A stretch of 64,000 nt of DNA from Candidatus Nomurabacteria bacterium (lineage in GTDB: Bacteria > Patescibacteriota > Minisyncoccia > Phycocordibacterales > UBA918), in the NCBI GenBank assembly GCA_020632095.1, contig JACKGF010000002.1, positions 80,502 through 144,501 of the forward strand, written 5' to 3'. How positions within the stretch are numbered: the first letter of the stretch is position 1; every line of letters starts with the position of its first letter. Below are positions 1-64,000 of this stretch, in pieces. A model generated the notes under the pieces. It made no database searches. It was not told the origin of the DNA and saw nothing but the letters and a program-made list of their open reading frames with translations. The position numbers were made by a program, and so were the translations under genes.

Positions 1-152
1 GTGTCCGTGCCCTAGAGGACATCTACGTTACCCTTAAGACCAAGTAGACAGTAATTTGTCTTAGTACAAAAATCGCCTGACAAGGGCGATTTTTGGGTAT
101 TTGTTCTATGCGCGTCGATGAAATGCCCTAGGAAAGGGGCATTTCACTGACG

Positions 153-390
153 TACATTCACAATATGCCCTTCGGGCATTTGTTCACTGAATCAGAATTT
201 GCCTAAGGCAAAACAAATTCTCGTGCACAGCATACAGAAAATACATTCCTTTCAGTCATTATTTTCTAGCAATATACATTCACAATATGCCCTTCGGGCA
301 TTTGTTCACTGAATCAGAATTTGCCTAAGGCAAAACAAATTCTGATATACATTCACAATATGCCCTTCGGGCATTTGTTCATGCAAAAGG
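153..390 (+). repeat. Tandem ~69-bp repeat (2 full copies 153-221 and 275-343, truncated third 348-390), each with hairpins atgccc-ttc-gggcat and ttgcc-taa-ggcaa
   Basis: Direct sequence identity between copies; irregular spacing (122 and 73 bp); flanked by further GC-rich hairpins at 71-95, 121-144 and 393-416. Confidence 0.8.
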
Positions 391-890
391 GCGCCCCCTC
401 CAGGGCGCCCTTTTACTTTGTACAACGTAGAGTTCGGCTTGCGCGCTTTGCTCGTAGCCTCGAGCTAAGTATTTTTATACTTCACCACCGCACAAACCTA
501 GTTACAGATTCTCATATTGAGCCCAATAGTCAACAAGTTAGAATGTTGTTGTTTTTGGACTAGGTTGTGAATAACTTGTGAATAAGTACTGTATAACTAT
601 TGGGATAAGTTATGTATATATCGAGGGATAAATTATGTACAAACCTTAGTGATAAAAGTTGTAAAAACACCCTTTTAATCTCTTTTTTCTACTTAAATTA
701 ATTAGTACCTAACTCCTCCATTTTCACCAGATAAAATAAATCATACTCAATCTAAAAACACTAGCATTTTTTGACTTTTTTGCTATGATAGTGCGCACTT
801 ATCAGATAGTCTAAAAACTAGAGAGTTAAGTATGACCAGTCGCTAGAAATTCAATCAACCCATCACCCCAAAATTTCTACCGCACAAAAT

Positions 891-962
891 GGTCCCATCG
901 TCTAATGGTTAGGACGCCAGGTTTTCATCCTGGAAATCGGGGTTCGATTCCCCGTGGGATCA
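891..962 (+). tRNA. tRNA-Glu (anticodon TTC), no encoded CCA
   Basis: Cloverleaf: acceptor ggtccca/tgggatc, anticodon arm ccagg-ttttcat-cctgg, T-arm cgggg-ttcgatt-ccccg; followed by terminator hairpin 978-998 + T-run. Confidence 0.85.
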
Positions 963-977
963 CACGTAGAAAAATGA

Positions 978-1005
978 GCACACCTTTCCGAGGTGTGCCA
1001 TTTTT
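978..1005 (+). terminator. Rho-independent terminator after tRNA-Glu (gcacacct-ttccg-aggtgtgc + cattttt)
   Basis: 8-bp GC-rich stem, 5-nt loop, T-run. Confidence 0.6.
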
Positions 1006-1010
1006 CTTGT

Positions 1011-1060
1011 GTGATCCCACGAGTAAACCTGCTGGGAGCAGGTTTACGGGGGAATCGAAG
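1011..1060 (-). repeat. Inverted copy of tRNA-Glu T-arm/acceptor 3' end interrupted by 27-nt perfect palindrome (gtaaacctgct-ggg-agcaggtttac)
   Basis: gtgatcccac...gggggaatcgaag is the reverse complement of ttcgattccccgtgggatcac; palindromic insert sits between the T-stem and acceptor segments. Confidence 0.8.
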
Positions 1061-1362
1061 CTGTTGCCAGCCAGATTATGAACGGAGTGAAATAATCAGG
1101 CGACAACGGATACTGGTTGTGTAACAACCGATACTCCCCATGGGATCACAATATATTTTCTTAACAAAAACACCGCCAGGTGTTTTTGTTTTGGAAAATA
1201 ATTGTGATCCCACGAGTAACGTGCCCTGCGGCACGTTACGAGGGAATTGCACTCAAGAGTACTTCCGTTTTACGTTCCTTTCAGTCATTAAAAACTAGGG
1301 CGCCCGCCGGAGCGATGTGAGGAGCTTGCGACGAACGAGTGAGGTGTGTCCCGCGGCACTTG
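1061..1362 (+). repeat. Modules A (1061-1130), B (1131-1252: direct tRNA-end copy, terminator hairpin, inverted tRNA-end copy with variant palindromic insert) and C (1253-1362: inverted repeat ttcctttcagtca...tgactgaaaggaa); re-occur at 3385-3603 and 3806-3875
   Basis: Near-identical second copies downstream of the high-GC ORF; internal hairpins. Confidence 0.8.
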
Positions 1363-1760
1363 CTAGTCTGTGACTGAAAGGAAACGACCTAGAATTCAAG
1401 GAGTGAAACGACTATGAATACGGAAATGCCCTTGTGGTGAAAATAGCTTTGTGACCGTCAGGATCATTCCCTGTCAGAACTATCACCTATATGAACAAAC
1501 TGGATAACATTACAACACGAAAAAATTTTCCGGAGGACCGACCTCCGTAGTTTGGCTAGTCTGTGACTGAAAGGAAACGACCTAGAATTCAAGGAGTGAA
1601 ACGACTATGAATACGGAAATGCCCTTGTGGTGAAAATAGCTTTGTGACCGTCAGGATCATTCCCTGTCAGAACTATCACCTATATGAACAAACTGGATAA
1701 CATTACAACACGAAAAAATTTTCCGGGGGACTTTTCCGGAGGACCGACCTCCGTAGTTTC
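1363..1760 (+). repeat. Tandem duplication of a ~192-bp unit (1363-1554, 1555-1760; third copy 3604-3795); each unit has a strong SD (aaggag) + 8-codon mini-ORF MNTEMPLW + terminator hairpin (ccggagg-accga-cctccg + tagttt)
   Basis: Copies near-identical; copy 2 has a 13-bp internal duplication; mini-ORF ATG at 1414, 1607 and 3656. Confidence 0.85.
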
Positions 1761-1903
1761 TTCTGGAGGCTAGCGTACTCTTCGGGAGTGAGGCTATCAA
1801 TGTATCCACGGTTTTGTATTGAGTCGATTTTTACCAAGGCCCAGTAGTCTGTTAATTCGTGTGCGTGCACGACAAAATCTCTTAGAATTTTTTCATTTTT
1901 CAT
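1703..1903 (-). CDS. Hypothetical small protein (66 aa); 3' end lies in repeat unit, no clear SD
   Basis: ORF only; low-complexity-free sequence but no recognisable domain. Confidence 0.25.
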   Translation of the reverse strand: MKNEKILRDFVVHAHELTDYWALVKIDSIQNRGYIDSLTPEEYASLQKKLRRSVLRKSPPENFFVL

Positions 1904-2153
1904 ATTGTTTATTTTTTAATTGTTAGCGCTGACGCGCATGAGTAAAGTTTGCGAGAACTTGAAAGAATCCTACACCAAATCACCGCAGAAGAATATGACT
2001 AAACATAGAAGAATCACAAACGTGAAAAATGTGGTGTAGTTTGATTTTTTCTGCATTTCTAAGAGTTGCAAATCTTTTAAAACACCGTCGTTTGTGGCAT
2101 AGTGTCTTTTGGAACGCACATTGACGTATCCACCAACGCCTAAGGAGGCTCAA

Positions 2154-3185
2154 ATGACTGGTGCACTACTAAAAATGAACGCCTTCGTCCAGGTGGCGGA
2201 GGGTATGCATGTCTACTACGACTGCCCGATGATGTCCGGCGAAGATTTTCGGAGCGATCAGTTTTTCAAGGAAAACCGGGGTAAAACCGGCCTCGTGAAG
2301 GGCTTCCCTGAGAAGTTCGTCGGGCCGCTTGATTCCAAGGGCCGTCTGCCGGGTGTCTACATCAAACCCGGCTACATCCATGTGCAGTTTGAAGGCGAGG
2401 AAAAAGTTCACCAAGGACTCAACCTCCACTATTTCATTCTGCTCGACGTCGGCCAAACCGTCGTGCCCGAAGCGAGCCTCGAACACCAAAAGGTGCGCGA
2501 CTTGCCAGAGGCGATCGAGTTCTGGCCCGGTGATCAGGTCTGCAAAGTAAACGACCTTCTTCGGACGGTTCGTTTCGTCGAGGATGTCCGCATCGGAGAC
2601 AACGGCGCGCTGATTTACGTCCTCGCCGAAACTGCCGAAGCGAAACAGCAACGGCAGGATGAAAAGGAGGCGGAGATCGCTCGTCGGCGTGAAGAAGCCA
2701 AGAAGAGTGACGACCCGCTTGCGGGATTTCCACTCGGACTCGGTCTCATGGACCATCCGCGCACTGAATCGCGCAAGGCCAATGACCTCACTCTCGTGAC
2801 TCGGGGGAACGTCTATCACCTCTATCACGATCCTGCTCAACTCGCTTTTGCTTCTTCAGAACAGGAAGTGGGATTCTGGGCGAAGGACGGCATCTCGACG
2901 ACTGTCTATGGCGGCGGCAACCACATGCCTCGCTGGGAATGGCCGATCGAGAAAGCCAGGGAGATGGTCGAGAAGGGCGATGGCGACCTCGTGATTGCGT
3001 CCAAGCAATACGAGAATGTCATTGTCACTGGCCGTGGTGGCGACTTCAAGGTTCGCAAACTGCATTCCTGCTTCGCCCAGCATCGCGAGCGAGTGCGTGC
3101 ACTTTCGCTCAGCTTGGCCAAGCCTCCGGTCGAGGAAGACATTTCCTTCGGCAAGAGGGCCATGGCCCTGCTCGGCGACGACTGA
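2154..3185 (+). CDS. Hypothetical protein (~344 aa), high-GC (~57%) foreign gene; likely start at ATG 2154 preceded by aaggagg
   Basis: Long ORF with strong SD; GC far above window average (many antisense ORFs in the same span are GC artefacts); followed by GC-rich terminator 3209-3242. Confidence 0.7.
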   Translation: MTGALLKMNAFVQVAEGMHVYYDCPMMSGEDFRSDQFFKENRGKTGLVKGFPEKFVGPLDSKGRLPGVYIKPGYIHVQFEGEEKVHQGLNLHYFILLDVGQTVVPEASLEHQKVRDLPEAIEFWPGDQVCKVNDLLRTVRFVEDVRIGDNGALIYVLAETAEAKQQRQDEKEAEIARRREEAKKSDDPLAGFPLGLGLMDHPRTESRKANDLTLVTRGNVYHLYHDPAQLAFASSEQEVGFWAKDGISTTVYGGGNHMPRWEWPIEKAREMVEKGDGDLVIASKQYENVIVTGRGGDFKVRKLHSCFAQHRERVRALSLSLAKPPVEEDISFGKRAMALLGDD

Positions 3186-3206
3186 TGCCAATTGGAAAGT
3201 TCGACT

Positions 3207-3242
3207 CAGCGCGACCCCTCACCCGGGTCGCGCTTTTTCTTT
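3207..3242 (+). terminator. Rho-independent terminator (gcgcgaccc-ctcaccc-gggtcgcgc + tttttcttt)
   Basis: 9-bp GC stem plus T-run immediately after stop of 2154-3185. Confidence 0.7.
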
Positions 3243-3384
3243 GGTTACCAAGATATAAAAATCGTCAAAAAGTGTCACTTTTGTCACTTTTTGCTCCTCT
3301 CGAGAAGGGTCAAGACTGATTTAAACTGATTATTCACGAAAGCCTTACAGGGGAATGTATTATCATGGTTCCATCACGATTCGG

Positions 3385-3962
3385 CTCACAATATATTTTC
3401 TTAACAAAAACACCGCCAGGTGTTTTTGTTTTGGAAAATAATTGTGATCCCACGAGTAACGTGCCCTGCGGCACGTTACGAGGGAATCGCACCCCAAGAG
3501 TACTTCCGTTTTTACGTTCCTTTCAGTCATTAAAAACTAGGGCGCCCGCCGGAGCGATGTGAGGAGCTTGCGACGAACGAGTGAGGTGTGTCACGCGGCA
3601 CTTGCTAGTCTGTGACTGAAAGGAAACGACCTAGAATTCAAGGAGTGAAACGACTATGAATACGGAAATGCCCTTGTGGTGAAAATAGCTTTGTGACCGT
3701 CAGGATCATTCCCTGTCAGAACTATCACCTATATGAACAAACTGGATAACATTACAACACGAAAAAATTTTCCGGAGGACCGACCTCCGTAGTTTATATA
3801 GACGACTGTTGCCAGCTAGATTATGAACGGAGTGAAATAATCTGGCGACAACGGATACTGGTTGTGTAACAACCGAAATTCCCCGTGGGATCACAAATCA
3901 ACCGGCCGAAATGTGAATACATTTCGGCCGTTGCTGTTTGTAGGTCCCACGGGGAATCGAAG
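3385..3962 (+). repeat. Second copy of modules B-C-D-A plus direct tRNA-Glu 3'-end fragment (3876-3895), terminator-like hairpin (3907-3930) and inverted tRNA-end copy without insertion (3942-3962)
   Basis: Sequence identity to 1061-1760; aaattccccgtgggatcaca and its reverse complement aggtcccacggggaatcgaag. Confidence 0.8.
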
Positions 3963-4251
3963 AAAGCTTCTGGCGAAGCGGACGAGAAAGCCTTCTCGTC
4001 CGCACAGAAGCGGCGGGTGAAAAAGTCTGGGGGACTTTTGCAAGAGGTTGCCAGCTCGCAAGAGCGACAACCTGAACAGAATTCGTAAAATTCGCGTAAC
4101 ACAATATTTTGGAAGCTTTAGCTGAAGAAAATATTGATGTGAAGGTGACCGATTCCCTGTGGGATCACAAATTTTTAAGCTTGTTTTACAACACTATTTC
4201 AGACGACCTCACAAGGACATTGGACCCGTGATAAAATAATGGAATGATTAA

Positions 4252-4914
4252 TACGTTAATTTTGATATAAACGGAGTTCTCAACTCACCCACAGAAACAT
4301 CTAGTGAGAAAAATATCTTAAATTCATTTGGTGAAGTCATCTCAAGATTGCAAAATTCTTGTTTGGAAGCAGAAAAGAATAGGGGCGAGCTTTACGAGAT
4401 TTACCACAAATCTTCAGTAAATCTTATTTCTAGAGATGAGATGATAGACAAAATGTCTAACCTTCTATTGTGTAAACCACAAGAACTAGTTAAATGTGTC
4501 CACAATATTTACTCTGAAGGTTCAGTTGAAAACGTGAGTTTGTATGACTTTCTGGAGGCCATATCTAAGAGTAAACTTTTAAAGATTGGCTTACTATCAA
4601 CTCAATTTCCGTTATCAAAGGATATGCTGGTTCCCAAAAAGTATTACGATAACTTTGACTCACTTGGAATTTCTTGTGACAGCGAAATTCATCTCAAAAA
4701 ACCTGAGGGAGCTGTATTTGCAAAAATTATTAAAGAACTAGATACAAAACCAGAAAATGTGATTTTTGTTGATGACCAACAAAAATGCGTTGATGCTGGC
4801 AACCAGTTAGGGATAAATTCAGTTCAATTCATTAATAATAAACAATTAGCAAAAGACTTGGTTAGATTTAAAGTTCCTGGCGAAATAGGTCCATTCCTTC
4901 ATTTTCTTGACTAA
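4252..4914 (+). pseudogene. HAD-superfamily hydrolase-like gene lacking a canonical start; motif I remnant (FDINGV) lies in-frame upstream of first possible start (TTG 4348)
   Basis: C-terminal HAD motifs (KKPEG.., VIFVDDQQ) in the listed ORF 4348-4914; in-frame extension back to stop at 4249 contains YVNFDINGVL but no ATG/GTG/TTG start; flanked by att-like direct repeats 4151-4169 and 4927-4945. Confidence 0.5.
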
Positions 4915-5081
4915 GTGGCTCCAAATCATTCCCCGTGGGATCACAAATTTTTAAGCTATATACAACAACGTATTCTAGAGCACCCTAAGGGAGATTGGAA
5001 CCTTATAGAGGACCACATTGAACTATATTGGTTTTTCTGTATTATAAGAGTAGTAAAGAAATCACATAAGGAAACAAACAC

Positions 5082-5447
5082 ATGAAAGTATATTGTGCTT
5101 CAAAAAGCAAATACGGGCCACTTTGGAAAGAATGGGAAGATAATGGAGTCCAAGTAACTTCCAGCTGGTTGGAGAAATTTGACCAAGGTCGTCTCCCTGA
5201 CCAAACAGAACACTGGGACCAAATTCTTGAGGACATTCAAGGCTCAGATGCATTACTACTCTATTCTGAGGAAGGAGATGTTCAGAAAGGAGCATTGGCT
5301 GAATTCGGCATTGCGTTTGCTTTAGGAAAAAAGTTATTTTATGTTGGACCTACTGAAGGTTCTCTCACTGCAGTGGAGCACAAAAATGTTCAGCATTACC
5401 CTGACTTGAAAACATTCTTCAGCGAAGTATGTGGAATCGCCCAATAA
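5082..5447 (+). CDS. Nucleoside 2-deoxyribosyltransferase-like protein (121 aa)
   Basis: N-terminal KVYCAS and C-terminal ..GALAEFGIAFALGKKLFYVG resemble the 2-deoxyribosyltransferase fold signature (E-x-G-x-A-x-A-L-G-K); SD aagga upstream; terminator 5466-5518. Confidence 0.45.
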   Translation: MKVYCASKSKYGPLWKEWEDNGVQVTSSWLEKFDQGRLPDQTEHWDQILEDIQGSDALLLYSEEGDVQKGALAEFGIAFALGKKLFYVGPTEGSLTAVEHKNVQHYPDLKTFFSEVCGIAQ

Positions 5448-5465
5448 AATAACCTCAAGGGTCCA

Positions 5466-5518
5466 AGCCGTCCGCAAAAAGCCAGTCTATGGACTTGCTT
5501 TGCGGACGGCTTTTGTTT
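5466..5518 (+). terminator. Rho-independent terminator (agccgtccgcaaa...tttgcggacggct + tttgttt)
   Basis: 13-bp stem plus T-run. Confidence 0.6.
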
Positions 5519-5652
5519 ATACAATTCCACTCCTTCAGCTTCCCCACCTATTGGTTCCAAATCACACCCCTTAGGGTCACTAATTTTCGTGCTAGCACAA
5601 GAAGCATACAATATATTATCCCTGTCTCTGTATACCAAGCACCCACATAACC

Positions 5653-6753
5653 CTACAAAGCACACCTAAGATAGGGTTCGATACGGTTGGCGACGATCTC
5701 ATATCCATCATCATCTGGATGAACCAGATCACTCATCAATGATGGATGTCCTATCACTCCCATGAGTACATCTGGAACATAGATAGACCCTGTTGTCTCC
5801 GCTACTTGCTTATATCTGCCTTCTAAATCCTCATCGTATATTCCACCTCTAAAACCAACCACAATAACTATGGCGCCAGTACTTTGGATTCTTTCTATGA
5901 CTGTAGTTAGATTCTCAAAAGTTTCATCTTCTGTAATACCTGCAGAGTCAGGTATCTTACCTGTTAGTTTCAAAACAATAATCTGGAACATTTCATTATA
6001 ATTTAGTTTCTCAATACCCGCCTCAAGATCTTCATAAAAACGGCTGATTATATCATTACCCCCAAGCCACACAATGACAACTGAAGGATTGCGCGACAAA
6101 ACATCACTCTGTAATCGGACTAAAGAATCTTCAGTTGTGTCACCAGATTTACCAGCGTTAATGATTGGTACACCTACTTTTCGTGACAACTGACTGACAT
6201 AATCCTGCCCATTTGTCGCCCCAACACCAGCCGTTAAGCTGTCGCCGAAGGCAATAATCGGACCACTCTTAGGAGGGTAATTAGTAACCTGATTCAAGTA
6301 CGAGACTGAACATTGACCACCCCCACCAGTTTCAGTAACTACGGTAAAGGGGTTTGATTTGGCGACTCGGGTGTATCCGCTGTTTTTGAAATAACGAAAC
6401 TCGTAACTTCCTGGTTCTTTTGGTGTAAATTCAATTGTATTGTTATTTCCGCTGACGTACTTCCATGACTGGTAGCGTTGGTCACTATCACCCACCCGAT
6501 ACAGACCTATCCAATCACCACTCAAATTGGCTCCCTCGGGGGTAGTCCAGGTAACAACAATAGATTCGTTGATGACAACATCACTATCAGGAGCAGAGAG
6601 CGTATAGTCAGCTGTTGATTGAGCATTTCCAGTTAATGGAAACAAACTAAAAGCAACTAAAAGTAGTGAACTTAAAAACCATAACCTCGAAAAATTGAGT
6701 ATTGAGTATTCATAGTCGTTGATTAAACTTACGAGCTGTAGCCCGTGACACAA
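5653..6753 (-). CDS. Secreted SGNH/GDSL-family hydrolase (lipase/esterase) with N-terminal signal peptide and beta-sandwich-like domain
   Basis: GDSL block IIAFGDSLTAGVG, block III VIVWLGGNDI, C-terminal DLVHPDDDGYEIVA (DxxH); hydrophobic N-terminus. Confidence 0.7.
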   Translation of the reverse strand: MCHGLQLVSLINDYEYSILNFSRLWFLSSLLLVAFSLFPLTGNAQSTADYTLSAPDSDVVINESIVVTWTTPEGANLSGDWIGLYRVGDSDQRYQSWKYVSGNNNTIEFTPKEPGSYEFRYFKNSGYTRVAKSNPFTVVTETGGGGQCSVSYLNQVTNYPPKSGPIIAFGDSLTAGVGATNGQDYVSQLSRKVGVPIINAGKSGDTTEDSLVRLQSDVLSRNPSVVIVWLGGNDIISRFYEDLEAGIEKLNYNEMFQIIVLKLTGKIPDSAGITEDETFENLTTVIERIQSTGAIVIVVGFRGGIYDEDLEGRYKQVAETTGSIYVPDVLMGVIGHPSLMSDLVHPDDDGYEIVANRIEPYLRCAL

Positions 6754-6962
6754 CCACTACACCACTGATGTCCTCTACGGCATATGCTACCTTATAGTCT
6801 AGTCATAATTTAGATGTTGTCAAAGAAATGAAATAAAGGGTCAGAGGGTCTGACTGGTGGAGTCAGTAGCTCTCTTTATTTAGTGCTCTAGTGCATATAT
6901 AGTCCTCTTTTATTTTTCTTTTTTTACTTGTTCAAATAACGATCTCTATTTCACATTGAATC

Positions 6963-7406
6963 ATGAATAAATTCTATGTGGTATATTACAAATTAATGAA
7001 TTTAGATAAATTTCCGCATAATAGCAAATCCCCACTCGAAGGTGAGTTATTGGACCCTGAAGAACTTGACCCTGAGTTTCTCAGAAAAATGACGGAGTTA
7101 CCCGAAGTAGTTGCAAATTTTTACATAACAGCAGCCAAAGATACTAAATTATTAAAAATACTATACGGAAGTACTGACTACTTTGTAGATAAAACAAATC
7201 AAGAACTGGTTGATAAGTTTCTTAGTGTAAACCCAGAGTACAAAACAATTTTAGAACAAATGAAAGAAATTGATATGTTGGATAAAGGAGACACACCTAT
7301 CTTTGCACAATATCACAGAGATCCTTTTGACGACGCAAGAGATATTACTCCTCAAAACGAAACCCCTATAATCTCAACAAATGAAAATAAATTACCTAAA
7401 CCATGA
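6963..7406 (+). CDS. Hypothetical protein (147 aa), AT-rich islet
   Basis: ORF only. Confidence 0.4.
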   Translation: MNKFYVVYYKLMNLDKFPHNSKSPLEGELLDPEELDPEFLRKMTELPEVVANFYITAAKDTKLLKILYGSTDYFVDKTNQELVDKFLSVNPEYKTILEQMKEIDMLDKGDTPIFAQYHRDPFDDARDITPQNETPIISTNENKLPKP

Positions 7407-7469
7407 GTTTGATAAAACACCCAAGTAAATGGTAACTGTCACGTTTTTCACCGAGTTAACACCAAATCT

Positions 7470-8726
7470 TTATGTTAATAGTAATTTGCCTGACACGTCT
7501 AACTTTACATTTTGTCCATTTTTTTCTGCAATTGCAAAACCACTATCATCCCTATAAGACCCTACAGTGTCATATTCGCCAACAACATCCCCTGTTGTTG
7601 TATCAACAATCATAAATTTATCCTCAGGTGTCCCCACAATCCACAAATTACTTTCTTTTGCATAATTTCCAATGTTCTGATGATTTGGGTACTGATCAGC
7701 AAACAATTCCCTATCCTTAACCACGTCGTAAAGACCAAACGATTCATTCCCATATTCCACAACTGCAGTCTGACCTACTACTTCAACTAAGTTTTTAAAT
7801 TCTACAGAGGAATAAGAACCTGTCTCAGGATTGATTATCCGAAGTTTATCATATGGACCAGACGCTAGCCCTACACCATTTTTCCTACCAATCATCCATG
7901 TTCCTCCAAGCTCTCTTCCAAGCCTTTCTGTTGAGCAGATTTGGTCTCCCTTGGAATTTACCAGACTCTCTACACCTTGATCATCCTTAAGAATACTTAA
8001 CCCTTCTTGCATACCTGCTACAACACTACTGTATCCATTTTCTCTGGCGAAATGGGCGGTCTCAACAGCACGTAAAACCCGATCCTGGTTTTCACCATCT
8101 GTAACTAACCCTGAAAGTCCTTTTGATGAATTAATAAAGTAAAAATCAGATCTTAAGTTGTAAGTGCGATTACCATATTCCAAATCAAACTCGCCCACAG
8201 TAACATGAGACGATGATGGTTCAGTATTAAAAGAATACTTTCCCGCTTTTTCAAAATCAACACCATTTACGGACTCAACTTGCTCAACAGATGTTGGTTC
8301 AACAGTATTTGTTGAATCAACATTTATTTCAAACTCACTTACTGCCTTCTCACCAGAAAATTCTTTTATTTTATGACCAAAAACCGTAGCTACTGCTGGA
8401 AGATCTTCAGCAATTTGTCTTCGAGCATCTTCACCTTCTTCAGAAGTATAATCGAAAGCGGTTTTTAAAAGTTTGACTAGCTCACCAATACCCATTCCAA
8501 AACTTTCTTGCACTTTATCGGGGTTACTACCTCGCACTATATTATTTATACCGTCAGGGTCAGATGCAAATGAAATAATAACTTTAAAATCAGATAAATA
8601 ATTAGAACTTTCTTGAGAAACAACTTCCATCCTAGAGCCATCAGTATCTACACTCAATTCAACCGGACGCTCTTCCTCCCCATTACTAGGTACTGCTGAC
8701 ATTGGTCTATTAAAACTTTCTTTCAT
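7470..8726 (-). CDS. Hypothetical protein (418 aa), AT-rich islet
   Basis: Long ORF, no recognised domain. Confidence 0.5.
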   Translation of the reverse strand: MKESFNRPMSAVPSNGEEERPVELSVDTDGSRMEVVSQESSNYLSDFKVIISFASDPDGINNIVRGSNPDKVQESFGMGIGELVKLLKTAFDYTSEEGEDARRQIAEDLPAVATVFGHKIKEFSGEKAVSEFEINVDSTNTVEPTSVEQVESVNGVDFEKAGKYSFNTEPSSSHVTVGEFDLEYGNRTYNLRSDFYFINSSKGLSGLVTDGENQDRVLRAVETAHFARENGYSSVVAGMQEGLSILKDDQGVESLVNSKGDQICSTERLGRELGGTWMIGRKNGVGLASGPYDKLRIINPETGSYSSVEFKNLVEVVGQTAVVEYGNESFGLYDVVKDRELFADQYPNHQNIGNYAKESNLWIVGTPEDKFMIVDTTTGDVVGEYDTVGSYRDDSGFAIAEKNGQNVKLDVSGKLLLT

Positions 8727-8899
8727 AGTGTGTATTCATTAAAGCGGTATGGATTATTAAAAAGATTAATTTTTATCATATCATAATCTACAAAACAACA
8801 ATCACCACCTTTGTATCTCTTTTTTATTTTAATATAATTCAGCATGAACCTGCTACCTCAAACTAATAAACTGGAAAAGTTCGTGTTATCATCTCAGAC

Positions 8900-9682
8900 A
8901 TGAAATCCTACTCTTTTTTTTCACCCACTTCGGCTGAGTTTATACATTCTTATGCTGACGAACATAATGTCAGTGATTTTTTTACCGACTTATACACCAA
9001 CCCTCAAGAAGATAACTTGTCACAATCAGCAACAAAACCAATCTATGTCGTGGCTGATGGAGTAACCTTAGACTTCAAAAAATTACTATTGACTGGCAGA
9101 CCTTATCCTGACCCGTCACCAGCTGGTAATGTATCTAAAATATTTTGTAACGAAGTAGTATCTAAGGCGGAGGAGCTATATCCAATTTTCGAGGAAGAAT
9201 TAATTACTGAAACCTTTATTTATGCCAACAGTAAAGTTGAAGAGTACAACAAACAGGAAGGAGAAGTGATTATTTCTGGCAATGTGACTGGTAAGTTTTC
9301 GGCTACCGGTAGCTTCATGATCTGTAAAGACAACAAGGTCTTTTGGATGAGTATCTGTGACTCCTACTTTGCTCATTTTGACAAAAACATGAATTTAAAA
9401 TTTATATCTTCTGGATTATGCAACCCATATGCTGTTATTAATGGTGAACCTAGAATGGTAGATCGTATTGAGTCTGGTTCTTTTAATATTGACCTTGATG
9501 ACAGACTGTTTGTTTTCACTGACGGATTCTATCACTATGTTAAAGATAAAGATTTTCTTAATCTATTTCTTAATTTTGAAGACTCTTTAATTGAGAGAGT
9601 CGTAGATTTTTCGAAAGTCAAAACCCCAATTGATCCAGACAAATTTGGACACGAACGCTCCTTGATTGCAGTAAAAATCTAG
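8900..9682 (+). CDS. Hypothetical protein (260 aa); weak PP2C-like motifs (VVADGV ... VFTDGF)
   Basis: ORF; motif resemblance only. Confidence 0.45.
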   Translation: MKSYSFFSPTSAEFIHSYADEHNVSDFFTDLYTNPQEDNLSQSATKPIYVVADGVTLDFKKLLLTGRPYPDPSPAGNVSKIFCNEVVSKAEELYPIFEEELITETFIYANSKVEEYNKQEGEVIISGNVTGKFSATGSFMICKDNKVFWMSICDSYFAHFDKNMNLKFISSGLCNPYAVINGEPRMVDRIESGSFNIDLDDRLFVFTDGFYHYVKDKDFLNLFLNFEDSLIERVVDFSKVKTPIDPDKFGHERSLIAVKI

Positions 9683-9864
9683 CAATTTTTGCCTCGACCG
9701 ATTACGACCTAGGTTAACAGTTCAAGAAATGAGGCACAATATTTACACACAACCATTCCATAATTCGACAATACAAAATGAAATATAAAAAACGATAAGA
9801 TCGGAATCTTCTCGTTTTAATGTTTTTGATCTAATACTCAGAACAAATCTGCGTTAATGTACAT

Positions 9865-10134
9865 GTGTACGGCAATACCAGCCTCACAACCCAGCACAAT
9901 GATTGGTATCCATCGCAAATGACTCATGAAAGTGTAGCAGCCCTTAGCTATCCTTATCAAAACAAACCAGCCGCAACCATCACTGGTTTTGACTTGCAAA
10001 ACCTAATATACCCCTCAACCATCACCAGAGCATACACAAACGCAACCAGCGACACAGTGCCTACTCAACCACTAATCAGACTATTTTCACTCAACACCTT
10101 TCTTCTTAATAATTTAAAGACCAAAATCAGCTAG
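9865..10134 (+). CDS. Hypothetical small protein (89 aa)
   Basis: ORF only. Confidence 0.2.
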   Translation: MYGNTSLTTQHNDWYPSQMTHESVAALSYPYQNKPAATITGFDLQNLIYPSTITRAYTNATSDTVPTQPLIRLFSLNTFLLNNLKTKIS

Positions 10135-10214
10135 CTAAGATTTTGTAAAGCTGTTGAATACTTTATAAATCTTTAACAAACACCCTGTCGCTATTCACTA
10201 CTATTTCTGCTAGG

Positions 10215-10799
10215 ATGAAAAACATGAAAATTACGTCGGCAAAATTTATAACCGGTTTGGTGGGTGATAATGAACTTCTGAGAAATGGAACTCCACAAAT
10301 CGCTTTTATTGGTCGTTCAAACGCTGGAAAGTCCAGCTTGTTGAATTCTCTGACTAATTCTAAGAAATTAGCGATCACTAGTAAAACTCCTGGGCGAACC
10401 AAAGAGATTAATGTTTTTTTGATAAACAATACCCACTACTTTATGGACCTACCAGGCTATGGGTTTGCCAAGGCAGGGGCACAGACCTTAGAAAAACTTA
10501 GTTCACTTATCTTTTGGTACCTGTTTGAATCTAAAAACAATCCAAAAGTTGTCATACTAATTGATGCCTTTGTGGGACCAACAATTGATGATTTGGCCGT
10601 ACTAAAAGAATTAGAAGAAACTGGCAAGGAAATTGTTGTGGTTGTAAATAAGGTAGATAAAATAAAAAGTTCACAGTACCAAAACCAACTTAAAAAACTC
10701 GATGAACAACTCCCCGGGCACAAACTCTTCCCCTACTCTTCCACTAAGAAGATTGGTATAGATGAATTACGCAACGAACTTTTATCAGAGTTACCCTAG
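10215..10799 (+). CDS. engB: Ribosome biogenesis GTP-binding protein EngB/YsxC
   Basis: P-loop GRSNAGKSSL, G-motifs, typical EngB length and N-terminal ITSAKFI. Confidence 0.85.
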   Translation: MKNMKITSAKFITGLVGDNELLRNGTPQIAFIGRSNAGKSSLLNSLTNSKKLAITSKTPGRTKEINVFLINNTHYFMDLPGYGFAKAGAQTLEKLSSLIFWYLFESKNNPKVVILIDAFVGPTIDDLAVLKELEETGKEIVVVVNKVDKIKSSQYQNQLKKLDEQLPGHKLFPYSSTKKIGIDELRNELLSELP

Positions 10800-11045
10800 A
10801 CCTAAAAAATGTTTGCTACATGTCAGACACCGACCTCAAATGAACTGAGCAAATTTTGCCAATAACCCAGTTTTACCAACTCCCTAAGCCCTAAGTCGGT
10901 CTTATCTTAGGAGGAATGAGACGACACCCTATCATAATTTCTTAGCACAAACAATTGATTATTGTCCAAAATATTAACCAAGATCTAAGATAGTTTAATG
11001 AGTAACATGCTATATTGATAGCCTATTAAATAAGACTTGTAGCCA

Positions 11046-11780
11046 ATGAAACTGATTTCACTTAATCTTGAAGGAAGACGGCACCTTGATACTGCCCTGC
11101 CTTTTCTTGAGAAAGAAAAGGCTGATTTATTGACCCTTCAAGAAGCTCCGGAAGAGATTGTACTCTGGCTTAAGGAACAGGGATATAAGACGACTTTCTT
11201 AGCACGATGTCTTAAAACTCAAGACGGTGTCCAGTATACTGACGGAGAAATTATTGCCAGCAAACAACCCCATCAGGCTGAAACCTTCTATTACTACAGA
11301 CCGAGTGATAGTATCTTGGAAGAAAACCTGAGTGACCGGCGGTTAACTAATGCACAAGGCTTGATTTTTGCGACCGTTGGAAACTACAAAATTGCTACCA
11401 CTCACTTCACTTGGCATCAACACGGCGAAATCGCCGGTGTTCACCAAACGACCGATATGAAAACTTTGTTGCAATATCTAGACACCAAACCCCCTCATGT
11501 TCTATGTGGTGATTTTAATATTCCACGATTATATAATTCACTCTACTCAGAATTAATTAGTCACTATAAAGACGAGATTCCTAAACACTACCTTTCAAGT
11601 CTTGATAGAAATTTACATAAACATGGCGCAAACGAAGAGATACAAAAATTATTCGACAGTTTTATGGTCGACTACGTGTTTACCCAGCCTCCCTACCACG
11701 CTACTAACACTAGATTAGAATTTGGAGTGAGTGACCACGCGGCAGTGATAACCACCTTGTCGGTGGATTCTGTGTCATAA
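11046..11780 (+). CDS. Endonuclease/exonuclease/phosphatase (EEP) family protein
   Basis: N-terminal LNLEG...LQEA and C-terminal GVSDHAAV motif. Confidence 0.6.
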   Translation: MKLISLNLEGRRHLDTALPFLEKEKADLLTLQEAPEEIVLWLKEQGYKTTFLARCLKTQDGVQYTDGEIIASKQPHQAETFYYYRPSDSILEENLSDRRLTNAQGLIFATVGNYKIATTHFTWHQHGEIAGVHQTTDMKTLLQYLDTKPPHVLCGDFNIPRLYNSLYSELISHYKDEIPKHYLSSLDRNLHKHGANEEIQKLFDSFMVDYVFTQPPYHATNTRLEFGVSDHAAVITTLSVDSVS

Positions 11781-11787
11781 TACTTCG

Positions 11788-12303
11788 ATGAGAAGGGTTG
11801 GTATTTTAAAGTTGTTAATAGGTGCAGGGTTGATCATTAATGCTTTGGGGCAGATTTTTGCTCACCAAACTTGGTGGTTTATTCAGAATGTAAACCTCAT
11901 TTTTCATGAAGCTGGACACGTGGTGTTTATGTTCTTTGGTAATTTTATGCACACTTTTGGCGGGTCATTGCTAGAAATGCTGATTCCCTCCTTAGTGACT
12001 CTACACTTCTACCGATCCAAGCAATTATTCTCGGCCGCTTGTACCAGCTGGTGGATGGCCACGGCGTTTTTAAGTGTCAGTATCTACGCTGGTGATGCTC
12101 GTGAAAGGCTGTTACCTCTAATTACCAGAGATATTTCAACCCACGATTGGTTTAATATTTTAGTCTCTTTCAACCTCCTTGAATACGACGATTTAATTGG
12201 TTACATTTTTTGGTGCCTAAGCTTGCTGTCTGTTGGTTTGATTGTTTACTTTTTATATCGAGATGAGCAAGTGACAGCCTGTATACAAAAACTCAATATA
12301 TAG
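11788..12303 (+). CDS. Small polytopic membrane protein with HExxH (HEAGH) motif, M50B-like/DUF3267-type putative zinc peptidase
   Basis: HEAGH within a hydrophobic helix; multiple TM segments. Confidence 0.45.
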   Translation: MRRVGILKLLIGAGLIINALGQIFAHQTWWFIQNVNLIFHEAGHVVFMFFGNFMHTFGGSLLEMLIPSLVTLHFYRSKQLFSAACTSWWMATAFLSVSIYAGDARERLLPLITRDISTHDWFNILVSFNLLEYDDLIGYIFWCLSLLSVGLIVYFLYRDEQVTACIQKLNI

Positions 12304-12393
12304 ACAGTCTTGACGATGACAGAATCCTTATATTATACTACTATTTAACACGGAGTTGTTTCCTTTTTATTACACATATACAGGAGGTTTGCC

Positions 12394-12750
12394 TTGAAAA
12401 AGCAATTTGAACTAGATGTCAATCTGTGGTTTGTGAAGCTATACTTCTGGTGTCTCGACATCTGCGACGAATTCATGTGTCGACACACACCACGTGATGG
12501 TGGTGGTCGGTGCCTAGCAATTCGCACTTGTTGTATCTGGACTCCGGTTGCTTTTCTCTGTAATCTGGCAATTATCTGCGGAGCTCCGTACGTACTTCTC
12601 TATTATACAATCGACCGATTTGGTCTAGAAGGATACGGAACTGGTCTTTTCTTCACAGCTGGATTAATCGGAGCAGTCTCACTAGTGTCCCGTTTAACTT
12701 CCCAAAATCTCAAACAACCCTTAATTTATAAGTATCATTTGTATAATTAG
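12394..12750 (+). CDS. Cys-rich hypothetical membrane protein (TTG start after aggagg)
   Basis: ORF with SD; hydrophobic C-terminus. Confidence 0.4.
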   Translation: MKKQFELDVNLWFVKLYFWCLDICDEFMCRHTPRDGGGRCLAIRTCCIWTPVAFLCNLAIICGAPYVLLYYTIDRFGLEGYGTGLFFTAGLIGAVSLVSRLTSQNLKQPLIYKYHLYN

Positions 12751-12779
12751 GTTTTTTCGATTTCAATCTAAAACCAGTT

Positions 12780-14040
12780 TTTTCAGTAATAATAGATTGA
12801 GTTTATCAGACTTAATCTATCATTATGAATCGAGGTGTCTACGTGTTTTCTCAAATTATGGAGTTTGTCGATGATTATGAGTTTAGAAAATGTGTGGAGA
12901 GATATAATGGTGAGTACCGCATTCGAAAATTATCTTGCCGACAACAATTCACAGCCATGATCTTCGGTCAGCTGGCATACCGGGAAAGTCTTCGCGATAT
13001 TATCACCTGTCTGGGTGCTCACGAAGAAAAGTTGTATCACCTTGGCTTTAGACAAAAAATCGCCCGCAACACCTTGGCCTCAGCCAACCAGAAAAGAGAC
13101 TGGAGAATCTACCGAGACCTAGCGATGGTGCTCATTGCCAGAGCCAGACCAATGGATCCAAAGTCAAAAGAAATCATTGAGCTTGATTTAGATGCGACAG
13201 TCTATCTGCTAGACTCAACGGTGATAGATTTGTGTTTAAGTCTGTTCGGCTGGGCCCGGTTCGATGCTCAACATTCTTCGATTAAGCTGAACATGCAACT
13301 TGATTTAAATGGCTCTATTCCTGCGTTTTTCACTATCACTGAAGGCAGAGTGAACGACGTGAATTTCCTAGATGAGATTACGTTCGAGCGTGGTGCGTAC
13401 TACGTCATGGACAAAGGGTATCTTGATTACGAACGTTGGCACAAGATACATCAAGCTGGAACATTCTTTGTTACGCGAGCTAGGCATAACATGTCGGTAC
13501 GGCGTTTGTATTCTAATGTGGTACGTAAAGAAACTGGTATTCTTTGTGATCAGATTGTTGTTCTGTCAGGGAAGAAAACCATGTGGCGTTATCCTGATAA
13601 GATGCGGAGGATAAAGTACCGCGATGCTGAAACCAATATTGCGTATGTCTTCGTTACTAATGATTTTAACAGTGATGCTTTGGTGATAGCGGTATTGTAT
13701 AAATACCGCTGGCAAGTCGAACTGTTTTTTAAATGGATTAAACAACATTTGAAGATTAAGTCTTTCTGGGGCACCAGTGCCAATGCTGTGAAGACGCAGA
13801 TTTGTCTGGCACTATGTGCTTATCTACTGATGGCTATCATTAAAAAACGGCTCCGGATTGAGCTTGATTTATACAAAATGTTACAGATTACGTCAGTGTC
13901 TCTATTAGACAAAAAGCCTTTAAAAACACTGTTTTCTAGGACTTTGGTACAATCTGATGTCAAGGGTGGGCAAGACAGCCTTGGTTTGCAATGGTTTTAA
14001 ACGGGACACTAGTGGGAGCAGTCTACATTTTCTTTATAAC
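12780..14040 (+). mobile_element. IS4-family insertion sequence (approximate ends)
   Basis: Contains transposase 12825-14000; ends not resolved. Confidence 0.5.
12825..14000 (+). CDS. IS4-family DDE transposase (DUF4372 N-terminal + DDE_Tnp_1)
   Basis: N-terminal MEFVDDYEFRK...QQFTAMIFGQL (DUF4372-like), DDE region with DKGYLDYERW and C-terminal YRWQVELFFKWIKQHL. Confidence 0.8.
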   Translation: MNRGVYVFSQIMEFVDDYEFRKCVERYNGEYRIRKLSCRQQFTAMIFGQLAYRESLRDIITCLGAHEEKLYHLGFRQKIARNTLASANQKRDWRIYRDLAMVLIARARPMDPKSKEIIELDLDATVYLLDSTVIDLCLSLFGWARFDAQHSSIKLNMQLDLNGSIPAFFTITEGRVNDVNFLDEITFERGAYYVMDKGYLDYERWHKIHQAGTFFVTRARHNMSVRRLYSNVVRKETGILCDQIVVLSGKKTMWRYPDKMRRIKYRDAETNIAYVFVTNDFNSDALVIAVLYKYRWQVELFFKWIKQHLKIKSFWGTSANAVKTQICLALCAYLLMAIIKKRLRIELDLYKMLQITSVSLLDKKPLKTLFSRTLVQSDVKGGQDSLGLQWF

Positions 14041-14619
14041 AAAAGAGGAAATCGAAGAGTGGTTTGAAAAACGCCGGGAGGAAAAGTGGGAGCGTAAGTT
14101 CCTGAGAACAGAAACAGAAGACGACGTTCTGCCCGAAGCACAAATAGAGCCTGAGGTTGGCTTTCTAGGAACAGTATTCGTCTTCCTGTTCGCACTGTAT
14201 GAAGGCACTTGTCCCGACTATGTATTTGTCGACAAAAACAAAAAAACCGAGGAGAAAGAATAATGGAAAAGGTTGCCAGCTTGATTCCAAAGTATCTCAT
14301 GACGCGCAAAACTGTTGTCGCACTTTGAGCCATACTGCTTGGTATCTGGTGTGTATTTTGGGCAGCAGGTTATATAGTCGACTCATCAGTCACGACCTGG
14401 AAGGGCGCTTGTACTTTCCAGAGTTGGGACGTTGAAAACAAACGGTTTCTCAGAATGGTTGTTGACTGCGGCGAAAAAGGCACCCGATCAATTTCCGACG
14501 ATAAAGTTTTTTTTGAATACCTAACAAGCCCAGGACCGCTGAGCTGTGAAGTTGACAGACACGACGATATCAGTTGCTATGAGGTCATACGCGCAAAAGA
14601 GTAGAAGTTCGCGAGAGAA

Positions 14620-14698
14620 GTCCCTGCCCACTCCCTATAAAGGAGTCGGGCAGTTTTTTTGTAAAAGGGTCGGAAGCGAAGCTTCCGACCCTTAACCC
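14620..14698. terminator. Two adjacent bidirectional terminator hairpins between convergent genes
   Basis: ctgcccactcc..ggagtcgggcag + T7, and gggtcggaagc-gaa-gcttccgaccc. Confidence 0.6.
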
Positions 14699-14701
14699 TT
14701 C

Positions 14702-16516
14702 CTACTCCACTGTCACTGACTTAGCCAAGTTCCGCGGTCGGTCGACATTGAGTCCTTTCTCTACTCCGACATAATAGGCCAATAACTGCAGCGGAACAGT
14801 AGTTATAATTGGTTGCAGAATTGGATGAACTTTGGGTATATACAGTACATCATCAGCCAAATCAGCTATAGTCATGTCTCCTTCAGTCGAAATCGCCAGT
14901 ACTGGCGCCTTTCTGGCTTTTACTTCCTCAATATTAGAAATAATTTTTTTATAAACATCGTCTTGTGGGGCCAAGGCAATGACCGGGAAATCTTTATCGA
15001 GAAGAGCAATCGAACCATGCTTCAATTCTCCACCCGCGAAGGCCTCGGAATGGATATAGGTAACCTCCTTTAATTTCAAAGCTCCCTCGCTCGCTATTGG
15101 TGAATGAAACTTGCGACCAATAAACATAGCGTCTGTGTATTTGGCGTACTTTTTTGCCACTGCTTTGATTTTGTCAGTTTGCTTTAAGTATTCTTCTAAA
15201 ACTTTTGGCAGTTCATCTAATTCTTTTAGAATTTGTTTACCTTCAGCTTCAGTCATTCCTCTTTCGCGACCAAGAAAAACTGTTAGTAAAACAAACACTG
15301 TCAGCTGTGAAATAAAAGCTTTGGTGGAAGCAACTGCTACTTCTGGGCCAGCGTGGTTATAAACTCCGGCGTCGGTTTCGCGCGCAATAGTAGAGCCAAC
15401 TACATTAACAATACCTAGAGTCAACAGATTCTGTTCTTTGGCCGACCGTAGTGAAGCAATTGTATCAGCCGTCTCGCCCGACTGGGTGACCACCAAGACA
15501 GCGCTGTTTTTGTCAGGTAGGTTTTTCTTGTACCGATATTCGCTTCCCAGCTCCACTTCCACCGGTAGTCCAGCGTATTCTTCAATCATATAGCGACCGA
15601 CTTGCCCAGCGTAATATGCCGAACCGCACCCAACTATCATGAGGCGTTTCAGATTGGATAAAGCTTTTAACTTCGATTCTAGACCACCCAGCTTTACCCT
15701 CCCTTTACCAACCAACAAACGCCCTCGGGTAGAATTTACAATCACCTCTGGCGCTTCAAAAATCTCTTTTAACATGAAGTGTTCGTAACCTTGTTTTTGG
15801 ACCGCCTCCACATTCCACTGTACCTTTTCTGGGGTTTTATCTAATTTCTTTCCTCTTAGAGTAAAAACTTGATATTTGTTTTTTGATATCAAAGCACACT
15901 CACCATCATTTAGATAGACAACGTCCTTGGTATGAACTAACAGTGCGGACGGATCTGAAGCGACGAAATTTCCATCTGCAGCAATTCCTAACACAATCGG
16001 ACTACCCATGCGAGCCGCCACTATTTCATCCGGTTTGTATTTGGAAATGACCGCAATACCATAGGTACCTCGAACATTTATCAGAGCGTGTTTAACAGCT
16101 TCTAATAAATTACCAGAGTAAAAAGTACCGATTAATTTCGCCAAAACTTCAGTGTCAGTCTCAGACTCAAACTTAATACCCTGCACTACTAGACCTTCGC
16201 GTAACTCACGGAAATTTTCGATGATTCCATTGTGAGCTATACCAATAGCGCCAGACATATCAGTGTGTGGATGTGCGTTAGCTTCGGTCGGAGCACCGTG
16301 AGTAGCCCATCTGGTGTGAGCTATACCACTAGTCCCTGGTATCGCAGTGGTGATTTTGGCAGCCAGGTTGTCAATCGGACCCACTGCTTTGATTAGAGCG
16401 TGACCAGGGATATAAATACCTGCCGAATCATAGCCTCGATACTCCAGAGTACGTAACCCATCCAACAAAATTGGGGTGGCTGTCCTGCTTCCGACGTAAC
16501 CAAAAATTCCACACAT
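14702..16516 (-). CDS. glmS: Glutamine--fructose-6-phosphate aminotransferase (isomerising)
   Basis: N-terminal MCGIFGY (Ntn amidotransferase), two SIS domains, C-terminal ..VTVE; 604 aa. Confidence 0.92.
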   Translation of the reverse strand: MCGIFGYVGSRTATPILLDGLRTLEYRGYDSAGIYIPGHALIKAVGPIDNLAAKITTAIPGTSGIAHTRWATHGAPTEANAHPHTDMSGAIGIAHNGIIENFRELREGLVVQGIKFESETDTEVLAKLIGTFYSGNLLEAVKHALINVRGTYGIAVISKYKPDEIVAARMGSPIVLGIAADGNFVASDPSALLVHTKDVVYLNDGECALISKNKYQVFTLRGKKLDKTPEKVQWNVEAVQKQGYEHFMLKEIFEAPEVIVNSTRGRLLVGKGRVKLGGLESKLKALSNLKRLMIVGCGSAYYAGQVGRYMIEEYAGLPVEVELGSEYRYKKNLPDKNSAVLVVTQSGETADTIASLRSAKEQNLLTLGIVNVVGSTIARETDAGVYNHAGPEVAVASTKAFISQLTVFVLLTVFLGRERGMTEAEGKQILKELDELPKVLEEYLKQTDKIKAVAKKYAKYTDAMFIGRKFHSPIASEGALKLKEVTYIHSEAFAGGELKHGSIALLDKDFPVIALAPQDDVYKKIISNIEEVKARKAPVLAISTEGDMTIADLADDVLYIPKVHPILQPIITTVPLQLLAYYVGVEKGLNVDRPRNLAKSVTVE

Positions 16517-16631
16517 AGTAAATTCTTATAGCGTATATGCTATATATTACCACTTATTTTACGAAAAAGTTTCAAGGCGTAATTAGGAAAAAGACGGGTC
16601 GGAACGGCCCGTCTTTTTACGATCTACACCT

Positions 16632-18380
16632 CTAATCCTCCAACATAAAACCACCTGCTTGATGGTTCCATAATTTTTCATAAATACCACCAGCGGTACT
16701 TAATGAATTATGACTACCATCTTCAACAATTTCTCCTTGTTCAAGCACGATAATTCTGTCCATCTTACGTAAAGTCGACAACCGGTGAGCAATCGCAATC
16801 ACTGTTCTACCCTCCATCAAACATTCTAGCGCTTTTTGAATTGCTACCTCACTTTCACTATCAAGAGCAGAAGTCGCCTCATCAAGAATCAGTATCGGCG
16901 CATCTTTCAACATAGCGCGTGCAATCGCTACTCGTTGTTTTTGACCACCAGACAACTTAATTCCCCGTTCACCTACTAGGGTGTCATACCCCTTTTCTAG
17001 CTCCATAATAAAATCATGAGCCTGAGCTTGCTTAGCTACCTTAATCATTTCTTCTTCGGTAGCGTTGGGATTACCGTACAAGATATTTTCCTTAATTGTG
17101 CGATGGAACAAAGCCGGCTCTTGTGGCACTACTGCAATCGCTCGTCGCAGTGAATCCTGAGTCACTTTTGAAATATTCTGTCCATCAATCAAAATCTCAC
17201 CACTAGGTATTTCATGTTGACGCAACAAGAGTGAAACGAAAGTGGTTTTCCCCGCCCCTGACTGCCCCACCAAACCAAGCCTTTGCCCCGGTTCGATTCT
17301 TAGATTGAAGTCAGTAAAAACAGGTTTATTCTCAAACAGAAATGAAACGTTATTCCAATCAATAACAGCATTTTGCACTTGAAGCGGTTTAGCATCTGTC
17401 ACATCAACAATCTCATTTGGCTTAAGCAAATCCTCCAGACCTTCCTGCATTTCTCCTGTCGCTTGAGCAACACTATTAAAAGCTCTTCCGATATTTAGTA
17501 ACGGTGAGGTAATACTTGCCAGCAAAGATATCACAAAAATAAAATCTCCGGTTCCAATCTCACCACTCTGCCAATTTAATACCAAAAACCAAATCATTAA
17601 CAGACTAAAAATAAAGAGTACGATGCAATTGTAAAAGAGCATCCACTCTGAGTAGCCCCAAGTCCTACTGTGGTCAGATAGATGTTTTGATGTAGCATCT
17701 TCAACCCTAATCTGCTCTTCACTGCGCCTAGAATACTGTCGCACCGCCTGCACATTACTAAAAATATCTATAATATTACCCACTAGCTCTGTTTTACTTT
17801 GCGCGACCGCTCTAGAATACACTCTTTTCTTAATAGACATTTTTTTGTTAATCAGCAACAAAAACGCAATCAAAAGCAAAAAGGCAACCCCCGCTGGAAC
17901 ACTAGTCTGCAAAATAAATACAAAAGACACCAAGAAACCAACCGTTGACGGTATGAGTGACCACATATTATCTAGAATTAAGGTTTCAGCGGCCATTACA
18001 ACATTGGAAACCTTATTCATTACCGAACCAGCAAAACGATCCGAAAAGTAAGCGTGGCTATGATTTAAAGCATAATTAGTCAAAATATCATATGATATTT
18101 TCCTATTCTTTGTTACCCACCTGCGGATAAAGAAGGTACTTAAGCGATACAATAACTGAACACCAAAAATTACAATTGGAAACAAGAAAGCATACAAAAA
18201 AACAGCGTCAAAATCATTGGCTTCAGCTGAATCAATTATTAGTTTAAAAAAATAGTTTGTACTTTGATCAATAGCAGCCGCCAAAACAATCATCGAAACA
18301 GCAATAACAGCAGACCATTTATTTGCTCTGGAAATGTACCAAATGTATGCAAAGGGTGTATTCGGGATTTTATCTTTCAT
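16632..18380 (-). CDS. ABC transporter permease/ATP-binding protein (MsbA-like exporter)
   Basis: 6-TM N-terminal domain, Walker A GQSGAGKTT, signature LSGGQKQRVAIARA, Walker B ILILDEATSALD. Confidence 0.88.
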   Translation of the reverse strand: MKDKIPNTPFAYIWYISRANKWSAVIAVSMIVLAAAIDQSTNYFFKLIIDSAEANDFDAVFLYAFLFPIVIFGVQLLYRLSTFFIRRWVTKNRKISYDILTNYALNHSHAYFSDRFAGSVMNKVSNVVMAAETLILDNMWSLIPSTVGFLVSFVFILQTSVPAGVAFLLLIAFLLLINKKMSIKKRVYSRAVAQSKTELVGNIIDIFSNVQAVRQYSRRSEEQIRVEDATSKHLSDHSRTWGYSEWMLFYNCIVLFIFSLLMIWFLVLNWQSGEIGTGDFIFVISLLASITSPLLNIGRAFNSVAQATGEMQEGLEDLLKPNEIVDVTDAKPLQVQNAVIDWNNVSFLFENKPVFTDFNLRIEPGQRLGLVGQSGAGKTTFVSLLLRQHEIPSGEILIDGQNISKVTQDSLRRAIAVVPQEPALFHRTIKENILYGNPNATEEEMIKVAKQAQAHDFIMELEKGYDTLVGERGIKLSGGQKQRVAIARAMLKDAPILILDEATSALDSESEVAIQKALECLMEGRTVIAIAHRLSTLRKMDRIIVLEQGEIVEDGSHNSLSTAGGIYEKLWNHQAGGFMLED

Positions 18381-18474
18381 AGTAATTAATATATTTTAGG
18401 CAATTTCATTCATAAAAAACAAAATCACCCCATTAGGGCCAATAAATATATGACGTTTCAGATTAAGGTTTCTT

Positions 18475-19032
18475 TCAGCAGTTAAGTAACTGTATCGGGT
18501 CAATCGGACCAGGGCGGATTATTGTGACCTCTTCACCCATAACTCGCACAATTGTAGAAGTCTCACCTTCCCTTACCCCATCATCAATTACTCTACCGAT
18601 CTCTTTTGCAGAATCTCCAAACTGTAACAAAATCTCTGTTGAAGTAGGCAAAGTTGGTAGATTGCCAATATTAGCACTGGTGCAGGTAAGTGGCGAATTA
18701 TATTCAGCCATGTATTCCATAATTAATTTTTGAGCAACTAAATCGGAAGAAATACGAAAAGATAATGTTCCATCAAGAGCAGTGAGCCGGCGCGAGACTT
18801 CGTCTCGCGCCGGTAACACCAATGTTAGTGGCCCCGGCAACCATCTTTCTGCTATTATCATCGCTTTCTTCCCAACCACAGCGTATCGCTCAATATCTGC
18901 AATATCCCGCACCAACCAACTCACCTTCTTCTCCTCGGGTCGCTGTTTAGTACGAAATAACCGGCGAAGCTCCGCCTCATCAAGTGCCCTCACCCCTAGG
19001 GCATAAACAGTTTCAGTTGGATAAAGAATCAT
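18475..19032 (-). CDS. tsaC: L-threonylcarbamoyladenylate synthase TsaC/YrdC
   Basis: ILYPTETVYALG N-terminal signature, 185 aa YrdC fold. Confidence 0.8.
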   Translation of the reverse strand: MILYPTETVYALGVRALDEAELRRLFRTKQRPEEKKVSWLVRDIADIERYAVVGKKAMIIAERWLPGPLTLVLPARDEVSRRLTALDGTLSFRISSDLVAQKLIMEYMAEYNSPLTCTSANIGNLPTLPTSTEILLQFGDSAKEIGRVIDDGVREGETSTIVRVMGEEVTIIRPGPIDPIQLLNC

Positions 19033-19188
19033 AAACTAGAATATAATCCCCCACGATGATATTATCAAGTGATAATAAATTGATAGTTGAGATTGCGAAT
19101 AAGCTCATATCGGATATACTATCAACTGTTAAATCAATACAATTATGATTTTTAGGTCTAATTGTAGAGACGTAAAAATAAAAACTTT

Positions 19189-19265
19189 GTGAGCGATTAG
19201 CTCAGCTGGTAGAGCGCTACATTGACATTGTAGAGGTCACAGGTTCAAGTCCTGTATCGCTCACA
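19189..19265 (+). tRNA. tRNA-Val (anticodon GAC)
   Basis: Acceptor gtgagcg/cgctcac, D-arm agctcagctggtagagc, anticodon arm ctaca-ttgacat-tgtag, T-arm cacagg-ttcaagt-cctgt. Confidence 0.85.
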
Positions 19266-19289
19266 AAGTTTTTATCTTGAACAAGTAAG

Positions 19290-19450
19290 AAACGCTTTTT
19301 AGTAAGGTGCTACATTGACATTGTAGAGGTCACAGGCTAAATCAGTTTGGGAAACTGATTTAGGAGGTTGCCTAGTATTTTGCAAAAATACTGACAACCT
19401 GTACTGAACTCGTAGAGTTCAAGTCCTGTATCGCTCACAAAGTTTTTATT
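19290..19450 (+). repeat. Truncated tRNA-Val duplicate (anticodon arm to 3' end, no 5' half) carrying an ~80-nt structured insertion in the T-arm; 33-bp direct repeat with the intact tRNA 3' end
   Basis: gctacattgacattgtagaggtcacagg + [insert with hairpins aaatcagttt/aaactgattt and gtatttt/aaaatac] + gttcaagtcctgtatcgctcacaaagttttta. Confidence 0.7.
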
Positions 19451-19526
19451 TGGGAGATTGGGTAATTGAAAAGGGTCGTTAATCCGTAGGATTAACGACC
19501 CTTTTCGCTTACTGCCATACAACCAC

Positions 19527-20432
19527 CTAACGAGACTCCACAGCTTGTGCGGCTTTTATCGCTCCCTCTTTACTGTGAGCGACAAAAAAATACCTGCCTT
19601 TGTGACAAAATACTGCATCCTCAATCCCCGATACTGCAGCTAATTCAACATCGCGCAGTCCGGCCCAAGCTTCAGGAAACTCAGCTCGATTAGAAAAAGT
19701 GTGATAATCAGTAGCAATAACCACTGCTCGCCAAGTCTGCTCGCCGGAGGATTCTGACGGATACACAATTACATTTACATCTGAATATTCAATAAAAGAA
19801 TGCCGATTGACTGGCTCATCAAACACAAGCAATGCTTTATTCTCGGCCGCTTCGTAACCAGCCTGCACCACTTGCTTCATTTCGATATTCGCTTTAGCAA
19901 AACTAATCTTTCTTTCTAGAAAACCGCGAGCAAAATCAACCGCTTCAACAAAGGCTTCATCTTCGGTTTTGTCACTTCCCCACACCGGTTTGAATGAACC
20001 AATCACACTATACATCTCGCACGGGGCTACTTTGAGTTCGTTTAAGGTGTAGAGATTAACTCCATTATCACCAGCATCCACCGGCTGAGCAATGGCTTCT
20101 TCAATAAAATTAGTAATCTCAACCGAACCAGTAATCTGCTCTCCCAAATGCTTCCAAACCAAACCGAAACTAGAGTAAGGAATACCGTTATCTCGCATTG
20201 GGGAACCATTCTGATGATGATCAAAACGATTGGTTTCTACATCGTAAACACCACCAACATCAATCACCCAATCGGCTTTTTCTATCACTGACTCATCACG
20301 AGTGCGGATTATTTGTAAATCACTGTCCCCTAAAAAAAGTTGTAGGGTAGCAACAGCGAAAACCTCGTCGGGATGAAAACTCCCGCTATGGGTGGCAACA
20401 TTTATCATGACTACACTATATAACAACCTCAC
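19527..20432 (-). CDS. MYG1/UPF0160 family metal-dependent hydrolase
   Basis: N-terminal HSGSFHPDEVFA and DHHQ motifs typical of MYG1. Confidence 0.75.
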   Translation of the reverse strand: MRLLYSVVMINVATHSGSFHPDEVFAVATLQLFLGDSDLQIIRTRDESVIEKADWVIDVGGVYDVETNRFDHHQNGSPMRDNGIPYSSFGLVWKHLGEQITGSVEITNFIEEAIAQPVDAGDNGVNLYTLNELKVAPCEMYSVIGSFKPVWGSDKTEDEAFVEAVDFARGFLERKISFAKANIEMKQVVQAGYEAAENKALLVFDEPVNRHSFIEYSDVNVIVYPSESSGEQTWRAVVIATDYHTFSNRAEFPEAWAGLRDVELAAVSGIEDAVFCHKGRYFFVAHSKEGAIKAAQAVESR

Positions 20433-20536
20433 TCGCGTGTCAGTGACTTTTCTACAGTTATTAACTTATAACCAAATTATGTTTGAAAAACAACACTTTT
20501 TTTGCAATCTGGCAATGTCTTAGGTATAGTAGACGG

Positions 20537-21712
20537 ATGTTAATTTTATCGATTGAAACCTCATGCGACGAAACTGCTCTAAGCTTGATTGAAGCTAAGG
20601 GAGAATTTCCCACCGCCACCTACGAAATTCACGCCGATGCCTTGTGGTCGCAAATTGATGTTCATCGTGAATACGGCGGTGTCTTCCCCGCCCTAGCCAA
20701 GCGCGAACACGCCGCTATTATTGTTCCCTTACTCGAGAAAGTAATGCAGGAAGCCAATAGCACCGAAAGCGCCCATTCAGCCGAAATTTCTCCCGCGAGC
20801 AAAAATCAAATTGAAAAACTGCTCGAACGCGAACCAGGCTTGGCTGACCAACTTTTAGCTTTTCATGCCAAAAATGGACCTCAAGTTATCGACTTAATTG
20901 CTGTCACCAGTGGCCCCGGTCTGGAGCCAGCTTTGTGGGTAGGAGTCAATTTTGCGCGCGCGCTTGCTTTACTGTGGAATGTTCCAATCGTCGCCGTTAA
21001 TCACATGGAGGGTCATATCCTCGCCAGTATTTATGATGCCGAACACGACGACCAACTAACTCCAATCGAATTCCCCACTATCGCCCTCCTTATTTCTGGC
21101 GGTCACACCGAAATAATCCTGATGAAAAACTGGGGTCAGTACGAAAAAATCGGCCAAACTCGCGATGACGCCGTGGGTGAGGCTTTTGATAAAGTAGCCC
21201 GCTTGGTTGGGATTCCTTACCCAGGTGGACCAGAAGTTGCCAAGTTGGCAGGCGAAGCGCGCAAAAGAGACTTGCCACCCTTCACCAAGCTCCCCACCCC
21301 GATGCTTCACACCGACGACTTTGACTTTTCTTTTTCTGGCCTAAAAACCGCCGTCCGTTACGCTGTCCAGAACAAGGAAATGTCACCGGACGAAATCGCC
21401 GCCTTAGCACGAGATTTTGAAGATGCGGTGGCAACTGTGCTAGTCAAGAAAACTCTATCCGCCATCGACACTCACGGTGCCAAGACCTTAATCGTTGGTG
21501 GTGGAGTCAGCGCCAACCAACACATCAAACGAGAATTTGAATCAGCTCTACTAACTAATTACCCTGACGTGACATCATATTTCCCAAAGCCGGGCCTCTC
21601 CACCGACAACAGCATCATGATCGCCCTAGCCGGCCACGCCCGCGCCACTAGCGCCCTCTCCCCCAACTCCACCGACGTCATCCGCGCCGACGGAAACAAA
21701 TCCTTAACTTAG
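20537..21712 (+). CDS. tsaD: tRNA N6-adenosine threonylcarbamoyltransferase TsaD (Kae1/Gcp family); probable start MLILSIETSCDET
   Basis: ILSIETSCDETAL N-terminus, HMEGHI, metal-binding SGGVSAN region; ORF listed from 20483 probably an upstream alternative start. Confidence 0.85.
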   Translation: MLILSIETSCDETALSLIEAKGEFPTATYEIHADALWSQIDVHREYGGVFPALAKREHAAIIVPLLEKVMQEANSTESAHSAEISPASKNQIEKLLEREPGLADQLLAFHAKNGPQVIDLIAVTSGPGLEPALWVGVNFARALALLWNVPIVAVNHMEGHILASIYDAEHDDQLTPIEFPTIALLISGGHTEIILMKNWGQYEKIGQTRDDAVGEAFDKVARLVGIPYPGGPEVAKLAGEARKRDLPPFTKLPTPMLHTDDFDFSFSGLKTAVRYAVQNKEMSPDEIAALARDFEDAVATVLVKKTLSAIDTHGAKTLIVGGGVSANQHIKREFESALLTNYPDVTSYFPKPGLSTDNSIMIALAGHARATSALSPNSTDVIRADGNKSLT

Positions 21713-21798
21713 ACAAACAAAAACTTTGACTTTGGGTAGATTAATTATCTAAAAGAGATAATTCTTGCCAAATTATTTGAAACGAGTTATAAACAATT

Positions 21799-21834
21799 AG
21801 CCCATAAGCAGACCTTCCGAGGTCTGTTTGTTTT
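21799..21834 (+). terminator. Terminator downstream of tsaD (gcagacc-ttccg-aggtctg + tttgttttt)
   Basis: Stem-loop plus T-run. Confidence 0.6.
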
Positions 21835-21843
21835 TCTCAAAAT

Positions 21844-21918
21844 CCCCACATAGGATTAGTCCATCAACATCTCAAATATTGAGGTGCTTTCCCTTAGTGG
21901 ACTAATCCTATGTGGGGG
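21844..21918. repeat. Perfect 20-bp inverted repeat (ccccacataggattagtcca / tggactaatcctatgtgggg) around a 33-nt loop that itself holds a near-palindrome (catctcaaata tattgaggtg)
   Basis: Seen directly in sequence. Confidence 0.8.
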
Positions 21919-22339
21919 TTTTATGTTGTGTAATAAATACTATCTTTACTTTATTTTACCATTTACAGATAGTTTTCCCCAATTATTTAAAAATTGTTTG
22001 ACAGGGAAAATGACCAGAATATAATAGTAGCTACCTTGGAGGGAAAGCCAAGACCTAAGTATTTTATTTATGGTCTGTAATTCCTTTCAAACAAACTCAC
22101 GCGCTATATATCGCCATCTTCTCACAGCTACGTTTTTACGTGGTTTTTTATTTTTTAATTTATTTCCGTCGCCAATCAAAACGTGACCTATCGTTCACAG
22201 ACTGGTTTGGAAAATATTTTCTAACTCAATCCGTGAACAATACATAACTGTTGCGTTCGCGGATCGACTAACATCTTCCACTTTTATATTCGAAGATTTG
22301 AAGCCGGTCTAACCATTATTACAACTAACATAAATATTT

Positions 22340-23080
22340 ATGACACAAACAGCTTCAAAGCTGACGGCTGTTACTCTTGCTGGAGTACTTGCCATAGCAA
22401 CATTTAGTCTTTATACCCTTGATGCAGCAGCATATTCAAGAGGTGGCGACGATGACCGTACGACTGTACGAACAACCAATCAAGCATCAGTTTCAAACAC
22501 TGTATCAGTGAAAGCTAACACTGGTGGGAACGATGCTTACGGTGGAAACGCTGGTCGAGGAGGCAACGGCGGGGACGCCTACCGTGGAGATGGCGGACGA
22601 GGAGGAGACGGAGGACGAGGTGGTGATGCTGGTTCAGTAACATCTGGAGCAGCTACTGCTATTGGTACCGTAAACAACAACGTTAACGATACTGATGTGA
22701 CTGTAGAAGGTTGTGGTTGTGACGATCAACAAGTTGACCGATTTTCACGTTACTTCCATTTTAATAGCGACAGCCAACTCGTTAGAGTTATAACCAACAA
22801 CAATGCCCGAGTAAGTAACAATCTCGACGTTGCAGCTAACACTGGCCGAAACAATGTCGACGGTGGCGCTGGAGCAGCTGGTGGCGCAGGTGGCGACGCT
22901 CTTAGCAGTCGCTCATGGTCACTATGGTTCTCACACAACTATGATGATGGTGGACGAGGCGGTAACGCTGGCGCTGGTGGGAACGGGGGAACAGTCCGAA
23001 GTGGAAACTCATCCGCTGATGGTCTAGTGGCCAACACAGTCAACCGAAGTGTTGTCCGAGTTGGAAACAGTAGTAACTAG
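22340..23080 (+). CDS. Secreted Gly/Asn-rich repeat protein (shares ANTGxN..A.G repeat modules with the downstream large protein)
   Basis: Signal peptide; repeats VSVKANTGGNDAYGG... and LDVAANTGRNNVDGG...; locally elevated GC. Confidence 0.6.
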   Translation: MTQTASKLTAVTLAGVLAIATFSLYTLDAAAYSRGGDDDRTTVRTTNQASVSNTVSVKANTGGNDAYGGNAGRGGNGGDAYRGDGGRGGDGGRGGDAGSVTSGAATAIGTVNNNVNDTDVTVEGCGCDDQQVDRFSRYFHFNSDSQLVRVITNNNARVSNNLDVAANTGRNNVDGGAGAAGGAGGDALSSRSWSLWFSHNYDDGGRGGNAGAGGNGGTVRSGNSSADGLVANTVNRSVVRVGNSSN

Positions 23081-23165
23081 TTAATAGTTGTGGCTGGAGG
23101 GACGTAGTCCCTCCCTCCACTCAGGATTTGTCTTTAGCGACGAGTTTTGAGCGAGGGAATCTACT

Positions 23166-23543
23166 ATGAAAAACAACACTATTGACTCACAGTTTTATAT
23201 AAATACAGTCATATTAATGATTGTGTTAGGCGTGATTTTTGTCCCAATAACAAACATTAACGCTGAGACAGTTATTACCAATAACGTAAAAGTATCATCA
23301 GACGGCTCTGGTCAAAACCGCGCTTCTGTCAAAACCACTATCAATAATGTAGTAGTTGAAGATTGGTCGACAACTGGCTCAGATTCAATCTCCTACACCA
23401 GCGAAGTCGCCACATCGTCAATTTCCGTTGTGACCAAATCAGAAGAAAACATTTCCGAAACCACCCGTCGTGAACAACTAAAGAAATTAATTGTTCAATT
23501 AGAAACTTTAATTAAAATGTATGTTTCGTTACTTGCAAAATAA
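23166..23543 (+). CDS. Small secreted protein (125 aa) with signal peptide
   Basis: Hydrophobic N-terminus, Ser/Thr-rich. Confidence 0.45.
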   Translation: MKNNTIDSQFYINTVILMIVLGVIFVPITNINAETVITNNVKVSSDGSGQNRASVKTTINNVVVEDWSTTGSDSISYTSEVATSSISVVTKSEENISETTRREQLKKLIVQLETLIKMYVSLLAK

Positions 23544-26421
23544 ATTGTGGTTGGAGCAAACAGTTGCATTGGCTATTGTCAGCCTACTGTTCCTGCAAAT
23601 AATTTTCCCGACGGTTGTCTTTGGCATGAGTGAAACAATTCCTGATAATGAAACGAATACCCCCGAAGAATCACCAATCGAAACAATTGAACCCGAGCCC
23701 GACACAATAGTCTCAACCGGCAGCGCTTTGTCTGGACTGGAAGTCGTAAATGAAATAAATACAACTGAAATAAATACTCGCCCAACTAGCAGTACCAGCT
23801 CAATCCCTGAAACTGAGACAGAGGAGTCAAATAACGCCACTTCTACCACCCAAGCTAGTAGTAGCCCAGTAGAAATATTTAACCACATTCCTGATACTCC
23901 AGAATTATTGACTGTTGAATCATCCAGTTCAGCCACTTCTTCCACCAATGCGACCAGCTCAGCCACCAGTGGCAACAACTCCGCCAGCGGAATCAACAGC
24001 ACTATAGTCACCGGCGAAGCAGTGGCTTACACCGACATCATTAATGTAGTAAACACCAACATTGTAAATTCTGACGGTCTAGTTAAGTTTGTGAACGAAA
24101 CCTTAGGTTATAAGAATTTTGATCTCAGAAATGACTTTGACTTAACCTACGCTAATTTCAATACCTCACAATCAACTTCACCTTGTTCACTAAATGGTTG
24201 TAATGGCACCACCAACACCACTGTAAACACCAGCAACAATGCGGACATTACAAATAATATTTCCGTCACCGCCAATACTGGAAGCAATAAAGCGAGCGGA
24301 AGTTCAACCAACATTTCAACTGGAGACGCCTACGCTACTGCCAACATAGTAAACGTCGCCAACACTAATATCGTCGACTCTAATTACCTGTTGTTGGTTT
24401 TCAACAATTTTTCTAGTTTGAAAGGCGATATTATTCTACCCAGCAGTTCTTTCTTCGATAAAATTTCTCGCGAATCAGCTAGCTATACAAATAGCAATAT
24501 TTCCAACTCCAACTCTGCCACCGTAAACAATAATATTTCTACCGTTGCCAACACTGGCAACAATCAAGCGACGGGAGAAAACTCAGAAATAAACACCGGA
24601 AATGCAATTGCTAACAGCGACGTACACAATCAAGTCAACCAAAACATAATTGGCGGAAATTCTTTCAGTATGTTGGTACGAGTGCACGGCGACTGGAACG
24701 GCACAGTTAGCGGATTGCCCGATGGTTTTGCCTGGCGCGAAACAGACCGCGGTATCGAGATTGTCTCCGCCAATAGTAATAACGGTTCTGCCCTACCCCG
24801 TCTCAATCAGTCTTCTTCTAACATCGCAAAAATTAATAACAACGTCGAAGTCTACGCCCTCACCGGAGACAACCAAGCTGAAGGAGCAGAAACCAAAATC
24901 AAAACCGGCAACGCCTACGCCGACAGCTCAGTCATCAATATCGCCAACACCAATATTATCGGTAGCAATTGGTCTAATCTTATCTTCAATATTTACGGTA
25001 ACTGGACTGGTAATCTCACCTTTGGACAGCCAAATCTATGGCTAGGAATCACCGCCGACTCACCCGACAACCCAATCATGCCCGGTTCAGAAGTGATATA
25101 TACTTTCACGGTCTTTAATCAAGGCGATACCACTGCCCCCGATGTTAAATTGGCAACCGACTTTGAAAACCTGGCCCTCAGCTTTACTAACAACAACCAA
25201 ACCCTACAAAGCTCAGACCACAGTCACACTTGGTCAATTGGTGACATAAAGGCAGGAGAAACTAAAGAATTTACCAGAACCGCGGTTGTAAGCCAAAATA
25301 TAATTGGTTCAGTTGTCTCTGCTATTCCGCTGACTGGTCGTGTCGAGAGTAGCCAAGCTGACGCCGATGACTCTGACAATGAAGACACTGTGACTATCTA
25401 CACGGGCCAAAAAAGAAAAGATTCCAATTCACTCAATAAAACTTTTGCTTCCAAATTCGATATTACCAAAACCGCCAGTCGAGACTTAGCCCAACCCGGC
25501 GACATTGTCGACTACACCATCACCCTATTCAACCGCGGTGGCCAACTCTATGACGGACTGCTGGTTGACGTACTGGAAGACGAAGAAGGAAACACAATCC
25601 AAGAAAACAGCTGGCCTTTGGGAGACATTAAAAACTGGGAAACCATTACTATCAATTACAGCATCGAGTTCGACTCTTCAACCGCCACTGGCACCTATAC
25701 TAATCGCGCTCAGCTGGTTGGATTTCATGGCAGTCTCCAAAACAAAAACCAAACACCTTATGAATCCCCTATCGCCGTACATAAACTAAATATCGGTACT
25801 AGACCAGCTGGTCAAGTGTTGGGAATTCAAAGCGGTGTCTGTTCACCCTATCTAACTGAATACATGCGATTTGGTGAAAAAAACAATCCAAGCGAGGTGA
25901 TTAAATTACAAATCTTCCTCAATAATCACCTCAATAAAAATCTTCCTGTAACAGGCATCTTCGACCTCACAACCGAAATCGCCGTCCGTGACTTCCAAAA
26001 ACTTTATGCCGATGAAATCTTGACTCCGTGGGGTATGGAAAGGGACTCAGGCTTTGTCTACTACACTACCCAAAAGAAAATCAATGACTTGATGTGCCAA
26101 AGCTCAAAAACCTTCCCCTTAACCTTAGCTCAAGAACAAGAAATCAAATCCTACCGCCAGCAAATGGAACATATGAAAAAGTTTGCCTTCAATACTCCTC
26201 AAACTAAACGCACCCCGACTCTACCCCAAGCCATCACCCCAAACCAACAAATTAAGCCCAACACCGAGCCCGAGGAAATCAATGAAGACGAACCCTCCAA
26301 CCTTCCACCACCCGTAGAAGCTGACTTAAGTAGCCAAACTCCAGAGCGCACCAACCCTTGGAAAAAACTAACCAACTGGTGGAAATCTCTCTCCAAACCA
26401 ACTCTTTTCTCTTTACGGTAA
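23521..26421 (+). CDS. Large cell-surface repeat protein: signal peptide, Ser/Thr-rich linker, 3x ~50-aa ANTG.N.A.G...TG.A.A...V.N.ANTNI repeats, DUF11-like Ig-fold repeats, C-terminal peptidoglycan-binding (PG_binding_1-like) domain
   Basis: Repeats at residues ~250-300, ~345-390, ~445-495; DUF11-like PGSEVIYTFTVFNQGDT / AQPGDIVDYTITLFNRGG; PG-binding KLQIFLNNHLNKNLPVTGIFDLTTEIAVRDFQKLYADEILTPWGMERDSG. Confidence 0.7.
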   Translation: MFRYLQNKLWLEQTVALAIVSLLFLQIIFPTVVFGMSETIPDNETNTPEESPIETIEPEPDTIVSTGSALSGLEVVNEINTTEINTRPTSSTSSIPETETEESNNATSTTQASSSPVEIFNHIPDTPELLTVESSSSATSSTNATSSATSGNNSASGINSTIVTGEAVAYTDIINVVNTNIVNSDGLVKFVNETLGYKNFDLRNDFDLTYANFNTSQSTSPCSLNGCNGTTNTTVNTSNNADITNNISVTANTGSNKASGSSTNISTGDAYATANIVNVANTNIVDSNYLLLVFNNFSSLKGDIILPSSSFFDKISRESASYTNSNISNSNSATVNNNISTVANTGNNQATGENSEINTGNAIANSDVHNQVNQNIIGGNSFSMLVRVHGDWNGTVSGLPDGFAWRETDRGIEIVSANSNNGSALPRLNQSSSNIAKINNNVEVYALTGDNQAEGAETKIKTGNAYADSSVINIANTNIIGSNWSNLIFNIYGNWTGNLTFGQPNLWLGITADSPDNPIMPGSEVIYTFTVFNQGDTTAPDVKLATDFENLALSFTNNNQTLQSSDHSHTWSIGDIKAGETKEFTRTAVVSQNIIGSVVSAIPLTGRVESSQADADDSDNEDTVTIYTGQKRKDSNSLNKTFASKFDITKTASRDLAQPGDIVDYTITLFNRGGQLYDGLLVDVLEDEEGNTIQENSWPLGDIKNWETITINYSIEFDSSTATGTYTNRAQLVGFHGSLQNKNQTPYESPIAVHKLNIGTRPAGQVLGIQSGVCSPYLTEYMRFGEKNNPSEVIKLQIFLNNHLNKNLPVTGIFDLTTEIAVRDFQKLYADEILTPWGMERDSGFVYYTTQKKINDLMCQSSKTFPLTLAQEQEIKSYRQQMEHMKKFAFNTPQTKRTPTLPQAITPNQQIKPNTEPEEINEDEPSNLPPPVEADLSSQTPERTNPWKKLTNWWKSLSKPTLFSLR

Positions 26422-26541
26422 CACTTCACCCAAAAAACCATTGACTTGTCTAGAATCTGTGCTATGTTTGTAAACAGCCAGGTCTTTGACCGTCGCTTCT
26501 GTGGCAATAATTAACAAACACTACTCGCAAAGGAGCCCGAG

Positions 26542-26973
26542 ATGGAAAATATTTCCGGATTACTAGTATCGTTATCCATCGCATTACTGATAATCGCAGC
26601 ATTTCGTTTCTTTTATATTATCCGTAAGGAACGGAGAGAGAACCTCCTACAATACAAAAGGCTGTCCAGAGAAGCACGATTCCTCAATAATCTCAAGGAC
26701 ACAATGTTACGTTGTGCTGCCACAATAGCTACTGAGCTATTAGCGCATCCTAACACACCACTAAACGATCAACCAAACAAAAAAGTAATCCTGCTGGAAC
26801 GGATAAAATACGAAGAACTGAGTGATGTTTTCAAACGTAGAGCTAAGATTTACAATGATGGGATAAGGCATTGTATTAGCTTCTGTTACGAAGAGTTACT
26901 ACCGAAAGGGATAGAAGTGACGCTCCCACAGGAGTTTAAGGACGACTTCTGCTTTGTGATTATGAGCAGATGA
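26542..26973 (+). CDS. Hypothetical membrane-anchored protein (143 aa)
   Basis: ORF with N-terminal TM helix. Confidence 0.4.
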   Translation: MENISGLLVSLSIALLIIAAFRFFYIIRKERRENLLQYKRLSREARFLNNLKDTMLRCAATIATELLAHPNTPLNDQPNKKVILLERIKYEELSDVFKRRAKIYNDGIRHCISFCYEELLPKGIEVTLPQEFKDDFCFVIMSR

Positions 26974-27077
26974 CAACAAGAAAAAGGTAAGCCCGTCGGA
27001 GCGCACACTACGCACCGACGGGTATTATTAATCCCTACCACCAACTCATCCTAACCGCTTCAAAGCAAGGAAATTTC

Positions 27078-29309
27078 GTGCTACTATCGAGTACTATGAA
27101 TGAAGAAAAACCAAATGTTCCAGAGGTATTTTTAACCCCTTACGACCCACAACAGCACGAGGATAAGCTGTATGAATTGTGGGAAAAGTCTGGTTACTTT
27201 AATCCCGACCAATGTGTAGAGAACGGCATTGCCGACCCTGAGGCTGAGCCTTTTTCGATTGTCCTCCCTCCCCCCAATGTCACTGGCACCCTGCACATGG
27301 GCCACGCCGCGATGTTGGCGATTGAAGATATTTTGGTGCGCTATCACCGCATGAAGGGCAAGCGTACGCTCTGGATTCCTGGTACTGACTCGGCCGCTCT
27401 AGCTACCCAATCCAAAGTCGAAGGCATCATGTATAAAGAAGAAAAAAAGCGTCGTGACGAAATTGGCCGCGAAGAATTACTAAAACGAATTGATATTTTC
27501 ACTGAGGAGAGTAAAGCTACCATCATCAGTCAAACTAAGAAGATGGGTTCCAGTATGGACTGGAGTCGTTACGCCTTTACCCTCGATGAGACTCGCTACA
27601 AAGCAGTGATGGAAGCCTTTGTACGTATGTACAATCAAGGGCTCATTTACCGTGGCGCAAGAATCGTCAACTGGGACCCCGCTATGCAGACCACTGTGTC
27701 TGACGACGAAGTGGAATACGTCGAGCAAGCCGACCCTTTCTACTACTTCAAATACGGACCATTTACCATCGGTACCGTAAGACCCGAAACCAAATTTGGC
27801 GACAAGTACGTCGTCATGCATCCAGACGATAAACGCTATGCGGAATATAAGCATGGGCAACAAATCGAAGTGGAATGGATAAACGGCCCGATCACCGCCA
27901 CTATAATTAAAGACGAAGCAGCTGACCCAGAAATGGGTACCGGTGTCATGACTATCACTCCGGCTCACTCTTTGGTCGACTTTGAAATCGCCGAACGACA
28001 CAACTTAGACCGTGAACGCGTCATCGACGAACGCGGCCTCCTGCTTGATATCGCAGGTGAATTTGCCGGCCAACATATTAAAAAAGCCAGGGCCGCGATT
28101 ATTGCCAAAATGACTGAAAAAGGTCTGGTCGAAAAAATTGACGATAAATATGTCCACAATATCGCTACTAATAGTCGTGGTGGTGGTACTATCGAACCCC
28201 AAATAAAGGAACAGTGGTTTATTGATGTAAATAAGGAATTTGCAATGGGACCCTCAGAGGTTCCTGGAGTGAAGGAGGGTGACACTGTTACTCTAAAACA
28301 ACTGATGATTAAATCAGTTGAAAACGCCGGCATCACTATCTTCCCCGAACGCTTCGAACGAGTCTACTACAACTGGATTAACAACCTGCACGACTGGTGT
28401 ATCTCCAGACAGATTTGGTATGGTCATCGTATTCCAGCCTGGTTTAACAACGGCGAAATAAAAGTTCAAACCGACTCCCCGGGAGCTGGTTGGACCCAAG
28501 ACCCTGACACACTGGACACTTGGTTTTCTTCTGGCCTATGGACGATGTCTACTCTCGGCTGGCCCGAGCAAACTGAAGATTTCAAAACTTACCATCCTAC
28601 CTCAGTAATCGAGACTGGTTACGACATTCTATTTTTCTGGGTGGCTCGAATGATTTTGATGACCACTTACTTTACTGGCCAAGTACCTTTCAAAAATGTT
28701 TATCTGCACGGCCTCGTGCGTGATGATAAAGGACGCAAGATGAGTAAGTCTCTCGGAAACATCATCGATCCACTCGACATGATTGGCAAATACGGCGCCG
28801 ACGCTACCCGCCTTTCCCTGATAGTCGGCGCCGCTCCTGGTAACGACATGCCACTAAACGAAGACAAAATTCGTGGTTACAAAAAATTCGCCAATAAGGT
28901 ATGGAATGTCAGCCGATTTGTTATAACCAATATTTCTGACGCCGACTGGGCCCAAACTCCAAAATTCAGTGATCGAGATGAGGAGATTCTCAGTGAACTG
29001 AGAGCAACTGTGGCCGAAGTATCAAACGACATTGAAAAATTCAGTCTTTATTTAGCGGCCGACAAAGCCTACCACTATATCTGGCACAACTTAGCCGACC
29101 AAGTACTAGAAGAATCAAAACCGATTATCAACGGCGACGATTCTGAAGCCAAGTTAGCTCGACAATTTGTCCTCAAGGAATGTCTAGTCACTTCCCTGAA
29201 ACTCCTCCACCCCTTCATGCCCTTCATCACCGAAACTATTTGGCAAGAGTTACCTAAAGCCATCAAAGACCAAGATATATTAATGGTTGCTAAGTGGCCG
29301 GAGAGTTAA
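27078..29309 (+). CDS. valS: Valine--tRNA ligase (compact 743-aa form, no C-terminal coiled coil)
   Basis: HIGH motif PPPNVTGTLHMGHA, CP1 editing WCISRQ, KMSKS motif KMSKSLGN. Confidence 0.88.
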   Translation: MLLSSTMNEEKPNVPEVFLTPYDPQQHEDKLYELWEKSGYFNPDQCVENGIADPEAEPFSIVLPPPNVTGTLHMGHAAMLAIEDILVRYHRMKGKRTLWIPGTDSAALATQSKVEGIMYKEEKKRRDEIGREELLKRIDIFTEESKATIISQTKKMGSSMDWSRYAFTLDETRYKAVMEAFVRMYNQGLIYRGARIVNWDPAMQTTVSDDEVEYVEQADPFYYFKYGPFTIGTVRPETKFGDKYVVMHPDDKRYAEYKHGQQIEVEWINGPITATIIKDEAADPEMGTGVMTITPAHSLVDFEIAERHNLDRERVIDERGLLLDIAGEFAGQHIKKARAAIIAKMTEKGLVEKIDDKYVHNIATNSRGGGTIEPQIKEQWFIDVNKEFAMGPSEVPGVKEGDTVTLKQLMIKSVENAGITIFPERFERVYYNWINNLHDWCISRQIWYGHRIPAWFNNGEIKVQTDSPGAGWTQDPDTLDTWFSSGLWTMSTLGWPEQTEDFKTYHPTSVIETGYDILFFWVARMILMTTYFTGQVPFKNVYLHGLVRDDKGRKMSKSLGNIIDPLDMIGKYGADATRLSLIVGAAPGNDMPLNEDKIRGYKKFANKVWNVSRFVITNISDADWAQTPKFSDRDEEILSELRATVAEVSNDIEKFSLYLAADKAYHYIWHNLADQVLEESKPIINGDDSEAKLARQFVLKECLVTSLKLLHPFMPFITETIWQELPKAIKDQDILMVAKWPES

Positions 29310-29403
29310 TCTTCATAAATTAGCAACGACCTAAGTTGAAAAAATTACCGACCTTAATTTCAGGTCGGTAATTTTGGATTGTTAAATAAGTTATACTTTA
29401 ACC

Positions 29404-30387
29404 ATGACTAACTTACGAAGTTTGATGGCAAAATTTTTCTTGCTTTTGAGCATTGGATTTATTTTTGTGGCTATATCGGAATTCTGGTTTTATCAACTCC
29501 CTTCCGACAGTGGGTACACCGAAGTCTTATTGGCATACGGAATTATTGGTTACGCTTTTCTTATCTTGCTTTCACACTATCAAGTTTGGAATTTTAAAGG
29601 GTTTTTTCTGGCGGCGGCCGTGTTTGGCTTTCTGGTTGAAGGAGTGCCAGTGCCAACATTATTTACCATTCTTCCCTTCACAATCGTTTGGACCAGCCTG
29701 GCTTGGCACGCCCTGATATCAGTCGCGATTTTCTGGTACTACTTCAGAATCATTATGACAAAAACGGTTTGGTGGAGGAAAATATCGTTTATGGTGGCAC
29801 TAGGACTGTTTCTTGGCGCTTGGAATACCTACATGTGGAATATTGTCGAAACCACCGGAGGCGGAGCCACTGTACAAAAATTTCCAACTGAGTGGTTTTC
29901 AACCACTATCTTTGCCGACCAATTCCTCACAGGCTTTGCACTATTTCTGCTCGGCCACATTATATTCCAATTCGCTTATCCAAAGGCTCTACCAATACTG
30001 CATCGAGAAAAAATTATAGTAGCTGTAATTATAACTTTTTTCTTTGTTGCTGGTTCGCTTTTAAATATGTTTCCTTTTTCTTTAACCTTGATTCCTCTAC
30101 TCTTAATTTGTCACCTAGCCTTAAAGAAACATCAGCAATCGAATGACCTGGTGAACACAAAAACAAATCACATCACCGAAACTTTTAGTTACCTTAAGCT
30201 TTCTTGGCTAGATTATTTGTACACACTATTAATCCCGATTGTTGCCATCGGCACTTACGATTTGATGTATACCTATAAAATTGAAATTGAAATGAACGTA
30301 CTCTTAATTCTGACCGCCGGCCCAGTATCCGTCATCTTATTTCTTAAAGCGTTATGGACCAAGAGTAGTAAAGAATCTAAAATTTAG
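29404..30387 (+). CDS. Polytopic membrane protein (327 aa), unknown function
   Basis: Highly hydrophobic ORF. Confidence 0.5.
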   Translation: MTNLRSLMAKFFLLLSIGFIFVAISEFWFYQLPSDSGYTEVLLAYGIIGYAFLILLSHYQVWNFKGFFLAAAVFGFLVEGVPVPTLFTILPFTIVWTSLAWHALISVAIFWYYFRIIMTKTVWWRKISFMVALGLFLGAWNTYMWNIVETTGGGATVQKFPTEWFSTTIFADQFLTGFALFLLGHIIFQFAYPKALPILHREKIIVAVIITFFFVAGSLLNMFPFSLTLIPLLLICHLALKKHQQSNDLVNTKTNHITETFSYLKLSWLDYLYTLLIPIVAIGTYDLMYTYKIEIEMNVLLILTAGPVSVILFLKALWTKSSKESKI

Positions 30388-30704
30388 AGTTATCAGTTTA
30401 AACACCCACAACACAAAACACGTATCCAGTCTGCACGGAGAGAGATTTATCTGAGCATGCCTAGCAGCAACACCCAGAAATGCACACCACTTACGTATTC
30501 TGTGTTATAGGTGCTAGAACATAAAACTCTATCACGAGTCAAGATTGACTCTGATAATCTTGACTGAAGTACTTTATCTCTTTGAAAATTCCAATCAGGT
30601 TGAAATTCTCAAAAGATAGGATGAGTCTGGTAACACAGACTCATCCCCAAAGTTTGATTTTTAATTCTGTTGCCACGTGGGTTATCTCCCGCGCCGAAGC
30701 TTAT

Positions 30705-31053
30705 TCATATGCGTCTGCGCACCCGAGCCAACCACTCGTTGAGGAAGCTCTCTGAGAGTCCTTCCCCGACAAGCTCAATGGTCTCGGGTACTTCTTCGAC
30801 AATAATGCCGACTCTTTTTTGAGTCAGTCGGCCAATATTGCCTCTGAAGTACGGCACCAGATCGAATAAGCGACCTTCGCTTAGTTCGACGAGGATACGG
30901 GCAGGCATTGTCAAATATGCCCAGCCGTTGCCAGGGGTGTAGATGTCCCACCCCTCAGCACGCAACCGTCCAAGGTGTCCCGGGTCTTGCCGAGAATACG
31001 ATTGGACAGCTCCGCCGTCACGACGCTCAGTGTAACGAACAGTAAACTTCATA
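30705..31053 (-). CDS. Hypothetical protein (~115 aa; probable start MKFTVRY with GGAG SD), high-GC islet
   Basis: ORF with SD; GC ~58-60% versus ~42% background. Confidence 0.45.
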
Positions 31054-31232
31054 GCATCTCCTTTATTTACCATGTGATGCAGTCACTTAGGGCAGACTAC
31101 TACTCCGTTAAATATTGAATTCCCATCACAGAACCCATTTAAACTTTCAAATCATTACACTTAAAAACCTCAAATGGATGGGCGAACATTACCAATGTTC
31201 GCCCAAAAAAACCTTGTGACCTTTCGGGCAGG

Positions 31233-31661
31233 TCACTTCTCCTCGGGCGGTGGCCCGAGTCGACGGGTGAGGAGTTCGATTTTCTCGATCTCCTCATAGT
31301 GGGAGAAAGCGAGAATATCTCGCCCTCCCTCATCTTTGCCGGCCACGATGGCCCGCCCGCCCTCGTCGCGCGCAAACTGCGCGCGAATCAAGGCAACACC
31401 CAGCTCGCGCTCGGCGTTCACCAAGCGTGAGAGCACCGGGAACGGTGCCGTCGCTTCGACGGCGACCACCCGGTCGCCGTCGGCCTGCAGGTGCTCAATG
31501 AGCGCCTTGACCGCCCCTACGGGATCTTCCCCGTAGCGGATGTCTTCGGTCACGACGCGCACGTCGTCGCCGAAAACGGCTTTGAGACAAGCCATCCGGT
31601 CAGCATCGACCGGATGACGCGTGATGCGAGCTACGATTTTTTTCTGCATTTTCTTCTCCAA
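31233..31661 (-). CDS. Hypothetical protein (142 aa), high-GC islet
   Basis: ORF; same strand/islet as neighbours. Confidence 0.45.
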   Translation of the reverse strand: MEKKMQKKIVARITRHPVDADRMACLKAVFGDDVRVVTEDIRYGEDPVGAVKALIEHLQADGDRVVAVEATAPFPVLSRLVNAERELGVALIRAQFARDEGGRAIVAGKDEGGRDILAFSHYEEIEKIELLTRRLGPPPEEK

Positions 31662-31816
31662 CCCCAGTTAACCCCGAGGTGCGGGTGTGCAGAAGATTCT
31701 GCGCAATCTATCAACCAACAATCACTTGCAGGCTGAATAGATTGAAGAAGCCAGCGACCAAGCGAGCTTCTTCAATAACCGTGCAGACTTTTACGGAGTC
31801 TGCGAACCGGAGACGT

Positions 31817-32053
31817 CTACCAAGACATCTCGTGATACACTGACCGAGCCTCCTCCTCGGTCAGCATGTAAACAGGCTTGTCCCAAAAGGGACAGCCGTG
31901 GCGTTCGGCCAACAAGTGGCCGAGATTGCGAATTTGATCGCGGGGGTTGGTAGCCCCCGCGATGGTGGCGACGTCGGTGCCGTCGACTTTGACGGTGACT
32001 ACGCCACCGTCAAGCTCGATCGTCAGACCGAGCCGAATAGGCAAATTTTCCAT
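31817..32053 (-). CDS. Hypothetical protein (78 aa), high-GC islet
   Basis: ORF. Confidence 0.4.
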   Translation of the reverse strand: MENLPIRLGLTIELDGGVVTVKVDGTDVATIAGATNPRDQIRNLGHLLAERHGCPFWDKPVYMLTEEEARSVYHEMSW

Positions 32054-33023
32054 TTTTATCTCCTCGCCACGTCATGTGGCACTATGTCCCGACTAGAATA
32101 GTCAGGACGTTTGAATTTTCTTCACCGACACCATGCCAATGAAGACATCTTTAGGCAACTCTCTCTCCGAGTTCCCCATGTGAGCACACCTGATTCGCAA
32201 TATGATTTCATTTATATTTGATAGTGATGTACTCATATAGAGAAGCAACCTCTCTCCAGTTGCTAGCCATGGGGTGGCGGCGGAGCCGCCACCCGTTTCT
32301 ATTTATTGTTACCACTGGTATTTACCCAGCAGTTTTGTGGACAAAGACATTTTTTGGTTTATCTTTGTCCTAATATTCCTTTAGTGGTGTCTGTTTTACC
32401 TAAAATTAGGTTCAACAAAACCGCCACTAAATTTGTTGTCAAAGTCTCTCTCCTCTCTCTCCTACGCCACAATCTATTCGCTTATAGACTTTGTGGGGTT
32501 ACAAGGTGCAAAGGACATTTCTAGATAAAAAACTTGGTTAGAATTTTTTATCCAGCCGATGTCCTTCCGACCAATTGGTCAGAAAATCACGGTTGATACT
32601 GTTTGGTAGCGACTCGAAGTCTCGACCACCAAGGTGATGGGTTTGCGGCCTATCACCAGTATCGTGCAAACGAATCTCAAGTTTGATACAAGTAGTTCCT
32701 TCCGCTCCCTGCTAGCCACACTTTCGGCTGTGGTCACCGTCCAGCTCTCAAATCTGAGGACTGGAGCGAGCTTCTCGGCTTGTATTTATCTCTTTGATTC
32801 CCTGTGAGGTACTCTCTCCGAAATTTGGATTAGAGCGTTGCTCTTTTCTTCTTTCTTAACTGTCTATATCATAACAGAGTTTGGATGTATTGTCAATCAT
32901 ATTGAAACAATACTGTCATGCGCAACCATAGTATTCAGCCATAATTATATACATATTTTCACTATACACACCTTTTTGTCATAAGTTTATTGACAAAATA
33001 AACTTAAGAATTATACTTAGAGC

Positions 33024-33833
33024 ATGGAAAATTATAAAAATCAATTAATAAATTGTGGTCTAACCGAACATCAAGCCACCCTATACGAGCTACTTATAAA
33101 GAGTGGTGGCTTACGCGCTAGTACTATTGTCCGCAAGATTAATAATTCCCTATCGCGACCAATGGTATACGCAGTTTTAAATGAGCTAGTAGATATTGGA
33201 TTAGTAGAAAAAGATGAACTTGCGTCAAAAGTCACCCGCTTTACCCCCGCCCATCCCGCAAAACTTCAAGACTTAGCTGCTGAAAAACGACTAGCGGCAG
33301 ACTCAATGATTGAGGCAGCCGCCTCAGTTATTCCTCGTATGGTCTCTGAATTTAACCTCATTTCAAACAAACCCAGTGTTCGTTTTTTTGAAGGAAAAGA
33401 AGGAGTCAGAGCCGTACTGAATGACTCACTCACCGCAAAAACACCAATCCTCTCCTACACCGATGTGGAAGCGGTTGAAAAAAACTATAAAGATGTTGGT
33501 GATCCGTATCTTAAAGAACGAGCACGTTTAGGCATATTAAAAAAACTCATCGTTGACGACACCCCTTTTGCCAGAAAATTGTATAAAAATAGCGACGAAA
33601 CTCATTCAGAAGTAAGACTAATACCAGTCGATAAAAATCCTCACCAAGTATCCATACAAATTTATGATGATAAAGTCTCCTACTTAACCTTTTCCCCGGG
33701 AAAGGAAGTGGCAGTTATTATTCAAGACGCTGAAATTAGTGCTATGCAACGACATCTATTTGAACAATTATATAATCTTTCCGCTCCACTCTACACACCA
33801 ACTTCAGACAAGTCCGACAATTTCCTAGCTTGA
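33024..33833 (+). CDS. TrmB-family transcriptional regulator (N-terminal winged HTH)
   Basis: LINCGLTEHQATLYELLIKSGGLRASTIVRKINNSLSRPMVYAVLNELVDIGLVEK matches TrmB HTH pattern. Confidence 0.6.
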   Translation: MENYKNQLINCGLTEHQATLYELLIKSGGLRASTIVRKINNSLSRPMVYAVLNELVDIGLVEKDELASKVTRFTPAHPAKLQDLAAEKRLAADSMIEAAASVIPRMVSEFNLISNKPSVRFFEGKEGVRAVLNDSLTAKTPILSYTDVEAVEKNYKDVGDPYLKERARLGILKKLIVDDTPFARKLYKNSDETHSEVRLIPVDKNPHQVSIQIYDDKVSYLTFSPGKEVAVIIQDAEISAMQRHLFEQLYNLSAPLYTPTSDKSDNFLA

Positions 33834-36298
33834 GACTCCTGGCTATTTATCCTTTCTTCAAAAACTCCATAATATTTCTTTGCCGTAGGATCGAATACGA
33901 TTCGCGTCAAAACTTTGTCCTGAGTAAACTGTTCAGCAAAAGGTAGGTCGGCTTGTTTATCAGCGGTAATAATTGTGGCACCGTCAGGTACACCTTGTTG
34001 GCTGACAATTTGTTCAGCATTAATTCCACCCTTACCCCAATAGCCACTACAAAGGGAATCATCGCGTCTAATATTAATAAGTTGGTCAATATCACCCTCT
34101 TGCTTTCCTGGTTCGGTAAAATACCCTTCGGCGATCCAACCGGTTTCTATATACTTGGCTGATATTGGTAAATTGGCATAACATTCGCCTTCCAGCATAT
34201 TATCTACAGCTTCCCTATCAATCGCTTCTTCCAGCATCGCTTCACCAATTCTATATCCTCGAGCATCAGGACTAACATTAAAAGAAGTCACCTCAAGTGC
34301 TCCCTGCACTCTTTTACTTGGTTCAAAAGCCACAAAACTTTGTATCTTCCCCTGCCTCTTAAAAAGATAAAAGCGCGCATCTGGATTTTTAACCCGCTCC
34401 TCAAAGTGAGCCATTATTTCATCGTGAGCGCCCACCCCACTTTGATTGACAGAGTAAATATCTCGCATAGAGGACATGTCTTCATCACTAATATTTAAAC
34501 CATTTAGGATATTAAACTCGCATTGTCCAATATCCTCGAGTGATAACTCCAACCCTCGCTCTTTAAGAGTTTTAAAAGAGTTAAGAAAAATAATAGTTTC
34601 AGTGTTTATTACTTCGATTTCAGACAAGATTTCATCCTGATTTCCATGTTTTAACAACGTGGACCGGACTTGCTCAATCAGTCTAGTATAAATAGCTGAA
34701 ACATCTCCTTGCTCATGCTCCACATTCATTTGCTCGCGAAGATACTTTTGGGTTGTTTCAATCTGTCCTATGAGCTGATATACGGAATCAATAAATTTAT
34801 CTGACTCTGGGTGTTTCAAAAAATGTTGTAGCTGTGATAATTGTAACGCACCATCCTCTGTAGCAAGAAAGATAACGCAAAGTTTTTTACGTTGTTCTAT
34901 ATCGAGAGTGCTCAATTCAGCCAGTAATGAATCGAAATCCTCCTGTTTGCATTTCTCCATGAAATCCAACATAGCCATTTGTTGTCTGGCATTGAGTTCG
35001 GCCAGTGAAAAACCTAAATTCTGTTCCAATGGCACTCTGACCCTCAAGTCCATCAATGAACGATAAGCACTGATTTTACTGTTGCTTACTCCATCACTTT
35101 CTACTCCTTCATTCACAAGCAAGTCTTTTATTGAAACTAAACGGCCTTCACCCTCACTATCTTTGTTTACGACATAAAACGTGTCATCACTTATATACTC
35201 AGCGTAACAATCTTTGGTAAGCTTAGTCCATAAACTCGACTGGTCGTGCTGTATCGGTGAGCTGACGGCTTGTTGTAATTCTGTTGAAATTTTATTCCAC
35301 TCTTGACTAGCATATGCAGGCATGGATATATCTTCGAAGGAAGTGTAATCCCTGTCTGAATTACTCCAAGCATCCACACTTGCTTCGAGCTTAATTTTTT
35401 GAAAAACTGTCCTTGAACGAGGTTCTAATCTGGAATAAATATAATCAATAATGGCGTCATCCGTGCCAGTATCTCTATATGCATGAATTCTTCTATCTAT
35501 TTCATGCGAAGTATCATCAAATTCACCCCAACCAACCTTACCGCTTTCCACAGCCTGAAAAAGTATGTCTGCTACAATCGAAGCAAACTCGGGCTTAATA
35601 TTATTAACATCTAGATAAGTATCTAAATCATCAAAAACTCCAACAGTATTATGTTCGCTGTCATTTTCACCATCAGTATCACCATCGTAATCTTTCTCAA
35701 CTAAAGAACCGCCGCCGATAGCGCTACGAATATCAGCAACAATTTTTGACTGCAACCCCGCAATAACCAGCGGAGATTCATTTCGTATTATTTGATAAAA
35801 ACTTAGCCACTCATTATCTAAAACTTTAATTTCAAAAGCTTCATCAAAATCGCGCCAGTTCCCATTACCCTCATACAGCTTCATGATTAAACGATTTATG
35901 GTTATGTTTTCAAACCTGTCTCCATTCAAACACAAGTCTTCATAAACGACCTTCTCTTCATTTTCACATTCCTCAACAGTATTTTCATAATCTTGGTAAA
36001 TTTGGTAAATACTATCTATAACAACAGCTACAGACTTATCTACTTTACTCTTTATTTCAAACAGATAATCAAACTCACGACCACCTACCATGTCGAGCTC
36101 AGCCAAACCAGTTTCTATTAAAAGATTTTTCACCTCGTCTGAATAATTTGGATGATTTTCAAAAAAAGCGGACTTCTGCGGTATTTTAGGAAGCTTTTGC
36201 TCTATCTGTTTAATCATTTCTAATCGTTCATCTGTCTGAGCTTCCAGTCGCACAATATTTTCTTGATTAGCAATAGGTGTTTCATTCATTGTCACCAT
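33791..36298 (-). CDS. Large acidic hypothetical protein (835 aa) with probable C-terminal GNAT acetyltransferase-like domain
   Basis: GNAT motif-A-like VSPDARGYRIGEAMLEEAI near residue ~690; no signal peptide. Confidence 0.5.
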   Translation of the reverse strand: MVTMNETPIANQENIVRLEAQTDERLEMIKQIEQKLPKIPQKSAFFENHPNYSDEVKNLLIETGLAELDMVGGREFDYLFEIKSKVDKSVAVVIDSIYQIYQDYENTVEECENEEKVVYEDLCLNGDRFENITINRLIMKLYEGNGNWRDFDEAFEIKVLDNEWLSFYQIIRNESPLVIAGLQSKIVADIRSAIGGGSLVEKDYDGDTDGENDSEHNTVGVFDDLDTYLDVNNIKPEFASIVADILFQAVESGKVGWGEFDDTSHEIDRRIHAYRDTGTDDAIIDYIYSRLEPRSRTVFQKIKLEASVDAWSNSDRDYTSFEDISMPAYASQEWNKISTELQQAVSSPIQHDQSSLWTKLTKDCYAEYISDDTFYVVNKDSEGEGRLVSIKDLLVNEGVESDGVSNSKISAYRSLMDLRVRVPLEQNLGFSLAELNARQQMAMLDFMEKCKQEDFDSLLAELSTLDIEQRKKLCVIFLATEDGALQLSQLQHFLKHPESDKFIDSVYQLIGQIETTQKYLREQMNVEHEQGDVSAIYTRLIEQVRSTLLKHGNQDEILSEIEVINTETIIFLNSFKTLKERGLELSLEDIGQCEFNILNGLNISDEDMSSMRDIYSVNQSGVGAHDEIMAHFEERVKNPDARFYLFKRQGKIQSFVAFEPSKRVQGALEVTSFNVSPDARGYRIGEAMLEEAIDREAVDNMLEGECYANLPISAKYIETGWIAEGYFTEPGKQEGDIDQLINIRRDDSLCSGYWGKGGINAEQIVSQQGVPDGATIITADKQADLPFAEQFTQDKVLTRIVFDPTAKKYYGVFEERINSQESQARKLSDLSEVGV

Positions 36299-36424
36299 TC
36301 TAACAAAATATTATGACTCAGTCTCAGGGGTGATCTAATTTTCTTCGATTGCAAGTCAAACAATCCCCCGACAAACACCCGTATAGCCAAAGACCGCACT
36401 GGGGTTTGGTACAATACAGGGTAA

Positions 36425-37120
36425 ATGGAATCAACCTACTTCGCCATTGCGTTTCTTTCTGGCTTAATCCCAGCGCTATTTTGGGTTTGGTTTTGGTTGC
36501 GTGAAGATAGCGATAAACCAGAGCCATACTTCCTAATCGCTATCTCTTTTATCGCAGGCATGGCCGTAGTACCTTTGGCACTACCGCTCCAAAAACTCGC
36601 TGTCGACTTATACTCAGGACCAAATATCACAGTAATTTGGGTAACCATTGAAGAATCCTTAAAATACGCTGCTGCTCTGGCACTTATATTCTGGAATCAA
36701 GAAGTAGACGAGCCAATTGACATGGTGATTTACATGATAGTCATTGCTCTGGGTTTTGCGGCTCTGGAAAATGCTTTATTTATCTTTAATCCACTGGTAA
36801 TGGGTGAATATATTGGTTCACTCTTAACTGGCGGTTTCCGCTTCTTAGGGGCCACCCTACTCCACGTCCTAGCCTCAGGCACCGTTGGAGTCTTCCTAGC
36901 CCTAACTTATTACCGACCTAAAAGCATTCAGGTTCTCTTTGGTACAATTGGGTTGTTCATGGCTATTGTCTTGCATGCTTTATTTAACTTTTTTATAATG
37001 GATGCAAGCGGAGAAACAATCCTGATCGTCTTCCTCTTTGTCTGGATGGGCATCATTCTCCTATTTCTTCTTTTCGAAAAAATTAAACAGCTCGAACATA
37101 AACATAAACTTCAACTATAA
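36425..37120 (+). CDS. PrsW-family intramembrane protease-like protein
   Basis: Multi-TM; EESLKY (EExxK), ALENALF and HALFNFF motifs. Confidence 0.5.
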   Translation: MESTYFAIAFLSGLIPALFWVWFWLREDSDKPEPYFLIAISFIAGMAVVPLALPLQKLAVDLYSGPNITVIWVTIEESLKYAAALALIFWNQEVDEPIDMVIYMIVIALGFAALENALFIFNPLVMGEYIGSLLTGGFRFLGATLLHVLASGTVGVFLALTYYRPKSIQVLFGTIGLFMAIVLHALFNFFIMDASGETILIVFLFVWMGIILLFLLFEKIKQLEHKHKLQL

Positions 37121-37125
37121 TCATT

Positions 37126-37641
37126 ATGAAAAAACCATCATTTTTAGAACGACTAACCGGCGGCGCCCAAGCGGACGACTACGATCGTATTTTGGACGAG
37201 GACCATCAATTCGGTGAAGATGATGATTTGGCTGTTCAAGACGACCCAGAAGAGGAGGAGGTTTGGGAAGATGAAGTTGACACTAGAGGTCCAGCCCAAG
37301 ATGGAGAGCTGCCGGTAGACATGTATCAGACTGACGAATCAATTGTAATTCGTGCTTTGGTTGCTGGAGTAAGCCCAACCGAACTTGAAATATCCATCAC
37401 CAGAGACATGGTAACTATCCGTGGTGTACGCGAAGAATACCAAGAAGCCCACGACGACGGTTACTTCCACCGTGAATTATTCTGGGGTAGCTTCTCCCGC
37501 ACTCTTCTCCTACCAGAAGAAGTAGCTATCGATGAAGCTGAAGCTCAAGAAAAGCACGGTCTACTAGAAATCAAACTCCCTAAACTAGACAAACACCGCA
37601 GTACCCAACTTAAAGTTCGCAGCAACGCTGGGCATAAGTAG
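37126..37641 (+). CDS. Hsp20/alpha-crystallin family small heat-shock protein with acidic N-terminal extension
   Basis: ACD region PVDMYQTDESIVIRALVAGV...GSFSRTLLLPEEV...LLEIKLPK. Confidence 0.75.
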   Translation: MKKPSFLERLTGGAQADDYDRILDEDHQFGEDDDLAVQDDPEEEEVWEDEVDTRGPAQDGELPVDMYQTDESIVIRALVAGVSPTELEISITRDMVTIRGVREEYQEAHDDGYFHRELFWGSFSRTLLLPEEVAIDEAEAQEKHGLLEIKLPKLDKHRSTQLKVRSNAGHK

Positions 37642-37693
37642 CAAATTATAAATAGACTATGCCGGCCCTCACGGGCCGGCATTTTATGAACTC

Positions 37694-37942
37694 CTACTTA
37701 GCAAGAGGGTTGTCCTGAGCTGATACATATACTTGATACGTATCGTACGTCCCGTCTAGTAAAATAATTACCAGGTGGAAAGTTTGTTCACCACCCTGTT
37801 TGTCACCCAAGGAAAAAGTGCGTGATTTATCCCACTCTTGGGGGACACCTTCCACATAACCCATTTGGTTTCCTTCATCATTGAAGGTTTTAAGTCTTAC
37901 GGATTTTCTCATTCTCATGACTTTTTCCTCCTTAAAACACAA
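37694..37942 (-). CDS. Hypothetical small protein (82 aa)
   Basis: ORF only. Confidence 0.3.
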   Translation of the reverse strand: MCFKEEKVMRMRKSVRLKTFNDEGNQMGYVEGVPQEWDKSRTFSLGDKQGGEQTFHLVIILLDGTYDTYQVYVSAQDNPLAK

Positions 37943-38146
37943 AAAAGTACAAATCTTGGACTATACCAAAAACAAATACCTCCTTATATTAAAAAAGAAA
38001 CCACATCAAATACCTATCGAAACAACTCCTATATGCAGAGTATAATTTTAAAATATATTTGTCTACAGTCTAATCTGGAAAAGTAGTTGATTGTTTTGCG
38101 TTCAAGGGCAAACTCATACTGCCGACGAAAAAAGGTTGGTTATTTT

Positions 38147-38728
38147 TTATTTTTCTTGAGACAACTCGTGATTGGCGCTTAAAGAAAGCATGTTGACTAC
38201 CGTCCGAAAAACAATATTGCTAATTACAAGTAGAACATGAGCAGGACTCATAGCGGCCAGTGCAATTCTGGCTGGGAGGGTTTTTAATTTCTCGATATCT
38301 TTGCGCGCACTATTGTCTGCCTTTATGTATGACTGCCAAGCTCTATCCATATCTAAGTCCGGCTTCATATAATCTGCAATTTCGTGTAATTCTCCCCCAT
38401 CTAACCAAAAACCTTGACACACTGAACATTGATCAACCCCCACTTTGCTACCAGCAAAATAATGCTTCGACATAGGTAAATTATCATTGGGACACAACAA
38501 TTTACTCTCTGACCATAAATCTTTTGGCTCGGTGCCGTTATTCTCTGGACTATGCCAATCATTCATAATCTCATCAACCATTGAATACTTAGGTGCATCA
38601 AAATGCCTGGCGAGTTTTATCACCTCCTCTCGATCCAACCACACCCCGTCACACAATGGACAAATATCTACCGTCACGTCTTCCAGTTGCTTGGTAAAGC
38701 AAAGACTTTTATCTTTTGGGCAATACAT
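38147..38728 (-). CDS. Protein with two TFIIB-type zinc-ribbon motifs (CPxCxGxWLD..E)
   Basis: CPLCDGVWLDREEV and CSVCQGFWLDGGEL. Confidence 0.55.
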   Translation of the reverse strand: MYCPKDKSLCFTKQLEDVTVDICPLCDGVWLDREEVIKLARHFDAPKYSMVDEIMNDWHSPENNGTEPKDLWSESKLLCPNDNLPMSKHYFAGSKVGVDQCSVCQGFWLDGGELHEIADYMKPDLDMDRAWQSYIKADNSARKDIEKLKTLPARIALAAMSPAHVLLVISNIVFRTVVNMLSLSANHELSQEK

Positions 38729-38817
38729 GGATATATTTTAGCATTGACGATGGATACACCCAAAACTTAAATACATACACAAAACCAGCGTTGTGGCGCT
38801 GGTTTTGTGTATTATTG

Positions 38818-38891
38818 TGCTCAGAGGCAGACTCGAACTGCCGACACCTGGTTCTTCAGACCAGTGCTCTAACCAACTGAGCTACCTGAGC
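38818..38891 (-). tRNA. tRNA-Phe (anticodon GAA)
   Basis: Minus-strand cloverleaf: gctcagg-ta-gctcagttggttagagc, anticodon arm ctggt-ctgaaga-accag, T-arm ggcag-ttcgagt-ctgcc; preceded by bidirectional terminator 38781-38810. Confidence 0.85.
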
Positions 38892-38963
38892 GTATTTATT
38901 CTTTATTCAGTGGTGCAGGCTATTGTACTGGTTTTTGCTAGAATTTCAATCTATTTTTCCTAG

Positions 38964-39260
38964 TTATACTTCACTGACTACAGCTAAACAAAATTGTTTC
39001 CACCCTGGAATATTTTGTAGCCACATCATACCAGACTCAAGAGCAGATCCATCTGAGGCCATAAAAGGCTCAATTAGATAGTAATATGCAAAAAACGGTA
39101 CCCCAATTAGGATTAGAAACCAAATCACCCTTAATACAAAAGACCAGACATTGACTTTTTGCATCTTTTTCAAGAGTTGGTTATTTTCAGACAGGAGACG
39201 CTGATTTTCTAAAATTAGCTCTTGGAGCGTTTTTTGCTCATTTTCATTATCTTGCAACAT
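38964..39260 (-). CDS. Small membrane protein (98 aa)
   Basis: ORF with coiled-coil N-terminus and TM helices. Confidence 0.4.
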   Translation of the reverse strand: MLQDNENEQKTLQELILENQRLLSENNQLLKKMQKVNVWSFVLRVIWFLILIGVPFFAYYYLIEPFMASDGSALESGMMWLQNIPGWKQFCLAVVSEV

Positions 39261-39322
39261 TGGATTAGTATACCAAATTACAAAACAAATATAGTGATTT
39301 ATGCTATCCTAATGACCAACCA

Positions 39323-39394
39323 GCCCTTATAGTTCAATGGATAGAACAACGCACTCCTAACGCGTAGATCTAGGTTCGATTCCTAGTAAGGGCA
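39323..39394 (+). tRNA. tRNA-Arg (anticodon CCT)
   Basis: Acceptor gccctta/taagggc, D-arm gttc-aatggata-gaac, anticodon loop ctCCTaa (one A-C mismatch closing the stem), T-arm ctagg-ttcgatt-cctag. Confidence 0.8.
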
Positions 39395-39403
39395 CCCAAA
39401 AAA

Positions 39404-40084
39404 ATGAGAATATACGATATAAAATTATCAAGTGGTTTTGTCTGGATACTATCTGGCTTGGCGTTACTGACTTATGGGTTTCTTGGACTCACCCACCACA
39501 ACGTACCTGGAGTTGAAGAATTTTTAACATTTGTAAATAGTGCCAGCAGTTGGCATTTATACACAGCCGTATTTATCGCCATATTTTTTGAAGGACTATA
39601 TTTTATTGGTAGCTTTTTCCCTGGCACATCTTTTGTTCTGCTTATCACTATAATTTCTCAATCTGGAGGCATAACTCATTTTCTGACTACAATTCTTACC
39701 ATCTTTATTGGTTGGTCACTAGCCGGAATCATCAATGTTTTTGGAGCTAAATACTTCTACAAGAAATTCGGTTTCCATAGTGAAATTCTAATTAAACTCG
39801 ATGACCAAGCCACCACTACTTGGTTCCCTACTTTTAGAGCCAATACTGAAGTGGCCTTAATTACAGAAGGACACAAACCGAAAGAGGTGATAATGTCCTC
39901 TCTAAGGGTCAAAATGTACGCTTGTTTGGGTGTAATTATCTATACCCTATTGATTCCTGTTTTTATTGACATCCAACAACTTAAAAACGAGGAGGGCTTC
40001 GGAGCTTTAGGATTAATCGCCCTTATCAGCTTCACTGTCGGTGGTATTAAAATCTATAAATCAAGCAAACAAAAAACCGCCTAG
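39404..40084 (+). CDS. Polytopic membrane protein (226 aa), possibly DedA-like
   Basis: Hydrophobic ORF; weak resemblance only. Confidence 0.4.
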   Translation: MRIYDIKLSSGFVWILSGLALLTYGFLGLTHHNVPGVEEFLTFVNSASSWHLYTAVFIAIFFEGLYFIGSFFPGTSFVLLITIISQSGGITHFLTTILTIFIGWSLAGIINVFGAKYFYKKFGFHSEILIKLDDQATTTWFPTFRANTEVALITEGHKPKEVIMSSLRVKMYACLGVIIYTLLIPVFIDIQQLKNEEGFGALGLIALISFTVGGIKIYKSSKQKTA

Positions 40085-40110
40085 GCGGTTTTTTGTTCAG
40101 ACTTTTAAGC

Positions 40111-40353
40111 TTAAAGCTTTAATAGTTCTTTGAGTTTTGGTTCATCGTAACCAATAATAACATCATCACCAATCTTGATTACTGGTACGCCCATTTGACC
40201 GGTCATATCAATCATTTCTTGACGCTTTTCAGCATCAGAAGCAACATCATGTTCAGTATAGTCGACGTTATTCTCTTTGAAGAATTCCTTAGCAGATTGG
40301 CAAAAATGACAAACTGGGGTGCTGTAAATTGTAACTGTTGTGTCCATATACAA
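40111..40353 (-). CDS. Glutaredoxin-like protein (NrdH/YruB-type)
   Basis: VTIYSTPVCHFCQSAKEFF CxxC thioredoxin fold start, 80 aa. Confidence 0.7.
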   Translation of the reverse strand: MYMDTTVTIYSTPVCHFCQSAKEFFKENNVDYTEHDVASDAEKRQEMIDMTGQMGVPVIKIGDDVIIGYDEPKLKELLKL

Positions 40354-40388
40354 ATCTTAATTGTTGTAATACGCAATAGTATATCAGC

Positions 40389-40796
40389 TTACTGCCAAAA
40401 CTGATACCATTTTTTAGCGACTGGTTCAGTAGTGGTCGAAAGTGGTTGAACTAATGATTCTTCCTTTTCCTTATCTACAATCACCACTACCTGCTCACCT
40501 TCTAGAGCCACATCAAACTGACGACGCATTTCTGCCTCAATACCCCGCTCATTGGAAAGATATTTCACCTGCTCAGATAATTTTTCTTTATGTTCTTCAA
40601 GAGCCTGAACATCCTGCTTGGCTTTCTCGCTTCTTTCAGTCATTTCAACCGCAATCTCATATCTAATATAAGCACTCCAACCAACAAACAAAACCATCAC
40701 CAAAATCACTCCTTGAGTAAATGGTGAATTAATAATTGTTCGTAATTTTCGCTTTTGGTAAAAATCAAACATGATTACCTCTATTTTACCTGACAA
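40389..40796 (-). CDS. Single-TM coiled-coil protein, FtsB/DivIC-like septum formation initiator candidate
   Basis: N-terminal TM then coiled coil; size typical. Confidence 0.4.
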   Translation of the reverse strand: MSGKIEVIMFDFYQKRKLRTIINSPFTQGVILVMVLFVGWSAYIRYEIAVEMTERSEKAKQDVQALEEHKEKLSEQVKYLSNERGIEAEMRRQFDVALEGEQVVVIVDKEKEESLVQPLSTTTEPVAKKWYQFWQ

Positions 40797-41038
40797 CCCA
40801 CCACTTTTGCTAATCCTTATACTAAGGTAGAATACTGGCTATGAGTTTTTTATTTCATCAACGCACCAAGAAAGCTATTAAGTGGATCTGGGGGATAATC
40901 GCTTTCCTGATTATTTTCAGTATGATTTTCGCTTATTCAGGTGGTAGTAAATTGTTTTCCTAAGATTAATTACAAGCATTAGCAGAGTAAAGGCCGGCGC
41001 TTCGCGCCGGCCTTTATTCTTTCAACATCCACACAACC

Positions 41039-42826
41039 TTAATCCGATTTCATCATTTTCATAAACACGTCCTGTGGTATATGAACCTTTCCTCGCTCCA
41101 ACATTTTAGCCTTGCCTTTCTTTTGTTTTTCTCGCAACTTCATTTTACGGGTGATATCTCCCCCATATAAGTGTCCGGTCACATCTTTTTTCAAAGCGGT
41201 TAGTTTTTTAGTGGCAATTATTTTCCCCATTACTTTAGCTTGCACCTTCACCACAAACTGCTGTCGCGGTAATGTTTGGTACAGCTTATCTACAATCGCT
41301 TTAGCATCAATCTCAGCTCGCATCATTCCTACCACTCGAGAAAAAGCCAATACTATTTCCTCTGCCACCAAAATATCAAGCCTGGTCACTATAGCTGAGC
41401 GCATTTCAGCTATCTCGTAAGATAGTGAAGCATAGCCACTACTAGCGTTTTTTAGTCTATCAAAAAATCCCCTCATTAGTTCTCGTAAAGGCATCTCAAT
41501 TGTCAGTAAAGTTCGACCATCGCTGAACACTTCTGTATCAAACACACTACCTTCATGTTCATAAAGCAAAGTCATCACATTACCCATGTAGTCACTTGGT
41601 AGAATTATCTGTCCAATCACCCAAGGCTCACGGACAGTCACATGTTCACCATGTTCAGGAAAACGATTGGCTGCGTAAATTTCCTCAACCCTGCCATCTG
41701 GCCAAGTCACTTCATAAGAAATCGATGGTGAAGTGATAATAATATCAATATTAAATTCTCGACGGAGACGCTCGGTAATAATCTCCATGTGAAGCATTCC
41801 TAAGAAACCACACCGAAAACCACGACCAAGCACACCAGAAGACTCCTCTTCAAAGGAAAGTGACGAATCGGATAACTGCAAGCGTTCGAGAGCTTGTCTC
41901 AACTGAGTGAATTCATCTTGATTTTCTGGGAAAATTGAAGACCAAACCACCGGACGCGCTTTTTGGTAGCCGTCTAAGGGGGCGGCGGTAGAGCGTTCTC
42001 GCAGTAGCGTATCACCCACTGCCGCCACCCCCGGCTCCTTGATACCAGTCACAATATAACCAATCTGACCAGCCGATAAGCTATCGACTGGAGTTTCTTC
42101 TGGCTTCACCATACCCACCTCTAGAGCCGTAAAAGTCCGCTTACTAGCCGCAAACTGCATCACGTCACCCTTCTTAACCGAACCATCAAACACGCGCATA
42201 AAAATAATAATCCCGCGATGATTGGAGTACTGGAAGTCAAAAATCAGTCCCCGATAGGTATCAAGCTTGCTTTCGCGAGGGGATGGTACTCTATGCCGCA
42301 CTGCCTCAAGCAGAGCCGGCACACCATCACCAGTCTTGCCGGACACCAATAAAATATCCTCCCGCTTGCAATCAAGTAATCTCATCACTTCTTCCCCTAC
42401 TTCATCAATCCGCGCATGTGGTACATCAGTCTTGGTAAGGACAGGAATAATAGTCAACGATAAATCTTTAGCCATTTGCAAAGTGGTCAAGGTCTGAGCT
42501 TGCACCCCTTGGGTACTATCCACCAAGAGTAACACCCCTTCCACCGCTTTTAAGGCACGCGACACTTCATATGAAAAATCAATATGACCAGGTGTATCAA
42601 TCAAATTAAATTCAAACTCCTGACCATCAGCATAATAAGACATCCTAACTGGCTGCATTTTGATGGTAATTCCCCGCTCCCGTTCCAAATCCATTGAATC
42701 TAGCACTTGTTCCTTCATTTTGCGCACTTCTACTGTCTTAGTCACCTCCAACATCCGGTCAGCCAATGTGGACTTCCCGTGATCAATGTGAGCAATAATA
42801 CTAAAATTCCTAATCTGAGATTGCAT
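41039..42826 (-). CDS. lepA: Elongation factor 4 (LepA)
   Basis: N-terminal IRNFSIIAHIDHGKSTLADR, G-domain motifs, LepA C-terminal domain; 595 aa. Confidence 0.92.
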   Translation of the reverse strand: MQSQIRNFSIIAHIDHGKSTLADRMLEVTKTVEVRKMKEQVLDSMDLERERGITIKMQPVRMSYYADGQEFEFNLIDTPGHIDFSYEVSRALKAVEGVLLLVDSTQGVQAQTLTTLQMAKDLSLTIIPVLTKTDVPHARIDEVGEEVMRLLDCKREDILLVSGKTGDGVPALLEAVRHRVPSPRESKLDTYRGLIFDFQYSNHRGIIIFMRVFDGSVKKGDVMQFAASKRTFTALEVGMVKPEETPVDSLSAGQIGYIVTGIKEPGVAAVGDTLLRERSTAAPLDGYQKARPVVWSSIFPENQDEFTQLRQALERLQLSDSSLSFEEESSGVLGRGFRCGFLGMLHMEIITERLRREFNIDIIITSPSISYEVTWPDGRVEEIYAANRFPEHGEHVTVREPWVIGQIILPSDYMGNVMTLLYEHEGSVFDTEVFSDGRTLLTIEMPLRELMRGFFDRLKNASSGYASLSYEIAEMRSAIVTRLDILVAEEIVLAFSRVVGMMRAEIDAKAIVDKLYQTLPRQQFVVKVQAKVMGKIIATKKLTALKKDVTGHLYGGDITRKMKLREKQKKGKAKMLERGKVHIPQDVFMKMMKSD

Positions 42827-42900
42827 AATTTAAATTTCCTCTACTCTACCTTAATTCCTCAAAAAACCTAGTGCTCATCACAAAATAAAACAAGATAAAC

Positions 42901-44580
42901 TTAAGTTGGAGCTTCATCCTGGGGGGCAATAATATCTGTCTTGAAGATCTTTGCCTTGAAGGAACGGTGAATTTCATGGATTTCAGGCGATTTTGTGACT
43001 AAATAAGTAAGAATAATAGCCCACAATCCTACCAGTCCAGCAGTCAGACCCTGTAATGAAATACCAATAAAGGTATTTTGATTAACCCCATCCACCACAA
43101 AAGCCAGTGTAATATAAGACGAAATTGCACCCGCACAACTAGCTACACCAGCTTGTAAGACCAAAGGAACTAATGACCGATAACTAATTCCGAATGACCA
43201 CACAGAAATTACCATTAAAATAATTAGCTGTATAAATTGCCCCAACACAAAAGCTAGGGCCAACACAAACACTTCTGCTCCTGGCACATCTTGCAGTCTA
43301 AACAAGGCATTTAAGTACTCTTGCCAGACTGTATGCTCTGCATATAAGTTACGAAAAATAAAACCTAACGCGACCGATACTGAACCACTAAACAAAACCA
43401 CAAATAAGGGCAACGCGGTTCGTCCACCAGCATAAAAGGCTCTCACCAACAATAACAAGATAGCTTGAGCCACCAGCGACACTACAAATATTGCCAACAT
43501 GGCGGCTGTCAGTCTGGTGTCACCCCAGTCAAATTGTCCACTACCAAGCAATACTCTCACAATCTGAGCCCGCAAAACTATTACTAGACCAATAATAGGT
43601 ATCGACCAAAATATTATATGTCTGAGAGCAGTCAATAATTGACGATTGAAACCTTGGTGATCTTTTTTTGAATACAAATTAGATAAAGTTGGAAAAGCCG
43701 CTACAGAGTAACTCATACCAATAATCGCCAACGGGACTGACTGGAGGTTGAAAGCAAACTGAAAAACCGAGACCGAACCGACCGTCATAACTGAAGCTAA
43801 GCTAATCAAGACTAAAAGTACCAATTGATTGACAGATAAAGTCAAAGCTCGAGGAATTGAAACAGCCAAAATACTTCTAATCACCGGCCACTCAATTGAC
43901 CTTACCAAAGAAAAGGCATATTTGGTATTAGCCACAAAAGGAACCTGAATTATCAAGTGACCAATCGCTCCAATCACCACTCCGACTCCCAAACCAACCA
44001 GTCCATACAAAGGATATAAAGCCGAAATACCCAATATGATTCCTAAGTTATACAAAAGAGGACTAAGCGCATACAAAATAAACCGATGATTGATTTGTGT
44101 TACCACTCCACATAGACTAGAAATACCTAGTAAAAATGGTTGCAAAAGTAATATCCGCAACAGTGTCACCAATTCGCCAGACTGTTCATTAAATCCAGGA
44201 AAAACATGTGGTACGTACCATGGAGCCGCCAAAGCCAACCCGCCTGCAACAACTACATAGACTATCAAAAATAAAGTGTATACTTGAGACAACACACGCC
44301 TTCCAGCTGCTGAACCTTCATTTTCTGTATAACAATTTACAAACGGCAGTAGAACATAGATGGAAAGTACCGAAGCAAACAAAACAAAAAGTAAATCAGG
44401 AATTCGAAAAGCGGCATAATAGAGATCTAAATCAGTTCCTGCCCCAAAAGTATGCGCCAATAAACGGTCTCTCACCACCGCCAAGATTTGTGACCCAATA
44501 GCAAACAAAGCCAGAATATACGCGGCTTGATGCAAACCGCGTACTTCTTGATACACAAAATTAAATACCCTCTTAACCAT
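42901..44580 (-). CDS. murJ: Lipid II flippase MurJ (MviN)
   Basis: 14-TM MOP-family profile, 559 aa, N-terminal region typical of MviN. Confidence 0.75.
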   Translation of the reverse strand: MVKRVFNFVYQEVRGLHQAAYILALFAIGSQILAVVRDRLLAHTFGAGTDLDLYYAAFRIPDLLFVLFASVLSIYVLLPFVNCYTENEGSAAGRRVLSQVYTLFLIVYVVVAGGLALAAPWYVPHVFPGFNEQSGELVTLLRILLLQPFLLGISSLCGVVTQINHRFILYALSPLLYNLGIILGISALYPLYGLVGLGVGVVIGAIGHLIIQVPFVANTKYAFSLVRSIEWPVIRSILAVSIPRALTLSVNQLVLLVLISLASVMTVGSVSVFQFAFNLQSVPLAIIGMSYSVAAFPTLSNLYSKKDHQGFNRQLLTALRHIIFWSIPIIGLVIVLRAQIVRVLLGSGQFDWGDTRLTAAMLAIFVVSLVAQAILLLLVRAFYAGGRTALPLFVVLFSGSVSVALGFIFRNLYAEHTVWQEYLNALFRLQDVPGAEVFVLALAFVLGQFIQLIILMVISVWSFGISYRSLVPLVLQAGVASCAGAISSYITLAFVVDGVNQNTFIGISLQGLTAGLVGLWAIILTYLVTKSPEIHEIHRSFKAKIFKTDIIAPQDEAPT

Positions 44581-44585
44581 GATAA

Positions 44586-47165
44586 TTACTCCTCAAATTG
44601 TTCCACTACAGTTACTTCTTCTGGTTGTACCATAGTTTCTAATGGCATATCTATCACAGGAGTTACCTCAGCCTGGTTGTCTTGCGATTCTGAGATAGTA
44701 TTTACACTATTAATTAAATCCGTCTCCAAGTCTTCGGGTTTAATAGTATTCTCATTGGTATCCTTGACTGGTGCCTTAGCACCTACCCCCAAACTTGGAA
44801 CTGGGATAGTCTCACCATTTTCAACCTGCTGAATTAAAGTATTGAGTGTATCATTATCTCCATTAGTCTTCTGAACGAACTTGAGTTGTTCAAGAGCAGC
44901 TTCTTGTTGATTCGTGTTAACCAGTGCTAAAGCTAGCATGTACCGCGCATTAGCATATTCATTATCTAATTTAATAGCTGCTTTATAGGCCTCAATAGCA
45001 CCCGTTAAATTTTCATTCGAAGCTAACAATACTCCAAGTTGAAAATACCTAGTTGGGTTATTTGGCTCAAGATTAATAATAGCTCTAGTAGTAGCAATAG
45101 CAGATTCAGTTTTACCTTCACTAATATCAATTTGCGCCAATAAGAAGAGAGCCTCAGTATAGTTACGTTTTAGATTTAGGGCAGCGTTAATTTCTTCTCG
45201 TGCCATAGCCACCTCTCCAGCCCTGGCTAACATCTGAGCTGCTAATAAATGATACCCGGGATTAAGTGGATCTAATTCCTGAGCTTTTTTCAAAGCAGTG
45301 TTAGCTCTATCTTGAGCATCTGTACCACCGCCACCAATAGCGATATTACTGTAAACTGCAGCTAAAACAGCGTAATTATCTGGATTAGTTAAATCTTTCG
45401 CTACAGCTTGCTCAGCCAGCGTGATGGCTTTGGCTGAGGATTCTTTATATTTTTGTATCTCCTCTTCTCCTGGCTCGGCAACATTAAGTAATGTATTTAA
45501 AGTTGCTAAGTGTACCTGAGCCCGAGTACTTACAAACCTATCATCTGGATAGAGACCAAATGAAGTCAGAGCCACCTGTTCAAAAGTTGCTGTCGAGTCA
45601 GCTGTTGCTTGTGACTCATTAAATCTTGCTTCTGCCAAATATTGCTTTCCTACAGTCAACAAAGAACCAACTGAAACCGTAATGACAAATATGATGGCAG
45701 CCATCAATACAAAACCCCGTTGCCTGTTAACTGCTAATGGAAAAGTTCGAACGGTACCTGGCACCAGTGCACCATAAGCTACAAACGATAGGCCAGTAAA
45801 CAGGGCGGTTAACAACAATATCCCTTCCCCTGGTACATATATATACGACATCAACCAAAGGAATACGGCTGAGGTAAATGAAACCACTCCAAAGTAATAC
45901 CAGTAGAAATCTCTAGTATCTCCCCGTAAGAGCATTTTATAACCAACAAAAATAAAATACAGATGAAATAAAATAACCATTACCCCTCCTAACGCTCCGA
46001 GACTTACGAACAAAGTTGGAATATAACCACTGCCAGCAATAAAATCTGTGTCCCAAAAAATGGTTTCATTTATACTTGGATCCTTATATTTTCTCCAGAC
46101 ATCAGCAAAACGGTTTGGGCCAGCCCCAAACAACAAATCTTCTTTATATACTCCGTTAGCTATATCGATTGTTGCACTAAATGAAGGTCTAACCTCAACG
46201 TAATTTACATCTGTTATCTCACTAACTTTTCCACCAGCGTACTCACCAGCCACAATAAAGACAGCGCTGACCACACACACAATCAGAGTGGTAACGATCA
46301 AACTACGAGGCATTTTTGTTAATGGCAAAAGATCTTCTGAACTTCGAAAAAGAGTATCTCTAGACAGTAAATAAACAAACAATAGCAAACCAAAGAAACC
46401 GATTATAATCCAGATATAGAAGAAATTAACCACCGCTAGCACCACTAATGATATTATAATTAAAACTGATATAGCATATTGAATAAAGACCCTCAGAGGA
46501 AGTTGGGCCAGAGTAACCAAACCAAAAATTACAGTTAATCCTGCAAAAATAGCCAGATCGTTAAAGCCACCAATCGGTGACACTGTCAGTGCATTGAAGC
46601 TAGAAAAAGCTAGAAAATCAGCTCCAAGAATAAGTCTAAGCACGTTGTAAACAATTAACAAAGTAGCCATCAATCCAAAGCTGGCCAAGGCCTTAATTGT
46701 CATTACTTTTGAGCCTTGTAACACGAGTGGAATAGTCATACTTAAAGCCATAAGAAAAAGAAATCCAACTGTTTGTGATTCCATCACGCTACCACGAATA
46801 GAATCTTGGATGTCACCAGAAATTAAACCTGAAATTAAAGAAATTAAAACTAATCCCCAAAAGAAACTTAAGGCCATAGGCCAGACTGTCTTAGCGAATT
46901 TACGTCGCAACATTAGAAGACTTAGAGATATCACTGTTACTACGCTAACAACCATCGCTAAAAGGACCTTACTAAAACCAAGTGATGCCCATAAACCAGG
47001 AACAAAAAACAGTGGGACCAATCCAATAAACAGGATTAGCATGTATTGTGCAATCTGTATAAGAACTGAACTTGTCACATCTTTTTGTGGTTCGACAAAG
47101 TCCTCTGACTTTGTTTGAACCACCTGCTTGATTTTTGGAGTAAAAGGACTGCCTGACATACACAA
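44586..47165 (-). CDS. Polytopic membrane protein with C-terminal TPR repeats (O-antigen ligase/Wzy-like candidate)
   Basis: ~12 TM helices in N-terminal 500 aa; TPR-like repeats in residues ~530-760. Confidence 0.55.
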   Translation of the reverse strand: MCMSGSPFTPKIKQVVQTKSEDFVEPQKDVTSSVLIQIAQYMLILFIGLVPLFFVPGLWASLGFSKVLLAMVVSVVTVISLSLLMLRRKFAKTVWPMALSFFWGLVLISLISGLISGDIQDSIRGSVMESQTVGFLFLMALSMTIPLVLQGSKVMTIKALASFGLMATLLIVYNVLRLILGADFLAFSSFNALTVSPIGGFNDLAIFAGLTVIFGLVTLAQLPLRVFIQYAISVLIIISLVVLAVVNFFYIWIIIGFFGLLLFVYLLSRDTLFRSSEDLLPLTKMPRSLIVTTLIVCVVSAVFIVAGEYAGGKVSEITDVNYVEVRPSFSATIDIANGVYKEDLLFGAGPNRFADVWRKYKDPSINETIFWDTDFIAGSGYIPTLFVSLGALGGVMVILFHLYFIFVGYKMLLRGDTRDFYWYYFGVVSFTSAVFLWLMSYIYVPGEGILLLTALFTGLSFVAYGALVPGTVRTFPLAVNRQRGFVLMAAIIFVITVSVGSLLTVGKQYLAEARFNESQATADSTATFEQVALTSFGLYPDDRFVSTRAQVHLATLNTLLNVAEPGEEEIQKYKESSAKAITLAEQAVAKDLTNPDNYAVLAAVYSNIAIGGGGTDAQDRANTALKKAQELDPLNPGYHLLAAQMLARAGEVAMAREEINAALNLKRNYTEALFLLAQIDISEGKTESAIATTRAIINLEPNNPTRYFQLGVLLASNENLTGAIEAYKAAIKLDNEYANARYMLALALVNTNQQEAALEQLKFVQKTNGDNDTLNTLIQQVENGETIPVPSLGVGAKAPVKDTNENTIKPEDLETDLINSVNTISESQDNQAEVTPVIDMPLETMVQPEEVTVVEQFEE

Positions 47166-47224
47166 ATAAATATCCCACTAAATAATACTTATATTCTAAC
47201 ACAAACAAAAATCACCCCAAGAGG

Positions 47225-47580
47225 TGATTTTTGCACACATAAGCCGGATTCTGTCGAAATTACTTTCGGATGACCATTTACCTAGGCTAAATATTGCTAT
47301 TTAACTCTTGCGGCTCTTCCCCTTGGCCGTGGATTTCAGGAGAAATCCACGGCCAAGGGGACGCGGCCTTGCACGCCAGTAAGGATTTAGCCGTTTCACC
47401 CACACTGTTACCAGTATGACTATTCCCAGAGGGAATTCTTTCGCTTTCGCTCGAGACGTCTCTGCTCGCACCTCGCACATTACTGTGGACGGGCGTTACC
47501 CGCTACCATACTCCATAAAATAAATCATGGACGTGTCCGGACTTTCCTCTTCAAATAAATGAAGCGGTCATCGTGTCCCC
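47225..47580 (-). ncRNA. rnpB: RNase P RNA (bacterial type A, reduced)
   Basis: Minus strand contains P4 gaggaaagtccgga, gggtaacgccc, ctggtaacagtg, gcaaggccgcg and 3' acagaatccggcttat, in the canonical order; followed by a terminator hairpin aaaatcacctcttggggtgatttt. Confidence 0.75.
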
Positions 47581-48056
47581 ACATTATGCAATATTTAGAA
47601 AAAATTGCAAATTTCTACGAAATTTTAAATGGGCTGTAATCAATACCTTCATCATAAACATCTATGCCTTCGGATCGCTTCAACTTAGCAACAATCCAAT
47701 AAGTAATCGGTGTAGCAATAACTTCATACCCAACCTTAAAAATATAGCTGGAAACAATAATAGTAACTAATGCACTAGCCGGAATAGTGCCTCCAAACGC
47801 AATTACAGCGAAAACGATCGTATCAACCCCCTCTCCCACAATTGTTGAACCAATCGTCCTCTTCCACAGAGCACTTCCTCTCATCTTTACTTTCATTTTA
47901 GAAAGCACATATGAATTGCATAACTCACCAACAAAAAACGCTAAAATGGACCCAGCTACAATTCTTGGCACAAATCCAAGAATAGACTCATAAGCTTCTT
48001 GTCCTTCCCAGAAACCAGCTGCTGGCAAATACTGCCACGAACATGTAGCCCTCCAG

Positions 48057-49004
48057 CTACCCCTCAAGTAGGACAGATTGCTCATAATAATACTCACTCG
48101 AAATCCTAAAATCAATACACTCTTTCGGTCGGTCATTCAAGAAGGCATGAATCTCATTCAATTCTTCTTGAGTAACAGACGCAATGTCTCTCCGCTTTGG
48201 AACAAAGCATCTAATCCAACGATTAGTATTCTCTACCAGTCCCTTCTCCCAAGAATGATAAGGGTGGCAGAAATAGATTGGAGCCTGTATGATTTGTTCT
48301 AGTTCCGTCCAGTGACGGAATGCAATGTCGTTGTCGGTGGTGATACTCTTGACTATAATATTGCTAAACATTTTAGAGAACGCTGCACTGATTGTGTGGC
48401 GTTTTCTATTGGGTAACTGACGTACCAAGCTGTATTTAGTTAAACGGTCAGTAGCCACTAGAAGTACGTATGGACTGTACTTAGAGACAATGAAGTCTAG
48501 TTCATAGTGACCTAGCTCATGGCTACCAAGAGGACGAATATCTATATATTTACGGCCATCATCAGCTGGTTTATGTGTGGTCCGTTTCGGACCACTTTTC
48601 TTTTTGTTCCAACGCCAGAATAGTCGATATTCCAGACCACGACTTTCTATGAACTTGTATATAGCTTTGGCGGAACAGGTAACACCGAGCTCTCGTTTGA
48701 GATGTCCACTGATTTGTTTAGGGGTCCACTTCTGCTCTAGTTTGTCTTCTACGAAGCTTACTAGGAAACTATCCATTGCCACCTTGAGACACTGACGTTT
48801 AGCGCGCCAACGACGTTGACTTACTTTTAGTTGGGCTTGCTTGGCGTCATAGACTCCATTAACCCTATTCTTCTTTAGTTCCTGACTGATGGTGTTGGGA
48901 CTACGTTTGAGGAAGATGGCTATTTCTCTGATCAAACTCCCTGCGTTCAATAACTTTTCAATTACGAAACGCTCCTCAAATTGTATGTGTCTGTATGTTT
49001 TCAT
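48057..49004 (-). CDS. IS30-family transposase
   Basis: N-terminal HTH (MKTYRHIQFEERFVIEKLL...), DDE core, 315 aa. Confidence 0.85.
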   Translation of the reverse strand: MKTYRHIQFEERFVIEKLLNAGSLIREIAIFLKRSPNTISQELKKNRVNGVYDAKQAQLKVSQRRWRAKRQCLKVAMDSFLVSFVEDKLEQKWTPKQISGHLKRELGVTCSAKAIYKFIESRGLEYRLFWRWNKKKSGPKRTTHKPADDGRKYIDIRPLGSHELGHYELDFIVSKYSPYVLLVATDRLTKYSLVRQLPNRKRHTISAAFSKMFSNIIVKSITTDNDIAFRHWTELEQIIQAPIYFCHPYHSWEKGLVENTNRWIRCFVPKRRDIASVTQEELNEIHAFLNDRPKECIDFRISSEYYYEQSVLLEG

Positions 49005-49043
49005 AGACAGCTAATTTACTTTATAGCTGTCCTACTTCAAAGG
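48060..49043 (-). mobile_element. IS30-family insertion sequence with terminal inverted repeats (cccctcaagtaggacag at 48060-48076; ctgtcctacttcaaagg at 49027-49043)
   Basis: IRs seen directly; encloses transposase. Confidence 0.75.
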
Positions 49044-49494
49044 TGTCTGGGGGAGCAAAAACTCATTAGAAGGAGAGCCGCAAAGCCGGACCAAACGATT
49101 TTTCTAGTAGCACGATACCCATAAACCTCAGTCAACACATCCCCAAAAATATAACTGATTGGAAAAATAAAAGTAGCCCCAGCTAAAACAAAAGGTCCTA
49201 CTTCGATCAACTTAACAGCGACAGTATTAGATATCATTAACACAGACACGAACAATATACCTAAATAAAAAAAATATTTGCTGTTCTGTTCTGGTTGAAC
49301 CTCATTCATAAAATTTATTTTTAGCAGCGATTAAAAATTTCATCTATTCCCACACCTCTAGGGCTTTTAGGTCTTTCCCGTCCAAAATTCTTGAATATGA
49401 AAAAACTTCAAATCTAAAACCTATAAAAACTTCTTTGTCAGTCACCTGATTACTCTTTTAACATACTCCTACAAGTCAGGAACAGAAAGACAAA

Positions 49495-50055
49495 TTATTC
49501 CAATGGAATAACTACCTTATCGCCTATCACTATTGTGTTACTTGCTGAGAAGCCAGCACTTGCTTCAACTACGTACCAAGCTTCGACTGGTGGCGCAAAT
49601 GATTCCGGGTAGGTATCTGGTGATACATTTTCTTCAATATGCACAATATTACCTTCCTTGGCCACCCAAATAATGTCGATTGAATAATTCATTTCCTTCA
49701 TCCAAATTGAGTGATTGCCAGGCACCCCAAACGCAAATAGCTTAACTACATTATCTGGCAAAAAAGGCGTGCCGGACAAACCTTTAATTCGTGTCGGTAA
49801 TGTGTCCGCGATCGAAGCGTATACATCTACCCCTCCCACCGTAATTGGTACAGTATTAGGATAAATAACTCGCCAATCTTCTGGTGACACTTCTGACTTT
49901 TTGTTATCAGTCTCAAGTGGAACCTCATATTCACCACGCGCTACTGCGTCTACCACTTCTTGGTGTTTGTTTTGAACTGCAAAATAAAACCAAGTTGTTC
50001 CGCCAATTAAAAAGAATACTATTAACAACATCACAATCCGCTCAGCTATTTTCAT
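49495..50055 (-). CDS. DUF192-family protein (signal-anchor)
   Basis: IDIIWVAKEGNIVHI motif typical of DUF192/COG1430. Confidence 0.55.
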   Translation of the reverse strand: MKIAERIVMLLIVFFLIGGTTWFYFAVQNKHQEVVDAVARGEYEVPLETDNKKSEVSPEDWRVIYPNTVPITVGGVDVYASIADTLPTRIKGLSGTPFLPDNVVKLFAFGVPGNHSIWMKEMNYSIDIIWVAKEGNIVHIEENVSPDTYPESFAPPVEAWYVVEASAGFSASNTIVIGDKVVIPLE

Positions 50056-50161
50056 ACCAATATCTTATCACAACAAACCTGCATCGTGTTCCAAACTCAA
50101 CTAAACTAGATTGGGCAGAAACCCACTAAAGGCGCACGTTTTTATAACTTAAGAAATGACT

Positions 50162-51424
50162 CTAATTTTGCTCTTGCAGAACCTTAACTTGATTCTTTAA
50201 CATTTCAATTTCTTTTTGTTGCTCCTTCACTGCCTCAATAAGCGGAGCGACTAAAGAAGCATAGTTAACTGACTTCATGCCATTTTCATCAGTAGATACA
50301 ACCTCAGGAAATTCTTTTTCAACCTCTTGAGCAATCAAACCGATTTGTACAGCTCGCGACTTGGTTTCATCTTTCCAATTGTAAGTAACCCCTCTTAAGC
50401 CTAAAATCTTTTCCAGAGCACTCGGTATAGTACTAACATTTCGCTTTAGACGGATATCTGATGAATAGAGTATCCCGTCCGAAGACCTAATCGTGCCGTT
50501 AACATCAAGTTTGTAGAAAGGATTTTCGTTTCCAATCCCCACATTACCACTATCACTTTTAATTGTCATCCTTATATCTCCTGCTCCTGAATAGCCATCA
50601 TGAACATTTGTCGCAAGAAAAAGATCACTACCGCTAACCGCATTTATAACCATCTTCTTTGGGCCACCTAACCACCCTGAAGGATCTCCTGCCTGAATAT
50701 ACCCAAACCTGGTTCCCTTATGATTAAAATTAACATATGGAGGCTCTCCATTATTACTTTCAAAGGTTGCAACCGGACTAAACTCATTAACATTTGGTTG
50801 AGTTGTTACTTGTAACGGTGACATTGGATTCGCCGTCCCAATCCCCACATTTCCGTTATTCTTAATATACATCTCCATTACATCTACTCCGGCTGTTTGT
50901 GTATTAAAAACAATATCATTTTCTGCACCGACAACCAGATTTCCGTTGGCTCCTCTATCACTAACTGCCTCAATATTTGAAGAGCCATCTCTTCTTGAAT
51001 TGAGAACCAGATCTCCAACACGCATCTGGACATCATCTTGTGGTGACCAACCGCTCTTAAAAAGATCTAGAAGTAAGTCTGCTGTAAAAACATTGCCGGC
51101 TTTAGCACTACTGACCACACCTCCTGATCCAGTTGGACTCAGTATTCCAATCCCTACATTACCCTGCGCCACTATCAAACCATTAGAGAGAGCTCCGGCT
51201 CCCGTCATTATATCAGTACCGGTATTAAGCCAGACCGAACCTTGTTTATATTGCGGATCTAGGCCCACGTTTATTGGTGCTGGGGCATTCTCTAATGGTG
51301 GAGCCGCTGCCGGGCCAGACCAAGCAGCTGAAGCTACTTGCACACCAAGACCAAGCACCATACCAAATACTATTCCTAAGGTAAGTTGGGTCACGCGATT
51401 ATATTCAACAATATTTTTAATCAT
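50162..51424 (-). CDS. Secreted protein with C-terminal intramolecular-chaperone (peptidase S74, tail-fibre/endosialidase-type) domain
   Basis: C-terminus SDIRLKRNVSTIPSALEKILGLRGVTYNWKDE...IGLIAQEVEKEFPEVV...SVNYASLVAPLIEAVKEQQKEIEMLK matches the S74 chaperone domain pattern. Confidence 0.65.
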   Translation of the reverse strand: MIKNIVEYNRVTQLTLGIVFGMVLGLGVQVASAAWSGPAAAPPLENAPAPINVGLDPQYKQGSVWLNTGTDIMTGAGALSNGLIVAQGNVGIGILSPTGSGGVVSSAKAGNVFTADLLLDLFKSGWSPQDDVQMRVGDLVLNSRRDGSSNIEAVSDRGANGNLVVGAENDIVFNTQTAGVDVMEMYIKNNGNVGIGTANPMSPLQVTTQPNVNEFSPVATFESNNGEPPYVNFNHKGTRFGYIQAGDPSGWLGGPKKMVINAVSGSDLFLATNVHDGYSGAGDIRMTIKSDSGNVGIGNENPFYKLDVNGTIRSSDGILYSSDIRLKRNVSTIPSALEKILGLRGVTYNWKDETKSRAVQIGLIAQEVEKEFPEVVSTDENGMKSVNYASLVAPLIEAVKEQQKEIEMLKNQVKVLQEQN

Positions 51425-51481
51425 AAATTTTTAGTTAGTATTAGATGGTTAATTTAATTAATATAAAAACATAATAAGCCA

Positions 51482-51874
51482 CTATTGTTCCATTGCCGCC
51501 CGAACTTCCTCTGCCGTATAAATATTTCTTTCTCCGGCCGGCAAAGGTTGATTCATTACAGACTCGAGTTCGGCTGTTTCTCCTGTCGAATGACTGACAC
51601 GACCATCTTCACTCAATGGTTCATTCATAGCCTTTTCAATGTCAGCCGGAGTCAACTTTTTTACAGGCTCTTTGTTGACAATTGGGTCCATCACAAAATC
51701 ACTAGGTTTAATCTCCTGAGTGCGCAAGGTTGAATTATAGAATAAGGCCAAACCAATAGTCACCAACGCTAGCAAGGCCACAATACTCCAAGACACTAGG
51801 GGTAGCAGATGTTTTTGGGTGGTCGAAATAGTGTTGTTCGCTGTTTCTTGATCAACGATACTTTCTGGATCCAT
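51482..51874 (-). CDS. Hypothetical membrane-anchored protein (130 aa)
   Basis: ORF with TM helix. Confidence 0.4.
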   Translation of the reverse strand: MDPESIVDQETANNTISTTQKHLLPLVSWSIVALLALVTIGLALFYNSTLRTQEIKPSDFVMDPIVNKEPVKKLTPADIEKAMNEPLSEDGRVSHSTGETAELESVMNQPLPAGERNIYTAEEVRAAMEQ

Positions 51875-51971
51875 ACAATATTATATTAACACCGCAAACT
51901 TCATTAGCAACACAAATCTGGTGCACAGGGTGGGGATAAACGAGTGTACTTTTGCTTTTCAAACTTGAGAC

Positions 51972-53231
51972 TTAGAGCAAAAAGACGGTAGCTAGGCCGA
52001 GCAGGAGTAGCAATCCGAGTACGTCTGTAGCGGTACTAATAAAGATAGTCGAGGTAGCGGCAGGGTCTTTGCCGATATGCTTCATAAAGAGCGGTATGAA
52101 GGAACCTGCCAAAGCCGCTATCAAGTGAGCTCCTACCAATGCCACACCCACCACTAAACCAAGTAACGGGCTACCGTTCCAGAAACTAGAGATGGCCGTA
52201 ACGATAAACCCAATAATTATTCCATTCAATAATCCTGCACCAAGTTCTTTCCATATGGCAGGAGCGGAATTTTGTAGAGAAATAGTACCCAAGGTTAAGC
52301 CTCGTACCATGATCGCAAATGATTGAGTAGCAGCATTGCCACCCATACCAGAAATAATTGGCATATACACCGAGAGGATTGTTAGGCGATCTAGAGTATC
52401 TTGGAAAGCCAAAACTACAAATCCTGCCAGAAAACAAGTGGCTAAGTTTAATATCAACCAACGATAGCGGTTATTTACTTTTTTACCAACACTATCAAAC
52501 GGTCGCTCGCTGTCATCAACTCCAGCAAAATCATACAAGGTTTCGGCCGGTAGTTTACCCAGGAGAGACCTAGCCGCATCAACATAGATAATACCAAGTA
52601 CACTAGTATCATGATCCATCACCACCACCTTCTTACTGCCTTCCTTTATCAAAACATCAATGATTTCTCCTACTTCAGCCTGATATGTAATAGTTGGAAT
52701 TGGTTGGACATATTTTTTGAGTAGCGCACTATTGCGTTCACGCACCATAATCGAAAGTGGCACCTCACCAATAAGAGTTCCTGACTCATGAATCAAGACT
52801 TCAGGATAACGACCTGTTTCATCGTAGTGAACATCTATTACATCTGCCGCTTTGCCAATAGTAAGAGAGCTAGATAAAAATAAATAGTTAAAATTTATCA
52901 AAGACATGGTGGCCTTAGGATGAAACCGTAAGAAATACTCCATTTTTTCTTTTACATCACCCTTGAGCCGATTGACGATTATCTCTCTCCGTTTAGGATC
53001 TGTAATTCTAGCCACTATATGCTTGGCCAACTGCATATCCATATGATCAAGCATCTCGACAATTTCATGTACTTTTAACTGCTTAAGAATTGATTGCTGA
53101 ACATGAGGAGAAAGTTTTTCAAACACTGCACTACGCTCAGGCAAAGTCATTGTCCTTAATATTTCCATACGCTCTTTAGGCCTATAGGTTAAAGAGCGAG
53201 CGTGATCATGATCGATTTTTTTCTTCGGCAT
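51972..53231 (-). CDS. mgtE: Magnesium transporter MgtE
   Basis: N domain, tandem CBS, 5-TM C-terminal domain; 419 aa. Confidence 0.85.
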   Translation of the reverse strand: MPKKKIDHDHARSLTYRPKERMEILRTMTLPERSAVFEKLSPHVQQSILKQLKVHEIVEMLDHMDMQLAKHIVARITDPKRREIIVNRLKGDVKEKMEYFLRFHPKATMSLINFNYLFLSSSLTIGKAADVIDVHYDETGRYPEVLIHESGTLIGEVPLSIMVRERNSALLKKYVQPIPTITYQAEVGEIIDVLIKEGSKKVVVMDHDTSVLGIIYVDAARSLLGKLPAETLYDFAGVDDSERPFDSVGKKVNNRYRWLILNLATCFLAGFVVLAFQDTLDRLTILSVYMPIISGMGGNAATQSFAIMVRGLTLGTISLQNSAPAIWKELGAGLLNGIIIGFIVTAISSFWNGSPLLGLVVGVALVGAHLIAALAGSFIPLFMKHIGKDPAATSTIFISTATDVLGLLLLLGLATVFLL

Positions 53232-53327
53232 TATTCTAGTATATCAAGTAGATTCTTTATAAATTAGGGTTGTTCAAATTAAAGGCGCGGTCCTAGGGCC
53301 GCGCCTTTTAATTTGCTACACAACTTA

Positions 53328-54149
53328 CTACAAAATCTCAATCTCAGCTTCACCCTTAAGCTCCTCTAGGAAAGCATTAATTACTTCTTGTTCTTTAGAG
53401 GCCTTCAGTTGATCAGAAATCTGTGACTTAACTTCCTCAAACGGAGGTAGCTCAACTCCTTCGCCCCCAGCATTTTCATACACCTGAGAAATTTCTTCGT
53501 CAGTTACAACCACTTCAGATTCAGCAAAAATTTGATCGAGCAACTGCTTAATCAACAGTTCATCACGAATATCTACATGCAATTTTTCATCAGTAATACT
53601 AAGGGCTTTCATCCTTTCAGCCAAAACTTCTTCACCACCAATCTCAGTCTTGATTTCTTCTAAGCGAGTATCAACATCTTCATCAGTAATGTTAATTTCA
53701 CGTTTTTCAGCTTCTTGTTTAAGAAGTTCAGTATTCACCAAAACATCCAACGCTTGTTTTCGAATGTCTGCTTGTGCTTCTGGCGTACTTATGTCAGCTC
53801 CTTGAGCCGTAGCAGATTGAGAAAACTGATTAACACTAGTACTTAGATCAGCACCAGTAATTGACTTACCGTTAACAGTTGCTACTTTTGCCTTGGCTTC
53901 TTGATTAGCAATCACTGTATCAAAAATACCAGTCGAAACTCGACCCTGCTTTTCCATTACATACAATACCCCAGTGAAGATAATCACCACTATCAAAACT
54001 GCTACTACATGCTTAACCCAACCCTTTTTTCCACTTGATTCATCTGACACAGCTGTGTAGGCTGCCTCAACTCGAGACTCTTCAACCGGAGCTGAAGTTT
54101 CAACTCGTGACTCATCTTTTTCTACTCTTTCGTTTTCACTCATAGTCAA
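53328..54149 (-). CDS. Membrane-anchored SurA-N-like periplasmic chaperone candidate (no PPIase domain evident)
   Basis: N-terminal TM then SurA_N-like helical region. Confidence 0.4.
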   Translation of the reverse strand: MTMSENERVEKDESRVETSAPVEESRVEAAYTAVSDESSGKKGWVKHVVAVLIVVIIFTGVLYVMEKQGRVSTGIFDTVIANQEAKAKVATVNGKSITGADLSTSVNQFSQSATAQGADISTPEAQADIRKQALDVLVNTELLKQEAEKREINITDEDVDTRLEEIKTEIGGEEVLAERMKALSITDEKLHVDIRDELLIKQLLDQIFAESEVVVTDEEISQVYENAGGEGVELPPFEEVKSQISDQLKASKEQEVINAFLEELKGEAEIEIL

Positions 54150-54232
54150 TTTTGAAGCTTATTATAATTATTTCCGCGACTCCCCGATAAAAGGAGTAAA
54201 CAACGTTTGTGGGTATAATACCACCAATTTAA

Positions 54233-55015
54233 TTATGACAAAGCCCCGCCGTGTTGAGCGCTCCAGCTAGCCAACACTACTGCTGTAGCGGCAGCAGCGT
54301 TTAATGACTCACATCGAGGATGAATCGGTATAGAAATAAGCTCATCACACTGTTCTTTAGTTTTTTCTCGTAAACCACTTCCTTCGTTGCCAAGTACAAA
54401 AACTGATGGTCTGGTGAATTTTTCTGTCACTGTGCTAGTGGTTCCTTCGCCCTCCAGGCCATAAGCCCAGAACCCATCTTCCTGCAAATCACGTAAAACA
54501 GTATTTACATTAGGAATAGTTACCAGCGGGATGCGGAAAGCCATACCAGCCGACACTTTAACCACAGTTCCTGTCACGGGCGCTTGATTGTGAGGTGGAA
54601 TCAAAACTCCCGCCAAACCAAAAGCAGCGGCTGAGCGAATTACCGCTCCAACATTGTGAGGATCTTGTACTTCACCTAGTATCAACAAGGCTGTGTCGGG
54701 GGTAACTTTGAGCGATTGCTTAAATTCTTTGTATGGAATGGTTAGCTTAAGAGGATAAATTCCTGCCACCACTCCTTGATGAGCAGCGTTGGCAGAAATG
54801 CCACGCGGCGGATTTTTTAAATTAAGCATCTTTAATGCAACTTTCTGTTTTTCCGCCAAATCAAGTATCGACACATCAGAAAAATCCGCCGCGAGATGCA
54901 CCTCAACCACTACATCCGGTCGTTCACGCAAAACTTCACGCACGGCGTGTTTTCCAAATATGTATTCAATTTCCACCTTGTCAGTCCTTTTCATAGAGTT
55001 GCCGAATCGTACCAC
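54233..55015 (-). CDS. TrmH/SpoU-family rRNA 2'-O-methyltransferase (RlmB-like)
   Basis: SpoU substrate-binding N-terminus GKHAVREVL, SPOUT motifs LILGEVQDPHNVGAVIRSAAAFG, VLGNEGSGL. Confidence 0.8.
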   Translation of the reverse strand: MVRFGNSMKRTDKVEIEYIFGKHAVREVLRERPDVVVEVHLAADFSDVSILDLAEKQKVALKMLNLKNPPRGISANAAHQGVVAGIYPLKLTIPYKEFKQSLKVTPDTALLILGEVQDPHNVGAVIRSAAAFGLAGVLIPPHNQAPVTGTVVKVSAGMAFRIPLVTIPNVNTVLRDLQEDGFWAYGLEGEGTTSTVTEKFTRPSVFVLGNEGSGLREKTKEQCDELISIPIHPRCESLNAAAATAVVLASWSAQHGGALS

Positions 55016-55091
55016 GATTTTACAAAATAGGAAGGGACACAGATAAATATCGCCCTTATAAAAACCTATTCGGCCATTTGTGTCATTTTAA

Positions 55092-56498
55092 TTAACGCGA
55101 ATCATCAGCGATAGACCTAATGTATGCCACCAACATATCCTGCATCGCCTGAGCAGTCTTCTTGGCTTTTGACTCAAACATTATCTTAAGCGCATATTCA
55201 GTCACACTAGGTTTAACCATGCCCCATGTTTCACCAAAATCCACTACCAAACCATCAAAATGTTTAATTGATTTAGGCTCTAGAGAATTTAAATAAGCCT
55301 CAACTTTTTCCAATGCCAACTTTTTATCTTTAACCATCACTACCACATCTTCAGTTTGTTGGTATTTTAAGTGTGGTTTTATCATTTCACTGAAGGTCAT
55401 ATTTTTATCCTTCGCTTCTGCGTAAGCATCCAGTACATACAAAAAGGTTAGAGTGACAGAGTCAGTAAAGAAAAAATCCTTGAAATAAAAGTGTCCTGAA
55501 TGTTCACAAGCAAACAACACATCTTTTTGACGCATAGCTTCCTTAATAAAAGCGTGACCAACTTTCATCAAGACCGGCTTCCCGCCAGACGCAAGAATTG
55601 ATTCTTCATAAGACCGAGTGGTCAAACCAGTGTACCCAATCCGGGCGGCTGGATTCTTTACTAGCAATCGCTCAGCCACCATCGCACCAATCACTGCACT
55701 ATTTATGTAATTTCCCTTCTCGTCTAGAAAAGCCACCCGATCTGAATCGCCGTCAAAGGCAATACCAAAGTCATAGCCTCCTTTTTTCAATTGCGTCCTG
55801 AGTGGTTTTTGGTGTTTTGACAATGTCGGGTCTGAACCTCGATTCGGAAACCGTCCATCTAAGTCACCAAAAATCACCTCAAACTTAGCTGGTAATTTCT
55901 CAACTAGAAGTGGCATCAGTACTCCAGCCATACCATTGCCAGCATCAGCGACAATTTTTAATCCAGCCAGCTTTTTTGCCTGGTACCCTTTCAAGACAAA
56001 CTTTTGGTAGGCTTTTAACACATCTTTTGTGGTTGTTTTACCTCGCTTCACCTCTGACGCAAACACACCTTTTTCAATCCTTTTACGTACCGCTTTCAAA
56101 CCTGATTTTTCGGTCAATGGTATCGCCCCAGCATGAACTAATTTCATTCCGTTATATTCCTTCGGACTATGTGAAGCGGTTATCATCACCCCTGGCAAAT
56201 TGAGCGTAGCTGACGCAAAGTATAGAGCTGGTGAGTGCACCATCCCAATATCAACCACTGACGCCCCCGAATCATTCGCCCCTTTTACAAAAGCCTCATG
56301 TAGAGCTGGTGTCGATAAGCGCATATCGCGCGCTACTACAATTTTAGAATAAGAAAATTCCTCCACAAACGCCCGTGCCACAAAATAAGCCAACTCTTCA
56401 TCAATTTCAGTCGGATAAATCCCTCTAATATCAGCATCCTTGAACGCCCGCTTATAGTCAGCCTTTAAATTCATAGTCATATGAGTAATAGTATACAA
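55092..56498 (-). CDS. Phosphoglucomutase/phosphomannomutase (alpha-D-phosphohexomutase)
   Basis: Active-site TASHSP, metal-binding FDGDSDR, sugar-binding loop. Confidence 0.85.
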   Translation of the reverse strand: MYTITHMTMNLKADYKRAFKDADIRGIYPTEIDEELAYFVARAFVEEFSYSKIVVARDMRLSTPALHEAFVKGANDSGASVVDIGMVHSPALYFASATLNLPGVMITASHSPKEYNGMKLVHAGAIPLTEKSGLKAVRKRIEKGVFASEVKRGKTTTKDVLKAYQKFVLKGYQAKKLAGLKIVADAGNGMAGVLMPLLVEKLPAKFEVIFGDLDGRFPNRGSDPTLSKHQKPLRTQLKKGGYDFGIAFDGDSDRVAFLDEKGNYINSAVIGAMVAERLLVKNPAARIGYTGLTTRSYEESILASGGKPVLMKVGHAFIKEAMRQKDVLFACEHSGHFYFKDFFFTDSVTLTFLYVLDAYAEAKDKNMTFSEMIKPHLKYQQTEDVVVMVKDKKLALEKVEAYLNSLEPKSIKHFDGLVVDFGETWGMVKPSVTEYALKIMFESKAKKTAQAMQDMLVAYIRSIADDSR

Positions 56499-56633
56499 GA
56501 TGACAGATTACTTTCGGTGGTTTTTAAAAGTTAATAACTTCTGAAAACCCCGCTACCATTGACAAAATGGTTAAAATGGTGTAGTATAGAAAGTGAAAAT
56601 TTTGTACAAACAACCAAAAGAGAGGAGTTTCTC

Positions 56634-57125
56634 ATGAGCTATGCGATTGGAAAAGAAGTGTGCCTTTGGCAAGAACGAGTCGAGGCTGGGAAAGTTACCG
56701 TCTTGAAGGAGGTAATCGTCCGGATTACCGAGATCAAAACTGGGGTACCGGGTGAATTTTCCCGCAACCCACAGATGAGCCAAAGTCTGCGCGGAATCGG
56801 TGACGACGGAAATGTGTACGAGAAGCATTGGAACTATTGGCCTGAAGCACAGATCAGATGCTTCGACACACAGTGGTCCATGCGCGATGACGGAGCAGGT
56901 GAACATAATTTTTGGATTCCTAAAGAGGCGGTCTATGCCTACAACGAACTCAAATATTTCGTAAAACACTGCTGCGACAGCGACACCATTGTGCGCGTCG
57001 ACACAAAAGGCCAGCCGATTATCCCCAAAGGAGACTGCACCTACTGCGAAAAACATGATGAATTCCATTATTCATGGCAAGAGTGCTTCAGGTGCTCCAT
57101 GGAAAACCGGCAGAAAACAGCCTGA
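56634..57125 (+). CDS. Hypothetical Cys-rich protein (~163 aa from ATG 56634 after agaggag SD), GC-anomalous
   Basis: ORF with SD; no recognised domain. Confidence 0.4.
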   Translation: MSYAIGKEVCLWQERVEAGKVTVLKEVIVRITEIKTGVPGEFSRNPQMSQSLRGIGDDGNVYEKHWNYWPEAQIRCFDTQWSMRDDGAGEHNFWIPKEAVYAYNELKYFVKHCCDSDTIVRVDTKGQPIIPKGDCTYCEKHDEFHYSWQECFRCSMENRQKTA

Positions 57126-57340
57126 GATGACGAAGTAGAAGCCCTGAGATAACATCAAAGGGCTTCATTTTATTATATGAAATCAAATTTAGTTTTTATC
57201 TACCTTAACCCATCCAGCTTTCACAGTGAGTGATTTCATTTTGTCTAGTTTTCGTAAGACAGTAGAACCCTGTACAACCTACCCCTTTTGGTATTACAAT
57301 CAAGACTGTTTTAAACACAGACAAAGGAGGTTAGCAACAA

Positions 57341-57552
57341 TGTTCAATTATCTAATGCGGCTGTTTTACGGCCTACCCCTGAATGACTCGCGTGAGTTAA
57401 TAGCGGCCAAGAATTATAGGCCTCACAGGTGCCCAGTCTCGCCGCCAAAAACAATGCCGAGCGACCAAAGAAAGCCCGAGGAGCTCAGCAGCGCCGAACT
57501 GGAGGAGGCGGCCGCGAAAATATACACAAAAGCAAACAAAAGTAGGAAATGA
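57341..57552 (+). CDS. Hypothetical small protein (~70 aa) with strong SD aaggagg
   Basis: ATG 57341 eight nt after aaggagg; ORF list gives a longer 57226 start. Confidence 0.35.
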
Positions 57553-57573
57553 CACATTGAAATGTCTACCGAA

Positions 57574-57604
57574 CGAACCTGGTACATCACCAGGTTCTTT
57601 TTTA
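57574..57604 (+). terminator. Rho-independent terminator (aacctggt-acatc-accaggtt + cttttttaa)
   Basis: Stem-loop plus T-run. Confidence 0.65.
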
Positions 57605-57620
57605 ATACTCACCAAAATGA

Positions 57621-57648
57621 TTGACAAATCTGTAAAATGTATTAATAT
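57621..57648 (+). promoter_or_regulatory. Sigma70-like promoter (TTGACA -16- TAATAT) driving a ~150-nt leader upstream of the DEAD-box helicase
   Basis: Consensus -35 and near-consensus -10 seen in sequence. Confidence 0.5.
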
Positions 57649-57800
57649 AGTCGAACGCTTATGTAACTCGTGTGGGGCACATTAGCTGCAGACGTCTGAT
57701 TTGATAATCTTTTCGGGTTTCTGAAATATTTACTACCTGCACGCCCCGGAGTTATAAATACGATTTTTGTATTTATTCTCCATTAACTACACAAAAATAG

Positions 57801-59099
57801 ATGCCAATACAAACAACTAGACGTCCCCAAACCGGACGCCGTCCTTATTCTGGTTCAGGTCAGCCTAGCCGTAATTCAAGTTTTAGTCGTCGTCCCAACA
57901 ACAACAGTGGTGGACGTAGCCGTTTTAGTGTCCGACCAGCTCGTGGCGGAAACAGTGGCGGAGGGAGAAGTGGTGGCGGAGCACGAAAAATGCCTTCGTT
58001 CGACCCATCTCAATTTATCAACAAAAACCCAGTTGAAGTAACCGAGGAAGCATACGTGCCAACTCATGGTTTTAATGATTTTGGACTACATCCAGATATT
58101 GTTGCTACTGTGACCAAGCAAGGTATTACTTCCCCATCACCAATTCAAGACCAAGTTATTCCACTTATTCTTGAAGGCAAGGATGTTATCGGCCTAGCCG
58201 AAACTGGTACTGGTAAAACGGCTGCTTTCCTATTACCTTTGATACAAAAAACTTTGATTCAGAAGAATCAACAAACAATTATCCTGACTCCGACTCGCGA
58301 ACTAGCTCTACAAGCTGAAGCTGAATTCCGTAAGTTTGGAGCAGCTTTCAAGCTTTATGCCACTTCATGTGTTGGAGGTACAAGTATCCGACCACAGATT
58401 CGCGCCCTGAAGCGAAATAATCACTTCATCATCGGCACACCTGGTCGAATTCTTGACCTTATAGACCGTGGTGACTTGCGCACAGACCGTATCAACAACG
58501 TCGTGCTAGACGAAGCTGACCGCATGCTCGATATGGGCTTCATCCATGACATGCGTAAGATTCTGGAGAATGTCACCAAGAACCGACAAACTCTATTCTT
58601 CTCTGCCACCATGACAACAGAAGCTGAGCGTTTGGTTAATGACTTTATGAAGTCACCAGTCACGATTTCTGTGAAGAAAAAAGATGTAACCAACAGTATC
58701 GCCCAAGACGTGGTTACTTACGAACACGTACACAAGTTTGACACCCTCCTTGCACTACTAGCCAAAGAAGAACTTTCACGAGTTATTATTTTTGGAGCTA
58801 TGAAGCACAGTGTGGAGAAGCTTTCAAACGAGTTGGTCAGAAACGGAATCAAAGCTGATTCGATTCATGGCAACAAGAGCCACGGCCAACGACAGCGTTC
58901 ACTTGGTGCTTTTAAAAGTGGTAATATCCGAGTACTAGTTGCAACTGACGTCGCCGCGCGCGGAATCCACGTCGACAACGTATCACACGTGATCAACTAC
59001 GACTTACCTGGAACCTTTGAAGATTATGTTCACCGTATCGGTCGAACTGGTCGAGGAACCAAGCGTGGTCAAGCTTTGACTTTCGTACCAAAGAAATAA
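57801..59099 (+). CDS. DEAD-box ATP-dependent RNA helicase with RGG/Arg-Ser-rich N-terminal extension
   Basis: Q-motif, Walker A AETGTGKTAAF, DEAD, SAT, HRIGRTGR motifs. Confidence 0.9.
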   Translation: MPIQTTRRPQTGRRPYSGSGQPSRNSSFSRRPNNNSGGRSRFSVRPARGGNSGGGRSGGGARKMPSFDPSQFINKNPVEVTEEAYVPTHGFNDFGLHPDIVATVTKQGITSPSPIQDQVIPLILEGKDVIGLAETGTGKTAAFLLPLIQKTLIQKNQQTIILTPTRELALQAEAEFRKFGAAFKLYATSCVGGTSIRPQIRALKRNNHFIIGTPGRILDLIDRGDLRTDRINNVVLDEADRMLDMGFIHDMRKILENVTKNRQTLFFSATMTTEAERLVNDFMKSPVTISVKKKDVTNSIAQDVVTYEHVHKFDTLLALLAKEELSRVIIFGAMKHSVEKLSNELVRNGIKADSIHGNKSHGQRQRSLGAFKSGNIRVLVATDVAARGIHVDNVSHVINYDLPGTFEDYVHRIGRTGRGTKRGQALTFVPKK

Positions 59100-59191
59100 T
59101 CACGATTAACATCTCGAAAACTGCTGTGCGCCCAAAGGGCGCACAGCAGTTTTCATTTGAAAAAGGGGCCAGCTTTGCCGCCCCCTTTTTT

Positions 59192-59689
59192 CTAGTCAAG
59201 ATAACTATCAAAATAGATAGCGTGGCAAGTATAGCCACCAGGATTTTTTTCGAGATAATCTTGATGATAATCTTCTGCTGGCCAAAATCTTGTGGCAGAT
59301 TCAAGAGTAGTAACAACTGGATATGACCAACGTCCCGAATCGTTAACTACCTCAATCATCTCCTCAGCGATTTTCTTTTCCGCTTCCGAAGCGAAGAAAA
59401 TGGCTGACCGATAAGATGTTCCTTTGTCATTTCCCTGCTGATTTAAAGTAGTTGGATTATGAATTTGAAAAAAGAAATCAAGTAAATGACGGTAATCTAG
59501 AATTGAATCATCGTAAGTTATTTCTACCGCTTCAGCATGACCAGGGTGATTTTCATAAGTTGGATTGTCGTTCTTGCCGCCAGTGTAGCCGACTTCGGTG
59601 GTTATAATTCCTTTTTGTGCTCTGAGGAGGTCTTCCATACCCCAAAAGCACCCGCCTGCCAATACTGCTTTGTTATAAATTTTTGTCAT
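59192..59689 (-). CDS. msrA: Peptide methionine sulfoxide reductase MsrA
   Basis: GGCFWGME active-site motif, 165 aa. Confidence 0.9.
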
Positions 59690-59842
59690 ACGTTTACATT
59701 ACGTCTTCCACTTCTTACAGAAGCTGTACACCTTGTCGCTACTTTGCTTCAAGTTTTCGCAAAGTAGCTGGCAAGGTCTTGCGTCAGTCTACCAGACTGA
59801 CGAAACTAAAAGCTCGTATTGGCTAATATTACTTTTGATTGA

Positions 59843-60121
59843 TTAATCTTTTAGGTGTTCTTCGAAATACTTTTTTATTAACTCAATATCATTAGCTTCG
59901 AGTACGTGTTTGCGTGGGTTTTTTTCGAGCCACAGCATTGCTTGCTCGTACTCCGGTCGACTAATTCCGGCTTCAATTCCATTTTCCATTAAGTCTGCTC
60001 TAAACAACTTCTCTACCTCAGCTCGCTCAAGTTCATCCAACTTACCGTATAAATTATGCATAATTTCCCTCATCTCCAATTTTGTTACCCGCTTAGGCAG
60101 GTTTGAACTAAATAATCCCAT
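59843..60121 (-). CDS. Hypothetical protein (92 aa)
   Basis: ORF only. Confidence 0.35.
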   Translation of the reverse strand: MGLFSSNLPKRVTKLEMREIMHNLYGKLDELERAEVEKLFRADLMENGIEAGISRPEYEQAMLWLEKNPRKHVLEANDIELIKKYFEEHLKD

Positions 60122-60239
60122 ACCTATAGTGTATCAATATTGTTTGGTTTGAGTAAGGGAAATATGTTCTCAGCTCCGACCCAAATCAAAGAAAAGGCCG
60201 TCACATGACGACCTTCAAACTAATTTTGGAAACAATAGG

Positions 60240-60494
60240 TCAAACTTCAAAATTGACCGCGTACTCTACACCTTCTTGGTCTTTTATTATGTCAAAATAG
60301 TAGTAAAGACCGATACTGCAAGTAAGTTCGCGATTCGCTACTTTTGATAAATCATCAGCCTTAAAGGCTACTTTTTTATCAATAAAAGACAATTCCATAA
60401 ATCCACGCTTAGTATTGGAGTCGTATGAAAACACCCTACCTAGATGTTTTTCTGTTTGAGGAACTGATGATTCTTCTTTTACTTTATTTACCAT
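60240..60494 (-). CDS. Cold-shock-domain-like (OB-fold) small protein candidate
   Basis: GRVFSYDSNTKRGFMELSF loosely resembles the CSD RNP1 region. Confidence 0.3.
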   Translation of the reverse strand: MVNKVKEESSVPQTEKHLGRVFSYDSNTKRGFMELSFIDKKVAFKADDLSKVANRELTCSIGLYYYFDIIKDQEGVEYAVNFEV

Positions 60495-60559
60495 TGATAT
60501 TCTCCTTCTAACAATGAACCAGCTCCCATGAGCACGACCTTTATAAAAACATTTTACCG

Positions 60560-61130
60560 ATACAAGTCAAGCAAACACCAAAAATACCCTTTTATTAAGC
60601 CACAAAAAACACCAGACTCTGTCTGGTGATGGAGGTGGCTGGTCAGATGTTGTATTCTAATACAATGAGATTTCGTAAAAGCACTCACGCCTTATACAAA
60701 ACAGAATATCACGTAGTCTGGACACCTCGATATCACCGCAAAATCTTCGTCACAGGGGTTAAAGAATACGCTGACTCTCTATTTACCAATTTCCCCAACC
60801 TCCATCAAGATATCGAGGTAGTAAAGGTCAACGTCCGCCTAGACCATATACACATAATACTCGTCATACCACCAAGAATTGCAGTTGCCGAGGCCAATCA
60901 GTATTTAAAATCTCAAAGTGGCAAAAGACTTAAGGCAAAATTTGCTTTTCTTAACCAAGTATTCTGGGGTAGAACTGGTATCTGGTCACGCGGTTATTGT
61001 GTCTCTACAATTGGACTCAATGAAAAGCAAATTCTTGACTACGTAACCTACCAAGAAAAAGAGGATAAAGGGCAACTTCAATTCGATCTCGAATAAGGGG
61101 AAACCACCAGCTCTGCTGGTGGAGGGTTCA
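60560..61130 (+). mobile_element. IS200/IS605-family element (tnpA only; ends approximate)
   Basis: Contains Y1 HuH transposase. Confidence 0.5.
60626..61096 (+). CDS. tnpA: IS200/IS605-family transposase TnpA (Y1 HuH)
   Basis: RKSTHALYKTEYHVVWTPRYHRKIF, HuH motif HIHIIL, catalytic Tyr region RGYCVSTIG. Confidence 0.85.
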   Translation: MMEVAGQMLYSNTMRFRKSTHALYKTEYHVVWTPRYHRKIFVTGVKEYADSLFTNFPNLHQDIEVVKVNVRLDHIHIILVIPPRIAVAEANQYLKSQSGKRLKAKFAFLNQVFWGRTGIWSRGYCVSTIGLNEKQILDYVTYQEKEDKGQLQFDLE

Positions 61131-61252
61131 ATTTAAAAGTTATTCTACAAAATGGATATTTTGTAAGAAAAACTATTCTCGTGCGTCATAAGGAGTTGAG
61201 CAACAAAATCTTCAGGCTTTTAGCCGCAAACCAAATATAGGTAGGTTCTACA

Positions 61253-61702
61253 ATGCAAAAAATACGTTCTTTACTGTCAGTTCTTATTCTGACCTCACTA
61301 AGTCTCATCTCTCACAATCTACACGCTAAATCAGCTATATTAATGCCTGTTGAGTACAATAAACAGGACGGTTATATCCGAAAGAAAATGCGTGAACATC
61401 TTGGCAAAAGAAATCGATTACTCGAAATTATTGCTGGATGTGAATCAACTGGTGACCCACACACAATTGAGCACTGGGAGCCGGACGGGACTTTGGTTAA
61501 AAATCCAAAATCAAGTGCTAGAGGTGCATTTCAAATCCTGACAAACAGACATTCGAAATGGATTTCAGAACTAGGACTAAATATGAAAAACATAGATGAT
61601 TACATGGAATTTTTGAGGGTTATTTTTTCAACCCAAGGTTACAATGCTTGGAAGTCATCAAAGGACTGCTGGGGCGAGTACGCTTACCTAGCAAAATCTT
61701 AA
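61253..61702 (+). CDS. Secreted lytic transglycosylase (SLT)-domain-like protein
   Basis: Signal peptide; catalytic-Glu context AGCESTGDP and GAFQI motif. Confidence 0.5.
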   Translation: MQKIRSLLSVLILTSLSLISHNLHAKSAILMPVEYNKQDGYIRKKMREHLGKRNRLLEIIAGCESTGDPHTIEHWEPDGTLVKNPKSSARGAFQILTNRHSKWISELGLNMKNIDDYMEFLRVIFSTQGYNAWKSSKDCWGEYAYLAKS

Positions 61703-61708
61703 CCCCCA

Positions 61709-61786
61709 ACAGCGAGCCTCCCAAGCTCGCTGTTTTTTATTTGAACCACAAAACTAAAAACGCCGGCCTAGGGGCCGGCGTTTTTA
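61709..61786. terminator. Two tandem terminator hairpins (acagcgagc..gctcgctgtttttt; aaaacgccggcc-tag-gggccggcgttttt)
   Basis: GC stems plus T/A runs between convergent genes. Confidence 0.65.
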
Positions 61787-61799
61787 TTTTTAACAGCTT

Positions 61800-62483
61800 T
61801 TATTTTGCTTTCTTCACTAACTTTTTCGCAACTTTTTTCGCCACCACTTTCTTTACCGCCTTCTTAGCGACAGCTTTCTTTGGAGCTGATTTTGCAGCAG
61901 TCTTCTTGACGGCTTCTGCCACCGCCGCCTTAAGAGCTGGCTTATCAACTTCCTTCTTAACTGGCTTACTCTTCTCTTTTTTTGCTTCTGCCTTTTCTTT
62001 AACCACTACCGAAACTTCGACTTTTTCACCTGCTTTCATCGGTGGATTAATCAACTCTAAAATTTTATTTAGTTTTGATTCAATAGTTGCCAATTGTTGT
62101 TTGAGTTCATTATCGTTGCCACGCGGCTTATCAAACTGTGGTCGTCGTTCTTCTCTCTGTGGTCGTGCATCACTGCGGAAATTTGACTCTCGTCTTTCAT
62201 CACCCTTGTTGTCATCATTTTTTTTACCGAAACAATTACTACAGTAAACTGGCTTATCGCTTGAAGGCTTGAAAGGTACTTCACAACTTTTTCCACATTC
62301 AGCGCAAGTTGCTGAGTGCATTTGAGCTGGCTTATCGCTTCTCTCTCGATTACCGCCAAAATTGTTTCCGCGACGTTTACCACCAAAACCTGCTCCCCCA
62401 CCTCGGTTACCACCAAATTTTGGTCGCCCGCCGAAACTTCCCCCCCTCTTAAAACCCCCTCCTCCTTCTTTAAAATTATTCAT
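61800..62483 (-). CDS. RGG-box / CxxC zinc-ribbon / Lys-Ala-rich histone-H1-like tail protein
   Basis: N-terminal GGGFKRGGSFGGRPKFGGNRGGG, CAECGKSC...CSNC, C-terminal KKAVAKKAVKKVVAKK repeats; likely start ATG 62483. Confidence 0.55.
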   Translation of the reverse strand: MNNFKEGGGGFKRGGSFGGRPKFGGNRGGGAGFGGKRRGNNFGGNRERSDKPAQMHSATCAECGKSCEVPFKPSSDKPVYCSNCFGKKNDDNKGDERRESNFRSDARPQREERRPQFDKPRGNDNELKQQLATIESKLNKILELINPPMKAGEKVEVSVVVKEKAEAKKEKSKPVKKEVDKPALKAAVAEAVKKTAAKSAPKKAVAKKAVKKVVAKKVAKKLVKKAK

Positions 62484-62566
62484 TCCCGCTACAATGCCAC
62501 AGTTTCTAAATTTAGGCAAGGAAAAAACAAAACGCTACTGCTTGGGCAGGTAGCGTTTCTGGTCAA

Positions 62567-63241
62567 CTAATTACTAACTTGTGGAAACGGTACCACAACG
62601 ATGTCACCTTTATTCCAATTACGAGGATTCTGTAGATAAACGGCAAAAATATTCATAGACCCTTGAAGGTTAAAGTGAACATTTACTGCCATTAATTGAC
62701 CGTATTTATCCTCAATATAACCAATATATGACCTTCCATTAACCTGGGAATTATTTTCTATCAGGTCATTGATAAAATTTGAGAAACCTCTCAGAGTAAC
62801 TTCAGTAGATGCTCGACCCCCTAATGATTCCATGATTGTTTCGTCCGACACCATCTCCAACAATTCGTAGGTCTCGAGTCTGTATTCCGCACAAGAACCT
62901 TCAACCCTATTACCTTTATCTAACATCCTCTCGTAGAAAAGATCACCAATATAATCAAATATTCCACCATCTTTCTTTAATTTAATGTTATTTCTTGCGA
63001 CAAATGAATTTTCATCGGCTGCAACATAAAACGATTCTCCAGTCGCAGCCAGTTTTGAAGGGGCTATTTTTTTCAAAAATTCCTCAATCATTAATTGGAC
63101 TTCACCACTATTGCCCCCTTGTAGCTCTCTCATCAATGTTTCTACTACTACCAATTTTTGGAGTGTTATAGCATTAGCTAGCTTATTTATTTGAAAAACT
63201 AAACGTTCTCTTCTATCCATTGTTTTATCCTCTTTGTACAC
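62567..63241 (-). CDS. Hypothetical protein (224 aa)
   Basis: ORF only. Confidence 0.45.
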   Translation of the reverse strand: MYKEDKTMDRRERLVFQINKLANAITLQKLVVVETLMRELQGGNSGEVQLMIEEFLKKIAPSKLAATGESFYVAADENSFVARNNIKLKKDGGIFDYIGDLFYERMLDKGNRVEGSCAEYRLETYELLEMVSDETIMESLGGRASTEVTLRGFSNFINDLIENNSQVNGRSYIGYIEDKYGQLMAVNVHFNLQGSMNIFAVYLQNPRNWNKGDIVVVPFPQVSN

Positions 63242-63462
63242 ACTCTGACGATTATCAGACCAATCAATAGTGTGTTCCTAATTTGTATCTTTGTCAAAAT
63301 TTTCACGAAATTACTTTTTGTATACAAAACACAAGACTTATCGTGACAGGAGGTTGTTTGAGCTTCCCGCCGTCAAATAAGAGGTTTCTGATCGTACAGG
63401 CACAAACAGCAGAATTAACAACAAGACCCCACAATTGGGGTCTTGTTTTCTTAAGTTTTGAA

Positions 63463-63954
63463 TTATGAACTGGTTGCAGTCTCGTCCTCAACCGCCTCGA
63501 TTGACTCTGATTCGATTACCCCCACTTCGTCAACTGAAGTTTCTTCGGTGCTAGTAGCTGAATCATCTTGAGTTTCTTCAACTTCTGTAGACTGAGGATC
63601 AGCACTATCAGACTCATCACCCATTTCAGTAGTATCGTTTTCTTCTGTGGTAGTGGTCGACTGTTCACCTAACATTTCCTCATCTGAAGAATCTTCTTCC
63701 TCAAACAAATCTTCAATCGGTGTTTCATCATAGCCCTCAACCATCTCAGCTACTGTATCTTCAGCTTCAGTAATTGAGTCAATTACTGTTTGAGTTAAAG
63801 ACTTTGAGCTTCTACTTTTTAGCTTTGTCTTTTCAGCTGGTGAAAGATTTTCAACCTTATAATCAACCGCAACTAGCGTAGCTTGATATTTAACCAAAAT
63901 ATTCTTTAATCTTTCTAGCCCATCATTAAGTTGTGTCTTTTGTGCTTCAGTCAA
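63463..63954 (-). CDS. Acidic Ser/Thr/Glu-rich hypothetical protein (163 aa)
   Basis: ORF; low-complexity acidic C-terminus. Confidence 0.4.
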   Translation of the reverse strand: MTEAQKTQLNDGLERLKNILVKYQATLVAVDYKVENLSPAEKTKLKSRSSKSLTQTVIDSITEAEDTVAEMVEGYDETPIEDLFEEEDSSDEEMLGEQSTTTTEENDTTEMGDESDSADPQSTEVEETQDDSATSTEETSVDEVGVIESESIEAVEDETATSS

Positions 63955-64000
63955 TTTTGCCTTTTGACCTTTTTGGATAGACTGATTTATAGTCTCCAGT

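Follow-up and report, generated by a model that had tools for sequence, protein, structure and literature searches.

A GC-rich islet in the genome of a Candidatus Nomurabacteria bacterium constitutes accessory cargo and is not part of the core genome; it occupies a variable slot 3' of a co-oriented structured RNA. The islet lies within a stretch of 64 kb, which was analysed as a whole and is referred to as the window, and it carries three small genes, designated A, B, and C. We consider that they are best explained as horizontally exchanged cargo at an RNA-anchored hotspot, with B acting as a nucleotide binder or cleaver that modulates immunity, and we assign a probability of about one half to this joint reading. 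The features of the region are compiled in Table 1; comparable loci from other genomes are given by L numbers.

Table 1. Features of the islet and of its RNA-bearing flank, in positions of the window
Feature	Position	Strand	Remarks
Terminator-like hairpin	30618-30647	-	12-bp stem and T-run; closes the three-gene unit
ORF A, 115 aa	30705-31052	-	slot held by a Csx3-kinase gene in 7 other B loci
Two hairpins just 3' of the B stop codon	31179-31236	-	terminator-like at 31216-31236; perfect 12-bp palindrome at 31179-31205
ORF B, 138 aa	31233-31649	-	142 aa from the TTG start at 31661; uncharacterised small Rossmann-like family
ORF C, 78 aa	31817-32053	-	orphan; coding status backed by composition and Shine-Dalgarno sequence only
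GC-rich 10-bp hairpin between the RNA and ORF C	32272-32294	+	terminator-like on the plus strand only
Structured RNA, ~370 nt	32487-32862	-	covariance-model core 32506-32749; transcribed toward C-B-A
Promoter-like site of the RNA	32868-32896	-	TTGACA, 17 nt, TG-TATGAT; 11/12 matches, extended -10
Promoter of the TrmB-like gene	32990-33017		under the palindrome 32979-33009
TrmB-like regulator gene	33024-33833	+	PF01978 on identical gene; host-like composition; divergent from the RNA

Composition, genes, and borders of the islet

The segment 30650-32300 represents the GC peak of the window, with 53.5% compared to a mean of 41.8% over all 1651-nt stretches (sd 3.3, z 3.56). The initial annotation had recognized this GC-rich islet but had put it at 58-60% GC, a figure that the whole interval does not reach. 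The only other stretch of the window above 50% GC is located at ~1500-2900. A first GC-rich islet (~2100-3200) was considered as a relative and was discarded, since it shares no protein or DNA with any of the compared loci. The GC content amounts to 54.0% for A, 62.8% for B, and 57.8% for C, with 40-50% in the spacers, and the GC3 values of the three ORFs (0.56, 0.73, and 0.71, respectively) exceed those of the flanking host genes (0.31-0.49).

Three co-oriented minus-strand ORFs of 115, 142, and 78 aa had been predicted from the sequence, and all of them are present, whereby the length of B depends on which of its two start codons is used. A Shine-Dalgarno sequence of the GGAG type, which had been expected for at least one of them, precedes the ATG of A, B, and C by 5-8 nt (in C, GGAGA 5 nt upstream). 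None of the three gene products yielded a match in Pfam, PHROGs, PADLOC, or NCBIfam, in agreement with their description as unrecognisable. Their designation as orphans applies to C only, for which the sole database match is an identical protein from the same species, but neither to A, which has two homologues, nor to B, which has 34. The dN/dS ratios of 0.10-0.44 for B and of 0.08 for A (calculated against L010) indicate purifying selection on both genes and, together with confident AlphaFold2 models of the two proteins, speak against ORFs without coding potential.

The homologues of A share 65% and 47% identity with it, and their core is strongly conserved; the homologue from L011 sits between hammerhead ribozymes. 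An AlphaFold2 model of A (pLDDT 81.6) gave no fold match in a Foldseek search of the PDB. The possibility that A represents a degenerate Csx3 was rejected, as neither the Csx3 models nor tblastn gave a match and no remnant could be aligned. Both A and C are near-orphans that accompany B in this species only, and we infer that they are accessory genes.

The bounding hairpin of the initial annotation was recovered at the downstream end of the unit. No integrase, direct repeats, or empty site marking the islet borders were found, nor was a recombinase ORF detected near the islet. A 13-nt perfect direct repeat, TTTATCTCTTTGA, which occurs at 30573 and 32785, was evaluated as an att-like border; 7 of 200 shuffles reach it, so that it was attributed to chance, and it has no counterpart in six other loci. 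Likewise, a 27-nt inverted repeat at 30436/32143 (74%) was too weak to be taken as a border and was also ascribed to chance.

The structured RNA and the variable slot at its 3' side

The ~700 bp that follow the islet had been regarded as non-coding. Instead, they harbor a conserved structured RNA with its own near-consensus promoter. This RNA is previously undescribed and shows strong covariation. Searches with nhmmer and a covariance model yielded eight distinct loci with a full-length copy and two with a partial one, and the core of the window copy scored 212.8 bits against the covariance model. The RNA folds into six helices; one of its hairpins is capped by a GNRA loop, and its long 3' hairpin carries the loop UAACCA. 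In the alignment, 95.2% of the cells are paired compared to 80.2% in shuffles and 35-46% in slid controls, and 19 pairs are changed on both sides, a number that is reached by none of 500 shuffles; the single-sequence fold has a z-score of -3.66. No Rfam family matched at E<=1, and with ARAGORN and Rfam there was no indication of a tmRNA, SRP RNA, 6S RNA, or T-box. On visual inspection, the RNA lacks both a tag reading frame and a T-loop. A search of IMG/VR with a conserved 23-mer from the RNA gave no match.

The promoter-like site of the RNA is kept in L026 and L012. A consensus scan of the minus strand between this site and C-B-A revealed no other promoter-like site, and judged from such consensus scans only, the strong promoter of the RNA probably drives C, B, and A.

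In the window, the RNA is divergent from a TrmB-like gene and is followed by the co-oriented genes C, B, and A. Orthologues of the TrmB-like gene also flank the RNA in L012, L026, L030, L032, L034, L035, and L037, whereby the small co-oriented genes downstream of the RNA differ from genome to genome. The cargo of L037 shows no rise in GC content, in contrast to that of the window, L012, L030, and L034. In the closest sister locus, L030 (57% identity for the TrmB-like protein and 50% for an 835-aa neighbour), A, B, and C are missing and other genes are found in the slot, among them a HigB-like toxin gene in the equivalent position. A 107-aa protein of L030 (INKTPHP) was examined as a relative of B and dismissed at an hhalign probability of 0.3%. 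In L034, the RNA-adjacent position is held by a homologue of AcrIII-1/Crn2 (PF08960 match), and a distant member of the B family sits in the same cargo. The segment is missing from most relatives and thus is not a conserved core region. The arrangement of TrmB-like gene, structured RNA, and cargo constitutes a hotspot of a subgroup of Patescibacteria.

This layout resembles integron arrays and tRNA/tmRNA islands in that small co-oriented genes of foreign composition are lined up behind a fixed anchor; they vary by genome, seemingly lack promoters of their own, and include toxin genes. In integrons, the tyrosine recombinase IntI adjoins the array and attC sites separate the cassettes; here, no integrase (IntI or other) is located next to the anchor, and the spacers in related loci are hammerheads. 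The layout differs from both integrons and tRNA/tmRNA islands in the anchor itself, a structured RNA that is unclassified and neighbours a TrmB-like regulator.

The B family and its probable exchange among genomes

ORF B belongs to a family with 34 homologues at 54-74% identity and with 102 clusters at 50% clustering. Patescibacteria account for all named sources, except for two MAGs that are labelled Gammaproteobacteria. Beyond the database scans of B itself, 65 members of the family were scanned singly against Pfam, which gave nothing consistent, and a sequence search of the PDB with two B profiles produced nothing significant. Searches for B in IMG/VR, INPHARED, and PLSDB were negative. The AlphaFold2 model of B reaches a pLDDT of 94.7, and an R-I-T-R-H motif is situated after strand 1. 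The residues R8, R11, H12, R18, D36, E65, R89, R94, R99, D111, Y118, and E119 are invariant. Tandem B-B fusions as well as B-B fusions with an additional unknown domain occur in the family.

In 18 loci the GC3 of B ranges from 0.53 to 0.92 and is each time above that of the adjacent TrmB-like gene. Between genomes, the B proteins show a mean pairwise identity of 58%, compared to 33% for the adjacent TrmB-like proteins. Composition and identity pattern together point to a horizontal exchange of the B family among Patescibacteria. The foreign origin proposed in the initial annotation is thereby supported, as it also is by the different genes in the closest sister.

It might be argued that B is instead an ancestral, slowly evolving partner of the TrmB-like gene, regulated by it and with an odd composition of its own, so that the islet would be a core region lost from many lineages. 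This old vertical partnership would account for the TrmB-like gene within ~2.5 kb of B in 11 of ~20 distinct loci, usually in divergent orientation and in several classes of Patescibacteria. Furthermore, the high GC1 of B (0.63-0.81) reflects the abundance of Arg, Gly, Ala, Asp, and Val in the protein. However, the GC3 of B, too, lies far above the host-gene values in all loci. In the close pair L015/L017, B and the TrmB-like protein are equally similar (85% and 84% identity, respectively); thus, slow evolution does not explain the difference of 58% versus 33% at long range. The distances of B and TrmB show no rank correlation either (rho -0.06). Moreover, B also occurs away from TrmB, flanked by conjugation-type TrwB/TraG genes in L014 and L107 or adjoining a large serine recombinase in L006, and it was found in 0 of 75 TrmB-related metagenome loci. 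We therefore regard a vertical partnership as unlikely.

Company of B, its possible function, and significance of the locus

In 7 of ~20 distinct loci, B is directly followed by a gene for a fusion of Csx3 (the ring nuclease Crn3) with a kinase (L006/L019, L007, L012, L014, L016, L106, and L107). These genes match PF09620 and TIGR02579 and carry a P-loop domain. They are of the kind of Csx3', in which a Crn3 domain is fused to a kinase/transferase domain and which is reported to be common in cyanobacteria (PMC7371418). Unlike in this known setting, the B-linked copies are located outside any CRISPR locus and beside hammerhead ribozymes. No cas10, other cas genes, or cOA-activated effectors were seen in the 6-10 kb flanks of B, where the sole link to this kind of immunity is with other ring-nuclease families (Csx3-kinase and AcrIII-1-like). 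As far as is known, type III CRISPR is rare in Patescibacteria.

Hammerhead ribozymes of type III lie between or beside cargo genes in 7 of ~20 loci, often between B and the Csx3-kinase gene, as in L106, the locus of the closest homologue of B. Arrays punctuated in this way are L011, L012, L014, L020, L025, L027, L034, L106, and L107. The cores are canonical (CUGANGA, stem II, GAAA, and a GUC or UH cleavage site), as in the type III hammerheads of bacterial intergenic regions (RF00008), and score 45-72 bits with our own model and 38-48 bits with Rfam.

The window differs from these loci. With a covariance model and filters off, the best hammerhead score was 11 bits (E 0.65), and an Rfam scan of 30350-33050 at E<=1 gave no hammerhead; the site just 3' of the B stop codon, where related loci have a hammerhead, carries two hairpins here. 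A conserved element termed motif X, which precedes the hammerheads of L012 and L106, was searched for in the window and not found. A tblastn search of the window with a Csx3-kinase protein was negative, no AcrIII-1 homologue was present, and A, B, and C matched neither the Csx3 models PF09620/TIGR02579 nor PF08960 of AcrIII-1. In the window, ORF A has presumably replaced the usual Csx3-kinase partner together with the hammerhead. Since Csx3, an AcrIII-1 homologue, and a hammerhead are all missing from the window, the functional assignment of B rests on association in other genomes.

B probably works as a dimer and binds a nucleotide ligand or cleaves it, most likely a cyclic oligoadenylate or an RNA end related to it. 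The ligand would be contacted by an invariant Thr/Arg/His/Arg cluster, which sits where strands 1 and 4 end. The islet would then modulate nucleotide-signalling immunity, either as an anti-defence system or as a self-limiting off-switch. In a Foldseek search of the PDB with the model of B, the best match was the cA4-bound CARF domain of Cam1 (TM 0.40, E 1.5e-3). The Crn1 enzyme Sso2081 was also among the matches, and generic Rossmann-like folds scored about equally; against BFVD only weak, generic Rossmann-like matches were obtained. Small CARF-like ring nucleases of the size of B exist (Crn1/Sso2081, Csx15, Csx16, and Csx20; PMC12409355). B shares with them a length of ~110-180 aa, a Rossmann-like alpha/beta core, and conserved polar residues at the ends of strands 1 and 4, and its tandem-fusion relatives suggest a dimer. 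For Crn4, catalysis by His/Arg/Thr has been reported (PMC12830947). In contrast to these ring nucleases, B has an extra beta-hairpin and the R-I-T-R-H motif, which are not described for those families; the structural match reaches a TM-score of only 0.40, no profile links B to CARF or any PDB chain, and type III CRISPR genes are missing from the flanks. A role in defence, as suggested in the initial annotation, or in anti-defence is plausible by association only, namely through the Csx3-kinase, AcrIII-1-like, HD, MoxR-VWA, and HigB-like genes in the company of the B family elsewhere.

As a different function, B might bind RNA and process the ends of the structured RNA or of hammerhead-cleaved transcripts, with Csx3 as an RNA deadenylase and the polynucleotide-kinase-like domain as partners, and would then serve repair or maturation and not cyclic-nucleotide signalling. 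The 5'-OH and 2',3'-cyclic phosphate termini left by hammerhead cleavage could serve as substrates for a kinase and a phosphodiesterase. The original description of Csx3 was that of a deadenylase, as cited in PMC7371418 and PMC7159879. In addition, many arginines of B are invariant, and B follows the RNA or its 3' hairpin in the window, L012, L026, L006, and L025. An obligate linkage of RNA and B was rejected, however, as the RNA is undetectable in at least 12 B loci even with filters off and is present in some loci without B. Moreover, the window contains neither a hammerhead nor Csx3. The AcrIII-1-like protein of L034, which is a homologue of a viral anti-CRISPR ring nuclease (AcrIII-1/Crn2; DUF1874, PF08960) and has no similarity to A, B, or C, represents a second, unrelated cA4-degrading family at this type of locus, which points to the ligand and not to RNA ends. 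A role in RNA handling thus appears rather improbable to us.

The islet could also be what is left of a prophage or integrative-conjugative element, the rest of which has decayed, with three genes that have no joint function. The foreign composition would fit, as would the TrwB/TraG-type genes and the large serine recombinase next to B in other loci, but the searches of IMG/VR, INPHARED, and PLSDB gave no match, which also weakens the initially suggested phage derivation; there are no integrase, att repeats, structural genes, or replication genes around the islet in the window, and purifying selection acts on A and B, both of which are intact, so that we consider such a remnant very unlikely. 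A toxin-antitoxin or abortive-infection module, in which two to three small genes form a poison-antidote or phage-sensing unit and which had likewise been suggested, is most improbable: the compact co-oriented small genes, the HigB-like gene in L030, and MoxR-VWA and HD genes adjoining B in other loci are compatible with it, but A, B, and C have no PADLOC match and no TA family or domain in Pfam, and since the neighbours of B vary and A and C are near-orphans, there is no conserved toxin-antidote pair.

The preferred reading of an exchanged cargo with a nucleotide-directed B could be extended to two linked claims, which we regard as doubtful, namely that B constitutes a new class of cyclic-oligoadenylate ring nucleases or sponges and that the RNA locus is a gene-capture platform specific to Patescibacteria. 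On such a platform, the structured RNA would anchor and drive an array of exchanged cassettes enriched in anti-signalling genes, and in many genomes hammerheads would cut the array transcript into single-gene RNAs. The system would be functionally integron-like, but made of RNA elements.

In the searched literature we found no paper that combines Csx3 with Patescibacteria, none among those listed that links hammerhead ribozymes to Patescibacteria or to the candidate phyla radiation, and no description of a regular hammerhead placement between the cargo genes of a Patescibacteria hotspot. Patescibacteria are episymbionts with reduced genomes, and their accessory genomes and mobile elements are poorly known. 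The locus represents a recurrent site where foreign genes collect in these bacteria, and it is marked by a structured RNA that lies outside every Rfam family and shows strong covariation. We know of no settled answer as to the purpose of bacterial hammerheads, and the hammerheads between the cargo genes offer a natural system in which this can be asked. cA4 is a messenger of type III CRISPR, and the B family, which travels repeatedly with two unrelated cA4-degrading families, is a concrete and cheaply testable candidate for a new nucleotide-binding or ring-nuclease family.

Composition and coding content of the islet

The islet at 30650–32300 has a GC content of 53.5%, compared to 41.7% window-wide, and is the most GC-rich of all 1651-nt stretches of the window (mean 41.8%, sd 3.3, z 3.56). 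The 58–60% given in the initial annotation does not hold for the islet overall and applies to parts of it only, with 62.8% for ORF B, 57.8% for ORF C, 54.0% for ORF A and 40–50% for the spacers. The three co-oriented minus-strand ORFs were found with the sizes described, and each of them carries a GGAG-type ribosome-binding site 5–8 nt 5' of its ATG. The unit ends with a hairpin, and two more hairpins lie 3' of the ORF B stop codon. The flanking genes, host-like in composition, are those for ValRS and a membrane protein of 327 aa on one side; on the other side lie the genes for the TrmB-like regulator and a protein of 835 aa that has a GNAT-like region. Identical copies of the locus are present in contigs labelled Candidatus Kaiserbacteria and Candidatus Nomurabacteria, which places the window in a Patescibacteria (CPR) genome.

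As had been supposed, none of the three proteins has a family match in Pfam, PHROGs, PADLOC or NCBIfam. A and B have coding potential, because both have homologues, low dN/dS values and predicted structural models. For B, 34 homologues with 54–74% identity were found (102 clusters in the 50%-clustered library), pairwise dN/dS is 0.10–0.44 and the AlphaFold2 model is confident (pLDDT 94.7). ORF A has two homologues (65% and 47% identity), with which it shares the invariant core SRQDPG...EGW.VY.PGNGWAYLT; its dN/dS is 0.08 and its model (pLDDT 81.6) gave no fold match in the PDB. ORF C matches only itself in the databases and is a putative gene on the basis of its GC3 (0.71) and ribosome-binding site.

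The 9-mer CGGAGAGAG occurs five times in the window (0.19 expected), at 26632 and 30436 (+) and at 32161, 32812 and 52983 (-), whereby one copy is located within the structured RNA and another two, inverted relative to each other, lie on either side of the islet. Another GC-rich stretch (2109–3185) holds a 358-aa ORF without Pfam match or relative among the fetched loci; two tandem copies of a 193-nt unit (1362–1731, 99% identical) lie just 5' of this stretch.

Positions of features in the window and in related loci from other genomes or metagenomes (L numbers, own coordinates)
Feature	Locus	Position	Strand	Remarks
ORF A	window	30705-31052	-	115 aa
ORF B	window	31233-31649	-	138 aa from ATG; 142 aa from upstream TTG
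ORF C	window	31817-32053	-	78 aa
Unit-ending hairpin	window	30618-30647		12-bp stem + T-run
Structured RNA	window	32487-32910	-	with promoter; covariation
Hammerheads	L012	6527-6575, 7823-7871		type III, between or beside cargo genes
Hammerhead	L106	1676-1724		type III
Hammerheads	L011	1-21, 505-553, 1427-1475		type III
Hammerhead	L014	7609-7659		type III
Hammerhead	L107	7521-7571		type III
Hammerhead	L020	8627-8676		type III
Hammerhead	L025	7656-7704		type III
Hammerhead	L027	9746-9794		type III
Hammerheads	L034	3426-3483, 4476-4533		type III
Second motif	L012	6430-6475, 7725-7775		5' of hammerheads
Second motif	L020	about 8425-8480		5' of hammerheads

A structured RNA divergent from the TrmB-like gene

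The flank of ~700 bp that had been described as non-coding is not empty. Cross-locus comparison of the interval from the TrmB-like gene to B led to the identification of a structured RNA with ~370 nt of conserved blocks, including covarying hairpins, and a conserved near-consensus promoter (TTGACA-17-TGnTATGAT, 32896–32868 (-)). RNAalifold predicted 43 pairs and compensatory changes in 18 of these. A covariance model matched the full-length RNA in the window (32506–32749, 212.8 bits), L026, L030, L032, L034, L012, L037 and L035, and only the 3' hairpin domain in L006 and L025. In an alignment of ten sequences, 95.2% of cells are paired versus 80.2% in column shuffles, 19 pairs show changes on both sides (reached in 0 of 500 shuffles), and pairing falls to 35–46% when partners are slid by 1–3 columns. 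This alignment was fitted to the covariance model, which favours the structure; however, the effect size and the independent MAFFT/RNAalifold result agree in upholding it. The window copy folds on its own with a z of -3.66. This RNA has no match in Rfam 15 at E<=1 in the window or five other loci, and ARAGORN did not find a tmRNA.

Both in loci with B and in loci without it, the RNA is always divergent from the TrmB-like orthologue; 12 B loci of other lineages have no detectable copy of the RNA. Therefore, the RNA is part of the host locus and not of B. In the promoter of the TrmB-like gene, a 13-nt inverted repeat (TCATAAGTTTATT / AATAAACTTAAGA, 32979–33009) spans the -35 box and is a candidate autoregulatory operator. 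Because the -10 box ends 6 nt 5' of the ATG, the gene may have almost no leader.

Probable exchange of cargo and distribution of the B family

The small ORFs 3' of the RNA and on its strand differ from genome to genome, with raised GC in the window, L012, L030 and L034 but not in L037. The nearest sister locus, L030 (57% identity in the TrmB-like protein, 50% in the 835-aa neighbour), carries ORFs of 206, 107 and 219 aa and a HigB-like toxin gene in place of C-B-A, and B is carried by none of 75 TrmB-related metagenome loci. Thus, the islet is absent at the sister position and is not a segment conserved in all relatives. In L034, the equivalent position holds a 107-aa STIV B116-like protein (4783–5106 (-); PF08960, E 2e-9; PDB matches 2j6b, 2x4i, 6scf, 2j85). 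This is the AcrIII-1/Crn2 ring-nuclease family, a name also found in PMC12409355. The L034 cargo also includes a distant B-family member (hhalign probability 96%); the close type of B is absent from that genome.

Scanning species-representative genomes yielded 13 B loci, and ~20 distinct loci together with contigs from an exact look-up. By their labels, the 13 come from Minisyncoccia, Doudnabacteria, Adlerbacteria, Paceibacterota, Saccharibacteria, Magasanikbacteria and Parcubacteria, and from two MAGs given as uncultured Gammaproteobacteria (L018, L023), a label that differs from all other sources and may be a binning or labelling error. B genes are GC-rich in every locus (GC 50–70%, GC3 0.53–0.92) and always exceed the adjacent TrmB-like gene in GC3 (0.31–0.67). 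Mean identity is 58% among B proteins versus 33% among the adjacent TrmB-like proteins, without rank correlation. B would not seem to be intrinsically slower-evolving, because both identities are ~85% in the one close pair (L015/L017), and its high long-range identity suggests more recent common ancestry, i.e., transfer. Both the GC3 and the identities are suggestive of the foreign origin initially proposed. At the islet borders, neither an integrase nor convincing att repeats were found; a 13-nt flanking direct repeat was discarded as att border, being reached in 7 of 200 shuffles and having no counterpart elsewhere. The B gene of L026 (8001–8729), probably a decayed copy, is truncated past about residue 101 and continues into a sequence akin to another cargo gene.

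In seven loci (L006/L019, L007, L012, L014, L016, L106, L107) the gene after B encodes a ~315-aa protein with an N-terminal Csx3/Crn3 domain (PF09620, E 1e-15; TIGR02579 over cut-off) and a P-loop, kinase-like C-terminal half. This Csx3-kinase architecture has been described under the name Csx3' as a common one in cyanobacteria, with no function ascribed (PMC7371418). The closest B homologue (74% identity) is in L106. Other neighbours are an HD-domain protein (L027), MoxR and VWA genes (L025, L029), TrwB/TraG-type coupling-protein genes (L014 3446–5548, L107 3269–5374) and a large serine recombinase gene (L006 9572–11257), the latter two types adjoining B-Csx3-kinase pairs, which hints at integrative or conjugative carriers. 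The end of the recombinase ORF resembles a putative tRNA gene.

An Rfam scan of the related loci gave near-threshold Hammerhead_3 matches between cargo genes, and with a structure-aware pattern scan, 17 canonical type III hammerheads were detected, compared with none in shuffled sequences. With a covariance model built from these 17, sites of 45–72 bits were located in L011, L012, L014, L020, L025, L027, L030, L034, L076, L097, L106 and L107. Their placement is regular: between B and Csx3-kinase (L012, L106), 3' of Csx3-kinase (L012, L014, L107), 3' of B (L020) or on both sides of an ORF A homologue (L011). About 50–100 nt 5' of the hammerheads in L012 and L020 lies a second conserved RNA-like motif with a covarying hairpin (GTGAGYGGGGA...AATCCATA...GGGCGAGACCRC) and no Rfam match. 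The window has neither this motif nor a hammerhead (best score 11 bits, E 0.65, filters off).

Possible function of B and meaning of the locus

The predicted B model has the topology beta-alpha-beta-alpha-beta-alpha-beta and ends with a beta-hairpin plus a final strand. Invariant residues (R8, R11, H12, R18, D36, E65, R89, R94, R99, D111, Y118, E119) group in this model after strands 1 and 4, whose ends form the usual ligand crevice in Rossmann-like folds. The best Foldseek match in the PDB, the cA4-bound CARF domain of Cam1 (8t65_B, E 1.5e-3, TM 0.40), is weak, and the Crn1 enzyme Sso2081 (7ygh) is also listed, with unrelated Rossmann-like proteins scoring alike; no profile connects B with CARF. 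Small ring nucleases are Rossmann-derived dimers of a size comparable to B (PMC12409355), and the unrelated Crn4 uses conserved Thr/His/Arg residues (PMC12830947). Family members include tandem B-B fusions, some followed by a ~350-aa domain without Pfam match. Given these fusions, the repeated co-occurrence with two unrelated families that degrade cA4 and the published work, the most economical hypothesis is that B acts as a ring nuclease or binds cOA. Such a nucleotide or cOA role is still rather doubtful: no cas10 or effector genes were seen near B, and the window has none of the informative partners (Csx3-kinase, AcrIII-1-like protein, hammerhead). The main functional rival is that B would take part in RNA processing, together with Csx3 acting as a deadenylase, the kinase domain and hammerhead-made RNA ends. 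The toxin-antitoxin and phage-remnant readings of the islet gained no positive support, as A, B and C have no Pfam or PADLOC family and searches of IMG/VR, INPHARED phages and PLSDB plasmids yielded no B family member.

Overall, we consider it probable, at about three in four, that the islet is horizontally exchanged accessory cargo at a hotspot beside the TrmB-like regulator, anchored by a previously undescribed structured RNA. The islet alone is a modest finding. Its surrounding context is unusual and merits follow-up, as it combines a new RNA, a new ring-nuclease-linked protein family and hammerhead-punctuated cargo in Patescibacteria.
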